From Calditrichaceae bacterium (GTDB lineage: Bacteria; Calditrichota; Calditrichia; Calditrichales; JBFXGD01), in NCBI GenBank assembly GCA_050173015.1, contig JBFXLE010000001.1, positions 256,001 to 320,000 of the forward strand: DNA of 64,000 bases. Reading direction: 5' to 3'. Shown one piece after another: positions 1 to 64,000 of the stretch (position 1 is the stretch's first letter; each line of letters starts with the position of its first letter). The notes under the pieces were generated by a model. It ran no database searches. It was not told the DNA's origin and worked only from the letters and a program-made list of their open reading frames with translations. The position numbers were made by a program, and so were the translations under genes.

Positions 1-1
1 A

Positions 2-616
2 ATATTTATCCGCCAGGGGTACGGTTTAACGGAGGTCGGCCCAAATTGTTTTTCACTGCACCAGGATGACGCCATTCGCAAAAAGGGTTCCATCGGATTT
101 CCCAATTTTTATATCAATGCGAAAATTATGGATGAGAACGGAAATGAGCAGGGAATAAATGAGCCCGGCGAACTATGGCTGAAATCTCCCGTGGTGACAC
201 CCGGTTACTGGCGAAAGGAGAAAGAGACGCGCGAGGCGATCACTGACGGATGGTTTCATACGGGTGACATCGTAAGAAAGGATGACGAAGGATATTTTTA
301 CGTGGTGGACAGAAAGAAAAACATGTTTATCAGCGGCGGAGAAAATGTATATCCTGCGGAAGTGGAAAAATATCTCTACACGATTTCGGGAATCAAAGAA
401 GTGGCCGTTATAGGTGTGCATGACGAAAAATGGGGAGAAGTCGGGAAAGCGTTTGTTGTTTTAGAGACAAAGGCAAAACTGACTGAACAGGAAATTTTGA
501 ACAACTGTAAAGGAAAACTGGCGAAATACAAGATACCAAAGTATGTCCGGCAGATCGATGCCCTGCCAAAAAACGAGGCAGGCAAAATTGACAGAAAGGC
601 CTTAAGAAAACTATAA
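2..616 (+). CDS. Acyl-CoA synthetase / AMP-binding enzyme, 5'-truncated by the window edge
   Basis: Frame is open from base 2 (IFIRQGYGLTEVGPNCF). It contains GWFHTGD, VDRKKNMFISGGENVYPAEVE and LPKNEAGK adenylation motifs. Confidence 0.93.
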   Translation: MFIRQGYGLTEVGPNCFSLHQDDAIRKKGSIGFPNFYINAKIMDENGNEQGINEPGELWLKSPVVTPGYWRKEKETREAITDGWFHTGDIVRKDDEGYFYVVDRKKNMFISGGENVYPAEVEKYLYTISGIKEVAVIGVHDEKWGEVGKAFVVLETKAKLTEQEILNNCKGKLAKYKIPKYVRQIDALPKNEAGKIDRKALRKL

Positions 617-654
617 AAACGCTATCAATTAACCCTTAATTGGAGGAAAAGAAA

Positions 655-1146
655 ATGAAGCGTATCATTATTTTATCGTTAGTTGTTATGGGGATGCTGT
701 TTATGGCGTCCTGCAGCAGTGATGACGGCGGAACAAACAGTACTGTGGAAGTGGATGCCTGGGTTGGCACATGGCTTAGCGCCGGTCCAAATGTAGCGCC
801 TCTGCTGGTGGCTCTTTTTAACTATGACAGTGTCCGCGTTGAACTAACCGAGCAGAACACGGTGAAAACCAGCTCACACGTAAAGGACGGGGCATGGAAT
901 ACCGTTGAGGGTACATTCGCGGTAACTGAATCAGCTTCCGGCGATGTTCACACTGTAAAATTTGTTTATGCCGCGTTTGAACAGGAAGGTATTTTTCAGA
1001 TTATTGACGCGACACCGGATACTTTGAAACTTGAAGTAGTTCAGACTCTTCCTGACATCGGCGCCACCCCGAGAACTGAGGCTACAGGATTTGGATCCGA
1101 TCCGGCATTAGGCACCTTTAATATTCAGTACTACGTAAAAGAATAG
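655..1146 (+). CDS. Lipoprotein of unknown function
   Basis: ATG at 655 follows GGAGG. The signal peptide ends in lipobox MASC, followed by a low-complexity linker (SSDDGG). Confidence 0.8.
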   Translation: MKRIIILSLVVMGMLFMASCSSDDGGTNSTVEVDAWVGTWLSAGPNVAPLLVALFNYDSVRVELTEQNTVKTSSHVKDGAWNTVEGTFAVTESASGDVHTVKFVYAAFEQEGIFQIIDATPDTLKLEVVQTLPDIGATPRTEATGFGSDPALGTFNIQYYVKE

Positions 1147-1159
1147 GCGCTAATTACAG

Positions 1160-1194
1160 AATCTCCCTCCGCGGGAGGGAGATTTCTTCCTTTT
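1160..1194 (+). terminator. Intra-operon GC-rich hairpin (weak terminator or mRNA stabiliser)
   Basis: AATCTCCCTCC-GCG-GGAGGGAGATT followed by a broken T tract. Confidence 0.55.
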
Positions 1195-1218
1195 GAAAAC
1201 TAAAATAAGAGTGACATT

Positions 1219-2757
1219 ATGAAACGAATCAGTCTTTTCATAATATCGGTGTTTCTGCTTTCTTCAAATATATTTGCTCAGGTGGATGAAGCTTTCACGG
1301 AAAAAAAAGAAAAAGACGAGAAAAGTGAATTCACCTTTATCGGGTATTACTTTATGCGCACCGAGCAGTCCAATGTGGCTCCGACAAATGAATTCTTGAA
1401 GGGTCAGGTCGTCGGACGCCTGTTTGGAGGCAATACAACGAAAACATCAGACCGTGTTTCATCGTTTACCGAACAGCGGTTCATTCCCATCATTGCCTAC
1501 ACGCCGCGTCTGTTTGACGGCTGGGCAACCATGCGTATGAGTTTTGAATTTGACTGGACCTGGGGGGATGCCAATTACGGCGCCGGAGGAAATTTTGGCG
1601 GCGCTTTCGGAGCAGACTTTGTAAACATGCAGACGCAGAATCTCTACATTGAATTCCGTCCTCAGAAAAATCTGTTTGTCAACGCTGGTTTAACCCGTTT
1701 GTTTGACAATGTCAGCGTTCCGGCCTACACGCCCACAAGCTATCTTGTGAATACCGGTTATCGCCTGGCATTCTGGGGTTCTGATGCTTCGGGTATTACT
1801 ACACATTATTTGAAGAATAATCAACGCATGAAAGCCGGTGTTTATCAGCTTTATGAAAACAATGTCGAGCAAAATGATGATGTTGTCCTGTTTGAAACAG
1901 ATTATGAATACGATCTGGACATTATCAATTCTGTCGGCGTTTCGGCCTGGTATTTAAAGGACAGGGGCAATGGTGAGGGTGGAGTCTCCATTCTTGGTCA
2001 GGGATTAAATTCAGCGTTGAGCAATTATAACGGCGTTTTTAATTTCAACTTTGGAAATGAGGATTACACGGCGGATATCATCTGGCTGGGAACTCATTTT
2101 CATGGTAATCCCTTGCTAAACCAGGGGCGATTCGGCTATAGCGGTTTCGCGGTCACAAACCTTGGAAAGGCTGAGTCCGAATCGCATTCAGTGGATATCG
2201 CCGGATTCGCGGGCAACCTGCGTCTGGCCTATAAGTACGGAAAAAACGCAAACGATCATCTGGCGCTGGACGGGATATTTACCTCGGGTGATGAAAAAAA
2301 TATTTCCGATGGGAAATATACGGGTGTTCTCACCGGCAATAACTGGACAGCTCCCGGGGCTGTTTTCTTCAGTCACGGTCTCTATCTGCTGCTTCCGCAT
2401 GGAAATGTGGTGAATCGTTTTAACGCCGCTGTTATCGATATCCAGAATGTCGGCTACGGTCTTGCGGCCGGTTCTCTCACCGGTTCGTATGATATCGTTC
2501 CGAACAAATTCAAAGCGAAGGTCGGACTTGGCGCGGGTTACTCCGCGGTCTCACCGGCGCAGGGTGGAAACTATATCGGCTCCGAAATCAACCTCAACTT
2601 ATTGTATCGTCCGAAAGTATATATGGATATGGAGCTGCACGCGGCATATCTGGCATTGGGTGACTTTTTTGATGCACCTGAACTAAACGGTAACCGGACC
2701 AGTCGTCCCAAGGATCCCTGGACGGTATTTGCCACACTTAAGTGGATAATGTTTTAA
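1219..2757 (+). CDS. Putative outer-membrane beta-barrel protein
   Basis: Signal peptide, alternating amphipathic beta strands, Gly/Asn/aromatic-rich sequence, C-terminal LKWIMF (terminal Phe). Confidence 0.75.
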   Translation: MKRISLFIISVFLLSSNIFAQVDEAFTEKKEKDEKSEFTFIGYYFMRTEQSNVAPTNEFLKGQVVGRLFGGNTTKTSDRVSSFTEQRFIPIIAYTPRLFDGWATMRMSFEFDWTWGDANYGAGGNFGGAFGADFVNMQTQNLYIEFRPQKNLFVNAGLTRLFDNVSVPAYTPTSYLVNTGYRLAFWGSDASGITTHYLKNNQRMKAGVYQLYENNVEQNDDVVLFETDYEYDLDIINSVGVSAWYLKDRGNGEGGVSILGQGLNSALSNYNGVFNFNFGNEDYTADIIWLGTHFHGNPLLNQGRFGYSGFAVTNLGKAESESHSVDIAGFAGNLRLAYKYGKNANDHLALDGIFTSGDEKNISDGKYTGVLTGNNWTAPGAVFFSHGLYLLLPHGNVVNRFNAAVIDIQNVGYGLAAGSLTGSYDIVPNKFKAKVGLGAGYSAVSPAQGGNYIGSEINLNLLYRPKVYMDMELHAAYLALGDFFDAPELNGNRTSRPKDPWTVFATLKWIMF

Positions 2758-2767
2758 GGGGTGTGGA

Positions 2768-3724
2768 ATGAAAAAAATAATAACATTACTTATCACGGTG
2801 ATCATTGCCATGGCATTTTCCGGATGCGCGACATCGCGGTATTATAAGCTGCCCGCCGCTGAATTTGATGACATCGATTATGGATTCCCTGTCAAAAAAG
2901 TACAGGTTCGCAATATTAAGGTGGCAGTTATCGATCAGGGCAGCGGCGAAAAGACAGTCATGCTGATCCATGGCCTGGGTACGAACGCGAAAGGCTGGAT
3001 AAAAAATATCCCGGTTCTGGCGAAATCTTACAGAGTCATCGCGGTGGATTTGCCGGGTTATGGAAAATCGGATAAAGGGTATTATCAGTATTCTATGGAT
3101 TTCTACGCGCAAGTGCTTACTGAATTGCTGACAAATCTTGGAGTGGAGAAAGCAACGCTGATCGGTCATTCAATGGGCGGGCAGATCGCGATGACCGCGG
3201 CGCTGAATTATCCGGACAAAGTTGAGAATCTGGTTCTGGTATCTCCCGCGGGATTTGAGCGGTTCACAGAGGGTGAAGGCGACTGGATGAGAAAAGCGGT
3301 GTCCGCCGAGTTTGTAAAAAATACAACAACCAGAAGTGTTGATGTTAACCTGAAAGCCAACTTTTATGAGACACCGGAAGATGTGGATTTCATGATCACG
3401 GACAGAATTCAAATAAAGGGCGCTTCCGATTTTGATGATTACTGTTACGCGGTTTCAAAGAATGTGGGGGCGATGCTGGACGGTATTGTATGGGACCGGC
3501 TTGATAAAATCATGCAGCCCACACTGATTATCTTTGGTGAAAACGACGGACTGATACCAAATCCCTATCTTCACGGCGGTAAAACCATCGATGTGGCGAA
3601 AATCGGCGACAGTGAAATTCCAAACAGCAAATTGATCATGATTCCCAAATGCGGTCATTTTGTACAATTTGAAAAATCCGAAGCCGCAAATAACGCCATT
3701 TTGGAATTTCTCTCCGAAAAATAA
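2768..3724 (+). CDS. Alpha/beta hydrolase lipoprotein (esterase-like)
   Basis: Lipobox FSGC; HGLG, DLPGYGKS, nucleophile GHSMGG, GENDGL and CGHFVQ motifs. Confidence 0.9.
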   Translation: MKKIITLLITVIIAMAFSGCATSRYYKLPAAEFDDIDYGFPVKKVQVRNIKVAVIDQGSGEKTVMLIHGLGTNAKGWIKNIPVLAKSYRVIAVDLPGYGKSDKGYYQYSMDFYAQVLTELLTNLGVEKATLIGHSMGGQIAMTAALNYPDKVENLVLVSPAGFERFTEGEGDWMRKAVSAEFVKNTTTRSVDVNLKANFYETPEDVDFMITDRIQIKGASDFDDYCYAVSKNVGAMLDGIVWDRLDKIMQPTLIIFGENDGLIPNPYLHGGKTIDVAKIGDSEIPNSKLIMIPKCGHFVQFEKSEAANNAILEFLSEK

Positions 3725-3743
3725 AACTCCTAAAGAAACAATT

Positions 3744-3779
3744 TCACGCGCCGGTTAAATAATGCCGGCGTGTGATTTT
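3744..3779 (+). terminator. Rho-independent terminator
   Basis: TCACGCGCCGG...CCGGCGTGTGA-TTTT just after the hydrolase stop. Confidence 0.7.
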
Positions 3780-3919
3780 GTATTAGCTTTTTTCCGCATC
3801 ATTTATTCACCGGAATCATTGGAATATGATTCGCTGCATATCTCCATTTGATCCACCCACTATTATATGGAAAACTCATCAAGTTAGACGTGTCATCTTT
3901 TTTGGTTTTGCATTAAAAC

Positions 3920-4150
3920 GTGATAGATAACCGGGTAGGGGCAGTATATCACCACGAAAGAACGGTATCTGACCGGGAAGGAATGATGTTTGACTATGAA
4001 GGGATGATATATTACCGCGTAGGAACGATAAATGACCGAGAAGGAATGATATATTACTGTGAAGGAACGATATATGACCGCGTAGGAACGATATGTTACC
4101 ACGAAGGAGCGATATATAACCTCGTAGAGATGAAAAATGCCCGACAGGAG
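3920..4150. repeat. Degenerate 21-bp tandem repeat, about 11 units plus decayed copies to about 4190
   Basis: Units in phase from 3920 give consensus AYGATATATKACCGCGWAGGA (e.g. ATGATATATTACCGCGTAGGA, ACGATAAATGACCGAGAAGGA, ACGATATATGACCGCGTAGGA). Confidence 0.9.
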
Positions 4151-4413
4151 AGATATATGCCCGTTTAGTAACAAATAATGACCCAATAGTGTCAATATCT
4201 TGCCGGAAAAAACAGTATTTGGGTAAAATATGCCATTAAACAGCTCAATATTCTAAAAAAGTTGTAAAAATGCAAAATAGGCTATTCCGAACGTTTGCAA
4301 TTTATATATTATTTTGTAAGTTTGACACTTTTTAAGATTGGCGGGTTCATCGGCCATTCGACGGACAATAATACAATTAAATAAATGGAATTATTATCAA
4401 AGGAAAAGGAATT

Positions 4414-5085
4414 ATGAAAAACAATTTTCAATTCGCTTTTAAAACAATGCTTGTATTCATTATGGGATTCGGTATCACCTCCTCATTCGCCGCCGATCAG
4501 GGATGGAACACAAAAAGTCTTTCATTAAAAGCAAATGACAAACTGACTTTGGCCTTAAGTCAGGAGAGCCGTTATCAGGAACTGACCTATCTCGGATCTT
4601 CATTTCTCAGCAATGTACAGGCGGGGTTTATTTACAAATTGCCTCATAACCTCTATATCGGGCTCGCGTACAAAAGAGAGCATCAGGAAAGATCAACTTT
4701 TACAAGTTATGATAACCGTATCATCGTGGATTCCGGCAGGAAATCGAATATCACTGGCAATCTGAATCTTGATACCCGTTTGCGTTTTGAATTCAGAAAT
4801 TATGAGCAGCCGCAATTGGAAGATCATATGATGTACCGTTTGATGTTTAAGTTTTCGTATAAGCTCAAATTAGGCAATTTGAATCTATCGCCGTTTATTG
4901 CTTCCGAGCCTTTCGGCGATACGAAGGATGCCAGCCAGCAGTTCATAAACCGGCATCGTTTGTATGCCGGGACCGGTGTTTCTTTAATGGAACATGTGGG
5001 GTTTGTCGTAAATTATATCCGTCAGGATCTAAAACATTCAGAAACTCTGCATATCCTGAGTACCGGAATCAAACTGAGTTTTTAA
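4414..5085 (+). CDS. DUF2490-like outer-membrane beta-barrel protein
   Basis: Signal peptide; RLRFEFR, YRLMFK, PFIASEPF and RHRLYAG patterns; C-terminal IKLSF. Confidence 0.75.
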   Translation: MKNNFQFAFKTMLVFIMGFGITSSFAADQGWNTKSLSLKANDKLTLALSQESRYQELTYLGSSFLSNVQAGFIYKLPHNLYIGLAYKREHQERSTFTSYDNRIIVDSGRKSNITGNLNLDTRLRFEFRNYEQPQLEDHMMYRLMFKFSYKLKLGNLNLSPFIASEPFGDTKDASQQFINRHRLYAGTGVSLMEHVGFVVNYIRQDLKHSETLHILSTGIKLSF

Positions 5086-5105
5086 GCCGAGTCACATAAA
5101 ATTAG

Positions 5106-5145
5106 AAAAGAGACTGACCGCGTTAACCCGGTCAGTCTTTTTTTT
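5106..5145. terminator. Bidirectional terminator between convergent genes
   Basis: AAAAG-AGACTGACCG...CGGTCAGTCT-TTTTTTT. Confidence 0.8.
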
Positions 5146-6376
5146 ATTCATAAATTTTTTCATCTACCGCATCCGATTCCGGCGCGACATTCTCCATGTC
5201 CCGCGCGCCGGATTCTGCGCCGAGCAACTCCCTGTAATATTCATGCTGAATAATGAGATTCATAATTTCATTGGTGCCTGTCCATATCATCATCAGACGC
5301 GAATCACGCAGCATCCTCTCAACCGGGAAAATATTCGTATAGCCGATGCCGCCGAGAATCTGCATGGCGTGATTGATGACTTTCCATGATGTTTCGGTGG
5401 CAAACTTTTTTGATTCAGATACTAACCGGCGTGTGTATCCCGTGTTACCCATATTATCCGCTGCCGATGCCGCGGCGAAAATCAGTCCTCGAGCCGCGTC
5501 AAGTTGAGTGATACTTTCCGTTATCTGAAAATTCACACCCTGAAAATCCCGAATCTTCTGACCGAATGCTTTTCTCTTATCGCTGTATCTTGCCGCTATT
5601 TCTATGGCAGCGCGGGCCAGACCTATGGCGCCGGCCGCTGTCGTCATCCTTTCGGGAATCATCATTTGATAAAATATTTCCTTCCCCCTGTTTTCTCCGA
5701 GAAGAATATTTTCTTCGTGGACCACCGTGTCCTTAAAGATCAATCTGCCGGCTCCGCCTCCTCTTGTTCCCATTAATCCGTAAAGGTATTTTACCTCAAC
5801 TCCCATATCCCGTTCAACAATAAACGCGCTCAGCGACTTTGAAGGATGATCATCGGCGGTTTTGGCATAAACGAGGAAGATATCCGCGCCTTCCGCCCCT
5901 ACTACAAATCTTTTTTGTCCGTTAAGAATATAGGAATTTCCTTTTTTAACCGCGGTTGTTGTCGCTCCGAAAAAATCCGATCCGCCGCGGGGTTCGGTTA
6001 ACGCCTCAGCGCAGAAAAGTTCACCGCGCAGCAGGGGGGCAAGATATTTTTGTTTTTGCGATTCATTCCCAAAGATGTGCAGGGCTTCGCCTACAATGCT
6101 GACAAGAGAATAGAGACAGGCCAGGGAAGCGCCAAGCACGCCGACTTCTTCCAGAGCGATAATTTCATCAATCCATTTTAATCCTCTGCCGCCGTATTGT
6201 TTGCCAAATCGTAATCCCAATAGCTGAGACCCCGCTGCGGAAATTAAGAATTCCCTCGGGTATTGTACTTTTTCTTCATCCATTTCCAAAAGCAGTTCGC
6301 CGGGTATGCTCTTTACGAATAACCTCGTTTCTTCACGCAGTTTTTTTTGATGCTCTGATAACAATGCTTCAATCAT
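5144..6376 (-). CDS. Acyl-CoA dehydrogenase
   Basis: [34 protein letters not shown] and IWTGTNEI motifs. Confidence 0.93.
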
Positions 6377-6606
6377 TTTGACCTCTGTAAATGTTTATAA
6401 ATGAGATTAATTCTATCCGTTTATGTGTTTAAATTGTCAAATTCAATCAAAACCATGCGCTGATTTGTCCACGAATGAATGAAAATTCGGAGAGTTAACA
6501 ACATCATTTTATTGAAGGACGCGCAAAATATCAAGAGGAAATTGAATCCGTTTGTCATTTAATTGCAGGTGGTTTATATTTAATTTTAAAAAAATCGAAG
6601 AAAATA

Positions 6607-7329
6607 ATGAATATTGATCTCTCAGGCGCTTTCTTGATAGGATTATTGGGTAGTTTCAGCCATTGCATCGGTATGTGCGGCGGATTTATTATGGCTTATT
6701 CATTAAAATTGCCGCCGTTAAATCTTTCTTCCGGTTCGTTCAGGAACCGTTTAAATAATCTGTTTCCGCACCTGCTGTATAATTCAGGCCGGATACTGAC
6801 CTATACATTTCTTGGGGAGGTATTCGGATTGCTTGGGAGCACGATCGGCGTTGTTCTGGCAATCCGGGATTTTCAGGGGATCCTGCAGATATTCGCCGGT
6901 GTGGTGATGCTGCTGATGGGGCTTGATCTGGCCGGTATTCTCCGGGGTTTTTCACCGGAATCGTTTCCAGGTTTTGGTTACTTCCGAAAATTGGTTGATT
7001 ATCTTTTGAATCGTCTTGACCGGAAAAATGTTTTTGTGCTTGGAATCGTTCTGGGATTTATCCCGTGCGGATTGGTTTACTCGGTCGGCGCTGCCGCGGC
7101 GGCAACCGGCAGTGTCTGGAAAGGGGCCCTGGTGATGATGGTGTTTGGTATCGGCACGATGCCCGCGCTGATATTGATCGGTTTGACCGCGAATCTGTTT
7201 TCGGCTAAATTGAAACACAGGATGTTCAGGCTCGCCGCTTTAATCGTGGTATTACTCGGGGCACTTACTTTTCTCCGGGGGATCGATTCGATGGGCTGGG
7301 TTCACTTGTACTGGCTTTCAAAATTATAG
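6607..7329 (+). CDS. DsbD_2 / TauE-SafE-like membrane protein
   Basis: HCIGMCGG, YNSGRILTY, PCGLVY and FGIGTMP motifs; multiple TM segments. Confidence 0.85.
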   Translation: MNIDLSGAFLIGLLGSFSHCIGMCGGFIMAYSLKLPPLNLSSGSFRNRLNNLFPHLLYNSGRILTYTFLGEVFGLLGSTIGVVLAIRDFQGILQIFAGVVMLLMGLDLAGILRGFSPESFPGFGYFRKLVDYLLNRLDRKNVFVLGIVLGFIPCGLVYSVGAAAAATGSVWKGALVMMVFGIGTMPALILIGLTANLFSAKLKHRMFRLAALIVVLLGALTFLRGIDSMGWVHLYWLSKL

Positions 7330-7336
7330 GGCGGAT

Positions 7337-7837
7337 ATGAAAGAAATCTACATGTTGACGGGGCCTGTTCGGAGCGGTAAGACGACAAAACTCACTGAAT
7401 GGTGCGAAAAACAAAAAAGCGTGGATGGTATTCTTGCTCCGATTGTCAATGACATGCGGCATCTGCATCATTTTGGATCAGGCGTCCTGAAAAGACTTGA
7501 AACGGATCAGAAAAGTGAAGAAACAATCCAAATCGGACGCTATAATTTTGATCCGGAAGTTTTTGACTGGGCGAAAGAAAGGCTGAATTCACTGCCATTA
7601 CAAAAATTGCATTGGCTGGTGATTGACGAAATAGGGCCGCTCGAACTAAGGAGACAGGGTCTTGAATCAGCCGTTTCCATGATTTTAGATCAGCGGTCGA
7701 ACTATCAAAATCTATCGGTGGTTCTGGTGGTGAGAGAACAACTGTTAAGGGATGTTATCAGTCATTATCAGTTAACGGACATTAAATTACATATCATTCG
7801 CGATGTTGAATTTTTACAGGATAGTTTAGGCAGATAA
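7337..7837 (+). CDS. THEP1-like nucleoside triphosphatase
   Basis: Walker A TGPVRSGKTT, IGRYNF and Walker B VIDEIGPLEL. Confidence 0.8.
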   Translation: MKEIYMLTGPVRSGKTTKLTEWCEKQKSVDGILAPIVNDMRHLHHFGSGVLKRLETDQKSEETIQIGRYNFDPEVFDWAKERLNSLPLQKLHWLVIDEIGPLELRRQGLESAVSMILDQRSNYQNLSVVLVVREQLLRDVISHYQLTDIKLHIIRDVEFLQDSLGR

Positions 7838-7838
7838 A

Positions 7839-8798
7839 ATGAATAAAAATGAAGCGGGAATTTTCCCATGGGGTCATTCAAAAAGATATAATTCATTCAG
7901 TGAATATCAGAGAAAAAAGTATGGCGAACGGGTGCAGAAAGTAACGGTGGACGCTGGCTTTACCTGTCCGAACCGTGACGGATTGGTTGCAAAAGGCGGA
8001 TGTATTTACTGCAACAACGAAAGTTTTAATCCGGGTTATAATGATTCGGGTAATTCCATCTCTCATCAAATAAATGAAGGCGTGGAGTTTCTAAAACGCC
8101 GCTATAACAGGGTAAAAAAATTCATTGTCTATTTCCAGCCTTACAGCAACACTTACGCTCCCCTGGACACTCTAAAACAATATTATGAAGAGGCATTGTC
8201 TCATCCAGAAGTTATCGGGCTTACAATTGGCACGCGACCGGATTGTGTGGACGAAAAAAAAATACTTTATCTCGGGGAGCTGGCCAAAAATTATGATATT
8301 ACGGTTGAATACGGCCTCGAATCCATTTCCGATGAGACGTTAACAAGAATTAACCGCGGACATGATTTCCAATCATATCTTGACGCGGTGTCTATGACAA
8401 AAGACCGCGGTATAAAAATATGCACGCATTTAATCATAGGATTCCCCTGGGAAGACAAGCAGCATTGGTTAAGAACCGCGGAAGTGCTCTCCACCATTTC
8501 CTTTGACTTTCTGAAAATTCATCAGCTTCACATCGTCAAAGGAACGGCAATGGAGATCATGCATAAAAAGAAGCCGTTCAGTCTTTTGGGACCTCAGGAA
8601 TATATGGATGTCCTGGTCGGTTTTCTCGAAAGGCTGGATCCGGAAATCGTGATCCAGAGACTTTTTGGCGAAGCGCCGGTCAGAACACTTGTCGCTCCTA
8701 ACTGGGGCCTGCGTAATTCGGATCTGCTGCAGATGTTTGACAAGATTCTGGAAGACAGCAATGTGTGGCAGGGGAGGAAAGTGGGAAGTAAGAAGTAG
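7839..8798 (+). CDS. Radical SAM protein, TIGR01212/YhcC family
   Basis: AGFTCPNRDG...GGCIYCN, YFQPYSNTY, IGTRPDC, INRGHD and KIHQLHIVKGT motifs. Confidence 0.92.
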   Translation: MNKNEAGIFPWGHSKRYNSFSEYQRKKYGERVQKVTVDAGFTCPNRDGLVAKGGCIYCNNESFNPGYNDSGNSISHQINEGVEFLKRRYNRVKKFIVYFQPYSNTYAPLDTLKQYYEEALSHPEVIGLTIGTRPDCVDEKKILYLGELAKNYDITVEYGLESISDETLTRINRGHDFQSYLDAVSMTKDRGIKICTHLIIGFPWEDKQHWLRTAEVLSTISFDFLKIHQLHIVKGTAMEIMHKKKPFSLLGPQEYMDVLVGFLERLDPEIVIQRLFGEAPVRTLVAPNWGLRNSDLLQMFDKILEDSNVWQGRKVGSKK

Positions 8799-8888
8799 GA
8801 AGTAAGAAGTAGGAAGTAAGAAGTGGGAAGTAAGAAGTAGGAAGTAAGAAGTGGGAAGTAGGAAGTGGGAAGTAGGAAGTTGGAAGTT
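8784..8888. repeat. Heptamer tandem repeat (RGAAGTD)15
   Basis: GGAAGTA/AGAAGTA/AGAAGTG/GGAAGTG/GGAAGTT units in unbroken 7-bp phase, overlapping the radical SAM stop codon. Confidence 0.95.
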
Positions 8889-8915
8889 AAGAGTGATAGA
8901 TGAGAGTGTAAAAGA

Positions 8916-9824
8916 TTAGGGAGTGGAAGCCGGTTTTGCTGTGGAATTGCTCATCCGGACAACAGCTATTCCGCTAAAAATAATCAGCATTCCAAAGACC
9001 AATTTAAGCGTGATCGTTTCACCCATGACTATCCACCCCCAAAGAAGCGCCAGAGGCGGAGTAATGAAAGTGATCAGGGACATAAGTACAGCGGATGTGG
9101 TTTTTAGCAACCAGAAATAGAGCACAAAGGCTACCGCGGTTCCCATGATTCCCAGATAAAGGATTGACAAAACAGCCGGAATGGTAAAATCAGATTTTCC
9201 GGCGGATTCGAAAAAATAATGCAAAATAAAAAATGTAATCCCGGTATATAATAACGGTAGCGTGTTTAGTGTGACAGGGTGGTAAGTCGCCCGCGCTTTT
9301 TTCCCTATGATGGTTCCCAAAGCGGAAAAAGCGGGACTGATCAAAACTCCGATCATTCCATAAATAGCTTTGGGATGACTTATGTGCAGCTGATCACTGA
9401 ATATAACGATGATGCCCGCGAATCCGATCAATATACCAAGCATCTTTTTGAGCGTAATTTCTTCGGAAGGAAGAAACTTGATCGAAAAAACAGCCACATA
9501 AAAGGGCATAACCGAGAAAAGGACACTGGCAAGTCCCGAATTAATATACTGTTCTCCCCAGTAAACCAGGGCATATCCGCCGGAAAAATTAATCAGACTG
9601 AATGTGAGGAAAAATAGATGACTTTTTAGGTCACGGGGAAATTTCAGTTTTAGTTTATAAGCGTAGATTGTAAGAACCAGAAACGCGGTAAAGAAACGCC
9701 AGCCTGCGGATAAAAAGGGGGGAAGGGTTTCAAGGCCGATTTTAATGGCCAGCCATGTTGAGCTCCATATCAATGAGAGAATCGCGATGACAATCCATGG
9801 AAAATACTTATTATTCGTGTTCAT
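8916..9824 (-). CDS. EamA/DMT family transporter
   Basis: IWSSTWLAIK, PPFLSAGWRF and SGLASVL; about 10 TM helices in two repeats. Confidence 0.92.
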   Translation of the reverse strand: MNTNNKYFPWIVIAILSLIWSSTWLAIKIGLETLPPFLSAGWRFFTAFLVLTIYAYKLKLKFPRDLKSHLFFLTFSLINFSGGYALVYWGEQYINSGLASVLFSVMPFYVAVFSIKFLPSEEITLKKMLGILIGFAGIIVIFSDQLHISHPKAIYGMIGVLISPAFSALGTIIGKKARATYHPVTLNTLPLLYTGITFFILHYFFESAGKSDFTIPAVLSILYLGIMGTAVAFVLYFWLLKTTSAVLMSLITFITPPLALLWGWIVMGETITLKLVFGMLIIFSGIAVVRMSNSTAKPASTP

Positions 9825-9944
9825 ATCTGCCTGTCTCTAAATGGAAAGGCGAACATACTAAATTTGATATTTATTTACAAATAATTCATTTCGTACTATA
9901 TTAAAAAATTTATAATCAACCTCTTTCTTATTCGGGGACACTTC

Positions 9945-11573
9945 ATGAAAGTATTAACAAAATCCACAGAAGATGAAATACAAAAGATTCTCAGGATTTT
10001 CAAAAGGCTTTATTCACTCAAATCAATTCGGTTTATTCCGAATGATCAGATCGCTTCCGAGGGATTTACCCAACCCGAAGTGGAATATTTGCGCGGTGAT
10101 AAAGCTCTTATTAAAAATAGCGGGAATCAACCGGTTTTCAGCCGAACTTCTTCTGACGCCGTATTTCCCCTGGTGAAGAACCCCTACCTTTACGGGCTGA
10201 TTATGGCTGAAAAAGGTGATAAATGGAATAAAATCGAGAAAGATGTCGGCGGTTTAATCACAAGATATCTGACAAGTCTTATCGACAACCAGTATTTAGT
10301 TGATGATATCAGGAAATTCTCAGGACGTATGGAACAGCTTGTCACTGAAATGAGCGCCTTACACGAAATCACACGGGCTTTTGAATCGGGACAGAATTTA
10401 CAGTCTCTTCTTGAATTCATCATGGATAAGTGTATGACTCTCATGAGCGCCGAGGCCGCTTCCCTTATGCTGATGGTCGAGGACGGAAAAGAATTGGAAT
10501 TTAAAGTCGCTTTGGGTCCGAAGGGGAAGGAAGTGAAGCCCTTCCGGTTGCAGGTGGGAAAAGGCATTGGCGGTTGGGTCGCTCAGATGAAAGAAGCCGT
10601 GTTGATCCCCGACGCATATAAGGATTCAAGGTTTGACCCTTCATTTGACAAAAAGAGCGGATTCGTCACACGCACTATTTTATGTGTTCCAATGGTTTAT
10701 CAGGAAAAGACAATCGGTGTCATGCAGATTCTGAACCGGAAAGACGGCCAACCCTTCAATGAAAATGATCTGATGCTTTTTACCATCTTCGCGACCCAGG
10801 CAGCGCTTTCCATTGAAAATGCCCGGTTGTTGATCGACGCGATTGAGAAGGAACGACTCGAAAAAGAACTTGAGGTCGCGGCGGAAATCCAGAGATTAAT
10901 CATTCCGCAGGTTCTGCCGGAGATTCCCGGATTTGAGATTGCCGCCATGAATATTCCCTGTAAACAGGTAGGCGGTGATTTTTATGACATTTACAAAATT
11001 GATGAAGACAACTATTTGATTACTATCGCGGATGTCTCCGGTAAAGGAGTACCGGGGGCGCTGGTTGTGTCAACAATGCAGGCCACACTTAAAGCTTATC
11101 TGAAATACACAAAAAATCTGGTTGAACTGACCGGTTACCTCAACGAGCTGATCATAGAACAGACAACGGACGATCGCTATATAACATTTTTTACAGGCAT
11201 TTATAATACCACATCGAAAGTGCTGCGTTATATAAACGCCGGACACAATCCACCGTATCTGCTGCGATCCGGAAATGAAATTATCGAACTCAAAGGAGGG
11301 GGCATTCCTGTCGGACTTCTGCCTTTTACCTATACCGAACAGCAAATAAAACTCATGGAAGGTGATTTTATTCTTTTCTATACAGACGGTCTTGTGGAAG
11401 CGATGAATCCACAAAAAGATGAGTTTGGTGAAGAAAGGGTGATTACTTTTTTGAAAAATAAAAACAGTTGGAAACCGCAGGAATTTATCGATGAATTAAA
11501 GAGGGAAGTCGGTGTATTCTGTTCAGGGGAAGCCCTTTTTGATGATTTCACGATTATTGCCATCAGAAAATAA
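9945..11573 (+). CDS. GAF + PP2C (SpoIIE/RsbU-type) serine phosphatase
   Basis: GAF motifs (GKGIGGWVA, DSRFD, ILCVPM) then VGGDFYD, IADVSGKG, NAGHNPP, YTDGLVEA and DDFTII. Confidence 0.92.
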   Translation: MKVLTKSTEDEIQKILRIFKRLYSLKSIRFIPNDQIASEGFTQPEVEYLRGDKALIKNSGNQPVFSRTSSDAVFPLVKNPYLYGLIMAEKGDKWNKIEKDVGGLITRYLTSLIDNQYLVDDIRKFSGRMEQLVTEMSALHEITRAFESGQNLQSLLEFIMDKCMTLMSAEAASLMLMVEDGKELEFKVALGPKGKEVKPFRLQVGKGIGGWVAQMKEAVLIPDAYKDSRFDPSFDKKSGFVTRTILCVPMVYQEKTIGVMQILNRKDGQPFNENDLMLFTIFATQAALSIENARLLIDAIEKERLEKELEVAAEIQRLIIPQVLPEIPGFEIAAMNIPCKQVGGDFYDIYKIDEDNYLITIADVSGKGVPGALVVSTMQATLKAYLKYTKNLVELTGYLNELIIEQTTDDRYITFFTGIYNTTSKVLRYINAGHNPPYLLRSGNEIIELKGGGIPVGLLPFTYTEQQIKLMEGDFILFYTDGLVEAMNPQKDEFGEERVITFLKNKNSWKPQEFIDELKREVGVFCSGEALFDDFTIIAIRK

Positions 11574-11579
11574 AAAAAA

Positions 11580-13390
11580 GAGGCTGTCCCAAAAGGGGCA
11601 GTCTTTTTTTTTCATTTCTTGCTTGATATTGCCAGAAATTTGTAAATTTTGGCATGAAAAAAAGACATCCTAAAAACATCGTATTCAAACCATACGAACA
11701 AGGACAGCGTCAGTTTTTGCCCCCCAGCTTAGATGAACTGATTCCAAATAATCATCTTGTTCGTATCGTTAATCAAGCCATCGATCGTATGAGCATTGAT
11801 TCTTTAATTGAAAGTTACAAAGGGGGCGGCACTTCAAGTTATCATCCCAAGATGCTTTTAAAAGTATTAATATACGCCTATACCCAGCGAATTTACTCAT
11901 CGCGGCGTATTGCCAAAGCACTTCGGGAGAATATTCACTTCATGTGGCTTTCCGGCGGCAACCGACCGGACTTTCGTACCATAAACCGTTTTCGTTCTTC
12001 GCGTCTTAAAGGACGGATAGAAGATGTATTTGGAGCCATCGTTGAACTTCTGGTGGAAGAGGGTCTGATCGATTTACGGGATTATTTTCTGGACGGCACC
12101 AAAATAGAAGCCAATGCCAATAAATACAGTTTTGTTTGGGGTAAAGCCACCAGGAAATTCAAAACCCGCTTACAGGGTCAGGTAAAAGAGCTCTTAAAGC
12201 AAATCGATAAAACCAATGAGCAGGAAGATGCCCGCTATGGTAATCGGGATTTGGAAGAATTGGGCGGTGATATTGAAATTGGTAGTGAACGTATGGAACA
12301 GAAGCTTCGGGAGCTTGAAGAACGTCTCAACAACAACCCTGACGAGCCTGAAGATAAAAACTTAAAAAAGGCCGTAAAGAAGTTGCGGGAAGATTATCTT
12401 CCGCGTCAGAAAAAGTATGAGCAACAGGAGCAGAAATTAGGCGGTCGCAACAGTTATTCAAAGAGCGATGAAGACGCGACCTTTATGAGAATGAAAGAAG
12501 ATCCCATGCGTAATGGTCAGCTCAAGGCCGGCTATAATGTTCAGATGGGTACAGAGCATCAGTTTATTGTGGGTTACAGCATTCATCAAAAAACCACAGA
12601 TACCAGTCTTTTAATACCCCATTTAAAGCAATTGGAACAGATGTATGGTGTGCTGCCGACACGTATCACTGCTGACGCCGGCTATGGCAGTGAAGAGAAT
12701 TATGAATATCTGGAAAGCAAAGGAATCGAAGCCTATGTTAAATATAATAATTACCATTATGAAAAAAGACGTGTCTTTAAAACGAATATCTTCCGTGTTG
12801 AGAATTTACCCTATGATCCGGTAAGTGACAGTTATGAATGTCCTGCCGGCAGACGTTTGAATTACCTTCATACAAAACAAATGAAGACACAAAATGGTTA
12901 TGGCAGCCATCGGCGGGTTTACCAGGCTGAGAGCTGCACAGGTTGTTCATTGCGCAAATTATGCCATCGAAGTAAATATAACCGCAAAATAGAAATCAGC
13001 CACCGTCTTAATGCCTATCGCAAAAAAGCACGAGATCTTTTGGATTCCAAACAAGGAAGATATCTACGTTCAAAACGTCCTGCGGAAGTGGAAGCAGTGT
13101 TTGGGCAGATAAAAAATAATCGTCATTTCCGGCGATTTTTACTACGTGGATTAGGTAACGTGAACACAGAGTTTGGGTTGATAGCGCTGGCCCATAATTT
13201 AATGAAATGGCAGACAAAGCTTCTGGCTGAAGCCGGTTGTTATGCAAAGAGTATGCTGAAAGTAAGTATTTATTGGATCAACAATATGAAGCGATTTAGA
13301 ATGCAACATAGAAAATTCAATTACGAAATAAATGAATGTATGCAACCTATTTAATATAAAGGCTGTCCCAATTGTTTTTGGGACAGCCTC
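11580..13390 (+). mobile_element. IS1182-family insertion sequence
   Basis: Perfect 15-bp terminal IRs, GAGGCTGTCCCAAAA (11580-11594) and TTTTGGGACAGCCTC (13376-13390), flank a single transposase ORF. Confidence 0.92.
11654..13354 (+). CDS. IS1182-family DDE transposase
   Basis: YHPKMLLKVLIYAY, SSRRIA, PDFRTINRFR, DGTKIEANAN, DATFMRMKED, ADAGYGSEENY and EVEAVFGQIK motifs. Confidence 0.95.
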   Translation: MKKRHPKNIVFKPYEQGQRQFLPPSLDELIPNNHLVRIVNQAIDRMSIDSLIESYKGGGTSSYHPKMLLKVLIYAYTQRIYSSRRIAKALRENIHFMWLSGGNRPDFRTINRFRSSRLKGRIEDVFGAIVELLVEEGLIDLRDYFLDGTKIEANANKYSFVWGKATRKFKTRLQGQVKELLKQIDKTNEQEDARYGNRDLEELGGDIEIGSERMEQKLRELEERLNNNPDEPEDKNLKKAVKKLREDYLPRQKKYEQQEQKLGGRNSYSKSDEDATFMRMKEDPMRNGQLKAGYNVQMGTEHQFIVGYSIHQKTTDTSLLIPHLKQLEQMYGVLPTRITADAGYGSEENYEYLESKGIEAYVKYNNYHYEKRRVFKTNIFRVENLPYDPVSDSYECPAGRRLNYLHTKQMKTQNGYGSHRRVYQAESCTGCSLRKLCHRSKYNRKIEISHRLNAYRKKARDLLDSKQGRYLRSKRPAEVEAVFGQIKNNRHFRRFLLRGLGNVNTEFGLIALAHNLMKWQTKLLAEAGCYAKSMLKVSIYWINNMKRFRMQHRKFNYEINECMQPI

Positions 13391-13395
13391 TTTTG

Positions 13396-13468
13396 TACTC
13401 CCAAGGGGATTCGAACCCCTGTCGTCGCCGTGAAAGGGCGATGTCCTAGGCCTCTAGACGATGGGAGC
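13396..13468 (-). tRNA. tRNA-Glu (TTC), CCA not encoded
   Basis: Reverse complement GCTCCCATCGTCTAGAGGCCTAGGACATCGCCC-TTTCAC-GGCGA...GTTCGAATCC...TGGGAGTA forms a cloverleaf. Confidence 0.96.
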
Positions 13469-13484
13469 GTCTTATATTTAAAAG

Positions 13485-13559
13485 GGTGGATGATGGGAGT
13501 TGAACCCACGACCCCCAGAGCCACAATCTGGTGCTCTAACCAACTGAGCTACACCCACC
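13485..13559 (-). tRNA. tRNA-His (GTG) with encoded G-1, CCA not encoded
   Basis: GGTGGGTGTAGCTCAGTTGGTTAGAGCACCAGATTGTGGCTCTGG...GTTCAACTCCCATCATCCACC. Confidence 0.96.
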
Positions 13560-13577
13560 ATTCATTTGGAGAGAATG

Positions 13578-13651
<74 letters not shown>

Positions 13652-13656
13652 AACTT

Positions 13657-13732
<76 letters not shown>

Positions 13733-13765
13733 AATGGATATTGCACTCTCAACCAAGAGTCACGC

Positions 13766-13794
13766 AATATAGAAAAATAATTTTAAAGTGTCAA
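13766..13794 (-). promoter_or_regulatory. Sigma70-type promoter of the tRNA operon
   Basis: Minus strand TTGACA-17 nt-TATATT, 33 nt upstream of tRNA-Pro. Confidence 0.8.
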
Positions 13795-13804
13795 CACTCA
13801 GCCT

Positions 13805-14401
13805 TTATAAATTCATATTTTTTATTAAAAATTCTTTTAGCCGGCCGATCGCGTTTCCTCTGTGGCTGATCCGATTTTTTTCATCCGTATTGAGTTGCGC
13901 GAATGTCTTCTGTAATTCCGGTATGTAGAACAGAGGATCGTAGCCGAATCCCTCCTCACCGGTGAGTTGGTCAAGAATAATTCCGTCCGTCGTTCCCGTA
14001 AAGAAAAACTCACTGTCTTTATCCTTATAGCAAATAGCGCAGACAAATTGCGCGATTCTGTCTTTTTCTGGGATTTGACGAATTTTTTCGATCAATAATT
14101 GGTTATTACTTTCATAGGACGCATCAGGGCCGGAGTATCGGGCGGAGTAAATTCCGGGTTCACCTTTCAGCGCTGGGACAACAAGACCGGAATCATCTGC
14201 AAAAACAGGCTTCCGGAAGTATTTAAAATATGCCCGGGCTTTGATAGCCGCGTTTTCCTGAAATGTTAAACCGTTTTCATCGACATCGGGAAAATTTTCA
14301 AAATCGCTCAGGCTTGATATGATAAGACCGTCCAGATTAAGAATTTGCCTGATTTCATGAATTTTATGCTGATTGGTGGTTCCGGCGATTAGGCTGAACA
14401 T
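13805..14401 (-). CDS. rdgB: Non-canonical purine NTP pyrophosphatase (HAM1 family)
   Basis: TTNQHKIHE, TFQENAAIKA, ADDSGL, PGIYSARY, GFGYDPLF and KNRISHRG motifs. Confidence 0.95.
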   Translation of the reverse strand: MFSLIAGTTNQHKIHEIRQILNLDGLIISSLSDFENFPDVDENGLTFQENAAIKARAYFKYFRKPVFADDSGLVVPALKGEPGIYSARYSGPDASYESNNQLLIEKIRQIPEKDRIAQFVCAICYKDKDSEFFFTGTTDGIILDQLTGEEGFGYDPLFYIPELQKTFAQLNTDEKNRISHRGNAIGRLKEFLIKNMNL

Positions 14402-14503
14402 AAATTACTTTCCGTTGAATAAATGATTAATAGAAATTGATTTGAAACACTTTAATAACGTTGATTCGGTTATATATTCTGAAAAAATAACAAAGGTTTA
14501 ATC

Positions 14504-14794
14504 ATGAGACGATTTCTATATTTTTTTATACCATTTATAATGATGATCTCTGCTGAATTATTGTATATAAATTACCGGCTCAACAATCTTATGAATGATC
14601 TGGAAATCAAACAAAATCGTATCGAACGGCAATTCCTGGCCGTGGAAAATGACGCGATAAATTTAACGGTTAAATATACCTTACTCCGCGATAGATTCAA
14701 TGATTTAAAACGGGAAAGAACGGAGCCGGTAATGGTGGATTCCAGACGGGATTCGTCAATTAGTAAGGGCATGATTATGGCAATGAATAACTAA
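14504..14794 (+). CDS. Small membrane-anchored coiled-coil protein, hypothetical
   Basis: N-terminal hydrophobic segment followed by heptad-like sequence; fills the gap between rdgB and a convergent gene. Confidence 0.55.
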   Translation: MRRFLYFFIPFIMMISAELLYINYRLNNLMNDLEIKQNRIERQFLAVENDAINLTVKYTLLRDRFNDLKRERTEPVMVDSRRDSSISKGMIMAMNN

Positions 14795-14799
14795 ATTGC

Positions 14800-15675
14800 T
14801 TAGTCGCTTGTGTAAACCTTAAAAGATCCCACACCGGTATCGACTTTGATATCCAGAATATATTCTGCGTCCTGATAATTATTGGATATGTAGACCTCAT
14901 CAATTTTTTTGGCGTTTTCCACGGAAACGCTGCTCAAAAAAGAATCATCAATCCTAATTTTGAAACCTGCTCTTTTATCAATATTTATTTTAGTTGACGC
15001 GGCGCCGACCTCAAAATACATCTCAGCATCTCGCCCGGCTTCTCCGACCACGTCAAATTCATAGTCACCGACACCGCCTTCAAATCTGAATATTTTAAAA
15101 TTGGAATTAAGAAGATTATTACAGTGCAGCTTACTTACGCCGGCTTCAATTTCAAAAGTTTCCATCACAACCGGATTCGGTTCGGAAAAATTAATATATG
15201 TACTGCTCGCGCCGCACTCGATACTAAGTTTTGAGATCTTAAGTGATCCAAGTTCGAGTTTGTTTTCCGCCGCTCCAAGTTCAATATCAAAGCGAATCGG
15301 GATTTGCGGTGAAAATTTAAGATCCCATACATTCCTTTTGATATCACTAAGGGTTTTAATTTGTGTACGGTTATCTTCCTCCTTTTTTTTGCCGCCGTCT
15401 GAAGACACCGACAACCGGCCAATGTTCTTATAAACGGAATAATCAACAGAGGGCTCATTGGTATCAAATTTCAATTTCCCGAAGAACAACTCTTCCGGAT
15501 TGCCCGGGCTGATTTTAAGAATACCCACACCGAATTCGATGTTAACTTCAATCATTTCTTCATTAGAAATATTGATTTTGCGGGTCAGTGTGCTTTTGTT
15601 GTCGCCCGCTGAAACGGATATTGTGAAGGCGATAAGGAAAAAGATGACTAATGAAATATTAAAGGGGTTCTTCAA
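14800..15675 (-). CDS. Exported DUF2154/DUF4097-like ('toast rack') envelope protein
   Basis: Signal peptide and recurring short beta repeats (EFGVGIL, ELGAAE, ECGASS, EAGVSK, EGGVGD, DTGVGS). Overlaps the sigma stop. Confidence 0.7.
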   Translation of the reverse strand: MKNPFNISLVIFFLIAFTISVSAGDNKSTLTRKINISNEEMIEVNIEFGVGILKISPGNPEELFFGKLKFDTNEPSVDYSVYKNIGRLSVSSDGGKKKEEDNRTQIKTLSDIKRNVWDLKFSPQIPIRFDIELGAAENKLELGSLKISKLSIECGASSTYINFSEPNPVVMETFEIEAGVSKLHCNNLLNSNFKIFRFEGGVGDYEFDVVGEAGRDAEMYFEVGAASTKINIDKRAGFKIRIDDSFLSSVSVENAKKIDEVYISNNYQDAEYILDIKVDTGVGSFKVYTSD

Positions 15676-16241
15676 TATAATATGTCCTTTAGCGACTTAT
15701 TCAGCATTTCTCTTGCTCTGAATATTCTTGCTTTTACCGTTCCTAGAGGCAGATTCAGCATCTCGGATATTTCTTCATAACTTTTTTCATCCTGATGTCT
15801 CAGAATGATAACTTTTTTGTATTTTTCAGGCAGATTGTCGATGGCTTGCCGTATAAGCCGGCTTTTTTCGCTGGCGAGCATTTCTTTTTCCGCGGTCGGT
15901 TCGGTATCGGCATATTCATGTTTTATTTCATCATCCTTGTACCGGATGGTTTCATCCATTGAATAGGTTCTTAGTTTACGCTTTCTAAAAAAATCAATAC
16001 AGTTATTGGTCGCTATCTTGAACAACCAGGTTGAAAAAGCGTATTCTTCATTGAAGGAGCTGATGGAATTATAGGCCTTAATAAAGGCTTCCTGGAGTAA
16101 ATCTTCAGCTTCCTGATGATTATGGACCATTCTGTAAATTATATTATAGACGGCATCTTTATATAATAAAGTCAATTCGTCATAGGCTTTACCGTCACCG
16201 TTTTTAGCGCGCTTTACTAATTCGGAATCGTCTCTCTTCAA
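15672..16241 (-). CDS. ECF sigma factor (SigW/RpoE-like)
   Basis: AEDLLQEAFIKAY, FSTWLFKIATN and SYEEISEMLNLPLGTVKARIFRAR motifs. Confidence 0.95.
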   Translation of the reverse strand: MKRDDSELVKRAKNGDGKAYDELTLLYKDAVYNIIYRMVHNHQEAEDLLQEAFIKAYNSISSFNEEYAFSTWLFKIATNNCIDFFRKRKLRTYSMDETIRYKDDEIKHEYADTEPTAEKEMLASEKSRLIRQAIDNLPEKYKKVIILRHQDEKSYEEISEMLNLPLGTVKARIFRAREMLNKSLKDILY

Positions 16242-16396
16242 AGTTGTCCTGAATTTTGGTGTCCAATAAAAATGAACCGGTCAATTACCTTGCTAATGGA
16301 TACTTAAATTATTAAAATTTAATTCAAAATAAATAATTATTTATCACACAAAAATTAAAGATTTGTTAGGTACAATGTCAAGAAAGAATTCAGGTA

Positions 16397-16819
16397 ATGG
16401 ATATGAATATACCGCCAACCCGGGCTAATATCCGGGGCATAGGAATAGACATGGAGGATAATTCCAGGATCGGAGGGATGATCTTGAAATGGGGCGAAAC
16501 TTTTACAGGCAGGGTTTTTACGGAAGATGAAATGGCCTACTGCAGCCCGAAGAATGATAAATTCGCTTCTTTCACGGCTCGTTTTGCCGCTAAGGAAGCG
16601 CTCTTCAAAGCGATTGGGACCGGACTGAGAGATGGTTATAAATGGAAAGAGGTAGAGGTTCTTAATGACCATCTCGGAAAGCCTTACTTCAGGTTTTACG
16701 GGCGTGTAAAGGAAACGATAGGTAAAGACCGGGCTTTGGTTTCGCTTTCACATACCGCTCAAAGTTCATTTGCATTTGTCATCATTGAACATTCATTCGA
16801 AGGAGGCAAAAATGATTAA
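16397..16819 (+). CDS. acpS: Holo-ACP synthase
   Basis: GIGIDM, ARFAAKEALFKAIGTG, GKPY and VSLSHT motifs. Confidence 0.94.
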   Translation: MDMNIPPTRANIRGIGIDMEDNSRIGGMILKWGETFTGRVFTEDEMAYCSPKNDKFASFTARFAAKEALFKAIGTGLRDGYKWKEVEVLNDHLGKPYFRFYGRVKETIGKDRALVSLSHTAQSSFAFVIIEHSFEGGKND

Positions 16820-18350
16820 GGTGGTATCGAATGAACAGATGCGCGATCTTGATAAACAGACAATTGAAGATCTTGGAGTACCGGGGATTGTTCTGATGGA
16901 AAACGCCGGCTATCAGACATTTTTAGTGATTAAAGATATATGCGTCGGGAAGAGAATTCATCAGGTTTTTGTCTTATGCGGAAAAGGAAATAACGGCGGC
17001 GACGGCTTTGTCATCGCGAGACATCTTTTCAAAGCGGGATTCGGGGTAAAGATCTTTACGGTGGCGACTGAAGATGATCTGAATGGCGACGCGCTGATAA
17101 ATTTCAAAATTTGTCAGAATTACAGGATTCAAATTGAAAAAATTCAGTCAGCAGATGACCTGCCTCATTTACCCGAAAACAGCATGATCGTAGACGCGCT
17201 GCTCGGAACAGGCATAAAGGGAGCGGTTTCGGGATTGTATGAGTCGATAATCGAATGGGTTAACGCCCAGGAGGTCACAATAGCGGCGGTTGACATACCA
17301 TCCGGACTAAACGGAAACTCGACAGATGTCAGTGGTAGCGCCGTAAAAGCAGATCTGACTGTAACGATGGCTTTACCCAAATACGCGCATCTATTTTATC
17401 CGGCGCGCTCATTTACGGGAGAATTACATATTGCGGATATAGGATTGCCGGAATTCCTTCAGTCGAGTGATGATATCCGTGTAAATCTGATTGAAAAAAA
17501 GGACATCATTTTACCGGAAGCGACCGCATGGCAGAATAAATACACGGCGGGCAAGGTGTTTATGCTCGCGGGATCGGCCGGGATGACGGGGGCGGCGGTC
17601 ATGTCCGCGATGGCGGCTCAGGTTACAGGGGCCGGATTAATCATCGTCGGGATAGCGAACTCCCTAAACCCAATTCTGGAAAATAAGTTAACCGAACCGT
17701 TGACCCTGCCTCTTCCTGAAGATGAACAGGGGATATTGAGTCAGAATGCCCTTCCCCTGATTTACGAAAAAATGGATTGGGCCGATGCCATTTTAATCGG
17801 ACCGGGGATGGGTAGGCATCCAAAGACAATGAAACTTATCGCGCAGGTAATTGAATACGGGATCACTCAAAACAAGAATCTGGTGATCGATGCGGACGCG
17901 CTTTACTTACTCTCAGAGAAGAAAGATATTTTAACCCGTTTGAACGCGAATCATATCCTTACTCCCCATTATGGCGAATTTCTCAGGTTGTCCGGTGATT
18001 CAACAAGCAGTCTCCGGGCGGAGCCCTGGGAGGGCCTCAGGCGATTTAACAATAAATACCATTGCACCGTTAATCTGAAGGGCGCGCCGTCCGTGGTAGG
18101 ACATAAAGATGAGGGATTGTTTATTAATTCAACCGGAAATCAGGGTCTTGCAAAAGGTGGTAGCGGTGATGTTCTGGCAGGGCTTACGGCAGGATTTTTA
18201 GCGAGAAAAGTCGAACCTTTAAACGCGGCAATCTATGCCAATTACATTTTAGGAATGGCCGGTGACACCGCAAAATACGAAATGGGGATGACCTCCTATA
18301 CGCCGGTTGATCTTATAGGGTATATTAAAATTTCGCTGAATTCTTTATAA
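16812..18350 (+). CDS. nnr: Bifunctional NAD(P)H-hydrate epimerase/dehydratase
   Basis: ATG at 16812 after AGGAGG; LMENAG, CGKGNNGGDG, DALLGTG, DIPSG, IGPGMG, LTPHYGE and KGGSGDVL motifs. Confidence 0.94.
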   Translation: MIKVVSNEQMRDLDKQTIEDLGVPGIVLMENAGYQTFLVIKDICVGKRIHQVFVLCGKGNNGGDGFVIARHLFKAGFGVKIFTVATEDDLNGDALINFKICQNYRIQIEKIQSADDLPHLPENSMIVDALLGTGIKGAVSGLYESIIEWVNAQEVTIAAVDIPSGLNGNSTDVSGSAVKADLTVTMALPKYAHLFYPARSFTGELHIADIGLPEFLQSSDDIRVNLIEKKDIILPEATAWQNKYTAGKVFMLAGSAGMTGAAVMSAMAAQVTGAGLIIVGIANSLNPILENKLTEPLTLPLPEDEQGILSQNALPLIYEKMDWADAILIGPGMGRHPKTMKLIAQVIEYGITQNKNLVIDADALYLLSEKKDILTRLNANHILTPHYGEFLRLSGDSTSSLRAEPWEGLRRFNNKYHCTVNLKGAPSVVGHKDEGLFINSTGNQGLAKGGSGDVLAGLTAGFLARKVEPLNAAIYANYILGMAGDTAKYEMGMTSYTPVDLIGYIKISLNSL

Positions 18351-18438
18351 ATCTGTCTCTTGTCGCGGAGAATCTGAGCTTCCCCTTCCGGCAAAAAGTT
18401 GAAGTATTTACAGAGATAAGAAGGCTTGTTAATTTTTG

Positions 18439-18467
18439 TTGACTTTCAGTGTAATTCTAATTATAAT
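18439..18467 (+). promoter_or_regulatory. Sigma70-type promoter upstream of lat
   Basis: TTGACT-17 nt-TATAAT. Confidence 0.75.
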
Positions 18468-18628
18468 TGTACGCAAGTTGTTAAAAATACTTGATTTATA
18501 TAAATTCAATTAACGGCATAAATATGCAGCGATTCTCAAGGCTGGTCTGAAATCGGATCAAATTCACCGTAGTGCCAATGTGGTTTTTACAGACCGCTTG
18601 AATTAAACTAAATTTTCGGAGTATTGAA

Positions 18629-19990
18629 ATGGAACGGATACTTAAAAGGCCTGATTCTATAATTGAAGCTTCCAGAGTCCATGAGATCTTGAAGAATTAT
18701 ATGCTGATCGATGGATTTGATTTTGTGGTTGATCTTGATAACAGTAAAGACAGTTATCTGGTTGATAAAACCACCGGTAAAAAGTATATCGATTTTTTTA
18801 CTTACTTCGCGTCTGCTCCGCTCGGGCATAATCCCGACGGCCTGTTGGATGAAGAGTTCCTCGAAAGATTAAAACGCGCGGCAATTAATAAACCATCGAA
18901 TTCAGATCTTTATACAACGGAAATGGCCGCCTTTGTGGAAACATTCAGCAAAGTGGTGAAGCCCGACTACATGAAGCACCTGTTTTTTGTTGACGGCGGG
19001 GCGCTGGCGGTAGAAAACGCGTTAAAAGCATCTTTTGACTGGAAAGTAAGGCTTAATAAGGAACGCGGCCTTGGGGAAGAAAAAGGATACCAGGTCATTC
19101 ATTTTAAAAGGGCGTTTCATGGACGAAGCGGATATACGCTTAGTCTGACAAATACCTTTGATCCAAACAAGATAAAATATTTCCCAAAATTCAACTGGCC
19201 CAGGATAACATCGCCTTTTCTTCAGTTCCCTGTTACGGATGAGGCGCTCAAAAATGTCATAAATCTGGAAAAACAGGCTGTCCGGGAGATCGAAGAAGCG
19301 GTTAAAAATAATCCGCATGATATAGCGGCGCTGATCATCGAACCTGTTCAGGGTGAAGGTGGTGACAATCATTTCCGGCCTGAATTTTTTAAGGAACTGC
19401 GCCGGCTGGCAGATCAGTATGAGTTTATGTTTATCGTTGACGAAGTTCAGTCAGGAATGGGTTTGACCGGTAAAATGTGGGCACATGAGTGGTACGATGT
19501 TAAACCGGATATGATCTGTTTCGGGAAAAAAACCCAGATTTGCGGATTTATGAGTACTGACCGGATTGACATGGTTACGGATAATGTATTCCGGGTCTCC
19601 AGCAGGATTAATTCCACATGGGGTGGAAATTTGACCGATATGGTCCGCAGCCAAAGATATCTGGAAGTGATCAGGGATGAGAATTTGGTCCGGAATGCTG
19701 CTGACAAGGGCGCGTATTTCAAAGGAAAACTCGATGAGCTCTCCGGCAAATTTAATGGATTGGTCACTAATGTCCGCGGCAAGGGCTTAATGCTTGCCTT
19801 CGATCTGGCCGACACGGATACCAGAAACCGGTTTATCAAGAAAGCTCAGGAAAATGGTTTGATTGTTCTGAAATGCGGCGAAAAATCGGTGCGTTTCAGG
19901 CCGGCTTTAAATGTGACAGATGATGTCATTGACGATGCGGTAACGATAGTGATCAAAACGCTTGAGCAGATTTTCGTCGTTCTAAATTAG
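18629..19990 (+). CDS. lat: L-lysine 6-transaminase (class III aminotransferase)
   Basis: NKPSNSDLYT, GGALAVENALKASFDWK, AFHGRSGYTLSLTNT, DEVQSG, FGKKTQ and SRINSTWGGNL motifs. Confidence 0.92.
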   Translation: MERILKRPDSIIEASRVHEILKNYMLIDGFDFVVDLDNSKDSYLVDKTTGKKYIDFFTYFASAPLGHNPDGLLDEEFLERLKRAAINKPSNSDLYTTEMAAFVETFSKVVKPDYMKHLFFVDGGALAVENALKASFDWKVRLNKERGLGEEKGYQVIHFKRAFHGRSGYTLSLTNTFDPNKIKYFPKFNWPRITSPFLQFPVTDEALKNVINLEKQAVREIEEAVKNNPHDIAALIIEPVQGEGGDNHFRPEFFKELRRLADQYEFMFIVDEVQSGMGLTGKMWAHEWYDVKPDMICFGKKTQICGFMSTDRIDMVTDNVFRVSSRINSTWGGNLTDMVRSQRYLEVIRDENLVRNAADKGAYFKGKLDELSGKFNGLVTNVRGKGLMLAFDLADTDTRNRFIKKAQENGLIVLKCGEKSVRFRPALNVTDDVIDDAVTIVIKTLEQIFVVLN

Positions 19991-20007
19991 CAGATTTATT
20001 ATTTAAT

Positions 20008-20048
20008 AATAGCCTTGTTGATCATGTTTTCAACAAGGCTATTTTTTT
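20008..20048 (+). terminator. Rho-independent terminator after lat
   Basis: AATAGCCTTGTTGA...TCAACAAGGCTATT-TTTTT. Confidence 0.85.
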
Positions 20049-20180
20049 ATCTCATAATTTTATTTAACTTAAAGTTCTAATTCGAATATTTATAAAATAT
20101 TCGGCCGGAAAAAAAATTTTTAAAAACGGGCATTTACTGCTTATATTTTAAAATGTTTTATTTTACCAGAAATCGAAATA

Positions 20181-20996
20181 ATGCTTCATATTAATACTGA
20201 ATTAGTAAGTAATATTTTAGAACATTTTATTAAAGATGAAATGCATAAAATTGGTGTTCATAAGGCTGTGCTCGGATTGTCGGGTGGAGTGGACTCAGCT
20301 GTTGTTGCGGCATTACTCGTCAAAGCGCTTGGGCCTGAAAATGTTCATGCTTTAATCATGCCTTATCGCATGAGTAATCCGGAAAGTCAGAAACACGCGG
20401 AGTTATTGGCCGGCCAAATTAAGATAACATACGATGTGGTGGATATTTCACCCATGGTGGACGCGTTTTTTTTAGATGAGCCCAAAGCCTCAACCCTGCG
20501 TCAGGGCAACAAAATGGCCAGGGAACGAATGTGTCTGCTATACGATTATTCGGCAAAAAACGACGCGCTTGTGATCGGTACAAGTAATAAAACAGAACTG
20601 CTGTTAGGGTATGGAACAATTTTCGGTGATCTGGCGAGCGCCATCAATCCGATCGGTGACCTGTATAAATCTCAAATATGGGAACTTGCTGAATATCTCA
20701 AAATCCCTGATGTGATTGTTAAAAAAGCGCCATCGGCCGATTTGTGGGCGGGGCAAACTGATGAGGACGAACTGGGGTACACGTATCAGGAATTGGACCG
20801 AATGCTTTATTTTATGATTGACCAGCGTTATCCGGAACAGCTGATAGTCGATGAGGGGTATTCGAAGAAAATGATTGATGATATCCGGAAACGGATTCAA
20901 CGAAATCAGTTTAAAAGGCGTCCGCCTGTTATCGCAAAACTAACGAACCGAACGATAAATCAGGATTTTCGTTACTGCCGTGACTGGGGCGTATAA
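20181..20996 (+). CDS. nadE: NH3-dependent NAD+ synthetase
   Basis: [25 protein letters not shown] and [14 protein letters not shown] motifs. Confidence 0.95.
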
Positions 20997-20999
20997 AAA

Positions 21000-21716
21000 T
21001 TGGAAGAAATTGTAAGCGGCGCGTTGTATCTTGTTTCGACGCCAATCGGTAATCTTGCGGATATCACTTATCGCGCGGTCCATATATTAAATGGTGTCAA
21101 TCTGATTGCCGCGGAAGATACCAGAAAATCAGGCATTCTGTTAAAAAATTATGGAATTAAGACACCGACAACCAGCTATCACAGTTATAATCTTGAGCGG
21201 ACAACACCAAAATTAGTCGAAAAATTATTACACGGGAATTCAATCGCATTGATCTCCGACGCGGGTACGCCGGGTATATCAGATCCGGCATATCAGCTGG
21301 TAAGATCGTGCATTGAGAACCAAATAAGAATTATTCCTATTCCGGGCGCGTCCGCCATCCTGGGAGCGCTGGTCGCGTCGGGATTGTCAACAAATAAATT
21401 TGTATATGAAGGATTTCTTCCGGTTAAGAAAGGCAGAAAGACCCGGTTTGAGAGTCTTAAAAATGAGTCAAGAACATTAATTATTTATGAATCACCGCAT
21501 AGAATAAAAAAAACAGTCGGCGAACTGCTGCATTATTTCGGTGACCGCAATTGTGTTTTGGCACGGGAGATCACAAAAAAATTTGAAGAGTTCTACCGGG
21601 GGCGTCTAAGTGAGTTATCGGAACATCTGGAAGCTTCAAAGGTAAAAGGTGAGCTTGTGCTCTTAATTGAAGGCCAGAGTGAAAAAAAAGGAAGTAAGAA
21701 TGAGCGAGAAGAGTAA
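21000..21716 (+). CDS. rsmI: 16S rRNA C1402 2'-O-methyltransferase
   Basis: STPIGNLADIT, AEDTR, SDAGTPGISDP, YESPHR and REITKKFEE motifs. Confidence 0.96.
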   Translation: MEEIVSGALYLVSTPIGNLADITYRAVHILNGVNLIAAEDTRKSGILLKNYGIKTPTTSYHSYNLERTTPKLVEKLLHGNSIALISDAGTPGISDPAYQLVRSCIENQIRIIPIPGASAILGALVASGLSTNKFVYEGFLPVKKGRKTRFESLKNESRTLIIYESPHRIKKTVGELLHYFGDRNCVLAREITKKFEEFYRGRLSELSEHLEASKVKGELVLLIEGQSEKKGSKNEREE

Positions 21717-22362
21717 AAGTTTTTTGCCAAAATGGATTCAGGATGGATTTGTAGGATTATTGACTCCATTAGTCAGGCTCTTCACAAAATGGAATTTTAA
21801 TCCGAACACATTTACTGTTTGGGGCCTGCTGATCACAACTTCCGGCGCGATTGTCCTGTTGCTGCGACCGGACCTGGTCTCATTGGCAGGGGGATTAGTC
21901 CTGCTTGGCGGTATTTGTGATATCATCGACGGTAAACTTGCCCGTAATTCAGGCAGGGAAACCAAATTTGGCGCGTTGTTTGATTCGAGTATTGACCGTT
22001 ATTCGGAAGTAATAATGTTTTTTGGAATTGCCGCCTACTATGTCCGTGGTGATAATTATTTGCTCTCCGTTATGACATTTATCGCCCTGGGGGGATCGAC
22101 AATGGTGAGCTATATCCGGGCCCGCGCCGAAGGGCTTGGATTTGATGCGAAAGTAGGAATGATGCAAAGACCTGAGCGGGTCGTATTTATCGGTCTTGGC
22201 GCATTATTTCATTTTACTTTATTTGAACTAAATGGTTTTAATGTTACATTGCTGGAAATCGCAATATGGGCTGTCGCTATTTTCGCTAATTATACTGCTA
22301 TTCAACGAATGTTTCATGTATACGCACAAGACAGAGTGCAATCACGACAGGAGGAAAGATGA
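21700..22362 (+). CDS. CDP-alcohol phosphatidyltransferase (PIP-synthase-like)
   Basis: PNTFT, DIIDGKLAR...FGALFDSSIDRYSE, VSYIRARAEGLG and GMMQRPER motifs. Overlaps ino1. Confidence 0.9.
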   Translation: MSEKSKSFLPKWIQDGFVGLLTPLVRLFTKWNFNPNTFTVWGLLITTSGAIVLLLRPDLVSLAGGLVLLGGICDIIDGKLARNSGRETKFGALFDSSIDRYSEVIMFFGIAAYYVRGDNYLLSVMTFIALGGSTMVSYIRARAEGLGFDAKVGMMQRPERVVFIGLGALFHFTLFELNGFNVTLLEIAIWAVAIFANYTAIQRMFHVYAQDRVQSRQEER

Positions 22363-23678
22363 GTGATATAAAAAATGTCAAAATTGAAAATGTGAAAGGA
22401 AGAGTCGGTGTTCTGACACCAGGCCTGGGCGCTGTAAGTACGACATTTATCGCGGGTGTGATGGCTGTCAGAAAAGGTTTGGGAAAGCCGATAGGCTCTT
22501 TGACACAGCTAAATCATATCCGTCTCGGAAGGCGTGATGAGGACAGAAATCCTCTGATAAAGGAAATGATACCTCTGACCGAACTGGAAGATTTATATTT
22601 TGGAGCATGGGATTTGTTTGAGGACAATGCTTACGAATCAGCTGTAAACGCGGGTGTTCTTGAAAAATCACTTCTGGATGAACTGAAAGATGAACTTTCA
22701 GCGATCAAACCGATGAAGGCTGTTTTTGACCGAAATTATGTAAAAAAGCTAGATGGCCCTCACGTAAAAAAAGCCCCGACAAAGTATGACCTGTATCAGA
22801 TGGTCCGGGAAGATATCCGGAATTTCAAAGCAGAACACAAACTGGACCGATTGGTGATGGTCTGGACGGGCAGTACTGAAATCTTCATGAAAACAAGTGA
22901 AGTACACGCGACAAAGGAATCTTTCGAAAAAGGTATGCGTGAGAATCACAAAGATATCGCTCCAAGCATGATTTACGCGTGGGCGGCAATCGCTGAAGGT
23001 GTACCTTATGCCAATGGCGCTCCGAACTTGTCGGCTGATGTTCCGGCCATGTATCAGTTCGCGGATGAAATGGGTGTGCCATTGACCGGCAAAGATTTCA
23101 AAACAGGCCAGACACTGATGAAAACAATCCTGGCCCCCGGACTTAAAGCAAGAATGCTGGGCGTTGACGGCTGGTTTTCCACAAATATTCTTGGAAACCG
23201 TGATGGTGAAGTTCTGGATGATCCTGAATCATTCAAAACAAAAGAAGAGAGCAAACTTTCTGTTCTCGATCAGATACTTCAGCCAAAGCTTTATCCGGAA
23301 CTTTATAAAGACTTATATCATAAAGTTCGTATAAATTACTATCCTCCGCGCAAAGATAACAAAGAAGGCTGGGATAATATAGATATTTTCGGCTGGCTTG
23401 GTTACCCAATGCAGATCAAAATCGATTTTCTCTGCCGTGACAGTATTCTGGCGGCTCCAATAGTGCTGGATCTCGTATTGTTCCTGGATCTTGCAAAACG
23501 CGCCGGATTTAAGGGTATTCAGGAATGGCTGTCATTCTACTTCAAGAGTCCGATTCACGCGCCAAATCTGTATCCGGAGCATGATTTGTTTATACAGATG
23601 ATGAAACTAAAAAACACCTTGCGTGTAATGGCAGGCGAAGAACAGATCACCCACCTGGGACTTGATTATTACAAATAA
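22359..23678 (+). CDS. ino1: Myo-inositol-3-phosphate synthase
   Basis: GLGAVSTT, ANGAPN, GKDFKTGQT, NILGNRDG, DNKEGWD, CRDSILAAPIVLDL and SFYFKSP motifs. Confidence 0.95.
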   Translation: MSDIKNVKIENVKGRVGVLTPGLGAVSTTFIAGVMAVRKGLGKPIGSLTQLNHIRLGRRDEDRNPLIKEMIPLTELEDLYFGAWDLFEDNAYESAVNAGVLEKSLLDELKDELSAIKPMKAVFDRNYVKKLDGPHVKKAPTKYDLYQMVREDIRNFKAEHKLDRLVMVWTGSTEIFMKTSEVHATKESFEKGMRENHKDIAPSMIYAWAAIAEGVPYANGAPNLSADVPAMYQFADEMGVPLTGKDFKTGQTLMKTILAPGLKARMLGVDGWFSTNILGNRDGEVLDDPESFKTKEESKLSVLDQILQPKLYPELYKDLYHKVRINYYPPRKDNKEGWDNIDIFGWLGYPMQIKIDFLCRDSILAAPIVLDLVLFLDLAKRAGFKGIQEWLSFYFKSPIHAPNLYPEHDLFIQMMKLKNTLRVMAGEEQITHLGLDYYK

Positions 23679-23712
23679 TTATCAAATGTTCTGAAGCTTT
23701 CGCAAAATAATA

Positions 23713-23764
23713 AAACGGTACAGAGGTTAATTGATAATCAAAAAATCTTTGTACCGTTTCTTTT
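23713..23764 (+). terminator. Terminator after ino1
   Basis: AAACGGTACAGAGG...TCTTTGTACCGTTT-CTTTT. Confidence 0.7.
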
Positions 23765-23945
23765 CATGTATTTAAATTTTTTTTATGTTTTTTAAAGAAT
23801 TCAGATTATTATTACAATATGAGTTCGGGCCGGCTTCTCCACCTGATTCAGTAGAAGATTAAGGGCAAGATTTCCGCGGTAAAATGAATCTGTCAGAATA
23901 TTAATAGGATATTAATGATGGTAAGTTTCAAAAAGAAACAGGCAA

Positions 23946-25295
23946 ATGGACCTTGCCCGAAATACTAAAGCGAGCACCCTTAAGGATGTGTTAAAAACAT
24001 CCTTACCGGCGGTGGTCGATCTTTCTGCGCAGACAATTACCTGGCTGATTGAAGCAATTTTTATCGGACAGTTATCGGCGCTTGCTCTGGCCGGAGTCGG
24101 GATTGCTCAGCAATTTATTGTGCTGACATTTAGTGTGCTTCTGACATTTGTCGTTGGCAGTTCGATCATCATTGTTCGTTATCTTGGGGCGGGTGATCAT
24201 TGGAATGCCAACCATATATTGGGGCAGGCTCTGTTTATAGCGGTGATTCTTTCTATTTTGATCGCTCTTTTCTGGTATTTTATCGTACCTGTCTTATTTG
24301 TCCTGATAAAAGAAGAAGGCGCAATTGCCCGGAATTACGGGATCGTATATATCAGGACAGTGTCTTACTTTGCTCCTTTGATAATTACCAACTTTATAGC
24401 GATCGGTATTCTGCGGGGCGTGGGTGATACTATGCTCACCATGACCATTAGTCTCATCATCGCGGTAATAAACATTTCTCTTGACGCGGTGCTGATTTTC
24501 GGTCTGTTTGGTTTCCCAAGATTAGAAACATTAGGCGCTGCTCTGGCAGTAGGTATCGCGCACAGTATAGGATTCATCATTACGCTTACATACCTTAGAA
24601 ATCGAAAATCGAGTTTGTTTTTAGCCGTGATGGAAGTTACCAAACCAAAACTCAGCACGTTTAAGAGATTATTTAAAATTGGTATTCCAACAACAGTCGA
24701 ACAGTTTGTGTGGTCAATCGGTCAGATTATTCTCAGTTTTTTTGCAGCCCGGATAAGCGTGACCGCATTAGCGACACATCAGGTTTTTGTTCGTATTCAA
24801 TCGGTTTTGAGTATGGTGAACTGGGGATTTAGCGTCGCGGGAATGACTCTTGTCGGAAAAAACATCGGCGCGAAGAATATGGCTGAAGCACGGAAAAGCG
24901 GCAGTATCACCGCGCTCGTTTCGATGGTATTTGTAATTATCATCGCTTTTGTAATTTATCCTTTTTCCGATGATATTGTCGCGATATTTACCACAGATCA
25001 AAATGTCATCAACCTGGGGCAAAAGCTGATTCTCGTATTTCTGATTCTTCAGGTTCCAAAGGCATTGAATACGGTATATTCAGGAAATCTGCGTGGCGCG
25101 GCCGATCTCAACTGGTTAATGTGGCTGGCGATCGGATCGGTGATTGTTAACGAAATCACCGGGGCATATGTGCTGGCTTTTGTGTTTGGTCTGCAGTTGA
25201 TGGGACTCTGGATTATTCAGATCATTGATGAAATGGGAAGACTGGTTCTTAATTACTGGCGTTTTAACAGAGGAAACTGGAAAAAAATCAGATAA
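23946..25295 (+). CDS. MATE family efflux transporter/flippase
   Basis: ALAGVG, GILRGVGDT, LIFGLFGFPRL, LVGKNIGA and GNLRGAAD; about 12 TM helices. Confidence 0.92.
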   Translation: MDLARNTKASTLKDVLKTSLPAVVDLSAQTITWLIEAIFIGQLSALALAGVGIAQQFIVLTFSVLLTFVVGSSIIIVRYLGAGDHWNANHILGQALFIAVILSILIALFWYFIVPVLFVLIKEEGAIARNYGIVYIRTVSYFAPLIITNFIAIGILRGVGDTMLTMTISLIIAVINISLDAVLIFGLFGFPRLETLGAALAVGIAHSIGFIITLTYLRNRKSSLFLAVMEVTKPKLSTFKRLFKIGIPTTVEQFVWSIGQIILSFFAARISVTALATHQVFVRIQSVLSMVNWGFSVAGMTLVGKNIGAKNMAEARKSGSITALVSMVFVIIIAFVIYPFSDDIVAIFTTDQNVINLGQKLILVFLILQVPKALNTVYSGNLRGAADLNWLMWLAIGSVIVNEITGAYVLAFVFGLQLMGLWIIQIIDEMGRLVLNYWRFNRGNWKKIR

Positions 25296-25296
25296 T

Positions 25297-25932
25297 ATGA
25301 AAAATTTAATCGAAACCACACGTTTTATTTCTTTTGAAGGAATAGATTTCTCTGGAAAGACGACTCAGATAGAACTTCTGGAAAAATATCTTAATAAAAA
25401 GGGGTTTCAGGTTTATATATTGCGTGAACCGGGCGGTACGGTTATTTCGGAAAAAATAAGAGATTTGCTTCTGGATATTAAACACGATAATATGGATTCG
25501 CGCGCGGAAATGTTCTTATACAGCGCCGCCCGGGTTCAGCTGTTGACCGAAAAAATTATTCCCTTGCTAAAAAATGGATATTATGTCCTTGCGGACAGGT
25601 ATGTCGACTCAACAACTGCATATCAGGGTTATGGACGGGAGATCGAAATCAGCATCATAAAAAAAATCAACCAGGCTGCAACTTTTGATATCCTGCCGGG
25701 TATAACATTCTACCTTGAGATTGATCCCTTATCCGCATCGAAGCGCCGGATTAACAGCGGGCGATCAGAGGACAGGCTGGAATCCGCCGGAATAGAATTT
25801 TACCAAAGGGTGTTTGAAGGGTATAAAAAAATAGCAGCAGACGAGCCGGAACGGATTAAAGTTCTCGACGCCACACTTCCAGTCAATCTTCTGCATGAAC
25901 AAATCATAAAAAAAATTACTTTACAGAAGTAG
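25297..25932 (+). CDS. tmk: Thymidylate kinase
   Basis: FISFEGIDFSGKTTQ, REPGGT and ADRYVDSTTAYQGYGR motifs. Confidence 0.96.
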   Translation: MKNLIETTRFISFEGIDFSGKTTQIELLEKYLNKKGFQVYILREPGGTVISEKIRDLLLDIKHDNMDSRAEMFLYSAARVQLLTEKIIPLLKNGYYVLADRYVDSTTAYQGYGREIEISIIKKINQAATFDILPGITFYLEIDPLSASKRRINSGRSEDRLESAGIEFYQRVFEGYKKIAADEPERIKVLDATLPVNLLHEQIIKKITLQK

Positions 25933-25942
25933 GTATAAAAAG

Positions 25943-27622
25943 ATGAAACGTGGTTTTAAAATATTGCTCATTGGATGGATGGCAACGGTTCTATTGGGCG
26001 GTGCATGGTTTGTCAACTCGGTGCACGCTGATGAACAGGATTACTACTACCGGTTGAAAAAAAGCTGGCAGTACATGCAGCGTGTTTATGAGCAGCTAAA
26101 CATGCATTATGTGGAAGAAATTGATCCGTACCCTTTAATTAAATCCGGTATTGACGGGATGCTTGAGAAACTGGATCCGTACACCGTGTTTATTGAAGAA
26201 GACGGAGACCGCCGGTTACAAATCATTACGACGGGTAAATACGGTGGGCTTGGTATGGAAATAAGTATGCGTGATAAAAAAGTCACCGTGATCTCACCGA
26301 TGGAAAATTCCCCGGCTAAACGCGCCGGAATACTTGCCGGAGATATTATCGAGAAAATTGATGATCTGGAACTTAGAGGGCTGAGTATTGATGAAGTATC
26401 GAGAAAGCTGAGAGGTGAAGTCGGAACTGAAATAAAACTTGTTCTCAAACGACCGGGTTTTGATACACCTATTGAGCTGACTTTAAAACGGGAAGAAATA
26501 GTGATTGAGGATGTCGGTTATGCCGGTTTTGTAGAACCCGGGGTAGCGTATGTTAGCCTGAACGGATTTACGGAAAAAGCGGCGGTAGAATTGAGAAACG
26601 CGATCCTGGACCTTCAGAAACAGGGCCCGATCAGGTCGTTCATCCTGGATTTGAGAGGAAATCCCGGTGGATTGCTCGAATCGGCTGTGGATGTGGTCAA
26701 TCTTTTTGTTGATAAGGATGAGCTTGTTGTTTCAACTAAAGGTTTCAGGGAAGGGGAAGTAAAATTTTATACGGATAAAAAACCGTTGTTACCAGATGTA
26801 CCCCTGGCAGTTCTTGTGGATGAAGGTAGCGCCAGCGCGTCGGAAATTGTAGCGGGCGCGCTACAGGATCTTGACCGGGCTGTTATCGTCGGACAACCCA
26901 CGTTTGGTAAGGGGCTGGTACAAAAAGTGTACACAATTGATAAAGAAAGCGACGCCAAAATAAAAATAACAACGGCAAAATATTACATTCCGAGCGGCCG
27001 GTGCATACAGAAAAAAGATTATTCGGAAGATAATGATGTGATTTTTCCCCATAAAAAAACGGGGACTGAAGAACACCCGTCTCATATCTATTACACCCGC
27101 AATAAACGGGAAGTTTTGGATCAGGGTGGCATCTATCCTGACATGGAAGTGGAAGGTGATTCAATAAATTATGTGTTTATCGAATTGATCCGTCAGAATA
27201 TGTTCTTTGACTACGCCGTTCAGTATCATCTTGAACATCCGCAATGGCAGGGGGAGTTTAAAATAGATGATAAAATATGCCAGCAATTTCACGATTTCCT
27301 GAAAGCAAAGAATTTTCAGTATGATATGGAAGGAACTCAGGAACTGCAGAAACTTGAAAAGATAGCGTCTAAAAAAGAGTTTTCGGAAGATATTCTGCGA
27401 TTGATCGGGCAATTAAAAGAAAAACTGGAAAATGAAAAAGATCGGGATTTTCAGGATAACCGTCCAGTTATCAGAAGATATCTAAAAATGGAGTTGGCAG
27501 AAAAATATTTCGGTAAAAAAACGCGTGATCAATATTCCATTGAGTTCGATCCCCAGGTAAAAGAAGCGCGGATATTGATCAAGGACCAACAGCGCTATGT
27601 AAAAATTCTAGCCAATAAATAG
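25943..27622 (+). CDS. C-terminal processing protease, S41 family (PDZ + peptidase)
   Basis: LDPYT, YGGLG, LDLRGNPGG, SASASEIVAGALQD, TFGKGLVQ and TAKYYIPSG motifs. Confidence 0.95.
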   Translation: MKRGFKILLIGWMATVLLGGAWFVNSVHADEQDYYYRLKKSWQYMQRVYEQLNMHYVEEIDPYPLIKSGIDGMLEKLDPYTVFIEEDGDRRLQIITTGKYGGLGMEISMRDKKVTVISPMENSPAKRAGILAGDIIEKIDDLELRGLSIDEVSRKLRGEVGTEIKLVLKRPGFDTPIELTLKREEIVIEDVGYAGFVEPGVAYVSLNGFTEKAAVELRNAILDLQKQGPIRSFILDLRGNPGGLLESAVDVVNLFVDKDELVVSTKGFREGEVKFYTDKKPLLPDVPLAVLVDEGSASASEIVAGALQDLDRAVIVGQPTFGKGLVQKVYTIDKESDAKIKITTAKYYIPSGRCIQKKDYSEDNDVIFPHKKTGTEEHPSHIYYTRNKREVLDQGGIYPDMEVEGDSINYVFIELIRQNMFFDYAVQYHLEHPQWQGEFKIDDKICQQFHDFLKAKNFQYDMEGTQELQKLEKIASKKEFSEDILRLIGQLKEKLENEKDRDFQDNRPVIRRYLKMELAEKYFGKKTRDQYSIEFDPQVKEARILIKDQQRYVKILANK

Positions 27623-27669
27623 TTTCTAAATTAAAATTTTCAAAAGTTTTAATCATTAATTAAATTGTT

Positions 27670-27698
27670 GAGCCCTGGAGAGATACAGGGCTCTTTTT
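27670..27698 (+). terminator. Terminator after the S41 protease
   Basis: GAGCCCTG...CAGGGCTC-TTTTT. Confidence 0.8.
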
Positions 27699-27750
27699 AT
27701 TTTTAAAAAATCAAACAAAATTACATTGATATTGTGATAAATTTTAGAAT

Positions 27751-29148
27751 GTGAATTCAGATTATATGGATATCAGACCTCTTTTTGAAAAAATCTACCT
27801 CACTGCCAGGGAACTTGATTATGATATATATGTAGTTGGCGGATTTGTCCGGGATAAATTATTGGGGAAGAAAGTTAAAGATATTGATTTTGTGGTTGTG
27901 GGTGACGCCATGAAGTTTGCGGATCACCTGAAAAGGACATTGCGTTTAAAGCGTATGGTCCGATATCCCCGGTTTGGGACTTTCATGGCCAGGTATTATG
28001 ATTACATGCTTGAATTTGTCAACGCGCGTGAAGAATCGTACTCCGAAGATTCGAGGAAGCCGGTAACAAAGCAAGCGGACTTGTACTCCGATCTCAGCCG
28101 ACGGGATTTTACCATAAACACCCTGGCAATGGATATCTCACCTGAAAAATACGGTTCGATTATCGATGTTTATAAAGGCCGGAAAGATCTCGAAAAAGGA
28201 ATAATAAAAACTCCGCTTGATCCGATCCGGACCTTCAGTGACGATCCGCTTCGAATGATGCGAGCTGTCCGGTTTGCTACTCGCTTCAAATTTAAAATAG
28301 CCCCAAAAACCTACAGCGCGATTTCAGCAACTGCTGATCGGTTAAGCATTATATCCGAGGAGCGGATTACCGACGAATTTAATAAGATATTAATGGGAGA
28401 TAAACCGTCCATCGGGTTGAAAATGCTTGATGAAACAGGACTTCTAAATCAGTTTTTACCCGAGTTCAGCGTGACAAAGGGAGTCGAACAGAAAAAAGAA
28501 CATCATCATAAGGATGTCTTCTATCATACTCTGGAGGTTATCGATAATGTTGCTGAAAAAACAGACCGGCTCGAACTTAGGTTAGCGGCTTTGCTTCATG
28601 ATATCGGTAAGCCAAGAACTAAAAAATTTATCGAGGGTACGGGATGGACCTTTCACGGGCATGAAGTTGTGGGGGAGCGGATGACCAGCGCGATCCTGCA
28701 CAGATTGAAATATTCAAAAGAAATGATCAAAAAAGTCAAATCTTTGGTGCGATTGCATCTTCGACCGATGGCGCTTGTGAATGAAGAAGTCACCGATTCG
28801 GCGATCAGGCGTTTGATTTTTCTTGCCGGAGATCAAATAGATGATCTAATGGATTTATGCCGCGCGGATATCACATCAAAAAATCCTGTAAGAGTGAAGC
28901 GTTATCTGAAAAATTATGAGATGGTGGTCGAAAAAATGAAGGAGGTTGAACAGCGTGATCATCTCCGGAATTTCCAGCCTCCTGTTGACGGAAAAGAAAT
29001 AATGGAATTGTTCGATCTAAAACCGGGACCAATGGTAGGCAGAGTCAAGAAATTTGTGGAAGAGGCCATATTGAATGGTGATGTCGCCAATGAGCATGAC
29101 GCTTGTCTTCAACTAATCATCAGTCATAAAAAGGAATTACTGAAATAA
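27751..29148 (+). CDS. cca: CCA tRNA nucleotidyltransferase with HD domain
   Basis: VVGGFVRD, DIDF, RRDFTIN, FSDDPLRMMRAVRF, ALLHDIGKP and FHGHEVVG motifs. Confidence 0.9.
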   Translation: MNSDYMDIRPLFEKIYLTARELDYDIYVVGGFVRDKLLGKKVKDIDFVVVGDAMKFADHLKRTLRLKRMVRYPRFGTFMARYYDYMLEFVNAREESYSEDSRKPVTKQADLYSDLSRRDFTINTLAMDISPEKYGSIIDVYKGRKDLEKGIIKTPLDPIRTFSDDPLRMMRAVRFATRFKFKIAPKTYSAISATADRLSIISEERITDEFNKILMGDKPSIGLKMLDETGLLNQFLPEFSVTKGVEQKKEHHHKDVFYHTLEVIDNVAEKTDRLELRLAALLHDIGKPRTKKFIEGTGWTFHGHEVVGERMTSAILHRLKYSKEMIKKVKSLVRLHLRPMALVNEEVTDSAIRRLIFLAGDQIDDLMDLCRADITSKNPVRVKRYLKNYEMVVEKMKEVEQRDHLRNFQPPVDGKEIMELFDLKPGPMVGRVKKFVEEAILNGDVANEHDACLQLIISHKKELLK

Positions 29149-29558
29149 TGAGAGTCCTGTTCTGGTATATGGATCAGTTTGGGTATTATCCCGCTATAAA
29201 AAACTTGGAAAATACCACGTCCGTTGATGATGGCGCGGAATTTAAAAATACCATCGTCGCTTTTATTCACGGTGAAAAGATTGACGAGGATAATGTTTCA
29301 AAAACGGAAACTAAATTAGTTAAGAATATCAAATGGCTTGCCGGGAAGCTGGAGTGTAAAAATATTGTACTCCATTCATTCGCGCATCTGGGAGAATCCA
29401 AATGTGACCCGCAATTTCTTAAAGATCTGTTTGATCGAGTTGAATCAAGGCTGGATAACACAGGCTATATTGTTTCTCAGACTCCGTATGGATACTTTCT
29501 TGATATTAAAATAGATGCTCCCGGAAAATCTCTGGCAAGAGTTTACAAAGAATTCTAA
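29148..29558 (+). CDS. Free-standing archaeal-type threonyl-tRNA synthetase editing domain
   Basis: VAFIHGE, IVLHSFAHL (compare archaeal YPxAHL), QTPYGYF and GKSLAR. TAATG overlap with cca. Confidence 0.8.
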   Translation: MRVLFWYMDQFGYYPAIKNLENTTSVDDGAEFKNTIVAFIHGEKIDEDNVSKTETKLVKNIKWLAGKLECKNIVLHSFAHLGESKCDPQFLKDLFDRVESRLDNTGYIVSQTPYGYFLDIKIDAPGKSLARVYKEF

Positions 29559-29666
29559 ATTCAGTTATGATCGGCTGTGGATTACTCCTTTCCTGATGTG
29601 TGTACTTATAAAAAATAATAAAATTTGAATATTTCGCATACATATTTGTAAAATAAGAAAAGAATC

Positions 29667-29692
29667 GCAACTTTTTCCTGTCTATCTCGTCT
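29667..29692 (+). promoter_or_regulatory. Candidate ECF-sigma promoter
   Basis: GCAAC-16 nt-CGTCT, 32 nt upstream of the Yip1 start; matches the generic ECF AAC-N16-CGT layout. Confidence 0.5.
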
Positions 29693-29724
29693 CTTTACTT
29701 ACCTCAATTAAAGGAGAATTAACC

Positions 29725-30456
29725 ATGTCGGAAGTAAAAGCAAATTACGATTCAGTGATCAAATTAACCACATGGACAAAAATCACGAAGATATTTACCG
29801 AACCGGCTGTGGTTTTTGAAAATCTACGGGTGTATCCGGATTGGATTATTCCGGTGCTTCTCACCCTCCTGGTTGGGTTGTCTACCGTTTATTTAACCGT
29901 GGACATTCAGAAAAAAACACAACAGGAATTTATTCTGAACTCGGAACAAATTCCCGAGGAACAAAAAGATGAAATTCTGGAAGGTTTGGAGGATCAGTCC
30001 TTCGCGCGCACGGTTGTCGTGCCGGCCGCCGGACTGGTTTTCTGGGTGTTTGCTTCATACGCGGTTGCGGCTCTGGCATTTATGGCTTTTGGAAATTTTA
30101 TATACGGAGGCAAGGCGACTTTTGTACAAAATTTCGCGTTGTATTCATGGGCGGGATTAATTGGTGTGCTGGAGGGGTTAATCAAGTTACCGCTGTTTAT
30201 CAGTAAAGGCACTTTCGAAGTATATACAAGTCTTGCGATATTGTTGGATCCGGGAGAGTCAAAAACATTAATGTTTAAAATATTTAATGCCGTGGATATC
30301 TTTTCAATTTGGAAGATCATTGTATGGTCGATAGGATTCAGCGTGATTTATAAATTCAGTAAAGGCAAATCTTATACGGCAATTATAATATTATTCCTTA
30401 TATATACAGTAATTTCAATCAGTATTAGTCAGATGTTTGGTGGTTTTGGTAATTAA
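29725..30456 (+). CDS. Yip1-domain membrane protein (YknW-like)
   Basis: IFTEPAVVFENL...WIIP, GGKATF and DIFSIW; about 5 TM helices. Confidence 0.85.
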   Translation: MSEVKANYDSVIKLTTWTKITKIFTEPAVVFENLRVYPDWIIPVLLTLLVGLSTVYLTVDIQKKTQQEFILNSEQIPEEQKDEILEGLEDQSFARTVVVPAAGLVFWVFASYAVAALAFMAFGNFIYGGKATFVQNFALYSWAGLIGVLEGLIKLPLFISKGTFEVYTSLAILLDPGESKTLMFKIFNAVDIFSIWKIIVWSIGFSVIYKFSKGKSYTAIIILFLIYTVISISISQMFGGFGN

Positions 30457-30472
30457 TCAGAGGAGAACGTAA

Positions 30473-31870
30473 ATGAAGGTTAGCTATAAGGTGCTTAACA
30501 AATTATCGGCTTTAACAATGGTGCTTCTATTTGCCGGTCTGTCCACCGCTCAGGAAAACAAGGCACCGGAAATGTTAACCCTCGATGAGTGCATTCAGAT
30601 TGCTCTGGGAAACAATTCGAGTCTTAAGACTTCTGAGTATTCTAATGACGCGTCAAAACTGGATGAACTCGGAAGTTATCGGGGAATTCTGCCAAATGTG
30701 GATATCAGCGCGTCAAAGGGCGAATATGAAACCGGACCCTCGGTTTATCTGAGTGATGAACCGATTGGCGTTGATCCGGCAACCGGTGAAGTAATCTATG
30801 AACAGAGAGTAAGAAGAACCGCGAAATCAATACGAAAAACAAATAACGCCGGACTCTCGGTGGATCAGATGGTGTTTGACGGAGGCAACTGGTGGAATCA
30901 GATTCGTCAGGCTAAAGCGAATAAGCGATCATCTGATTTCGGTCTGGAATCAGACCGGAACAATGTGATTTTATCTGTCCAGGAGGCCTATTTTGATCTG
31001 CTGAAACAGGTACGATTGCTGGAGGCTTATGAGCTGGCCGTGCAGCGGAGCGAGGGACAGTTAAACCGAACACAAAAAATGTTTGAATTGGGTGCTACCG
31101 CCAGGCTGGATGTTTATCGTTCTCAGGTCAATCTTGGTAATGACAAAATCTCTTTGCTGACTCAGGGTAATGCTGTCAGATCCGCAAAAAATAAACTCAA
31201 TTTAGCGATGGGGCGTGATCCTCTGGAGCCGATCAAGGTTCAGGCGACTTTAGATGTTCCGGAGTCTTTGCCTACGCCTGAAGATTTAATAGAAACAGCA
31301 TTTGGCAATCAGCCGCTGCTTAAAAAGAATGAAGCGGACATTAAATCACAGGATTTGGCGGTTTCTCTCGCGAAGGGGAGTTTATCACCAAATATTTCAC
31401 TATATTTGAACTATGACCGCAGAAATGAAGAGCTCGACCGGGTTTGGTCAGGTTTTGATCAGAACTATACACTTTCGTATGGAGTGTATCTCTCATTTAA
31501 TTTGTTTAATGGATTCTCTGATTATGTAACTATTCAGAAGGCAAAAATCGCTAAGCGTACCGCTGAAGAGAATTACGAAGAATATAAGAGAAATCTGAAA
31601 TCAACCATCTATCAATACTACGATAATTACAAGTCTTATCTTTCTATCATTGAAATAAACCGTCAGAATCTTGAAGCGGCAAAAGAGGAATTAAGACTTG
31701 CTGAAGAGCGTTATCAAATCGGCGCGGGTACAACTCTTGATGTCAGGGAAGCACAGGTTAATCTAATGATTGCAGAACAAACACTTATTGAATCACAGTA
31801 TAATTCTCTAATCAGCCTGGCTCAGATCGATAACCAACTTGGCCTTACGTATGAAAAAATAAGCAATTAA
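30473..31870 (+). CDS. TolC-family outer membrane efflux protein
   Basis: LTLDECIQIALGNN, VQEAYFDLL and ERYQIGAGTTLDVREAQ motifs. Confidence 0.93.
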   Translation: MKVSYKVLNKLSALTMVLLFAGLSTAQENKAPEMLTLDECIQIALGNNSSLKTSEYSNDASKLDELGSYRGILPNVDISASKGEYETGPSVYLSDEPIGVDPATGEVIYEQRVRRTAKSIRKTNNAGLSVDQMVFDGGNWWNQIRQAKANKRSSDFGLESDRNNVILSVQEAYFDLLKQVRLLEAYELAVQRSEGQLNRTQKMFELGATARLDVYRSQVNLGNDKISLLTQGNAVRSAKNKLNLAMGRDPLEPIKVQATLDVPESLPTPEDLIETAFGNQPLLKKNEADIKSQDLAVSLAKGSLSPNISLYLNYDRRNEELDRVWSGFDQNYTLSYGVYLSFNLFNGFSDYVTIQKAKIAKRTAEENYEEYKRNLKSTIYQYYDNYKSYLSIIEINRQNLEAAKEELRLAEERYQIGAGTTLDVREAQVNLMIAEQTLIESQYNSLISLAQIDNQLGLTYEKISN

Positions 31871-31914
31871 CCGATCTGTATCTTCGTTTTGCAATGAACG
31901 ATTTGGAGTGAACA

Positions 31915-33114
31915 ATGAAAAAATATTTGATTATCGGCGGGATTATAATTGTAGTCGGAGCGCTGGTCGCCGCCAATCTTCTTAAGAAAGAAAAAGGCGT
32001 AGAAGTCACAACAGAGAAGATCTCAAAGGGGACCATCTTACAAAAAGTTACGGGATCCGGACAGATTAAGCCGGCAGTTGACGTAAAAATAAGCGCCAAT
32101 GTCGCGGGCAAAATTCTCGAATTGAACGCTAAAGAAGGTGAACGGGTTAAAAAAGGACAATTACTGGTTCAGCTGGATCGTGTCCAGTATGAGGCGGCCG
32201 TTGAACGCGCTGAATCGGTCCTGATGTCCGCGCAGGCGAATGAAAAAATTGCCAATAGCGAATTGGTACGCGCGAAAGAACTTAACGCGCAAAGGCTTTC
32301 ATCTCAGGCTGAATTTGAATCGGCGGAGGCAAAATATGAAGCCGCCGTAAGTACAAGACTTCAGGCGGAAGCTTCCCTGAAAGAAGCCAGAGAATCACTG
32401 AGCAAAACAAGTCTTTATGCTTCCATGGACGGTGTGGTGACCAGAATGAATAAAGAGGTGGGTGAAATGGCCATCGGCGCCCAGTTTCAGGAAGATGTAA
32501 TCCTTGTGGTTTCTAATTTATCAGTAATGGAATCGGTTATAGAAGTCGATGAAAATGAGATAATTAATGTATCAATGAATGATACATGTGATGTTGAGGT
32601 TGATGCCTTTCCGGATACACTGTTCAAGGGATTTGTTTCCGAAATCGCGAATTCAGCGGTTACCAAGGGTCTTGGCACTCAGGAACAGGTCACCAATTTT
32701 GAAGTGACGGTAACTATCCTGAACGCGGATAAAAGATTCCGACCGGGTATGAGTACAACAGTTGACATATACACGGACAGAGAAGATAACATCATAAAAG
32801 TTCCCATCCAGGCGGTGACTGTCAGAGAAAAAGATCGTCTGGAAAAGAAAGCGGATGTTGAAGACAGAGAAGAATCTGAAGAAGATTCGGATGATAAATC
32901 CAAAAAAGAAATGGTCGAGGCTGTATTTATTGTTCAGGATTCCAGGGCGGTTGCAAAAGCCGTCAGGCTTGGAATCAGCGATGATACTCATTATGCCATT
33001 TTAGCGGGGCTTGACGAAGACGATGATGTGATCACGGGACCCTTCAAATTCCTAAACAAAACATTGAGTACGGGTGACCTGGTGGAAATAAAATCAAAGA
33101 AAAAGGGCAAATAG
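31915..33114 (+). CDS. Periplasmic adaptor subunit (MacA/YknX-like)
   Basis: [34 protein letters not shown] and FRPGMS motifs. Confidence 0.93.
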
Positions 33115-33115
33115 T

Positions 33116-33793
33116 ATGTTGATCAATATGGTAAATCTGGTCAAATCTTATCAACTTGGTGAAATAGAGGTTGTTGCCCTGAGCGGTGTCAATGTTAAGA
33201 TTGACAAAAATGAATATGTATCGATTATGGGGCCGAGCGGGTCAGGAAAATCGACACTCATGAACATCATCGGGTGTCTGGATGTATCAACGAGCGGTGA
33301 CTATATCCTCAATGGGACGAATGTGAGCACTCTTACGGACGACCGGCTGGCGGAAATCCGCAACAAGGAAATCGGTTTTGTATTTCAGACCTTTAATCTG
33401 TTGCCTCGGGCGAACGCATTGCATAATGTTGAGTTGCCTCTGATATATAATGGTACTCCGAGAACAAAACGGCAGGAGACAGCCGTTAAGACACTTAATG
33501 AAGTTGGACTCGGTGACCGTATGCATCACAAACCGAGCGAACTTTCCGGTGGTCAAAGGCAGAGGGTAGCAATTGCCCGCGCGTTGGTTAACAAGCCGTC
33601 CCTGATTCTGGCTGATGAACCGACAGGAAATCTTGATTCGAAAACGGGTTTGGAAATCATGGAAATTTTTGACCAGCTTCACGCGGCAGGGAATACGATT
33701 ATACTTGTTACTCATGAAGAAGAAATCGCGAGACACAGTAAGAGAATCATCCGTTTACTGGATGGCAAGGTAATCTCGGATGAAACTAACTAG
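33116..33793 (+). CDS. ABC transporter ATP-binding protein (MacB/YknY-like)
   Basis: [34 protein letters not shown] and ADEPTGNLD motifs. Confidence 0.96.
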
Positions 33794-33837
33794 TAGAGAC
33801 CTTCAGAACCGAAAGATATTATCAGGCAGATAATTTT

Positions 33838-35064
33838 ATGTATACATTAGCGCGATTTAATGAATATTTGCTTATGAGCTGGACCGCTCTAAAAAGCCAT
33901 AAGTTACGTTCATTTCTGACTACTCTCGGTATTCTTATTGGTGTGACCACAATTATTACTATCTGGACGACAATCGAAGGATTAAATGACTATGTCAACG
34001 GGGAATTGTCCAATATCGGTTCTTCAACTGTTTATATCGAGAAATGGCCCTGGGTTATTCAGGGGGATTTCTGGCGCTACCGTAACCGTAAAAATGTAAC
34101 ATACGACGAGTACGAAGGGGTCAAAAAATACAGTACATTGGCAGATTATGTATCCCCTGAAGTTTTTTCCGCGAAAACAGTCAGTTACAGAACTGAAAGG
34201 TACGAAGGTATTTTTGTCATCGGATCGACAAATGACTACATGGTGACATCAAATGTCTATCCGGAAGTAGGAAGATTTTTAACTGAATTGGATGTGCGGA
34301 ACAATATACCGGTATGCGTTTTGGGGAGTGAGCTGGCCGATAAATTATTCAAGGACGAAAACCCGATTGGAAGACGCATTACGATCGATTCGGATAAATA
34401 TAAGGTGGTTGGAATTTTAGAAAAAAAGGGCAGTTTCTTTGGTCAGAGTATGGACAGCTATGTCATTGTTCCGATCGGAACATTCAGAAGGGTGTTCGGA
34501 GGTCACAGGGGATTGCGTATCACGGTGATGACCGATAATCCGGAAAGACTGGATGATCTTAAGGAAGAATTACGCGGGGTCATGCGCCGTGTGAGAAAAA
34601 TTCCACCGGCAGATGAAGATAATTTTTCGATCAATCAGATGGATATGCTGACCAATCTTTATAAGCAGCTGACAAGTACCCTGTTTGGTATTGTTTTTGT
34701 TGTGGCGTTAATATCACTTTTGGTTGGCGGAATCGGAATTATGAATATCATGCTTGTCAGTGTAACGGAACGAACGCGTGAAATTGGTATCCGGAAAGCC
34801 GTTGGCGCCAAGAGAAAGAATATTCTTGGTCAGTTTCTTTTTGAAGCTGTCGCCATCTCATCTATTGGCGGTATCATAGGGCTTGTTTTTGGATTCATCG
34901 GAGGGTCACTGGTGCTGTCGCAAATGAATCTTACTTCCGGAGTCAGTTTAAGCGCCATACTGATAGGATTTGGGTTTTCAGTGATTGTCGGTGTAACTTC
35001 CGGGTTTTATCCGGCGTATAAAGCATCAAAACTAAATCCGATTGATTCTCTGAGATATGAATAA
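33838..35064 (+). CDS. ABC permease (MacB_PCD/FtsX, YknZ-like)
   Basis: LRSFLTTLGILIG, VGGIGIMNIMLVSVTERTREIGIRKAVGA and PIDSLRYE motifs. Confidence 0.95.
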   Translation: MYTLARFNEYLLMSWTALKSHKLRSFLTTLGILIGVTTIITIWTTIEGLNDYVNGELSNIGSSTVYIEKWPWVIQGDFWRYRNRKNVTYDEYEGVKKYSTLADYVSPEVFSAKTVSYRTERYEGIFVIGSTNDYMVTSNVYPEVGRFLTELDVRNNIPVCVLGSELADKLFKDENPIGRRITIDSDKYKVVGILEKKGSFFGQSMDSYVIVPIGTFRRVFGGHRGLRITVMTDNPERLDDLKEELRGVMRRVRKIPPADEDNFSINQMDMLTNLYKQLTSTLFGIVFVVALISLLVGGIGIMNIMLVSVTERTREIGIRKAVGAKRKNILGQFLFEAVAISSIGGIIGLVFGFIGGSLVLSQMNLTSGVSLSAILIGFGFSVIVGVTSGFYPAYKASKLNPIDSLRYE

Positions 35065-35084
35065 ATTAATCTTGCAGGCAGATA

Positions 35085-36317
35085 ATGGTTATAAATGAAA
35101 ATTTACGCATAGCGCTGACACAGCTCAGATCAAGCAAAATGAGAGCAATTTTGACCACGCTTGGTATCACTATCGGTATCGGCACGGTTATTTTTATTGT
35201 ATCTATTTTAGAGGGGTACAATCTTTCTATAACCCAGGAACTTAATATGCTGGGAGCGAATACATTTCAGGTACAAAAACAGGACGTTTTCGGGGGGATT
35301 CAGGTTGGACACGGACGAAAAGAAAAATTCCGTAAAGATTTAAATAAAGAGCTGGCGGAGGCGATCAGAGAAAATTGCGATCTCGTGGAATCGGCCGGCG
35401 CGGAAGTCTGGCAGTTTGGTTTGGCCATTCATTATAAAGACAAAAAAACAAATCCCAATTTGCGTGTTGCCGGAGGGGAGCCTGAGTTCTTTCCAAATAA
35501 CGGATATTATATCCAGGACGGCCGGGCACTAACCCGTGAGGATGTGGCTGCCAGCAGCCGCCTTATCGTGCTCGGTATGGACGCAATAGATGTTTTGTTT
35601 CCATTCGAGGACCCGGTGGGTAAAATTGTAAAAGTTAATGGTACAAAATTTCAGGTGATTGGCATTCTGGAGAAACTGGGGAATTCAACTTTCGGGGAGA
35701 GCCGTGATAATACTATGGTCATTCCCATTACTACATTTGAAAATTTATGGGGCAAAGAAAGATCGGTCAATATAACCGTCAGCGTTAAAGATCCGCTGCT
35801 TTTCGAAGAAGCGCAGAGCCAGGTAATCGGAGTAATGCGCAAAGAAAGAAAAGTACCGCCGGGTGAAGAGAATGACTTTGCCGTGTTTTCAAATGAAACA
35901 CTGGTTGATTCCTTCCAAAATATTGCTTCCAAAATTAAGATTGTAGCCATATTACTTGGAATGGTCTCGCTTTTAGTGGGCAGTATCGGAGTGATGAATA
36001 TTATGCTCGTAACCGTAACGGAACGTACGCGCGAAATCGGCATCAGAAAAGCGGTTGGGGCAAAAAAAATCACAATACTGGCTCAATTTCTAAACGAATC
36101 CATTGTTTTATCTATTATCGGCGGAATTATTGGCATGGCATTCGGATTTGGTCTCGCGGGCGGACTTAGCGCTATTCTGAAAATTCCTTTCGCCGTCCCC
36201 TTGTGGGTGGTTGTAAGTTCAATCGCCGTCACGACTTTTGTAGGACTGGTCGCGGGAATTTACCCGGCCGCGCGGGCCGCGAGTATGGATCCAATCAATG
36301 CTCTCAGATATGAATAA
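35085..36317 (+). CDS. ABC permease (MacB_PCD/FtsX), second paralog
   Basis: MRAILTTLGITIG, GVMNIMLVTVTERTREIGIRKAVGA and PINALRYE motifs. Confidence 0.95.
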   Translation: MVINENLRIALTQLRSSKMRAILTTLGITIGIGTVIFIVSILEGYNLSITQELNMLGANTFQVQKQDVFGGIQVGHGRKEKFRKDLNKELAEAIRENCDLVESAGAEVWQFGLAIHYKDKKTNPNLRVAGGEPEFFPNNGYYIQDGRALTREDVAASSRLIVLGMDAIDVLFPFEDPVGKIVKVNGTKFQVIGILEKLGNSTFGESRDNTMVIPITTFENLWGKERSVNITVSVKDPLLFEEAQSQVIGVMRKERKVPPGEENDFAVFSNETLVDSFQNIASKIKIVAILLGMVSLLVGSIGVMNIMLVTVTERTREIGIRKAVGAKKITILAQFLNESIVLSIIGGIIGMAFGFGLAGGLSAILKIPFAVPLWVVVSSIAVTTFVGLVAGIYPAARAASMDPINALRYE

Positions 36318-36344
36318 TCCGTTTTACGAGTCCAGAATATAAGG

Positions 36345-37745
36345 TCACTGCCCGGATTTTATATTAAACATATTTTGAACACCGTATCCCGCCAAACTGA
36401 CCATCAATCCCGGGAAGAACGGCTCAAGTCCGAATGGATAATCGGGCTGGCCATCTAATGTATTCACTTGGCCGAGTACAAAAAAAACAAGAGCCACCGC
36501 AAAACTCAGACTCATGACAAGCATAGTCGCGTTGGAACTTATTCGCCAACGCGGAAAATAAGCCGTTACCAAAGGTAAAAGCAACGGTGGAATAAACAGG
36601 CTCCCCAGATTGTACCAGATTTCAATGACCGATGGCATCAAAAATATCAGAATTAAGGAAATAACCGCGGTTATAATCAAGCCGATTCTTGTATAAAGTG
36701 TGACTCTTTCATCACTGTTATCATCATTCCATTTCCAGATAATATCCCTTCCAAATGTAAGAGCGGACAGAAACGTATAACTGTCAACGGTTGACATGAT
36801 AATCGCAAGCAGCCCCATAAAGAATATGCCCTGAAAAACAGGCGGCAGCAGATGCTGCGCGAGCATGGGATAAGCGGTCAGCGGATCAATTCCCGGTAAA
36901 AGAACAAACGCGTATAAGCCTGTCAGCATCGTCAGCATATCAAAAATAAACCAGAAACCGATGGAAATAAAAATTCCTTTTTTCGCGGTACCCGGTGTTC
37001 TTGCCGCGGCGCATCTTTGATGAAATCCCGGATCAATGAATGTCCAGCTTGCAATCAGAAACCAGACAATAAGACTTTGAACCGACAGACCCCCCGTCAC
37101 GTTTTTATGTGGGGCGTCCAGGTGAGAAACCAATTTTTCTAAAGGCATTCCATCGGTGAATGCATAAAAGGCCAGCAGCAAAAAGCCGGTGAACATTAGA
37201 ATGAACTGAAGTTTGTCGGTCTGAACGACCGACCGGAATCCACCCCAGTAAACATAAATGATAGAAAATAATGTGCCGGCGACGGTGCTTACAATAAAGG
37301 AAAGGTGAAACAAATGCTGGAGAAGCGCAGCTACCATTAAAATATACGGCGCCGGAGTAGTCATTATTACCAGAAAGAGGCTCCCCAATATTCCGGCAGG
37401 GCGGTTATATGTATTGTATAGCATATCCGGAATGGAATAATTATTGGCGCTTCTGATTTTAGGAGCCAGGAAAAAAGCAAATAATCCGGCAAAAATATAA
37501 TATGGCAATCCAAAAACAATCCAGGCGGAAATCCCAAATGAATACACAAACTCACCCACACCCAAAATGCCGCCGTACCAGGTGGTCACCAGTGTGGCGA
37601 CGAACGCGGGGACGCTTAAAGAACGGCCACTTAGCAGAAACTCATCGGAATCGGCGTTCCTTCGATACGATTTGAATCCGATGACCAGCAATAATAAAAT
37701 ATATATAATTACAGGAATCAGAATTGGGAGATTAAGTTCATTCAT
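36345..37745 (-). CDS. Sodium:solute symporter, probably for thiamine or a precursor
   Basis: FLLSGRSL, TWYGG, GGFRSVVQTD, QRCAAA and AIIMSTVDS. Last gene of the TPP-riboswitch operon. Confidence 0.88.
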   Translation of the reverse strand: MNELNLPILIPVIIYILLLLVIGFKSYRRNADSDEFLLSGRSLSVPAFVATLVTTWYGGILGVGEFVYSFGISAWIVFGLPYYIFAGLFAFFLAPKIRSANNYSIPDMLYNTYNRPAGILGSLFLVIMTTPAPYILMVAALLQHLFHLSFIVSTVAGTLFSIIYVYWGGFRSVVQTDKLQFILMFTGFLLLAFYAFTDGMPLEKLVSHLDAPHKNVTGGLSVQSLIVWFLIASWTFIDPGFHQRCAAARTPGTAKKGIFISIGFWFIFDMLTMLTGLYAFVLLPGIDPLTAYPMLAQHLLPPVFQGIFFMGLLAIIMSTVDSYTFLSALTFGRDIIWKWNDDNSDERVTLYTRIGLIITAVISLILIFLMPSVIEIWYNLGSLFIPPLLLPLVTAYFPRWRISSNATMLVMSLSFAVALVFFVLGQVNTLDGQPDYPFGLEPFFPGLMVSLAGYGVQNMFNIKSGQ

Positions 37746-38373
37746 TATTCAGCATTTCATATAAAAACAGCTTGCCGGAATCGAAAGAAACATGCCCGAC
37801 TTCTTTTTCATAAACATTACTGACACCGATAAATGAATCAGGAAAAGATTTCCCTTCCACCGGATATCTGAAGCCGTCTAACACCAGGTTTTTAATCGGA
37901 TTTAAAGAAAACATAGAAACAATCATACCAATTCTACCCCGAAGCGAATGATTTCCAGGGGAAAGCAGGCTCATTCTTCCATAATTATCATAGATCACCA
38001 GAGGAACGCTGGTTTCGTATTCCTGAAAAAGAAGAATATTCGCGATAGTATGGTCAATCCGTTTACCGAAAGAAGAAAAAATCTTTATCAGAACAGGGGA
38101 AAGCGAAATGGCAAATTCAATCGATTTTTGCATATCTGTCGAATTCTGATCAGGTCTCAAAATAAATTCTGATTCAGAAAATGTGTTTTTGAGCTCATCG
38201 GAAATGGAATCCATATCGCCGACGATATAATCGGGATGAATATCGAGCTCACGGCATAAAAGCGCTCCCCCGTCGGCGGCAATGATCACCGAAGCATCCT
38301 TCAGATTATCACGTGACCAATCCGTGGTGAGGCTTTCGCCGTTAGCGATGATTGCAATGATTTTTCCTGCCAA
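37738..38373 (-). CDS. thiN: Thiamine pyrophosphokinase
   Basis: IAADGGA, VGDMDS, DQNSTDMQKS, RIDHTIAN and GVSN motifs. Confidence 0.94.
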   Translation of the reverse strand: MAGKIIAIIANGESLTTDWSRDNLKDASVIIAADGGALLCRELDIHPDYIVGDMDSISDELKNTFSESEFILRPDQNSTDMQKSIEFAISLSPVLIKIFSSFGKRIDHTIANILLFQEYETSVPLVIYDNYGRMSLLSPGNHSLRGRIGMIVSMFSLNPIKNLVLDGFRYPVEGKSFPDSFIGVSNVYEKEVGHVSFDSGKLFLYEMLNNE

Positions 38374-38392
38374 TTGACTGTTCCTGTTTTAG

Positions 38393-40927
38393 TTATAATT
38401 CAACCTGTATCGTCGTATAATAATTTCGGCCGGCGGCGGGATAATAATAATTAACATCGGACCAGCTATCATAATACCCCGCTGTCTCGTATTCTTCGTC
38501 AAACAGATTATTAATCTTTAATGTCAGGCGAAATCCCGGGAAGCGCGATGATTTCGGAAACCGGTAAGAAAACATGGCATTCGCTGTGGTAAACGGATCT
38601 ATTCTCCGTGATTCATTCTCTGTGTTATCCAGAAATTGTTTGCCCACATGCTGAATGGATAAGGATGATGTTAAATTTCGAATATCGGCCGAAATTTTAA
38701 TATTACCGATTAATTCAGGAAATCCGGCAATAGTTTTATCTTTAAAATCAACCGGAGTTGTTTCACCTGTTTCCCAGTCATATTCATTTTGTGTGAAATT
38801 CCCAAAATAATTCTGGCTAAACGCCAAATTACCTCCCATGGTAAAGTATTTACCGAGAGCCGCGTTCGCGGAAAATTCAATTCCCCTGTGAATCGTGCTT
38901 TCCGCGTTACCCTTTATCGGGAATCCGTCTTTATCGACTCCGCCAAGCGGAATAATTTCATTACGGAAATCCATCCAGTAAATATTTATAGCAGCTGACA
39001 GGACCGATGACCGGTAGCCGATACCAAACTCATAATCCAGCAATTCCTCGGGGTCAATATAAGGATCATCCCATTCTACTTTTGTCACATTCCCGTTGAC
39101 CCGGACAGTGTCACTTTTCGCGAATAATGGCGCTACTCCAAGGTCATCGGGACCGGCAAAGGCATCGTAAAGATCGTCATCCGAAGGCTCGCGTTGCGAG
39201 TAGGATACATTACCGTATAAATGAATCTTGTCATTAATCAGATAGGTGACGCCGATCCTCGGGCTCAAAAAATGGTAATCAAGCGAATAGGTGTTAATTT
39301 TATCGCCCTGAAACAGCGCGGTAGGCTGCTGTTCAAAATTCTGATTTTTATATTCATAAAGAAGATTACTCATAATATTTATTTTGGGTGAATAGTGGTA
39401 AAGATAATTATAGAAAGCGGAAAGATTTACCCTGTCACCTCTATATTCGTAATATTTACGGTCCGGATCATATTCAGACGGGATATTTTTAGCCCAGATT
39501 ACTTTTCCGAAATGATGACTGTCAAATGTATAGCCGGACACTCCCATTGTAAGATCACCGGAATCGAGTTTCCAGTCGGTTTTGCTGATGAGGCCGTATT
39601 GATTTTTTTGCACCCATTTCTGCCTTACCAGGTCTGTAGAATTGACCGTATAGTATCCTTCATCTCTGACCAATTTGCCGTTATGGGATTCGTAATAGTC
39701 CAGCGAATCCGCGCCAAATAGAGCCGGATCTGCTGTCAGATAAGGCGTCATGCCAAAAGCGGATAAATCTTTATTAACCTTATAATTTTCATAATATCCC
39801 TCACCCCGTATATAATAGGCTATGTTTTTCCATTCAAGTCTTTCTGAAAGCCGCCATTCATTACTAATTTCATAGTGAGGTTGGTTAAAGTCATCCACAT
39901 CATTCTTGTACGCGGATGCTTTATATTTTCGATCATTTTTGAGAATAGCTTCGGGCACTCCGTCCCAATCCGGATGGGTTCTTTCCGGCCCGCCGTAAAT
40001 ATTGATTTTTGTAACCATGTTTTCATCATAGCGGGCGGCGCCGATAAAATAGGCCCACAAATCAGAAGCAGAATTATCTCTGAATCCGTCGGAAGTAATT
40101 TTGGAGAACCGGCCGTAAAAGGAATAGGTCTCAGCCACAATACCCGATTTATATTCAGCCGAGAACTTACGTGTGTTATAGCTTCCGTAACCATATTGGG
40201 CGGAAATGTTGCGTTCTCCGGTAAATTGAGATGTATTGATGTTGATGGAGCCGCCGAATGTTGATGATCCGTAAACGCTGCTTCCAACACCGCGCTGTAC
40301 CTGTATATCCTGAATACTTTCAGCCAGATCGGGCATATCGACCCAGTAAACCTGATGGTCTTCAGGATCGTTCAGGGGGATATCATTAATCATTACGCCG
40401 ATTCTTTTCTGGTCAAATCCTCTTATCTTTATAAATGAATACCCGAGAGCATCACCGGTAAGTGAATACGAAAAAGTATTGGGAAGTTCACTCAGCATCA
40501 TCGGAATGTCGCTTGCGGTATAATTGTCTTCGATTTCGGCTCTCGTCACATTGCTGAAAGTGACAGGTGTTTCGCGTTCCCTGGCTCGGGTTCCGGAAAT
40601 GACAATGGTTTGTCCATCGAGAATTTCAGGTTGCAAATTAAAAATTATTCCGTTTAACGGTTTGTCTGAGATATTGAGCCGTTTTTTTGCCGGGGTATAA
40701 CCCAGGTAAGACGCGGATAGCATGTACGCGCCTTTTTCAGGGAGCGTCAGGTTAAAATATCCGGAATCATCGCTGGAGGCGCCAATGGACATCCCTTCCA
40801 CCAGAATATTGGCGCCAATCAAGGGTTCTCCGGTTTGGGCATCCTGAATATAGCCGGTAATTTGGACAGGTTGACTGTAAAGATAAGTAAAACTAAGTAG
40901 TAGAATGATAATCCTGGTGAATTTCAC
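38393..40927 (-). CDS. TonB-dependent receptor, probably for thiamine
   Basis: N-terminal CarboxypepD-like domain (GEPLIGANI), plug (IRGFDQ, QVQRGVGSS, GGSIN) and barrel end (INNLFDEEY...GRNYY). Downstream of a TPP riboswitch. Confidence 0.93.
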   Translation of the reverse strand: MKFTRIIILLLSFTYLYSQPVQITGYIQDAQTGEPLIGANILVEGMSIGASSDDSGYFNLTLPEKGAYMLSASYLGYTPAKKRLNISDKPLNGIIFNLQPEILDGQTIVISGTRARERETPVTFSNVTRAEIEDNYTASDIPMMLSELPNTFSYSLTGDALGYSFIKIRGFDQKRIGVMINDIPLNDPEDHQVYWVDMPDLAESIQDIQVQRGVGSSVYGSSTFGGSININTSQFTGERNISAQYGYGSYNTRKFSAEYKSGIVAETYSFYGRFSKITSDGFRDNSASDLWAYFIGAARYDENMVTKINIYGGPERTHPDWDGVPEAILKNDRKYKASAYKNDVDDFNQPHYEISNEWRLSERLEWKNIAYYIRGEGYYENYKVNKDLSAFGMTPYLTADPALFGADSLDYYESHNGKLVRDEGYYTVNSTDLVRQKWVQKNQYGLISKTDWKLDSGDLTMGVSGYTFDSHHFGKVIWAKNIPSEYDPDRKYYEYRGDRVNLSAFYNYLYHYSPKINIMSNLLYEYKNQNFEQQPTALFQGDKINTYSLDYHFLSPRIGVTYLINDKIHLYGNVSYSQREPSDDDLYDAFAGPDDLGVAPLFAKSDTVRVNGNVTKVEWDDPYIDPEELLDYEFGIGYRSSVLSAAINIYWMDFRNEIIPLGGVDKDGFPIKGNAESTIHRGIEFSANAALGKYFTMGGNLAFSQNYFGNFTQNEYDWETGETTPVDFKDKTIAGFPELIGNIKISADIRNLTSSLSIQHVGKQFLDNTENESRRIDPFTTANAMFSYRFPKSSRFPGFRLTLKINNLFDEEYETAGYYDSWSDVNYYYPAAGRNYYTTIQVEL

Positions 40928-41019
40928 TCGAACCTCCTTAACAAGAATGAAATTTTTTAAAGAGGTCCGTTCCTGATTTGAAGGAATTAAATGGATTAGA
41001 AAGAAGAAAAACTATCTCT

Positions 41020-41099
41020 CGTTTTCCTTCGCCGGTATTATCCGGATCAGGTTCAAAGGGTTTGTTCTCAGTCCCCAGTTTTAGGGAACACCCCCAACG
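41020..41099 (-). ncRNA. TPP riboswitch
   Basis: Minus strand CGTTGGGGGTG...CTGAGAACAAACCCTTTGAACCTGATCCGGATAATACCGGCGAAGGAAAACG has all canonical THI-box elements. Confidence 0.96.
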
Positions 41100-41107
41100 G
41101 ACGCGAT

Positions 41108-41136
41108 AATATATTACTCTTTTAATGGAATGTCAA
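41108..41136 (-). promoter_or_regulatory. Sigma70-type promoter of the thiamine operon
   Basis: TTGACA-17 nt-TATATT immediately upstream of the riboswitch. Confidence 0.8.
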
Positions 41137-41174
41137 ATACCAAGGGTGGTTTCTGACCTACGGTATTTGGAGAA

Positions 41175-41621
41175 TTATTCAGAATTTTTTAATTGATCTT
41201 TCATCGCCCGAATTTCTTTCAGACGCGCTTCAATTTCTTTTTCAAGATGATCAATCTGATTTTCCAGTTCAATCTTTCCTTTTTTCACCGGCTCATGTCT
41301 GGTTTGTTCAGACAGATCATTGACGGCATTCTGAAGAAGGTCAATCTGATTCCGGATATTTTTAATGTCATCAAGCAGGACCTGTAATGTCTCATGAGAT
41401 TTAAGCCCGTCAATATTGTTCTCCATCAAAAAGGGATATACTGTCTCTCCCAGGAGCGCCATTTTTTTCTCAAGAGCAACCTTATATTGGTGCAGCTCGA
41501 ATTTGATCTTCGCTAATTTGCTTAATTCTTCAGCTATGTCACGTAAATTGCTGGCATTTTTGCGAACCGTGTCATAGCTATCTTCAATTGATTTTTTTAA
41601 CTTATCGATAAAATCGGTCAT
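41175..41621 (-). CDS. Hypothetical coiled-coil protein
   Basis: 148-aa ORF with GGAGA RBS; charged helical sequence; no recognised family. Confidence 0.7.
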   Translation of the reverse strand: MTDFIDKLKKSIEDSYDTVRKNASNLRDIAEELSKLAKIKFELHQYKVALEKKMALLGETVYPFLMENNIDGLKSHETLQVLLDDIKNIRNQIDLLQNAVNDLSEQTRHEPVKKGKIELENQIDHLEKEIEARLKEIRAMKDQLKNSE

Positions 41622-41832
41622 ATTTTCTCCACTTATCTAAAATTAAAATGATTTACCGGATATAAATGAATGCTAAAGACTGTTATATAGCATCAAACAA
41701 AAATTCACGCTTTTGATTGATCATAGAATAAAGAAAATTTTTATCTTGTTCAATTAATAATTAATATTAGTTATACTTTATATATGATTCGCCCGTTCAA
41801 AAAGTAATTCTTATAACACGGAGATTCCATCA

Positions 41833-43608
41833 ATGCAGTCCATAAAATCTGTTTTGGTTGTTGAGGATGATGAAGCTATACGTTTAGCTATGTCGCGTAT
41901 TCTTGACTTGACAGGTGAATATGAAGTTATTTTGGCTGAAGACGGTAAAGTCGCGTTAAAAAAAATGGAAAATTTTGTTCCTGATATGGTCATATCAGAT
42001 ATCAGTATGCCGGAGATGGATGGTATCGAGTTATGCAGGAAAATACGGGGGAATGAGATCACCAGGACTCTGCCATTTGTTTTCCTGACCGCTAAAAAGG
42101 AATTATTAGTAGAAGGAATGAAAGCCGGCGGCGATGATTTCATCAACAAACCGTTTAAGGTTGATGAAGTACTTGCAAAAATTGAAGCTATTTTTAGAAG
42201 GGTCGAAAATTCCAGACAGCAGGCCAATGAAATTAAGGGAAATCTCTCGGAGTACGCTTTTGAAGATATACTTGAATTGTGCCATCGTGAGAGTATCAGC
42301 GGTGAACTTACACTTCAAAAAAGCGGGGAAACGGGGATTATAAAACTCGAACGAGGCGATATAACAAATATTCAATATAAGGGGCTGGCAGATGATGAAG
42401 CCCTGGATATTCTGAGGGGGTGGGGAACTGGTATCTTTGTCATCAGGACCGGCGGGATGAAGCTGAAGTCGGGTTTTAAATTGTATAAACCGGATGAACA
42501 CGATTTAACCGAACCCGTTCAAATTGCCAGGAACACATGGTGGATAGGATACCGGAATCCTGATACGCTGCTTCAGATGAATGTATATCTGCGGCAATTT
42601 CCGAGCGGTGAAAAAAAAATCAATTATCTGATCGATCCCGGCGCGCCGGTTGATTTTCCTGTTATCTCAGAAAAAATTTCGAAATTGGTAGGGAGTATTT
42701 CTCATATACATTTATACAGTCTGAATAATCCGGATCCGGATGTGTGTATGAACAGCATGTTTATAAGAAAAGCAAACAGAAAGGCGATTTGTCTGACAAC
42801 TGAGGATAACTGGCGGTTGATCTCACATTATGAAATTAATCCGCAGAGCGTTAAGCTTACAAATACGTTTAAGGACTGGAAAATGTCTTTAACAACCGGG
42901 CATGACATACAATTTATACCGGCTCCGTTTGCGCCCGGGAAAGGGGCCTTTCTTATTTATGACTTAAACTCCCGCGTGCTTTTTACGGGGGATTTGTTTG
43001 GAGGAATCAGTGACGCGGGAAGAATAAATACACTGTACGCGGGAGACGAAGACTGGGAGGGAATCAGGGCATTCCACCAGTTTCACATGCCGGGTCGCAG
43101 AGCGATATCCCAAGTTCTGGATGAGATAAAGACGCTCAATCCTGCGCCTCTTATGATCGCGCCGCAGCATGGTAATATTATTAGAGGTTCGCTGCTAAAT
43201 GAATTCCTGGAACGTCTCTACTATCTTGATGTCGGCGTGGATCTGATTGGCAAAGAGAGCAAATCACCGATTGCGGAATTATGTATGGAAGCATCAAACG
43301 AGTTAATTGAAGAAGCGCTCTCGTTTATGACCAAAGAACGGATTATATCCAAGCTGAATTCAAATGCAAAATTGAATTCCATCTGCACATTTAGGGATGG
43401 ATTGATCGAAAAAATACACAACAGCCCTGATCTTGTTTTTGGAGAATTAAGTATGAGTCTCATTGAAAACGAACCCATCACGACAATGAATCACTTAAAA
43501 TCACTTGCATTGAAAATTGCGTTTGCCAAAGGCCTGCAGGCTCCGTCTCTGGATTGGGAAGGTACGGAAACCACACTAAAAAAATTACCTGATCATTTTT
43601 TTGATTAA
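41833..43608 (+). CDS. Response regulator: REC + DUF4388-like + ODP-like metallo-beta-lactamase-fold domain
   Basis: REC (VVEDD, ISDISMPEMDG, FLTA, KPF); linker IKGNLSEYAFEDILEL...SGELTL; ODP-like region (TWWIG, LQMNVYL, LIDPG, PDPDV, VLFTGDLFG, FHQFHMP, IAPQHG). Confidence 0.85.
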   Translation: MQSIKSVLVVEDDEAIRLAMSRILDLTGEYEVILAEDGKVALKKMENFVPDMVISDISMPEMDGIELCRKIRGNEITRTLPFVFLTAKKELLVEGMKAGGDDFINKPFKVDEVLAKIEAIFRRVENSRQQANEIKGNLSEYAFEDILELCHRESISGELTLQKSGETGIIKLERGDITNIQYKGLADDEALDILRGWGTGIFVIRTGGMKLKSGFKLYKPDEHDLTEPVQIARNTWWIGYRNPDTLLQMNVYLRQFPSGEKKINYLIDPGAPVDFPVISEKISKLVGSISHIHLYSLNNPDPDVCMNSMFIRKANRKAICLTTEDNWRLISHYEINPQSVKLTNTFKDWKMSLTTGHDIQFIPAPFAPGKGAFLIYDLNSRVLFTGDLFGGISDAGRINTLYAGDEDWEGIRAFHQFHMPGRRAISQVLDEIKTLNPAPLMIAPQHGNIIRGSLLNEFLERLYYLDVGVDLIGKESKSPIAELCMEASNELIEEALSFMTKERIISKLNSNAKLNSICTFRDGLIEKIHNSPDLVFGELSMSLIENEPITTMNHLKSLALKIAFAKGLQAPSLDWEGTETTLKKLPDHFFD

Positions 43609-43623
43609 TATGGGAGAACTGAT

Positions 43624-44688
43624 TTGCGAATCGCGTTAATCACCTCCTGGCCTATGGATGAAAGAATCGGCAGCGGAGTGGTGAGGATGTTTCGGGGGCT
43701 GAATGAGGGATTTAAATCCAACGGACATCAAAGTATCATTGTTCACCCTGATTATGATGAATCAGATCCGCTAAAGCTGGCGAATCGCAGACTTGCATAT
43801 AACCGGCGGCTGAAAGATAAAAAGTTTTCAGATTTTGATCTGATCATCGCCAGCGATTTTGACGGTTTTACATTGTCGGGTGAGGTACTGAACAGATTTG
43901 TCGTTATCAGCGCCGGATTAATGACCGAGTTAGTGGAATTTGAGGAAGGCAGTCAAAAAAAGATTATCAGGCATCTGTCCTGTCGGGAAAAACAAAACCT
44001 GATGCAGGCGCAAAAAATCATAACACCTTCCAAATACTGCGCCGATGCGGTAAACAGGTTGTACGGCATTTCTAAAGAAAAAATATATCAGGTTCCGCTT
44101 GGTATAAATTTTAATGAATGGGATCATTATCTTAATAATTTCAAAGTAGTGGCGAAGGAAGGCATCAATATTTTATGTGTAGCGCGTCAATACCGGCGTA
44201 AGGGAATCAATGATCTTCTCCTGGCGTTCTCTATGGTACGGAGAACGGTAACGAATGCTTCTTTGTCGATTGTAGGCGGCGGCCCGGATGAGGAACGAAA
44301 CAAACAAATCGTTCAGGAACTCGGGCTTAATGATTCGGTCAAATTTTACGGTGATGTACTCAACAGGGCAGTGATGGCGTCATTTTATAAAAAAGCTGAT
44401 ATCTTTTGTCTTCCCAGTTATCATGAAACCTTCGGACTAGTTTTTCTGGAAGCAATGGCCGCCGGGTTACCGGTTGTCGCCTACTCATCAACCGCTATTC
44501 CGGAATTAATTGCTTCCGAAGAAGGGATTCTTTGTGAAAAAGGAAATATTAACGCGTTAGCCTATCGTTTGATTGATCTTTGTAAAAATGTAACAAAAAG
44601 GGAACAATTAGGCGCGGGCGGCATCAAAAAAGCGCAGTTCTATAAATGGGATACCACATCAGCAAAAATTGCCGAAATATGCGGGTAA
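43624..44688 (+). CDS. Glycosyltransferase family 4
   Basis: GSGVVR, RRKGINDLL and ADIFCLPSYHETFGLVFLEAMAAGLPVV motifs. Confidence 0.93.
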   Translation: MRIALITSWPMDERIGSGVVRMFRGLNEGFKSNGHQSIIVHPDYDESDPLKLANRRLAYNRRLKDKKFSDFDLIIASDFDGFTLSGEVLNRFVVISAGLMTELVEFEEGSQKKIIRHLSCREKQNLMQAQKIITPSKYCADAVNRLYGISKEKIYQVPLGINFNEWDHYLNNFKVVAKEGINILCVARQYRRKGINDLLLAFSMVRRTVTNASLSIVGGGPDEERNKQIVQELGLNDSVKFYGDVLNRAVMASFYKKADIFCLPSYHETFGLVFLEAMAAGLPVVAYSSTAIPELIASEEGILCEKGNINALAYRLIDLCKNVTKREQLGAGGIKKAQFYKWDTTSAKIAEICG

Positions 44689-44727
44689 AGATCGGCCCGG
44701 ATTAAAGGAAGGGGATATATAATCTTA

Positions 44728-45153
44728 ATGGAACAAAATTTAACGATAAGTAAAAAGTTTGAATTTTCAGCCAGTCACCGTTATTGGAGAGAAGACTGGT
44801 CGGAGGAAGAAAATATCCGTCACTTTGGTCTTTGCACAAGCCCATATGGTCATGGCCACAATTATGAACTTCATGTGACCATCAGCGGAAAAATTGATCA
44901 GAGAACCGGCATGCTCATCAATTTAACGGATTTGAAAAAAACGGTCAAAACAATCATTGAGCAATTTGATCACAAGTTTTTAAATTTGGATACTCCTTAT
45001 TTTAAGGATATAATCCCGACGACCGAAAATATTGCCCTGGTGCTTTTTCGCTTAATTGATGAAAAAATTTCTGGACGCGATAATATCAGGCTCGAACGGA
45101 TCAGATTATATGAACGTCACGATCTTTACGCGGATGTCCGGAGGAGCATATAA
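44728..45153 (+). CDS. 6-pyruvoyl-tetrahydropterin synthase, type II signature (copy 1)
   Basis: FEFSASHRY, CTSPYGHGHNY (CX5HGH), TGMLINL, DHKFLN and TTENIA motifs. Confidence 0.92.
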   Translation: MEQNLTISKKFEFSASHRYWREDWSEEENIRHFGLCTSPYGHGHNYELHVTISGKIDQRTGMLINLTDLKKTVKTIIEQFDHKFLNLDTPYFKDIIPTTENIALVLFRLIDEKISGRDNIRLERIRLYERHDLYADVRRSI

Positions 45154-45572
45154 TGACTCCGGAAGTAAGTTTGAGCCGTTCATATATATTTAGCGCCGCG
45201 CATCGTCTTCACTCATCTGTTTTATCAGAATCTGAAAATATTGATGTTTATGATAAATGTAATAACTTTAACGGTCACGGACATGATTATACATTAGAAG
45301 TGACTGTCGCGGGTAAACCGAATCCCAATACGGGTATGATAATTCCTTTACCATTATTGGATGATTCCGTAAATTCGCTGTTAAAACAAATGGATCACCG
45401 GCATCTTGATATGGAGGTCGGATATTTTAATACTCATATATCCACCGGGGAAATTATTATTCAGTATTTATGGAAAGAACTGGAGAGAAGAATCCCTGAC
45501 GGAAAGCTGTATCACTTAAAGCTGTGGGAAACCAATAATAATTATTTCGAAATCGGAAAGGAGAATATATAA
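45153..45572 (+). CDS. 6-pyruvoyl-tetrahydropterin synthase, type II signature (copy 2)
   Basis: [18 protein letters not shown] (CX5HGH), TGMII, DHRHLD and LWETNNN motifs. Confidence 0.92.
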
Positions 45573-46141
45573 TGGAAGGAATGGAAGGGGCGGTAAAAAC
45601 AATTCTGCAGGATATCGGAGAAGATCCGTCCCGTCAAGGATTGGACAGAACACCGTTCCGCGTGGCAAAAATGTACCGTGAAGTGACAAAAGGGTACAAG
45701 ATGGATCCTGAAAAACTGATTAACGGCGCTATCTATGATGTTAAATACGATGAGATGGTTGTAGTGGCGAATATTGAATATTATAGTTTGTGTGAGCATC
45801 ATCTCCTTCCTTTTTTCGGTGTGGCCCATGTGGGCTACATTCCTAATGGTAAGGTTGTGGGACTGAGTAAAATTCCACGGCTTGTTGAGATGTTTGCAAG
45901 GCGGCTGCAAGTCCAGGAAAATATGACCCAGCAAATAGCGGATACGATCAATCATTATCTTAATCCGCAAGGAGTTGGGGTGGTCGTGGAAGGTCAGCAC
46001 ATGTGCATGATGATGCGCGGTGTGCAGAAAGATCAGGCCAAAATGATCACATCGGCAATGATTGGCGATTTTAAAGATGATGAAAAGACCAGATCGGAAT
46101 TCTTACATTTAATCAGGAGTGAACGTGTTACCGGTTTCTAA
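45572..46141 (+). CDS. folE: GTP cyclohydrolase I
   Basis: [34 protein letters not shown] and HMCMMMRGV motifs. Confidence 0.97.
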
Positions 46142-46835
46142 ATTAGCGATTGTAACCGGCGCCAGCCGGGGTATTGGCGCGACCATCTCAAGAGTTCTTG
46201 CCGAGCATGGCATGGGTGTGTTAATGCTGGCACGATCCGAGCAGGGATTGAGCGATGTTTCAAACTATATCCAGGCCGAAGGCGGATACCCGTTCGTGCT
46301 GCCGGTTGATCTGAGTCTGGCCTCTGATGTTGAAAAAGTGGTACGATTTGTGGATCAATTTGAAGGAGATTTGACAACTGTGGTACATAATGCCGGCATC
46401 GCCCGGGTAGGCAAAATTGAGAACCTGTCCCTTGCTGACTGGCGGCGGGTGCTTGATATGAATCTGACCGCGCCGTTTATGCTGACTCAAAAGCTTATCC
46501 CAAAAATGAAATCGGGGGGGCAATTTATTTTTGTGAATTCTGTCGCCGGAAAAACAGCTTTTCCTGAATGGGCGGCCTACAGCGCGTCAAAATTCGGTCT
46601 GAGAGCTTTTGCCGACACTTTGCGTCAGGAAGTGAGATCAAAAGGCATCCGTGTAACCACCATTTTCCCATCCGCGGTCGATACAAAACTCCATGAAGAT
46701 CTTCCCTATGACTGGGACAGGTCGAAGATGCTGAAATCGGTGGATGTGGCGAATGCGGTTGTATATTGCATTAAACAGCCGGCTTCAATGAATATCAATG
46801 AAATTGATATGGAAAATATGGCGGGAATATTCTGA
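46119..46835 (+). CDS. SDR oxidoreductase, candidate sepiapterin reductase (start may be the GTG at 46125)
   Basis: [17 protein letters not shown] and YSASK motifs. Overlaps folE in a pterin operon. Confidence 0.85.
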
Positions 46836-46844
46836 GATTCTGAT

Positions 46845-46883
46845 AAAAAAAAGCCCGGCGCGATTATGCGGCCGGGCTTTTTT
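46845..46883. terminator. Bidirectional terminator
   Basis: A8-GCCCGGC...GCCGGGC-T6 between the convergent SDR and trpB2 genes. Confidence 0.88.
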
Positions 46884-46885
46884 AT

Positions 46886-48250
46886 TTATGGTACCTTCGG
46901 AAGGTCCTTAATGGCATTCAGAGCCCGTTCAATCTCCTCTTCCGGGAGGACATGATCGATCAACTGTTTATCAAAATACCGGTCGTATGATGCCATATCA
47001 AAGTGCCCGTGTCCGCTGAGATTAAACAGAATGGTTTTCTCTTTTCCCTCTTCACGCGCTTTTATCGCTTCGTCAATGGCCGCTTTGACCGCGTGAGATG
47101 ATTCGGGCGCGGGAATAATACCTTCCGTGCGTGAAAATGTAATCGCCGCGTCAAATACTTCCAGCTGTTGATATGCGCGGGCGCGTATGATGCCCTCATG
47201 ATGAAGCTGACTCACTAACGGTGCCATCCCGTGATAGCGTAATCCACCCGCATGAATAGCCGGAGGAACAAAATCGTGTCCCAATGTATGCATCGCCACC
47301 AGTGGCGTTAATTGGGCGGTGTCTCCAAAATCGTACGCGTAAGGTCCGCGGGTAAGGGTCGGGCAGGAAGAGGGCTCAACGGCGATGATATCAATATTTT
47401 TACCGTTTATTTTATCACGGACAAAAGGAAACGACAGACCGGCAAAATTACTTCCGCCTCCCACACAACCAATGACGACATCGGGATAATCATTAACCAT
47501 CGCCATTTGTTTTAAGGCTTCTTCACCAATAATGGTTTGATGCATCAAGACATGATTCAAAACGCTTCCGAGTGAATAGTTGGTATCCTCACGGGTGGCT
47601 GCTTCCTCAACCGCTTCGCTGATAGCGATTCCAAGACTTCCCGGTGAATCGGGATTCTTTTCAAGGATCTGTCTGCCGGAATTGGTTTCAGTACTGGGAC
47701 TGGGAACGACCGTCGCCCCCCATACATGCATCATGGATCTTCTAAACGGTTTTTGCTCGTAACTTACTTTTACCATAAACACTTTGCATTCAAGACCGAA
47801 ATAATTACAGGCGAGAGCAAGCGCGCTGCCCCATTGGCCGGCTCCTGTTTCGGTGGACAAGCGTTTGATGCCCGCTTGTTTATTGTAATAAGCCTGAGCG
47901 ATGGCCGTATTTGGTTTGTGACTTCCGGCAGGACTGACACCTTCGTATTTATAATAAATGCGGGCAGGTGTTTTAAGTGTTTTTTCCAGGCTTTTTGCTC
48001 TTATTAACGGTGACGGTCTCCATTGAAGATAAATATTTAAGATTTCTTCCGGTATCGGGATAAACTGATTTGTGGAAACTTCCTGTTCGATCAATGACAT
48101 CGGAAATAGAGGCGCTAAATCCTGCGGGCCGATCGGTTGTCTGGTACCCGGATGTAAAGGTGGTTTAGGCGGTGACGGCAAATCCGCGCAGATATTGTAC
48201 CATTCCCGTGGTATATCATCTTCTTTTAGTATTATTTTGATTTTTCCCAT
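46886..48250 (-). CDS. trpB2: TrpB2-type tryptophan synthase beta (stand-alone)
   Basis: [49 protein letters not shown] and NLSGHGHFD motifs; no trpA nearby. Confidence 0.95.
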
Positions 48251-48559
48251 AAACTATTCCCCCCTTTATTTGTTATGATTATTTTCATCCATTGAGTTCG
48301 AATATTATAATAGTTGAGCTAATTCAGGATAACGCTGTCTGGTATTAAAAAATTCGGGACAGAGTGATGGCCCATATCAGAAATGCTTTACTATAAAACC
48401 GCAAGCAATATCGTGAAAGCGCTGCCTTATTAATAATATTCAATTATACCAAGAGGAAATGATGTTTTATCGCACAAATTTAATAAAAAAATGGAGTGAT
48501 TTTATCATAGGATTAAAGGACGCGGTTAGCTCCGGAAACCGGTATTGATCCGCTGCAGA

Positions 48560-49474
48560 TTATCTTTCATTTTGTCTTAACCATTCCAATACCGCGAGAA
48601 AATGATCATCAACCGCGTCTTTGTGGGTTAACATGCTGATATGGTCGTAATCATGCCGGTTTCCGTTGGATTTTGAAAGTATGAGTTCTTTAGAGACGTG
48701 TTTTCCCGATTCATTTATAAAATCCCGGACATCTTTGGGATGCCCCAGACACCGGTCATTAAGACCGGAAAGATATAAGGTCGGCGGTAAGGAAAAATTT
48801 GAAAGCGTCTCTCCGTAGTCAAAATGGTCATCCGTATCACGCCATGACGATCGTTTTACCCACAATTTGCTTTGACGGTGCGATTTGGCTGACTCATTAT
48901 CCGATCCGATTCCATACTTTTTCGCCGGAAGATAACCATAGAATTTTACGAGCAAGCCGCAAAAGCCCTTCCAGATTAAATCTATTTTAAAAAGTCGATG
49001 TAAGTTCCACACCCGCACATTACGCTTTACCCCAAAATATGCCATTGAACGGACTAACCGGCGGTGACGATTAAACCTGGCCAGATATGAAGAGAGCAAT
49101 ACCCCTCCCCAGGAGTGAGCTATCCAGTGCTGGGATACTTCACCGCGAATCCGCACAATCTGGTTGATAAAGGCGGGGATGTCTTCAGTGATGTTCTCGG
49201 TTTGCCCATAAGTCGATTTTTGACTGACCCGCGGTTTGCTTAAACCATGGCCGCGAAGATCCGCGATATATACGTCATATCCTTCATTTGCCAGAAAAGA
49301 AGCCAGTCCCCTGCCGGAATCACTGTAAAAAATTCGTCCGTTTTCAATGGCGCCGTGGAGCATAAAAACCGGTATGCCATCAGGATTTTTATAAATTCTT
49401 TTTAAATGAAGCGTGTCGGTTTGAGTAACGCGTATAAAGTAGGATTCCTGACTCAGTGGATTTTGACTCATCAT
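48560..49474 (-). CDS. Alpha/beta hydrolase
   Basis: LHGAIENG, DLRGHGLS, AHSWGG and YDHISML motifs. Confidence 0.88.
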   Translation of the reverse strand: MMSQNPLSQESYFIRVTQTDTLHLKRIYKNPDGIPVFMLHGAIENGRIFYSDSGRGLASFLANEGYDVYIADLRGHGLSKPRVSQKSTYGQTENITEDIPAFINQIVRIRGEVSQHWIAHSWGGVLLSSYLARFNRHRRLVRSMAYFGVKRNVRVWNLHRLFKIDLIWKGFCGLLVKFYGYLPAKKYGIGSDNESAKSHRQSKLWVKRSSWRDTDDHFDYGETLSNFSLPPTLYLSGLNDRCLGHPKDVRDFINESGKHVSKELILSKSNGNRHDYDHISMLTHKDAVDDHFLAVLEWLRQNER

Positions 49475-49517
49475 AAAGGGATCTGCATTTTAACTGGGTA
49501 TTCATTGAAAGAAATGG

Positions 49518-49551
49518 AAAACCCCTCTCATCCGGAAACGGGAGGGGTTTT
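49518..49551 (-). terminator. Terminator after the downstream pepF
   Basis: AAAACCCCTC...GAGGGGTTTT. Confidence 0.75.
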
Positions 49552-49567
49552 GAATATAATAAAATAA

Positions 49568-51448
49568 TTATTGTTTATCGAGAATATTCTCGATTTCATC
49601 CATAATCCGGTTCATTTTCTGCATGGCAAGGTCGAACGGTTCGGAAGTAGTCATATCAATTCCGACTTTTTTCAAAATTGGAATCGCGTAGTCGGAAGAA
49701 CCCGCGCTAAGAAATTCAAGATAACGGTCTCTCATTTCGGGACCGCCGGTCAACATTTTCTCCGCGAGCGCGCTTGAGGCGCAGAATGATGTGGCGTATT
49801 GAAAAACGTAAAAATTATAATAAAAATGGGGGATATACGCCCATTCAATTCCATAAAGATCGTCAATGACGGTAACACCCTGATCATGACCGTAATACTG
49901 TTTTAAAAGATCAAGATAGACTTTGCTCAGGGCTTCGCCGGTCAATGTTTCGCCTTTTTCAGCCATATCATGAATTTTTAGTTCAAACTCCGCGAACATG
50001 GTTTGGCGGAACAGTGTGGTTCTAAAACCTTCCAGATAGCTTCCGAGAAGAGATAGTCTTTTTTCAGGATCCTTAATCTGCTGCAATTCATAATCGATCA
50101 GCAAAGCTTCATTGGAGGTTGACGCGACTTCCGCCAGAAAGGTCGGATATTGAGAATCGACATACGGCTGTTTTTTGTTTGAATAATAACTATGCATGGT
50201 GTGGCCAAGTTCGTGCGCCAGGGTGCTTACGTCATCATATTTCCCGTTATAGTTCATCAGGATGTATGGGTGGACATCGTAAGACACGCCTTCGGAATAC
50301 GCGCCCGATCGTTTTCCGGTGGTCGGATACATATCAATCCAGCGGTTATTGAAAGCGATATCAAGTGTGGCGAGATAGGGGCTTCCAAGGGGCTTGAGGG
50401 CTTCCATGATCGCCTTTTGGGCTTCTTCAACGGTAAATTTCATATCCACTTCTTTAACCAGTGAAGGATACATATCATAATATCTCAGCTCATCCACACC
50501 GAGCATACGTTTTCTCAACTTCAGATAACGGTGCAGGGTGGGAAGGTGTTTATGAGTACTCTCAATAAGACCGGTATAGACAGTAACCGGGATGTTATCG
50601 GAATCCAGCGCGCTTTCCAGGGATGAAGTGTAATTGCGCGCGTTTTTGTAGAACATATCTTTTTTGATCTGCGAATAAAGTTGGGTACCAAAGGTGCGGT
50701 TATATTTATTAAGAGAACCAAAAAATGTTTCAAAAACTTTTTTCCGGTCTTCACGAACATTGCTGGCCCGGTTGAGTGAATATCCCGCCGCGTCAAGATA
50801 TACTTCTTCTCCGTTCGCTAAATTGATAGTCGGATACGGGAAATCCGCGTTGCTGAAAATGCTGTAAATATCATCCGGAGATCCGGCCATAATTCCGGCA
50901 TCGGCGATGAGTTTTTCTTCGCCGGGACTCAAAGTATGCGGTTTAAGACGCTGGATATCGCTGATGTACTGCCTGAAAGTTTTTAGCTTTGGTTCGGATT
51001 TGAAAAAACCGTCAAGTTTTTTTTGTTCAATAGATAGGATTTCGGGCCGGATAAAAGAACTGGCTGTTTGAAAGTCCGTGCCCAGCTGGCTGATTTCCTG
51101 CTTCATGGCGAGCGCTCCGGATTCTCTGGTATCCTGATCGGAGAGCATCATCGCATAGGCGTAAAGACGCGCGAACTCTTTGTCAACGCTAAAATAATAA
51201 TCCAAACCCTTGTACAGGTCGCTCGCTGAAGTTCCAAGTTTCCCCTTGAGTTCAGAGAATTTATTCAGCGATGAGGCCAGGGCGTTTTTCTGAGCCGTCC
51301 AATCCTCATTTGATTTATAGAGATCCTGCAGATTCCATTTCATGTTTTCAGGAATCTGGTCTCTCGTAAGGTCTTTTTCTACGGCCTGCAAATCCGCGGC
51401 AGCCAGAAAAAACGTGATCATAAGAAACACTCCAATCAATTTATTCAT
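49568..51448 (-). CDS. pepF: Oligoendopeptidase F (M3B) with signal peptide
   Basis: GKRSGAYS, HPYILMNY, TLAHELGHTMHS, FLAEVAST and IPHFYYNFYVFQYA motifs; N-terminal hydrophobic leader. Confidence 0.94.
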   Translation of the reverse strand: MNKLIGVFLMITFFLAAADLQAVEKDLTRDQIPENMKWNLQDLYKSNEDWTAQKNALASSLNKFSELKGKLGTSASDLYKGLDYYFSVDKEFARLYAYAMMLSDQDTRESGALAMKQEISQLGTDFQTASSFIRPEILSIEQKKLDGFFKSEPKLKTFRQYISDIQRLKPHTLSPGEEKLIADAGIMAGSPDDIYSIFSNADFPYPTINLANGEEVYLDAAGYSLNRASNVREDRKKVFETFFGSLNKYNRTFGTQLYSQIKKDMFYKNARNYTSSLESALDSDNIPVTVYTGLIESTHKHLPTLHRYLKLRKRMLGVDELRYYDMYPSLVKEVDMKFTVEEAQKAIMEALKPLGSPYLATLDIAFNNRWIDMYPTTGKRSGAYSEGVSYDVHPYILMNYNGKYDDVSTLAHELGHTMHSYYSNKKQPYVDSQYPTFLAEVASTSNEALLIDYELQQIKDPEKRLSLLGSYLEGFRTTLFRQTMFAEFELKIHDMAEKGETLTGEALSKVYLDLLKQYYGHDQGVTVIDDLYGIEWAYIPHFYYNFYVFQYATSFCASSALAEKMLTGGPEMRDRYLEFLSAGSSDYAIPILKKVGIDMTTSEPFDLAMQKMNRIMDEIENILDKQ

Positions 51449-51508
51449 AAAACTCTCCCACTTTAATAAAGTAATATACCGTTTGCAAAGAACAACCAGA
51501 ATATTAAT

Positions 51509-51543
51509 AAAAAATGGCTGAAGATAAAGTTATCTCCAGCCAT
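51509..51543 (-). terminator. Terminator between the two pepF genes
   Basis: Minus strand ATGGCTGGAGATAA...TTATCTTCAGCCATTTTTT. Confidence 0.7.
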
Positions 51544-51557
51544 AAATTCAGCTCGAA

Positions 51558-53459
51558 TTATTCATTCAAAAGCGATTCAACCTGATCCAGCAACGCATCC
51601 ATCAATTTTATGGTTCTTACCACCGGATCGGCGGTGCTCATATCCACACCGGCTTTTTTAAGTGTTTCCATCGGGTACTCACTGCGGCCGCTGCTAAGAA
51701 AATTAATAAACCGGTCGCGCGCGGTATCGCCTTCTTCCATAATTTTGGACACAAGCGCTGAGGAGGCTACGAAACTGGTGCTGTACTGAAATACATAGTA
51801 GTTATAATAGAAATGCGGAATTCTGCTCCACAAGGCCTTATTCTCCTGATCCATGACAAAATCGGGACCATAATATTTCTGATAAATTTCACCAAATAAA
51901 TCATCCAGCTTATCCGCCGTCAGGGCCTCTCCGTTTTCAACCATTTCATGGCTGCGCAATTCAAATTCCGCGAATACGGCCTGGCGGAAAAATGTTCTGC
52001 TGAATTTATCGAGATATGAATTTAACAAAGCTAATTTTTCTTCCTTCGTCGGAGCGTTATCGATCAGGTATTGCTGCAAAAGCGCTTCATTTGCCGTAGA
52101 AGCCACTTCCGCGAGAAAGATCGGATAGTCACCGTAAACATAAGGCTGATTATTGATGGTGTAATAGGTATGAAGCGCGTGTCCCATTTCGTGCGCCAGT
52201 GTAAACACATCGTAAAGTGTGCCATTATAGTTCATCAACACATAGGGATGGACGCCATAGGTACCGGATGAATATGCCCCAGAACGTTTTCCCTTGTTCT
52301 CATAAACATCGACCCAGCCTTCATTAAATCCTTTTTCCAGGCTGGCGATATAATTACTTCCCATCGGCTGCAATCCGTCAATAACCAGTTTAATCGCCTG
52401 ATCCCATGTATATTCGCTGGTGGCGCTTTCAAATAGCGGGGCTCTAAGATCATAATCATGCACACCGTCTTCCAGTTTTAATATTTTTTTACGAAGCGCG
52501 ACATAACGATGCAGCGGCTCGAGATTTTCATTAAGAGTCTTGATCAGTGTATGATAAACTTCAACCGGGACGGCGTTTCGGTCAAGCGCGGCTTCGACGG
52601 TTGATTTGTAATTGCGTGCGCGGGCGTTAAAAATATGACTTTTTACCGTGGATGAATAACTGGCGGCAAGCATATTGCGATGCTGAATATAAGGAACATA
52701 TAGGCCTTTGTATGAATCCTCGCGGAGACGGCGGTCGGATGTCTGCTGATATTTTCCGTATAATCCGTTGGTCAGCTGAATATCGTTGTTGTTTTCATCT
52801 TTAATCACGGGAAATACGATATCCGCGTTATTCCAGACTGAGAAAATTTCCCCGGCGGCGCCTCTGACTTCACCGGAAAGCGCCATCAACCGTTCTTCCT
52901 TTTCAGACAAAGTATGAGCTCTGGTCCGGGTCATATCTTCGATATAATGTTTGTAGAGGGTAAGCCCTTTTTCATTCTTGAAGAATTCATTTAATTTTTT
53001 TTCAGGAATTGCCAGCAGCTCCGGTTCAAAAAAGGAAACGGTTTCGCTGTATTCAACATAAAGACCTCTGATTCTGTCATAAAGTTCCTGATATTTGGCA
53101 ACCGATTTATCCTGGTCGTTTTTCATGTGGGCATAGGCGTAAAGTTTTCCGATGGAAACTTCCAGTGTGTGCATTTTGCTGATAAATTCAACCAACGTCT
53201 TTCCGGAAACGCCAAGCTTTCCTTTGTACGCCCCTAATTCCGGAGCGGCTTCTTTTACACGGATGAACTCATTTTCCCAATCCTGGTCGCTTGAAAATAT
53301 ATCTTCTAATTTCCATTTAAATTCATCAGAGATTTCGGATCTGGTTTTTTGTTTGGTCTCCATTGGCTCCTTTCCGATGGTTTGTTGGTGTAGAATGAAT
53401 ATTGTAAAAAGTAAGAATAAAATGATTTTGAAACGATAATGAGCGTCTTTCAGTTTCAT
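51558..53459 (-). CDS. pepF: Oligoendopeptidase F (M3B), second paralog, hydrophobic leader
   Basis: GKRSGAYS, HPYVLMNY, TLAHEMGHALH, FLAEVAST and RIPHFYYNYYVFQYS motifs. Confidence 0.94.
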   Translation of the reverse strand: MKLKDAHYRFKIILFLLFTIFILHQQTIGKEPMETKQKTRSEISDEFKWKLEDIFSSDQDWENEFIRVKEAAPELGAYKGKLGVSGKTLVEFISKMHTLEVSIGKLYAYAHMKNDQDKSVAKYQELYDRIRGLYVEYSETVSFFEPELLAIPEKKLNEFFKNEKGLTLYKHYIEDMTRTRAHTLSEKEERLMALSGEVRGAAGEIFSVWNNADIVFPVIKDENNNDIQLTNGLYGKYQQTSDRRLREDSYKGLYVPYIQHRNMLAASYSSTVKSHIFNARARNYKSTVEAALDRNAVPVEVYHTLIKTLNENLEPLHRYVALRKKILKLEDGVHDYDLRAPLFESATSEYTWDQAIKLVIDGLQPMGSNYIASLEKGFNEGWVDVYENKGKRSGAYSSGTYGVHPYVLMNYNGTLYDVFTLAHEMGHALHTYYTINNQPYVYGDYPIFLAEVASTANEALLQQYLIDNAPTKEEKLALLNSYLDKFSRTFFRQAVFAEFELRSHEMVENGEALTADKLDDLFGEIYQKYYGPDFVMDQENKALWSRIPHFYYNYYVFQYSTSFVASSALVSKIMEEGDTARDRFINFLSSGRSEYPMETLKKAGVDMSTADPVVRTIKLMDALLDQVESLLNE

Positions 53460-53685
53460 TGTGCCTCCTAAGGATTTAATTTCAATGGAAGATAAAGAAG
53501 ATACGAAAGAGCGTACGAAAAAAATAGAAAATTGTTATTTTTTATCTCGCTTTTTGTATCATTCTTATTATAAAAAAGATAGTGCAAATAATTTATATTC
53601 CAATATAATTTTTAGTCAGGCAGTGATTTGTAAATAATTCCCAATAAGGATATATTACCGCCATACATAAATCAGTGAATTCAAC

Positions 53686-54633
53686 ATGAACAATAAAAAA
53701 TATCTTTCAGAACAGATAAAAATCATTTCACGGCAGCTTGGCTTTCATAAAACCGGTATTGCTCAGGCCAAAATTCTCCCTAATTCAGCTCATCTCATGG
53801 ATTGGATTTCCGAAGGGCGGCATGGCAGTATGAACTGGATGGAAAACTATCTTGAGAAACGCCTGGATGTCACCGCGCTTTATCCGGAAGCCAGATCTGT
53901 GATTTCTGTTGCACATAACTATTTTACCCCTCATAAACATTCCCGCGATAAATCCGCGGGTAAAATCAGCCGCTACGCCTGGGGAAAAGATTACCATAAG
54001 ATTATCAAGAAAAAATTAAAAGAACTTCTGCGGGAAATAAAAAAACTGGACGATTCAATCGATGGACGCTTGTTTGTCGATACCGCGCCGATTCAGGATA
54101 AACTATGGGCGGAAGCCGCCGGAATCGGCTGGCAGGGAAAAAACACCAATATTTTGACCCGGGAAATGGGGTCATGGATTTTTTTGGGTGAGCTGGTCAT
54201 CGACAAGGAATTGGAATATGACCGCCCTGTCGCCGATCATTGCGGAAGCTGTACAGCCTGCCTCGACGCCTGCCCGACAGAGGCGCTCGAGCCATACAAA
54301 ATAGACGCGCGGAAATGTATATCCTATCTTACAATTGAGCATTGGGATAAACCGATTCCCGGTGAATTCGCGGGTAAACTGGAGAACTGGATATTCGGCT
54401 GCGATATCTGCCAGGATGTTTGTCCCTGGAATTCATTTGCTGAAGAAACGGAAGAGGAAGGATATCAACCGGGTGAAGGCAATATTCAGCCGACGTTAAA
54501 GGAAATGGGTCTTTTGACGGAAGATGATTTTAAGAGAAGATTTAAAAAATCTCCGGTAAGCAGGGCAAAACACAATAATTTTTTAAGAAATGTGCGTACG
54601 GTAATGAAAAATTCATCCGGTGAAAGCAGATGA
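53686..54633 (+). CDS. queG: Epoxyqueuosine reductase
   Basis: ISRYAWGKDYH, VDTAP, GWQGKN, CGSCTACLDACPT, CISYLTIE and GCDICQDVCPWN motifs. Confidence 0.96.
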   Translation: MNNKKYLSEQIKIISRQLGFHKTGIAQAKILPNSAHLMDWISEGRHGSMNWMENYLEKRLDVTALYPEARSVISVAHNYFTPHKHSRDKSAGKISRYAWGKDYHKIIKKKLKELLREIKKLDDSIDGRLFVDTAPIQDKLWAEAAGIGWQGKNTNILTREMGSWIFLGELVIDKELEYDRPVADHCGSCTACLDACPTEALEPYKIDARKCISYLTIEHWDKPIPGEFAGKLENWIFGCDICQDVCPWNSFAEETEEEGYQPGEGNIQPTLKEMGLLTEDDFKRRFKKSPVSRAKHNNFLRNVRTVMKNSSGESR

Positions 54634-54645
54634 TCACCGGATGAA
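54612..54645. terminator. 12-bp perfect hairpin between convergent queG and iorB
   Basis: TTCATCCGGTGA-10 nt-TCACCGGATGAA; no clear T tract. Confidence 0.55.
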
Positions 54646-54659
54646 CCAAATGATTAAAA

Positions 54660-55226
54660 TTACGAATCTCGCCCCGTTCGGAAAGCTTTCAGATTGGTTT
54701 CAACCACTTTTTCACCCTTTCTTTTAAACAAATCTCTTATTTGTGCTTCCATTGTTTCCGTTTTTAAAGGAAGATAATGTGAAGCGGCTCCGGCGATAAC
54801 CATATTTGTGGCTCGTGATGAACCGGCTGCGCGCGCGAGTTCAAGGGTATCCATAATTTTGGCGTTCGGGATGAGACGGATTTGTCCGAGGAGTTCCTTT
54901 AGGTCCGGGTAATCGGAAATATTGAGTTCGGGATTGGATGAGGTAATCAAATGCGCTCCATCAGCCAGATAATGTACATACCGGAGGCTTTCAAGAGGTT
55001 CCATGCTCAGTAAAAGGGAAGCCGTTCCCGTAGGAATCAGATCACTGTGAATGGGTTCATCGGATATTCTCAGATTTGTATATACCGCCCCTCCGCGCTG
55101 TGACATTCCATGCACTTCAGATTGTTTGACAAAGAGTCCTTCTTTCATGGCGCTTGAAGCGATAATGGCGGAAATGGATAACACCCCCTGTCCGCCCACA
55201 CCGGCAAGAATGACGTCGTATTTCAT
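54660..55226 (-). CDS. iorB: Indolepyruvate:ferredoxin oxidoreductase beta subunit
   Basis: AGVGGQG, SEVHGMSQRGG, EPLESLR and NLKAF motifs. Confidence 0.95.
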   Translation of the reverse strand: MKYDVILAGVGGQGVLSISAIIASSAMKEGLFVKQSEVHGMSQRGGAVYTNLRISDEPIHSDLIPTGTASLLLSMEPLESLRYVHYLADGAHLITSSNPELNISDYPDLKELLGQIRLIPNAKIMDTLELARAAGSSRATNMVIAGAASHYLPLKTETMEAQIRDLFKRKGEKVVETNLKAFRTGRDS

Positions 55227-56830
55227 ACGGTTACCTCCGTTTTCCTTTTTTTCTTGGCCGTTTCAATACATTCTCTGACCGCGATGATGACAGATACCCC
55301 TTTGTGTTCAATCTCTTTGCGGATAAGCCCGGTGTTTTCTTCGGTAAAGCGGCGGTGAGCGTTGACAATATGCAGATGAGATTTGTCCAGTCCAAGACCA
55401 AGGACGACATCCTTTAGGCGTGAAGACGGAAGAATGGTCGGCTGGCCGCCGGTCATGCCGGTGGTTTCATTGTCAAGTATGATTAGTGTCATATTGGCCT
55501 TTGTAGCGATGGCGTCGATGAGCGGAGTGACACCGGAGTGCAGAAAGGTACTGTCGCCGATAACCGCCACTACAGGATGGAATCCGGCGTCCGATGCTCC
55601 TTTCGCCATGCCGATGGACGCGCCCATATTTACTGTGGATTCAATAGCGGAATAAGGAGGCAGCGCTCCGAGGGTATAACAACCGATGTCGGATGTGACC
55701 ATGGAATTGGGGGATCCCTTAATCGCGGCCTTTATGGCATCAAAACTATCCGCGTGAGGGCAGCCCGCGCATAATTGCGGCGGCCGGTTGGCCGGTTTGT
55801 CGCCAGGGACGGAAAGGCCTTTTTTGATGCTTAAACCAAGGACAGGACGGACATTATCAGGCGTCAGTTCGCCCTCAGCCGGGACGTCACCGGATTCTTT
55901 CCCGATAATTTCAACAGCGGTAGGCAGAATGCCGCGGAGGAATCGTTCAAGAAACGGATAACCCTCTTCCAGCACAATGACTTTTTTTACATGACCGGCC
56001 AGAGTCCGGATCTTTTCGTATGGCATGGGATAGGCGCTGACATGCAGGTGGGATGGCTTTTCAGCCAGTTCGCCGGCGTTTTCCAGATAATAATTTTTAG
56101 CGAGACCGGTGGTAATGATACCGGTTTCTTTAAAGTATTCATTGAGGAACAAAGGATTGTGATCCGATTTTTCCGTGTATTCCCGCATATCATTTTGTTT
56201 GTTCAAAAGATCATGCCACTGATTACGGGCGTTGGACGGCAGAAGAATCCATGATGAGGGGTTCGGCGCTTTATCGAGTTTGTTTTCATCTCGGGGATCG
56301 GATAGTTTTACGACCGCACGGCTGTGAGCAAGGCGTGTGACCAGGCGAATCATCACCGGAATCTGAAATTTTTCCGAAAGATCGAACGCTTCGCGGGTCA
56401 TGTCATACGCTTCCTGCTGATTGGCGGGTTCGAGACAAATAATCCGGGCGAAATCCGCGAAATAGCGGCTATCCTGTTCATTCTGCGAGCTGTGCATGCC
56501 CGGGTCATCGGCGACAATCAGCACCAGTCCGCCATGGATGGATACGATCGCTGAGTTCATAAACGGATCGGCCGCTACATTCAGGCCGACGTGTTTCATG
56601 GCCACCAGGCTTCTTTTTCCGGCGAAAGACACACCGAGCGCCGCTTCATAAGCGGTTTTCTCATTGGCGCACCAGTCGGCAATCAGTTTTGTATGCTTTT
56701 TGGAATATTGTCTTAAAAATTCCATAATTTCTGTGGAGGGTGTTCCCGGGTACGCGTATCCTGCAGTCATTCCGGCATGGATCGCGCCCATAGCAACGGC
56801 TTCATCTCCCAGTAAAACCATTTCTGGCAT
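55223..56830 (-). CDS. iorA: Indolepyruvate:ferredoxin oxidoreductase alpha subunit
   Basis: ATG after AAGGAG; YPGTPSTEI, MKHVGLNVAAD, SSQNEQD, CAGCPH, DIGCYTL and GDSTFLHSG...LDNETTGMTG motifs. Confidence 0.95.
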   Translation of the reverse strand: MPEMVLLGDEAVAMGAIHAGMTAGYAYPGTPSTEIMEFLRQYSKKHTKLIADWCANEKTAYEAALGVSFAGKRSLVAMKHVGLNVAADPFMNSAIVSIHGGLVLIVADDPGMHSSQNEQDSRYFADFARIICLEPANQQEAYDMTREAFDLSEKFQIPVMIRLVTRLAHSRAVVKLSDPRDENKLDKAPNPSSWILLPSNARNQWHDLLNKQNDMREYTEKSDHNPLFLNEYFKETGIITTGLAKNYYLENAGELAEKPSHLHVSAYPMPYEKIRTLAGHVKKVIVLEEGYPFLERFLRGILPTAVEIIGKESGDVPAEGELTPDNVRPVLGLSIKKGLSVPGDKPANRPPQLCAGCPHADSFDAIKAAIKGSPNSMVTSDIGCYTLGALPPYSAIESTVNMGASIGMAKGASDAGFHPVVAVIGDSTFLHSGVTPLIDAIATKANMTLIILDNETTGMTGGQPTILPSSRLKDVVLGLGLDKSHLHIVNAHRRFTEENTGLIRKEIEHKGVSVIIAVRECIETAKKKRKTEVTV

Positions 56831-57084
56831 GGCAATCTCCTTATTTAATTGCAAGATAGAAGTTTAATCAACCAATACCCTAAAATCAAACACCCTTTTA
56901 ATTTCTTTTGCTCTAATTTTATAGTTGATTTTGAGAGTTTCCCGGGAACGGATTTCCGCGAATGATATTAGTGTTAATTATACTTTTTTTTGCTTTATGG
57001 TGGCATCAGTATGATTTTAGGGATTATATTGATTTTCTGATTTTGAACCGTAAATACAAATCGTTATACAGATATGGAGGACTC

Positions 57085-59097
57085 ATGCGCAATATTTTTG
57101 TAACAGCAGGTTTAATGCTGATGTTAATGAGCGGCCTGACGGCATCGGATAAAAAGCCGATCACCTTTGAAGATTTTTTTGGGATGCAGCGCCTCGGGAC
57201 GGTCGCCGTCAGTCCGGACGGGAAAATGGCGGCTTACACACTGACGACGCCCAATATCGAAAATAATAATTCTAAGACAGATATTTGGCTGATTGATTTA
57301 AAATCAAATCAAAGCAGTCAATTTACCAATGATGAGAAATCCAGCTCAGGTCCGGTCTGGTCACCGGATGGAAAAATCCTTTATTTCAGCAGAGCGGGTC
57401 AAATCTGGAAAAAATCGGTGAGCGGCGTGGAAGATGTTCAGGTTACCGATTTTCCCATGGGCGCGGGTGGAATGATTCTCAGCAACGATGGAAGTAAAAT
57501 GCTCTTTGCCTCTGACGTTTATCCGGAATGTGAGACCATAGACTGTAATAAGCAAAAAATGGAAGAAGCGGAAAACAGTAAAGTAAAAGCGCGGGTTATC
57601 GACCAGTTGATGTACCGTCACTGGAACCGCTGGCTGGAGGGTAAACGCAGTCATGTTTTCATCGCGGGATCGGACGGTAAAAATATCAGGGATATAACTC
57701 CGGGTGATTACGATACGCCTCCCCTTGATCTTGGCGGAAATCAGGATTATGTATTTTCACCGGATGGAAAAGAAATATGTTTTGTCCGGAATATGGATAA
57801 AATTGTCGCCGCCAGCACGAATAATGATTTGTTTCTTGTCCCCTCCGCCGGAGGAGAAATCGTAAAATTAACGGATAATCCGGCCAATGATAACAATCCG
57901 CAGTATTCACCTGATGGCCGTTATCTTGCTTACAGAGCCATGAGCAGGCCCGGATTTGAAGCTGATAAATACCGCCTGATGCTTTACGACCGAAAAAACA
58001 AAACTACACGCGAACTTCTGAAAGACTTCAATCTCTCGGTCGGGTCGATCATCTGGCATCCCAAAGGGGATAAAATTTATTTTACGGCTGACGAACAGGA
58101 CGCGGTCAGTCTGTACAAAACGGATCTGAAGAACGGGGAGACGGAAGCGGTTTTGAAAGGACATTTTATCACCTCGGTTCAGTTCATTTCGAATGATGAA
58201 GTCCTTTTTAAAAAACAGGCGGCCAATATGCCGTATGAGCTGTTTAAAATGAGTCTGAAGGATAAAAAACCGGTTCAGATCAGCCAAATTAACACGGAAC
58301 GGCTTGCGGGACTGGAACTGCCCGAATATGAGTCGTTCTGGTTTGAAGGCGCGAAAGGGGATAAGGTACAGGGTTTTATCCTGAAACCGCCGTTTTTTGA
58401 TCCGGCCAAAAAATACCCGGCTATTCAGTTGATACACGGCGGGCCGCAGGGCGCGTGGACAGATGATTTTCATTTCCGCTGGAATTATCAGATGTTTGCC
58501 GCTCCGGGTTATGTGGTGTATATGATCAATTTCCACGGCAGCCACGGTTATGGACAGGATTTTACCGACGCGGTGTCAAAAGACTGGGGCGGCGCGCCGT
58601 ATGAAGACCTTGTAAAAGGGACAGAATATGTACTCGCCAATTATTCCTTTATTGATAAAGATCGTCTTGGCGCCGCGGGAGCGTCCTATGGCGGATTTAT
58701 GATTAACTGGATTGCGGGTCATGACAACCCTTTTAAATGTCTCGTATCCCATGACGGTGTGTATGAACAGGTGAGTATGTACGGAGCGACGGAGGAACTT
58801 TGGTTTCCTGAATGGGAATTTAACGGAATGCCCTGGGAAGAAGGATCGTTGTACCGAAAATGGTCACCGGCCTCTCACGCGCAGAATTTTAAAACCCCGG
58901 TGCTTGTCATCCACGGTGAGCATGATTACCGGGTTCCGTACACACAGGGTTTGCAGATGTTTACGGCTTTGCAGAGGCAGGGGGTAAAATCGAAGCTGCT
59001 TTTCTTTCCCGATGAAGATCATTTTGTGCAGAAACCACAGAATGCCCGGCTTTGGTGGAAAACCGTTCATGAATGGTTTGCGGAGTTTTTAAAATAA
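57085..59097 (+). CDS. Secreted S9 peptidase (dipeptidyl-peptidase 5-like)
   Basis: ATG at 57085 after GGAGG; signal peptide; SPDG propeller repeats; IHGGPQG, GASYGG, HDYRVP and DEDHF motifs. Confidence 0.95.
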   Translation: MRNIFVTAGLMLMLMSGLTASDKKPITFEDFFGMQRLGTVAVSPDGKMAAYTLTTPNIENNNSKTDIWLIDLKSNQSSQFTNDEKSSSGPVWSPDGKILYFSRAGQIWKKSVSGVEDVQVTDFPMGAGGMILSNDGSKMLFASDVYPECETIDCNKQKMEEAENSKVKARVIDQLMYRHWNRWLEGKRSHVFIAGSDGKNIRDITPGDYDTPPLDLGGNQDYVFSPDGKEICFVRNMDKIVAASTNNDLFLVPSAGGEIVKLTDNPANDNNPQYSPDGRYLAYRAMSRPGFEADKYRLMLYDRKNKTTRELLKDFNLSVGSIIWHPKGDKIYFTADEQDAVSLYKTDLKNGETEAVLKGHFITSVQFISNDEVLFKKQAANMPYELFKMSLKDKKPVQISQINTERLAGLELPEYESFWFEGAKGDKVQGFILKPPFFDPAKKYPAIQLIHGGPQGAWTDDFHFRWNYQMFAAPGYVVYMINFHGSHGYGQDFTDAVSKDWGGAPYEDLVKGTEYVLANYSFIDKDRLGAAGASYGGFMINWIAGHDNPFKCLVSHDGVYEQVSMYGATEELWFPEWEFNGMPWEEGSLYRKWSPASHAQNFKTPVLVIHGEHDYRVPYTQGLQMFTALQRQGVKSKLLFFPDEDHFVQKPQNARLWWKTVHEWFAEFLK

Positions 59098-59117
59098 ATG
59101 ACGGAAATTGTAACAGC

Positions 59118-59158
59118 ATCATCCGGTGAAATTCAATTTTGCCGGATGATTGTTTTTT
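59118..59158 (+). terminator. Terminator after the S9 peptidase
   Basis: ATCATCCGG...CCGGATGAT-TGTTTTTT. Confidence 0.75.
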
Positions 59159-59213
59159 AATCCGTGCATTAAAATGTAAATAATGGCTTAATCTATTGAA
59201 GATTGAATTTATT

Positions 59214-59711
59214 TTATTTTGACCATGCCCTTAAACGTTTTATACACTCAGAAGTTGGAAGCCGCTTATTTTTAGACATTAATAATGATAGTTTTTGATG
59301 CGCTTGTTTTGTAGTAATTATTTTATTTTGCACAAGTTGATCAAAAATCCATAAAATCCCATGTACGATTAGCTCACGCTGACTTGCAAAATTCCGTAAG
59401 TGCTTATCTCCTGTAAGAATAGCGGATTGTGTTTTTTGAGCTAATAAAAACACAGAACAATCAGCAACTGATAGCGATTTAACCTGACTATTTAAGTAAA
59501 TAATTTCAGCCATTTCTTCTTCACTAGAATTTTTTACAACTAATAATTCTTTTTCAATTATGGGTGTGACTATTTCTATTTGTTCGTCATTAATTTCACT
59601 GAGTACAAAATCAGTGGTATAAAAACTTATTTGCAGTTGAAATAACTCGTTGAACATGTCAATATTCAATAAATCTATTATAATATTCGCATCCTGAATG
59701 GCTAAAAACAT
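59214..59711 (-). CDS. PIN-domain protein (DUF3368-like), putative toxin
   Basis: PIN acidic motifs DANIIID, VLSEI, SVAD and LTGDKHLR, plus VHGILWI. Confidence 0.82.
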   Translation of the reverse strand: MFLAIQDANIIIDLLNIDMFNELFQLQISFYTTDFVLSEINDEQIEIVTPIIEKELLVVKNSSEEEMAEIIYLNSQVKSLSVADCSVFLLAQKTQSAILTGDKHLRNFASQRELIVHGILWIFDQLVQNKIITTKQAHQKLSLLMSKNKRLPTSECIKRLRAWSK

Positions 59712-59715
59712 CCGC

Positions 59716-60765
59716 CTAAATCACCTGAAAATTATTTTGCAGATCTGCTAAACGCAGATTTAAGAGTGATGCAGCTTTGTTTAGAGTTATTATTTCTTCT
59801 GACGCGGCGTGATAAACGAGACTGGTAAATCGACTAGTGGTTTCCAGGCCTCTATATTCTCCTGGTTCCTGTTTTAAATAATTCCACTTAGCCATTGATA
59901 TTCTAAATTGTCTGAAGTGCCGTTCGTTTATTAAATCGAGTGCAAATAATCTTGCCATAATTGCTTGCATAGAAATACCGTAATGTTCTTTTATTGCTTT
60001 TAACTCTTCCATAGAAATACGTTTTCTATTCTTACCCAATTCCCGAATTAATTCATTTTTCGGAAGTAATAGCGCTCCAGCAAAGCTATGACATAATTTT
60101 TCGGTCATTTTATCATTTATTTGAGAAGCAAATTCAAGTGCCAGGTGAGCGAATTCATGTAAAACGGTAAATCGTTTACGGACAATATCTACGTTCTTAT
60201 TTAGAACAATTATCGGAATGTTACCAACCCATGCCGGAAGCCCATCAAATACGCTATTGTCTTCGGTCTCAAATATTTTGATTCCCCGGTTCTCTAATAT
60301 TTCTACGACGTTATGAATGGGATCAGCGCCTAAATCCCAACTCTCCCGTAATTGATCAGCGGCATTTTCAATATCTTGTTGATTTTGAATAATAATATTC
60401 TCAAGTGGATTTTTAAATTCAATATCAGCACTTAACAACAGTTCTATCTCGGTATATCTTTCCAAAAAATCTAGGGTTTTTTCTTTAACAGAATTTTGTG
60501 CCTTACTGCCCATTTTTGCCCGTTTACGAAACTCAATTTTGTTTAATTCAATATTCTTTTCTCTAAAAAAGTAATCAACCTTCAATTCAAGCGCGGATGC
60601 GATCTTAATTAAAATTTCGCTGCCTGGAAACATTAAGCCATGTTCGTATTTATTAAGAGCTTGTTTAGAGACAAAATTATCCATTTTATCAGCTAACGCC
60701 TGTAGAGATAATCCTCTCATAAGACGAGCGCTCTTTAATCTCTGTGAAAATATATTTTTCATCAA
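59716..60765 (-). CDS. XRE HTH + ImmA/IrrE (M78) metallopeptidase, putative antitoxin/regulator
   Basis: RLKSARLMRGLSLQALA...SKQALNKYE HTH; RKRFTVLHEFAH (HExxH), EKLCHSFAGALLLP and YGISMQA motifs. Confidence 0.92.
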   Translation of the reverse strand: MMKNIFSQRLKSARLMRGLSLQALADKMDNFVSKQALNKYEHGLMFPGSEILIKIASALELKVDYFFREKNIELNKIEFRKRAKMGSKAQNSVKEKTLDFLERYTEIELLLSADIEFKNPLENIIIQNQQDIENAADQLRESWDLGADPIHNVVEILENRGIKIFETEDNSVFDGLPAWVGNIPIIVLNKNVDIVRKRFTVLHEFAHLALEFASQINDKMTEKLCHSFAGALLLPKNELIRELGKNRKRISMEELKAIKEHYGISMQAIMARLFALDLINERHFRQFRISMAKWNYLKQEPGEYRGLETTSRFTSLVYHAASEEIITLNKAASLLNLRLADLQNNFQVI

Positions 60766-60777
60766 TTAATCCCCTTC

Positions 60778-60818
60778 TTGTTGACAAATGTATATAAAAT
60801 TGATGTGTTTGTCAACAA
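60778..60818 (-). promoter_or_regulatory. Palindromic operator overlapping a sigma70 promoter
   Basis: TTGTTGACAAA-19 nt-TTTGTCAACAA. The minus strand reads TTGACA-17 nt-TACATT inside it. Confidence 0.75.
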
Positions 60819-61059
60819 CCGGTTTAAAAAATTATTCGTTAAAATATTTGTTATTCTTCATATACTAAAGTAATATTCTAACATGCTGTATACGGATTAT
60901 CTATCCGGAATATTAATTCAGAAAGAAACAATACAGCGAATAATCCGGTTGTCATGTTTTGTTTAGTGGAAGCCCGGATTGTTTGAATGCTAAATCAAGT
61001 TTATTTAATAGATGTCGATCTGTATCCTCAGAAAACAGAAATAAAAACCGGAAGAGTGA

Positions 61060-64000
61060 ATGAAAAATTATTGGTTCATTATTTTAATATTTCTGACTGG
61101 CGGCCTGTTGGACGCCGGTAATCAGATCGAGCGGCAAAATCCCGAAAAAAATAATCTGAGAAGAAATTCCACGCTCCAATCCAATGAATCCAAAGTCGAC
61201 GCGGTAACAGGCGCGGTCCGGTATTTTTACAAAGAGAATTTTCTTCCGGTATCAACAAATCCGCAAAACGCCGCCCGTGAATATCTTCAGGCAAAAGCCG
61301 GCGCACTCGGTATTGATCCGGACCTAAAATCCTTACAATGGCTCAAAACAAACAGATCTCCCGGCGGAACACATGTCATTTATCGCCAGCGGTTGGCCGG
61401 TATTCCCGTCTTTCAGTCCGAAATCGTCGTGACGATCAATAAATCAAACCAAGTATCTTTTCTTTCCAGTGAATACAGACCGCGAATTTCGCTAAGAAAC
61501 AAGATCGCATTCATAACTCAAAAACATGCGATTGATTTAGCCAGAGAATATCTGCAGGTGACCGGAACATTACTTGGTCCGGAATCGGCGACGCTGATGA
61601 TCTTTGATAGCGCGGACCGCGGCGCGGAACTGTCATGGAGAGTAAGTCTTCCGGTGACGGAACCGTTTGGGGATTGGGATGTGTTCGTCAACGCCCATGA
61701 CGGCCGGATTATCCATGTAAAAAACAGGGTGATGTACGGAAGCGCGGCTGATGGCCAGGGAATGATCTGGGATCCCGATCCGATCACAACGGCCAATATT
61801 GGTTATGGAGGGAATTTCGCGGATAATCTGGATTCAACCAATGCAGATCTCGATAACCAGAGAATACAGGTTGTTTTGAGAGATTTAACCTATGAGAACG
61901 GGGTGTATAAATTAAAAGGACCGTATGCGGTTTTAAAAGATTTTGAGAATCCCGCGGATGTGTTTCCGGAGCTTCCGGATTCTTCCGCCTTTAATTTTAC
62001 CCGGAATCAACAGGCCTTCGAAGCGGTGATGGCTTATTATCATATTGACGCCTCCACCAGGCGGTTAGTCGAACTTGGATTTGAAATACCTGAACAGGAT
62101 AGTTTTAAAGTGGATCCGCACGGGTTAAACGGTGATGATAATTCACATTATATTCCGTCGCAAAATTATGTCGCCTTTGGTGAAGGCGGTATTGACGACG
62201 CCGAAGACGCGGATGTGATCTGGCATGAACACGCGCATTCTTTTCAGACCAATTTTGGTCCATCGGATATGAGCTACTCCGGCGAGACCATGTCGCTTCA
62301 GGAAGGCTCATCCGACTACTGGGCGTCATCCCATTCACGGACGGTTAATGATTATGATTGGGGAATGGTGTTTAACTGGGATAGCGGGAACGGTCAGATT
62401 TGGAGGGGACGACGTTGTGATACCGATCTGCGTTATCCCGAAGATTATGTTCCTGAACATGAAGGAGGGCAAATCTGGTCGTCGGCGCTGATGAAAATCT
62501 GGCGGGATCTGGGCAGTGATGTCACCGACGCGCTGTTTCTGCAGACGCATTTTCTATGGGGTATTTCTCCCGGGATGCAGGACGCCGCGCAGGCGTTTAT
62601 TCAGGCTGATCAGATGCTTTTCAACGGCGCTCACCTGCCTGTGATCCTGGATCATTTTGAATTTCACGGTCTGATAAACAGCGATGATTATTTTCCTGAA
62701 ATCGTTCATACACCGCATTTGGATACGGAAGATGAAGCGGGACCGTATCTCATCACGGCGGAAATTACACAGAAACTTTATGGTCTCGATTCCACCCGGA
62801 TCCGGCTGATTTACGGCTACGGAGGATTGACGGACACTTTGGTCATGATACCGACCGGGAATATAAATGAATTCAGCGCTTCCATACCGGGTCTGTCTCA
62901 AAGCGCCGAAATACAATATTATATCGCGGCGGCGGATACGGCGGGATGGATTTCCTATAGTCCAGAAAACGCGCCGGATGATTTTTACTCCTTTCACACG
63001 GGAACAGATCTGACACCGCCGGTGATTGTTCATAAAGCATTATACAATCAGCCTACCTTAACCTGGCCCGCTGTGGTATCAGCCGAGGTAACGGATAACC
63101 TGGGTGTAGATTCTGTATTTTGTGATTATTATTTAAATGATTCAACAATTACCGGTCTGTTTCCATTACTGCCGGCCGGGGATAATTTATTTGAATCGCC
63201 TTTTCCCTTTGATACGACTGAAATTAATGTGGGTGACAGGATTTTCTACAGACTCACCGCGCGGGATCTTTCTGTTTCGAAAAATGAATCTTTTTCTCCG
63301 GATGCGGGCTATTATTCATTCGAACTGGTGGAAAGTAAGGGAATAATATTGTTGATCGATGATGATCCCGTTTCTCAGAAAGCGGTTTCAGCGAAGGGGG
63401 CGGTTGTCCGGGCGAAAGATTCGTTCGGTAAATCAGCGGATTCCATGAATGACTGGCTCCTGGCTTCAGGATATCTGGTTGAAAAAGCGGATGTTCAAAC
63501 GGCGTTGGGAATTGATTTTTCCGCTTTTGATTTGATTGTCTCTTCAAGCGGAGCAAACGGGGATCCTCTGGCAAGTTCGGAGTACAGAAGCAAGCTGGAA
63601 GGATGGGTGCAGAATAGTGCTCATAAATTATTGATTGAAGGCGGTGAAGTGGGTTACGCGGTTCATAGTGAAAATACGACACCGGTCTATCCGGCCTTCG
63701 CGGCGAATGTTCTGCATACGGTAGAGTGGATGAATGATCCGACAGACCCGCTTGTGCTTTCCGGAGGCTATAAAAATCATCCCGTGGTCACACTCCCGGA
63801 CGCGCTTCCCGATACCATAAGCATGACGTATGACGATCTCAACTCGGGATGGTATGATCAGGACGCCATGCGCCCGGCATCAGACGCTTATTTGATATAT
63901 AAGGCGTGGTTTCAGAACTACGCGGGATTGATCATTTTTGATGATGATACGGACAGCACTTCCGCGCAGATCATCTATATGGCTTTTAATCTCGCGGCGG
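61060..64000 (+). CDS. Large secreted Zn metallopeptidase (M36/M4-like) with FTP/PepSY-like propeptide and C-terminal accessory domains; 3'-truncated, absent from the ORF track
   Basis: Translated by hand from ATG 61060: MKNYWFIILIFLTGG..., HVIYRQRLAGIPVF, VFVNAHDGRII, MAYYHID, DNSHY, AEDADVIWHEHAH, LQEGSSDYW, HEGGQIWSSAL. No stop seen before the window end. Confidence 0.9.
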   Translation, partial: MKNYWFIILIFLTGGLLDAGNQIERQNPEKNNLRRNSTLQSNESKVDAVTGAVRYFYKENFLPVSTNPQNAAREYLQAKAGALGIDPDLKSLQWLKTNRSPGGTHVIYRQRLAGIPVFQSEIVVTINKSNQVSFLSSEYRPRISLRNKIAFITQKHAIDLAREYLQVTGTLLGPESATLMIFDSADRGAELSWRVSLPVTEPFGDWDVFVNAHDGRIIHVKNRVMYGSAADGQGMIWDPDPITTANIGYGGNFADNLDSTNADLDNQRIQVVLRDLTYENGVYKLKGPYAVLKDFENPADVFPELPDSSAFNFTRNQQAFEAVMAYYHIDASTRRLVELGFEIPEQDSFKVDPHGLNGDDNSHYIPSQNYVAFGEGGIDDAEDADVIWHEHAHSFQTNFGPSDMSYSGETMSLQEGSSDYWASSHSRTVNDYDWGMVFNWDSGNGQIWRGRRCDTDLRYPEDYVPEHEGGQIWSSALMKIWRDLGSDVTDALFLQTHFLWGISPGMQDAAQAFIQADQMLFNGAHLPVILDHFEFHGLINSDDYFPEIVHTPHLDTEDEAGPYLITAEITQKLYGLDSTRIRLIYGYGGLTDTLVMIPTGNINEFSASIPGLSQSAEIQYYIAAADTAGWISYSPENAPDDFYSFHTGTDLTPPVIVHKALYNQPTLTWPAVVSAEVTDNLGVDSVFCDYYLNDSTITGLFPLLPAGDNLFESPFPFDTTEINVGDRIFYRLTARDLSVSKNESFSPDAGYYSFELVESKGIILLIDDDPVSQKAVSAKGAVVRAKDSFGKSADSMNDWLLASGYLVEKADVQTALGIDFSAFDLIVSSSGANGDPLASSEYRSKLEGWVQNSAHKLLIEGGEVGYAVHSENTTPVYPAFAANVLHTVEWMNDPTDPLVLSGGYKNHPVVTLPDALPDTISMTYDDLNSGWYDQDAMRPASDAYLIYKAWFQNYAGLIIFDDDTDSTSAQIIYMAFNLAA

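Follow-up and report, generated by a model that had tools for sequence, protein, structure and literature searches.

We judge it moderately probable that the stretch of DNA analysed here (the window, 64,000 nucleotides from a Calditrichaceae bacterium) encodes a tetrahydrobiopterin (BH4) operon of the cyanobacterial type, accompanied by a glycosyltransferase, GT4, that is a candidate for a second family of pterin glycosyltransferases. As had been proposed earlier, it comes from a non-phototrophic host, the closest protein (92% identical) being assigned by name to a Calditrichaceae MAG. Cyanobacteria and green sulfur bacteria contain pterin glycosides in abundance; to our knowledge, the function of these compounds is still unclear and the BGluT/PGT enzymes are the only family known to make them. 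The five-gene cassette described here, from a non-phototroph and both compact and transferable, would allow a direct test of BH4 glycosides outside the phototrophs. We observed the gene families, the subtype of the 6-pyruvoyl-tetrahydropterin synthase (PTPS), the correspondence of its two copies with the N and C domains of the fused cyanobacterial protein, and the conservation of the gene order, and these are described below.

Layout of the locus and proposed pathway

All five genes named in the initial annotation (GT4, PTPSa, PTPSb, FolE and SDR) were confirmed on the + strand, and the family models agree with their assignment (Table 1). As had also been claimed, the last four overlap, PTPSa with PTPSb and PTPSb with FolE by 1 nt and FolE with SDR by 23 nt, and the array ends in a terminator-like structure: a strong hairpin at 46847-46883, flanked by an A-run and a T-run and visible in the sequence within the 50-nt space that separates the SDR gene from a convergent TrpB-like gene, folds with a dG of -24.3 kcal/mol (z -3.57 versus shuffles, with 2 of 200 shuffles folding equally well). 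A simple consensus terminator scan missed this hairpin and returned 2 sites elsewhere, against 6.7 expected. The GT4 gene starts 15 nt after the end of a gene encoding a receiver and an ODP-like domain (RR-ODP-like), which is a conserved upstream partner and the first gene of the array. A six-gene operon, comprising RR-ODP-like, GT4, PTPSa, PTPSb, FolE and SDR, is the best explanation of this arrangement.

Table 1. Features of the pterin locus, in positions of the window
Feature	Position	Strand	Description
RR-ODP-like gene	41833-43608	+	Receiver + DUF4388/PATAN + ODP-like metallo-beta-lactamase-fold domain; C-terminus of ~140 aa beyond these
GT4	43624-44688	+	354 aa, TTG start; Pfam Glycos_transf_1 + Glyco_transf_4
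PTPSa	44728-45153	+	Type II 6-pyruvoyl-tetrahydropterin synthase paralog (predicted); Pfam PTPS
PTPSb	45153-45572	+	Type II PTPS paralog (predicted); Pfam PTPS
FolE	45572-46141	+	GTP cyclohydrolase I; TIGR00063
SDR	46119-46835	+	Classical NADP-type short-chain dehydrogenase; adh_short
Intrinsic-terminator-like hairpin	46847-46886	.	GC-rich; A-run before, T-run after (bidirectional layout)

In the pathway that we propose, (i) FolE would convert GTP to dihydroneopterin triphosphate; (ii) PTPSa and PTPSb, the split version of the cyanobacterial dual-domain enzyme, would form a heteromeric type II PTPS and turn this compound into 6-pyruvoyl-tetrahydropterin; (iii) the SDR, with NADPH, would reduce the side-chain carbonyls to give a tetrahydrobiopterin-type pterin; and (iv) GT4 would glycosylate a hydroxyl in the side chain of this pterin, with an NDP-sugar as the donor. 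The enzymatic role of the SDR, and the acceptor, sugar and stereochemistry of the GT4 reaction, are what we infer.

A split PTPS pair, FolE and the SDR

PTPSa and PTPSb score 122.6 and 92.8 bits, respectively, against Pfam PTPS. Both window copies carry the C-x5-HGH motif and retain the His of the SHR motif, the D-H pair and the C-terminal E; for the catalytic Cys, the Asp-His pair and the pterin-anchoring Glu we assume the roles given in the literature on the rat enzyme. In the PDB, PTPSa matches human PTPS (3i2b, E 3.4e-32, versus about 2e-7 for QueD) and PTPSb matches rat PTPS (1b66, E 4.5e-35, versus about 1e-6 for QueD), the QueD structures compared being 4ntk and 4ntm (E 1e-6 to 2e-7 with the window copies); in the aligned parts, both copies are 40-50% identical to the mammalian proteins. 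According to PMC5041015, C-x5-HGH is the signature of PTPS-II, C-x3-HGH that of QueD and E-x2-HGH that of PTPS-III. Motif, residues and PDB similarity support the prediction that both copies are of the BH4 type (PTPS-II), and the type II assignment made initially, as distinct from QueD and the folate type, stands, with the motif in both copies and E values of 1e-32 to 1e-35 for mammalian PTPS against about 1e-7 for QueD. The likeness to 1b66 and 3i2b extends to the CX5HGH motif, the Zn-binding His residues, the Asp-His pair and the C-terminal Glu; however, the mammalian homohexamer is built from a single type of chain, whereas here there are two paralogs, 33% identical to each other and always adjacent.

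Kong et al. are said to have described, in 2006, a dual-domain bacterial PTPS with an N-type and a C-type domain in one polypeptide. PTPSa and PTPSb are the counterparts of these two domains in the fused cyanobacterial PTPS: in the PTPS tree, all 32 'a' copies and the Arthrospira N-domain lie on one side of a branch with SH-aLRT 96, and all 'b' copies and the Arthrospira C-domain on the other. The two are encoded side by side in all 48 Calditrichota genomes that have them, and the pair was split into two ORFs in each of the 20 Calditrichota loci read. Among relatives, the Cys of PTPSa is kept in 19 of 21 sequences and replaced by Y in the other 2, and the catalytic His of PTPSb is replaced by Y or F in 7 of 21.

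FolE scores 256.7 bits against TIGR00063 (cut-off 181.6). PF01227 has no other match in the genome, which is 97.5% complete and in which FolE2 (PF02649) was not found; because this FolE is the sole copy, its presence in the cluster is no evidence of a dedicated pathway.

The SDR scores 170.1 bits against adh_short, and its translation contains TGxxxGxG and YxxxK; its best NCBIfam model, PRK07454, gives 207.9 bits, under the cut-off of 234. The special resemblance to the Chlorobium enzyme that the initial annotation suggested did not materialise. Sepiapterin reductase 2bd0 aligns over the full length (E 2.2e-25) but ranks only 25th of 470 SDR matches in the PDB, behind clavaldehyde dehydrogenase and many FabG entries (best E 5.8e-35), and is no closer than many of the latter. 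Chlorobium tepidum is a BH4-glycoside maker outside the cyanobacteria (PMC5683033); its tepidopterin derives from L-threo-BH4, formed through 2bd0, to which CtPGT adds GlcNAc.

It is the genomic context that points to a pterin role for the SDR. Its gene comes next after FolE in 17 of the 20 Calditrichota loci, and 10 of the 14 metagenomic loci with pterin linkage show the same succession; in a cyanobacterial sample, 23 of 61 genomes have an ortholog, which is beside folE in 17 and beside the PTPS pair in 2 (19 of 23 together). The family is linked to folE/PTPS across three phyla. A preprint describes the cyanobacterial counterpart as being without a pteridine-reductase motif. We infer that the SDR is a sepiapterin-reductase-like last enzyme of the pathway, and it would be a candidate for a bacterial sepiapterin reductase, an enzyme still to be proven; its family also stands beside folE in cyanobacteria. 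The FolE, type II PTPS and SDR route put forward in the initial annotation is consistent with all of this: the PTPS-II motif, the closeness to mammalian PTPS, the presence elsewhere in the genome of separate QueD/queCEF genes and FolB, and the linkage of the SDR.

GT4 and its association with pterin genes

GT4 scores 130.6 bits against Glycos_transf_1, and its structure model (pLDDT 91.9) has a GT-B fold. The nearest Foldseek folds are BshA (6n1x, E 1.1e-20), MshA (3c48, E 1.4e-20) and sucrose-P synthase. BshA, MshA and EpsE-like models are also among its best NCBIfam matches, but all score far under their cut-offs (BshA 102.3 versus 273.7; MshA 76.5 versus 462.5). All three nearest folds are those of GT4 enzymes with small-molecule acceptors, and BshA and MshA are retaining enzymes of the GT-B type whose acceptor is small and soluble. 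Since the fold is of the retaining GT4 type, an alpha-glycoside would be the most likely product.

A kinship with the cyanobacterial pteridine glycosyltransferases, implied in the initial annotation, did not hold, and we rejected GT4 as a member of the BGluT/PGT family. The Arthrospira PGT, which was identified in the genome by means of the published cloning primers, has the same Pfam domains as GT4, and the size of GT4 fits the 355-360 aa or so of the PGT family; the similarity between the two amounts to 30% identity over about 70 residues (E 3e-6), covering the donor-binding motif only, with no full-length relationship. When the Arthrospira genome was searched with GT4, 18 other paralogs were matched and the PGT was not among them. 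The BH4 glucosyltransferases 5zer, 5ze7 and 9v0l are absent from the 60 PDB matches of GT4 at E <= 1e-5, and no BH4 glucosyltransferase occurs among the top Foldseek hits listed (ranks 1-50, with additional chains of the same entry left out). Two PDB entries designated 'glycosyl transferase', 7fg9 and 8x3q, resemble the Arthrospira PGT (E 1e-26) and are unmatched by the window GT4 at E <= 1e-5. By sequence comparison, GT4, our candidate pterin glycosyltransferase, belongs to a clade apart from BGluT/PGT, and if our reading is right this separation would make it a second, non-orthologous pterin glycosyltransferase family.

The linkage of GT4 to pterin genes in relatives, which the initial annotation had made a point to check, was borne out, and it is this neighbourhood that supports a pterin as the acceptor of GT4. 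GT4 is present in 18 of 86 Calditrichota genomes, all of which also have the PTPS pair, and in 16 of these 18 genomes it immediately precedes PTPSa in the same orientation, an adjacency that is kept even though the GT4 proteins are only 39-46% identical. At E <= 1e-40, GT4 is absent from 30 of the 48 Calditrichota genomes with the PTPS pair, so it is an accessory part. In one genus, a secreted protein of 388 aa occupies its position.

Unrelated high-GC metagenomic contigs carry the same association. The order GT4-PTPSa-PTPSb(-FolE-SDR) was found in 13 of the 66 metagenomic GT4-homolog loci whose downstream flank is 600 bp or longer, and in one further locus with a short flank. The GT4 homologs of the pterin-linked loci are about 33% identical to GT4, and the GC content of these loci is 66-72%, versus 42% here. 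In a sister GT4 clade, a Pterin_4a gene (pterin-4a-carbinolamine dehydratase, PCD) lies directly upstream in 18 of the 70 loci in which the flank is long enough. No pterin gene stands within the flanks in a third clade, whose 30 members include Chloroflexi and Gemmataceae homologs. The Calditrichota and the metagenomic PTPS-linked GT4 clades were not recovered as one clade, and forcing them together costs 20 lnL units (p-AU 0.092).

Comparison with known pathways and alternative readings

The locus shares with the cyanobacterial BH4-glycoside pathway a FolE that is 56-60% identical, the two PTPS types found there as the domains of a fused protein, an SDR ortholog (33-40% identical to that of the window) that is usually beside folE, and the expected outcome, a glycosylated reduced pterin made by a GT-B enzyme of about 355 aa with Glycos_transf_1. 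There are also important differences: (i) in Arthrospira, a producer of BH4-glucoside (PMC4133829), the pathway genes are spread over at least three contigs, whereas here they form one operon; (ii) the Arthrospira PTPS is a two-domain protein of 290 aa whose N-domain has lost both the Cys and the His, whereas here the PTPS is split and PTPSa keeps both residues; (iii) the BGluT/PGT enzymes of Synechococcus and Arthrospira are not orthologous to GT4; and (iv) the host here is non-phototrophic.

In a reading that we consider unlikely, the products of PTPSa, PTPSb, FolE and SDR supply an aromatic amino acid hydroxylase or another oxygenase with free BH4, or with a stereoisomer of it, as cofactor. 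GT4 would then be merely co-transcribed and act on another acceptor, such as a small thiol-like metabolite, a lipid or an envelope glycan, which would agree with its being unrelated to the known PGTs and missing from 30 of 48 PTPS-pair genomes, with the secreted protein that replaces it in one genus, with the 30-member clade of homologs that have no pterin neighbour, and with BshA, MshA and EpsE-like proteins as its best NCBIfam or fold matches. Those matches, however, lie far under the cut-offs (e.g. 102 bits versus 273.7), the adjacency persists in 16 of 18 genomes despite a GT4 identity of 39-46%, the five-gene order reappears in high-GC bacteria whose GT4 is about 33% identical, and another GT4 clade sits behind PCD; such a recurrence in three clades is not expected of chance co-location. 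Quite improbable, in our estimation, is a product other than biopterin, with the SDR serving as a dihydropterin or pteridine reductase for recycling and a 6-lactoyl, sepiapterin-like or other 6-substituted pterin then being glycosylated. Cyanopterin is a precedent, being built on 6-hydroxymethylpterin and showing that pterins other than biopterin can be substrates of PGT-type enzymes (PMC3546692); the SDR, moreover, has no specific similarity to a characterised sepiapterin reductase and scores under every NCBIfam equivalog cut-off, and in relatives the PTPS pair shows drift at its catalytic residues. Against this, both window copies keep every residue checked and are 40-50% identical to mammalian PTPS in the aligned parts, and the same SDR family accompanies folE/PTPS in cyanobacteria, the phylum of the cited BH4-glycoside producers (PMC4133829).

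Close to refuted is the reading in which the PTPS genes work in the synthesis of queuosine (QueD-like) or of folate (PTPS-III, as a FolB bypass), as ordinary housekeeping around the sole folE. No GTP cyclohydrolase I other than the cluster FolE was indeed found in the genome, and COG0720 members are often mis-assigned among the PTPS, QueD and folate roles (PMC5041015). But neither copy has C-x3-HGH or E-x2-HGH, and the E values for QueD structures are poorer by 25 orders of magnitude than those for mammalian PTPS; the genome has its own canonical QueD (C-x3-HGH) in a queC-queF-queE cluster on another contig, and FolB is encoded elsewhere, so that neither queuosine nor folate needs the PTPS genes of the cluster.

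Under the reading that we prefer, a BH4 operon with a candidate pterin glycosyltransferase, the pterin can also serve the long-form aromatic amino acid hydroxylase encoded elsewhere in the genome (NF010657, 695 bits versus a cut-off of 346). PCD is encoded in the genome too; it is a weak marker of BH4, since it occurs without the PTPS pair in 30 of the 37 genomes of three Calditrichota families (f6-f8). In the family where GT4 is commonest (f3), the hydroxylase is absent from all 26 genomes, and this, together with the conserved receiver/ODP-like gene, hints at a role other than that of textbook cofactor. A broader proposal, possible but doubtful as a whole, is that GT4 is the founding case of an independently recruited second pterin glycosyltransferase family across non-phototrophic phyla (Calditrichota, Nitrospinae-like and high-GC soil lineages) and that the glycosyl-tetrahydropterin of Calditrichota is not mainly a hydroxylase cofactor, but acts with the receiver/ODP-like protein in oxygen- or redox-responsive signalling or protection, the pterin perhaps being a ligand or reductant of the ODP-like domain.

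The RR-ODP-like gene encodes the upstream sensor through which, in the initial annotation, the operon was possibly under redox-linked control. It occurs in 38 of the 86 genomes of the phylum, only in families that have the PTPS pair, and is adjacent to the cluster by coordinates in 25 of these 38. Its product scores 133.7 bits against Pfam ODP (cut-off 27.2), 93.8 bits against Response_reg and 24.8 bits against DUF4388, just under the cut-off of 25; Pfam identified no DNA-binding domain in it. The product matches the ODP structure 6qrq with E 3e-21. In the alignment to 6qrq and 6qnm, three His of the solved ODPs, which we take to be metal ligands by analogy with flavodiiron proteins, are replaced by N, P and P, and the GD and QHG motifs are kept.

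The gene array and its pterin core

Six co-directional ORFs occupy 41833-46835 of the window (G000:C1:256001-320000, G000 being the Calditrichaceae genome and C1 its contig). The first two intergenic gaps measure 15 and 39 nt, and the next three junctions overlap by 1, 1 and 23 nt. The hairpin that follows the last gene has a predicted fold of dG -24.3 kcal/mol (z -3.57); a consensus terminator scan did not pick it up. ORFs, protein families and hairpin together bear out the five-gene operon with an end terminator proposed in the initial annotation, and the RR-ODP-like gene directly upstream should be counted as part of the array. The genome itself (4.34 Mb, 54 contigs) is 97.5% complete; the nearest database protein, 92% identical, carries the name of a Calditrichaceae MAG, and behind it come proteins of 40-48% identity labelled Calditrichaeota or Caldithrix.

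Features of the array, its flanks and related loci
Feature	Location	Description
RR-ODP-like gene	window 41833-43608	591 aa; response-regulator receiver, weak DUF4388 (PATAN) match, ODP-family metallo-beta-lactamase-fold domain
GT4		glycosyltransferase, 354 aa
PTPSa, PTPSb		PTPS-family proteins, 141 and 139 aa
FolE		GTP cyclohydrolase I
SDR		short-chain dehydrogenase, 238 aa
Terminator-like hairpin	window 46847-46883	GC-rich; A-run 5', T-run 3'; within the 50-nt spacer before the convergent TrpB-like gene
TrpB-like PLP enzyme	window 46886-48250 (-)	NF009057, 763 bits
TonB-dependent receptor and coiled-coil protein	window 38393-41621 (-)	divergent from the operon; coiled-coil protein of 148 aa
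Split FolE match	L084 8914-9126 and 10138-10467; L085 6494-6706 and 7718-8047	two high-GC metagenomic clusters
Protein in the place of GT4	L023 7325-8491 (-), genome G020	388 aa, signal-peptide-like start
PCD-GT4 with POT-family transporter	L058 1241-4353 and related loci	PCD-linked clade
Aromatic amino acid hydroxylase	contig C5, L004 1423-3168	long form, partial Biopterin_H match only

The TrpB-like gene converges on the operon, so that the terminator is common to both, and adjoins the cluster in some relatives only. Blastp places the TonB-dependent receptor beside the cluster in 9 and the coiled-coil protein in 14 of 20 Calditrichota loci.

Both PTPSa and PTPSb contain C-x5-HGH, given as the PTPS-II signature in a passage of PMC5041015. 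Their E-values are 3e-32 to 5e-35 with human and rat PTPS and only 1e-6 to 2e-7 with QueD structures. G000 has a third COG0720 gene, with C-x3-HGH, within a queC-queF-queE cluster on contig C3, and it also encodes FolB, so the window copies are not needed for queuosine or folate. The window's FolE is the sole GTP cyclohydrolase I found in G000 (one PF01227 match, and no FolE2 found there) and must therefore supply folate and queuosine as well. We regard a BH4-type core as well supported and very probable. In the two high-GC metagenomic clusters L084 and L085 the FolE match is broken into two pieces about 1 kb apart, which suggests that an intein or a mobile gene has inserted into folE.

A search with PTPSb (E <= 1e-12) matched 48 of 86 Calditrichota genomes, every one of the 48 with two adjacent copies; by family, the pair is present in f1 (2/2, including G000), f2 (1/1), f3 (25/26), f4 (10/10) and f5 (10/10), and in none of the 37 genomes of f6-f8. 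A single- or dual-domain PTPS reportedly serves bacterial BH4 synthesis, to go by the title of Kong et al. 2006. In Arthrospira platensis two PTPS domains share a single 290-aa ORF, and related Arthrospira strains produce a BH4 glucoside or xyloside (PMC4133829). In a tree of 66 sequences, comprising Calditrichota pairs, metagenomic pairs, two split pairs from the cyanobacterial phylum, the Arthrospira domains and the QueD of G000, one branch (SH-aLRT 96) separates 32/32 'a' copies and the Arthrospira N-domain from all 'b' copies and the C-domain. By this phylogeny, the pair would be an ancient two-subunit enzyme. Both window proteins retain all residues checked (SHR His, Cys, HGH, Asp-His and the C-terminal Glu). 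Among relatives, PTPSa has Tyr for Cys in 2/21, PTPSb has Tyr or Phe for His in 7/21 (L017, L019 and five other Calditrichota loci in the alignment), and the Arthrospira N-domain is without both Cys and His. In the presumed heteromer, such active-site losses would represent complementary decay, and the residue drift fits a heteromer in which some sites need not be active. In L017 and L019 the catalytic Cys of PTPSa and the His of the Asp-His pair of PTPSb are both gone.

The short-chain dehydrogenase

In the PDB the SDR is matched best by clavaldehyde dehydrogenase and by a Thermus SDR (E about 6e-35), and its best NCBIfam model, PRK07454, falls 26 bits short of the cut-off. The likeness to the Chlorobium sepiapterin reductase that had been suggested for this protein is not supported as a specific one: that enzyme (2bd0) ranks 25th among the PDB matches, at E 2.2e-25. 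The assignment follows instead from gene context, which is strong. The SDR lies 3' of FolE in 17 of 20 fetched Calditrichota loci; of the remaining three, two belong to one genus without an SDR there and one reaches the contig end. The SDR likewise follows FolE in the high-GC metagenomic clusters, and the best Arthrospira homolog, 35% identical, lies directly 5' of folE. Orthologs were present in 23 of 61 sampled genomes of the cyanobacterial phylum, 17 of them beside folE, 2 beside a split PTPS pair and 4 with neither within 1.5 kb. That this protein is the reductase of the pathway is likely.

The idea of a folE-adjacent SDR as a sepiapterin reductase is, as far as a preprint's account of it goes, already in print, as speculation and not as a result: Picciano and Crane (2019) are cited there as having speculated on this role for an SDR adjoining GTPCH I in Synechococcus PCC 7335, and the preprint's authors doubt it on motif grounds (10.1101/2021.03.07.434255). 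In L137 and L138, both from the cyanobacterial phylum, a split PTPSa-PTPSb pair lies directly 5' of the SDR ortholog, over which the open frame extends for 409 aa in L137 and 291 aa in L138; one of the two may therefore encode a PTPSb-SDR fusion.

A candidate pterin glycosyltransferase outside the known family

A reference pterin glycosyltransferase (PGT) was located by scanning a named genome collection with the part shared by two cloning primers (PMC4133829). The single match falls in A. platensis PCC 7345, within an ORF of 359 aa whose first ten residues agree with the CY-007 forward primer (PMC4133829). This protein matches solved structures titled 'UDP-glucose:tetrahydrobiopterin glucosyltransferase', namely 5zer and 5ze7 (E 2e-127) and 9v0l (8e-124). 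The initial annotation had implied kinship between GT4 and the cyanobacterial pteridine glycosyltransferases, and this does not hold: GT4 aligns with the Arthrospira PGT over 70 residues of the donor-binding region only (30% identity, E 3e-6); a search of the complete Arthrospira genome with GT4 recovers 18 other genes of the GT4 type (best E 1.9e-14) and misses the PGT; and BH4 glucosyltransferase entries are absent both from the 60 PDB matches of GT4 at E <= 1e-5 and from its listed Foldseek hits (ranks 1-50, repeat chains of an entry left out). A donor-segment match and these absences rule out kinship with the known PGTs. The structure model is confident (pLDDT 91.9), and the folds closest to it are those of BshA, MshA and sucrose-phosphate synthase, retaining GT4 enzymes that act on small soluble acceptors; with a retaining GT4, the anomeric configuration of the product would be expected to be alpha. 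An atlas search returned generic GT4 names only. Judged against the Arthrospira PGT and the solved BH4 glucosyltransferases, GT4 shares a superfamily with the PGTs and lies outside the PGT family.

A GT4 ortholog (E <= 1e-40) is present in 18 of the 86 phylum genomes (f1, 2/2; f3, 16/26; none in other families), all 18 of which have the PTPS pair. In 16 of these GT4 immediately precedes PTPSa, with both genes on one strand, so that the linkage which the initial annotation's reading requires is kept in relatives; the other two are fragmented assemblies with GT4 and the PTPS genes on different contigs. The PTPS pair occurs without GT4 in 30 of 48 genomes, and GT4, an accessory gene, is an insertion that separates PTPSa from the RR-ODP-like gene. 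A different protein takes its place between these two genes in one genus (L023, genome G020).

Metagenome contigs scanned with an alignment of 16 GT4 homologs yielded 80 loci that were kept (29-37% identity, 55-75% GC). PTPSa-PTPSb lies directly downstream of GT4 in 13 of the 66 loci whose downstream flank reaches 600 bp or more, followed in the window order by FolE and SDR where the flank is long enough; in one further locus the flank, of 305 bp, covers the first part of PTPSa, for a total of 14 loci and 11 distinct GT4 sequences. A gene for pterin-4a-carbinolamine dehydratase (PCD; Pterin_4a) lies directly upstream of GT4 on the same strand in 18 of the 70 loci whose upstream flank is 330 bp or longer, and about 0.8 kb from GT4 in one more. 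Three clades stand out in the GT4 tree: Calditrichota proteins (support 100), PTPS-linked metagenomic proteins (100) and PCD-linked proteins (98). That the association with pterin genes recurs in all three is the main argument for a pterin acceptor. A fourth group (n=30) has no pterin gene within its flanks, and its neighbours, called by a greedy ORF procedure that is rough on high-GC DNA, are mixed (GGDEF, M28 peptidase, POT transporter, Usp and DUF2207). This unlinked group takes in proteins named Chloroflexi and Gemmataceae, and proteins named Nitrospinae are placed both beside the Calditrichota clade and within the PCD-linked one. The tree does not unite all PTPS-linked GT4s in one clade; joining them by constraint costs 20 log-likelihood units, with a p-AU of 0.092, so that a single origin of the PTPS linkage is neither shown nor excluded. 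In L058 and related loci of the PCD-linked clade, eight in all, PCD-GT4 is followed by a POT-family peptide transporter.

On balance we lean, by a modest degree, towards GT4 being a pterin glycosyltransferase; if so, it represents a family distinct from BGluT/PGT. A literature search that left most subscription journals outside its reach found, among the papers listed, nothing on pterins in Calditrichota, this GT4 clade or a link between PCD and glycosyltransferases.

Use of the pterin and the RR-ODP-like partner

Among the genes of G000 are a PCD and an aromatic amino acid hydroxylase of 581 aa that scores 695 bits with NF010657 (cut-off 346); no NOS was found. A cofactor role for the pterin in this hydroxylase is plausible in G000. 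As an explanation of the cluster, the co-occurrence holds only in part: the hydroxylase is present in 15 of 86 genomes, all of PTPS-pair families (f1, 2/2; f4, 9/10; f5, 4/10), and in 0 of 26 in f3, the family where GT4 is commonest, and the cofactor role cannot account for the cluster in general. PCD, found in 51 of 86 genomes, is a weak marker of BH4, with 30 of the 37 genomes of families without the PTPS pair positive. The C-terminal half of the hydroxylase, about 280 aa, has no family match.

The RR-ODP-like protein has no DNA-binding domain in Pfam, and about 140 residues at its C-terminus match no family. Compared with solved ODPs, the three His of 'H-x-D-x-D' and 'H-F-x-H' are Asn, Pro and Pro, and 'GD' and 'QHG' are retained. 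These His we take to be iron binders, by analogy with flavodiiron proteins, and di-iron oxygen binding may be absent from this protein altogether. With the His replaced and no DNA-binding domain, a redox sensor controlling the operon is not established. The gene is the most constant partner of the cluster: the ODP and C-terminal part occur together in 38 of 86 genomes, all of them in families f1, f3, f4 and f5, and by hand comparison of coordinates 25 of these 38 have the gene at most 2 kb upstream of GT4 or PTPSa and on their strand. Some form of functional partnership between this protein and the pterin pathway is likely.
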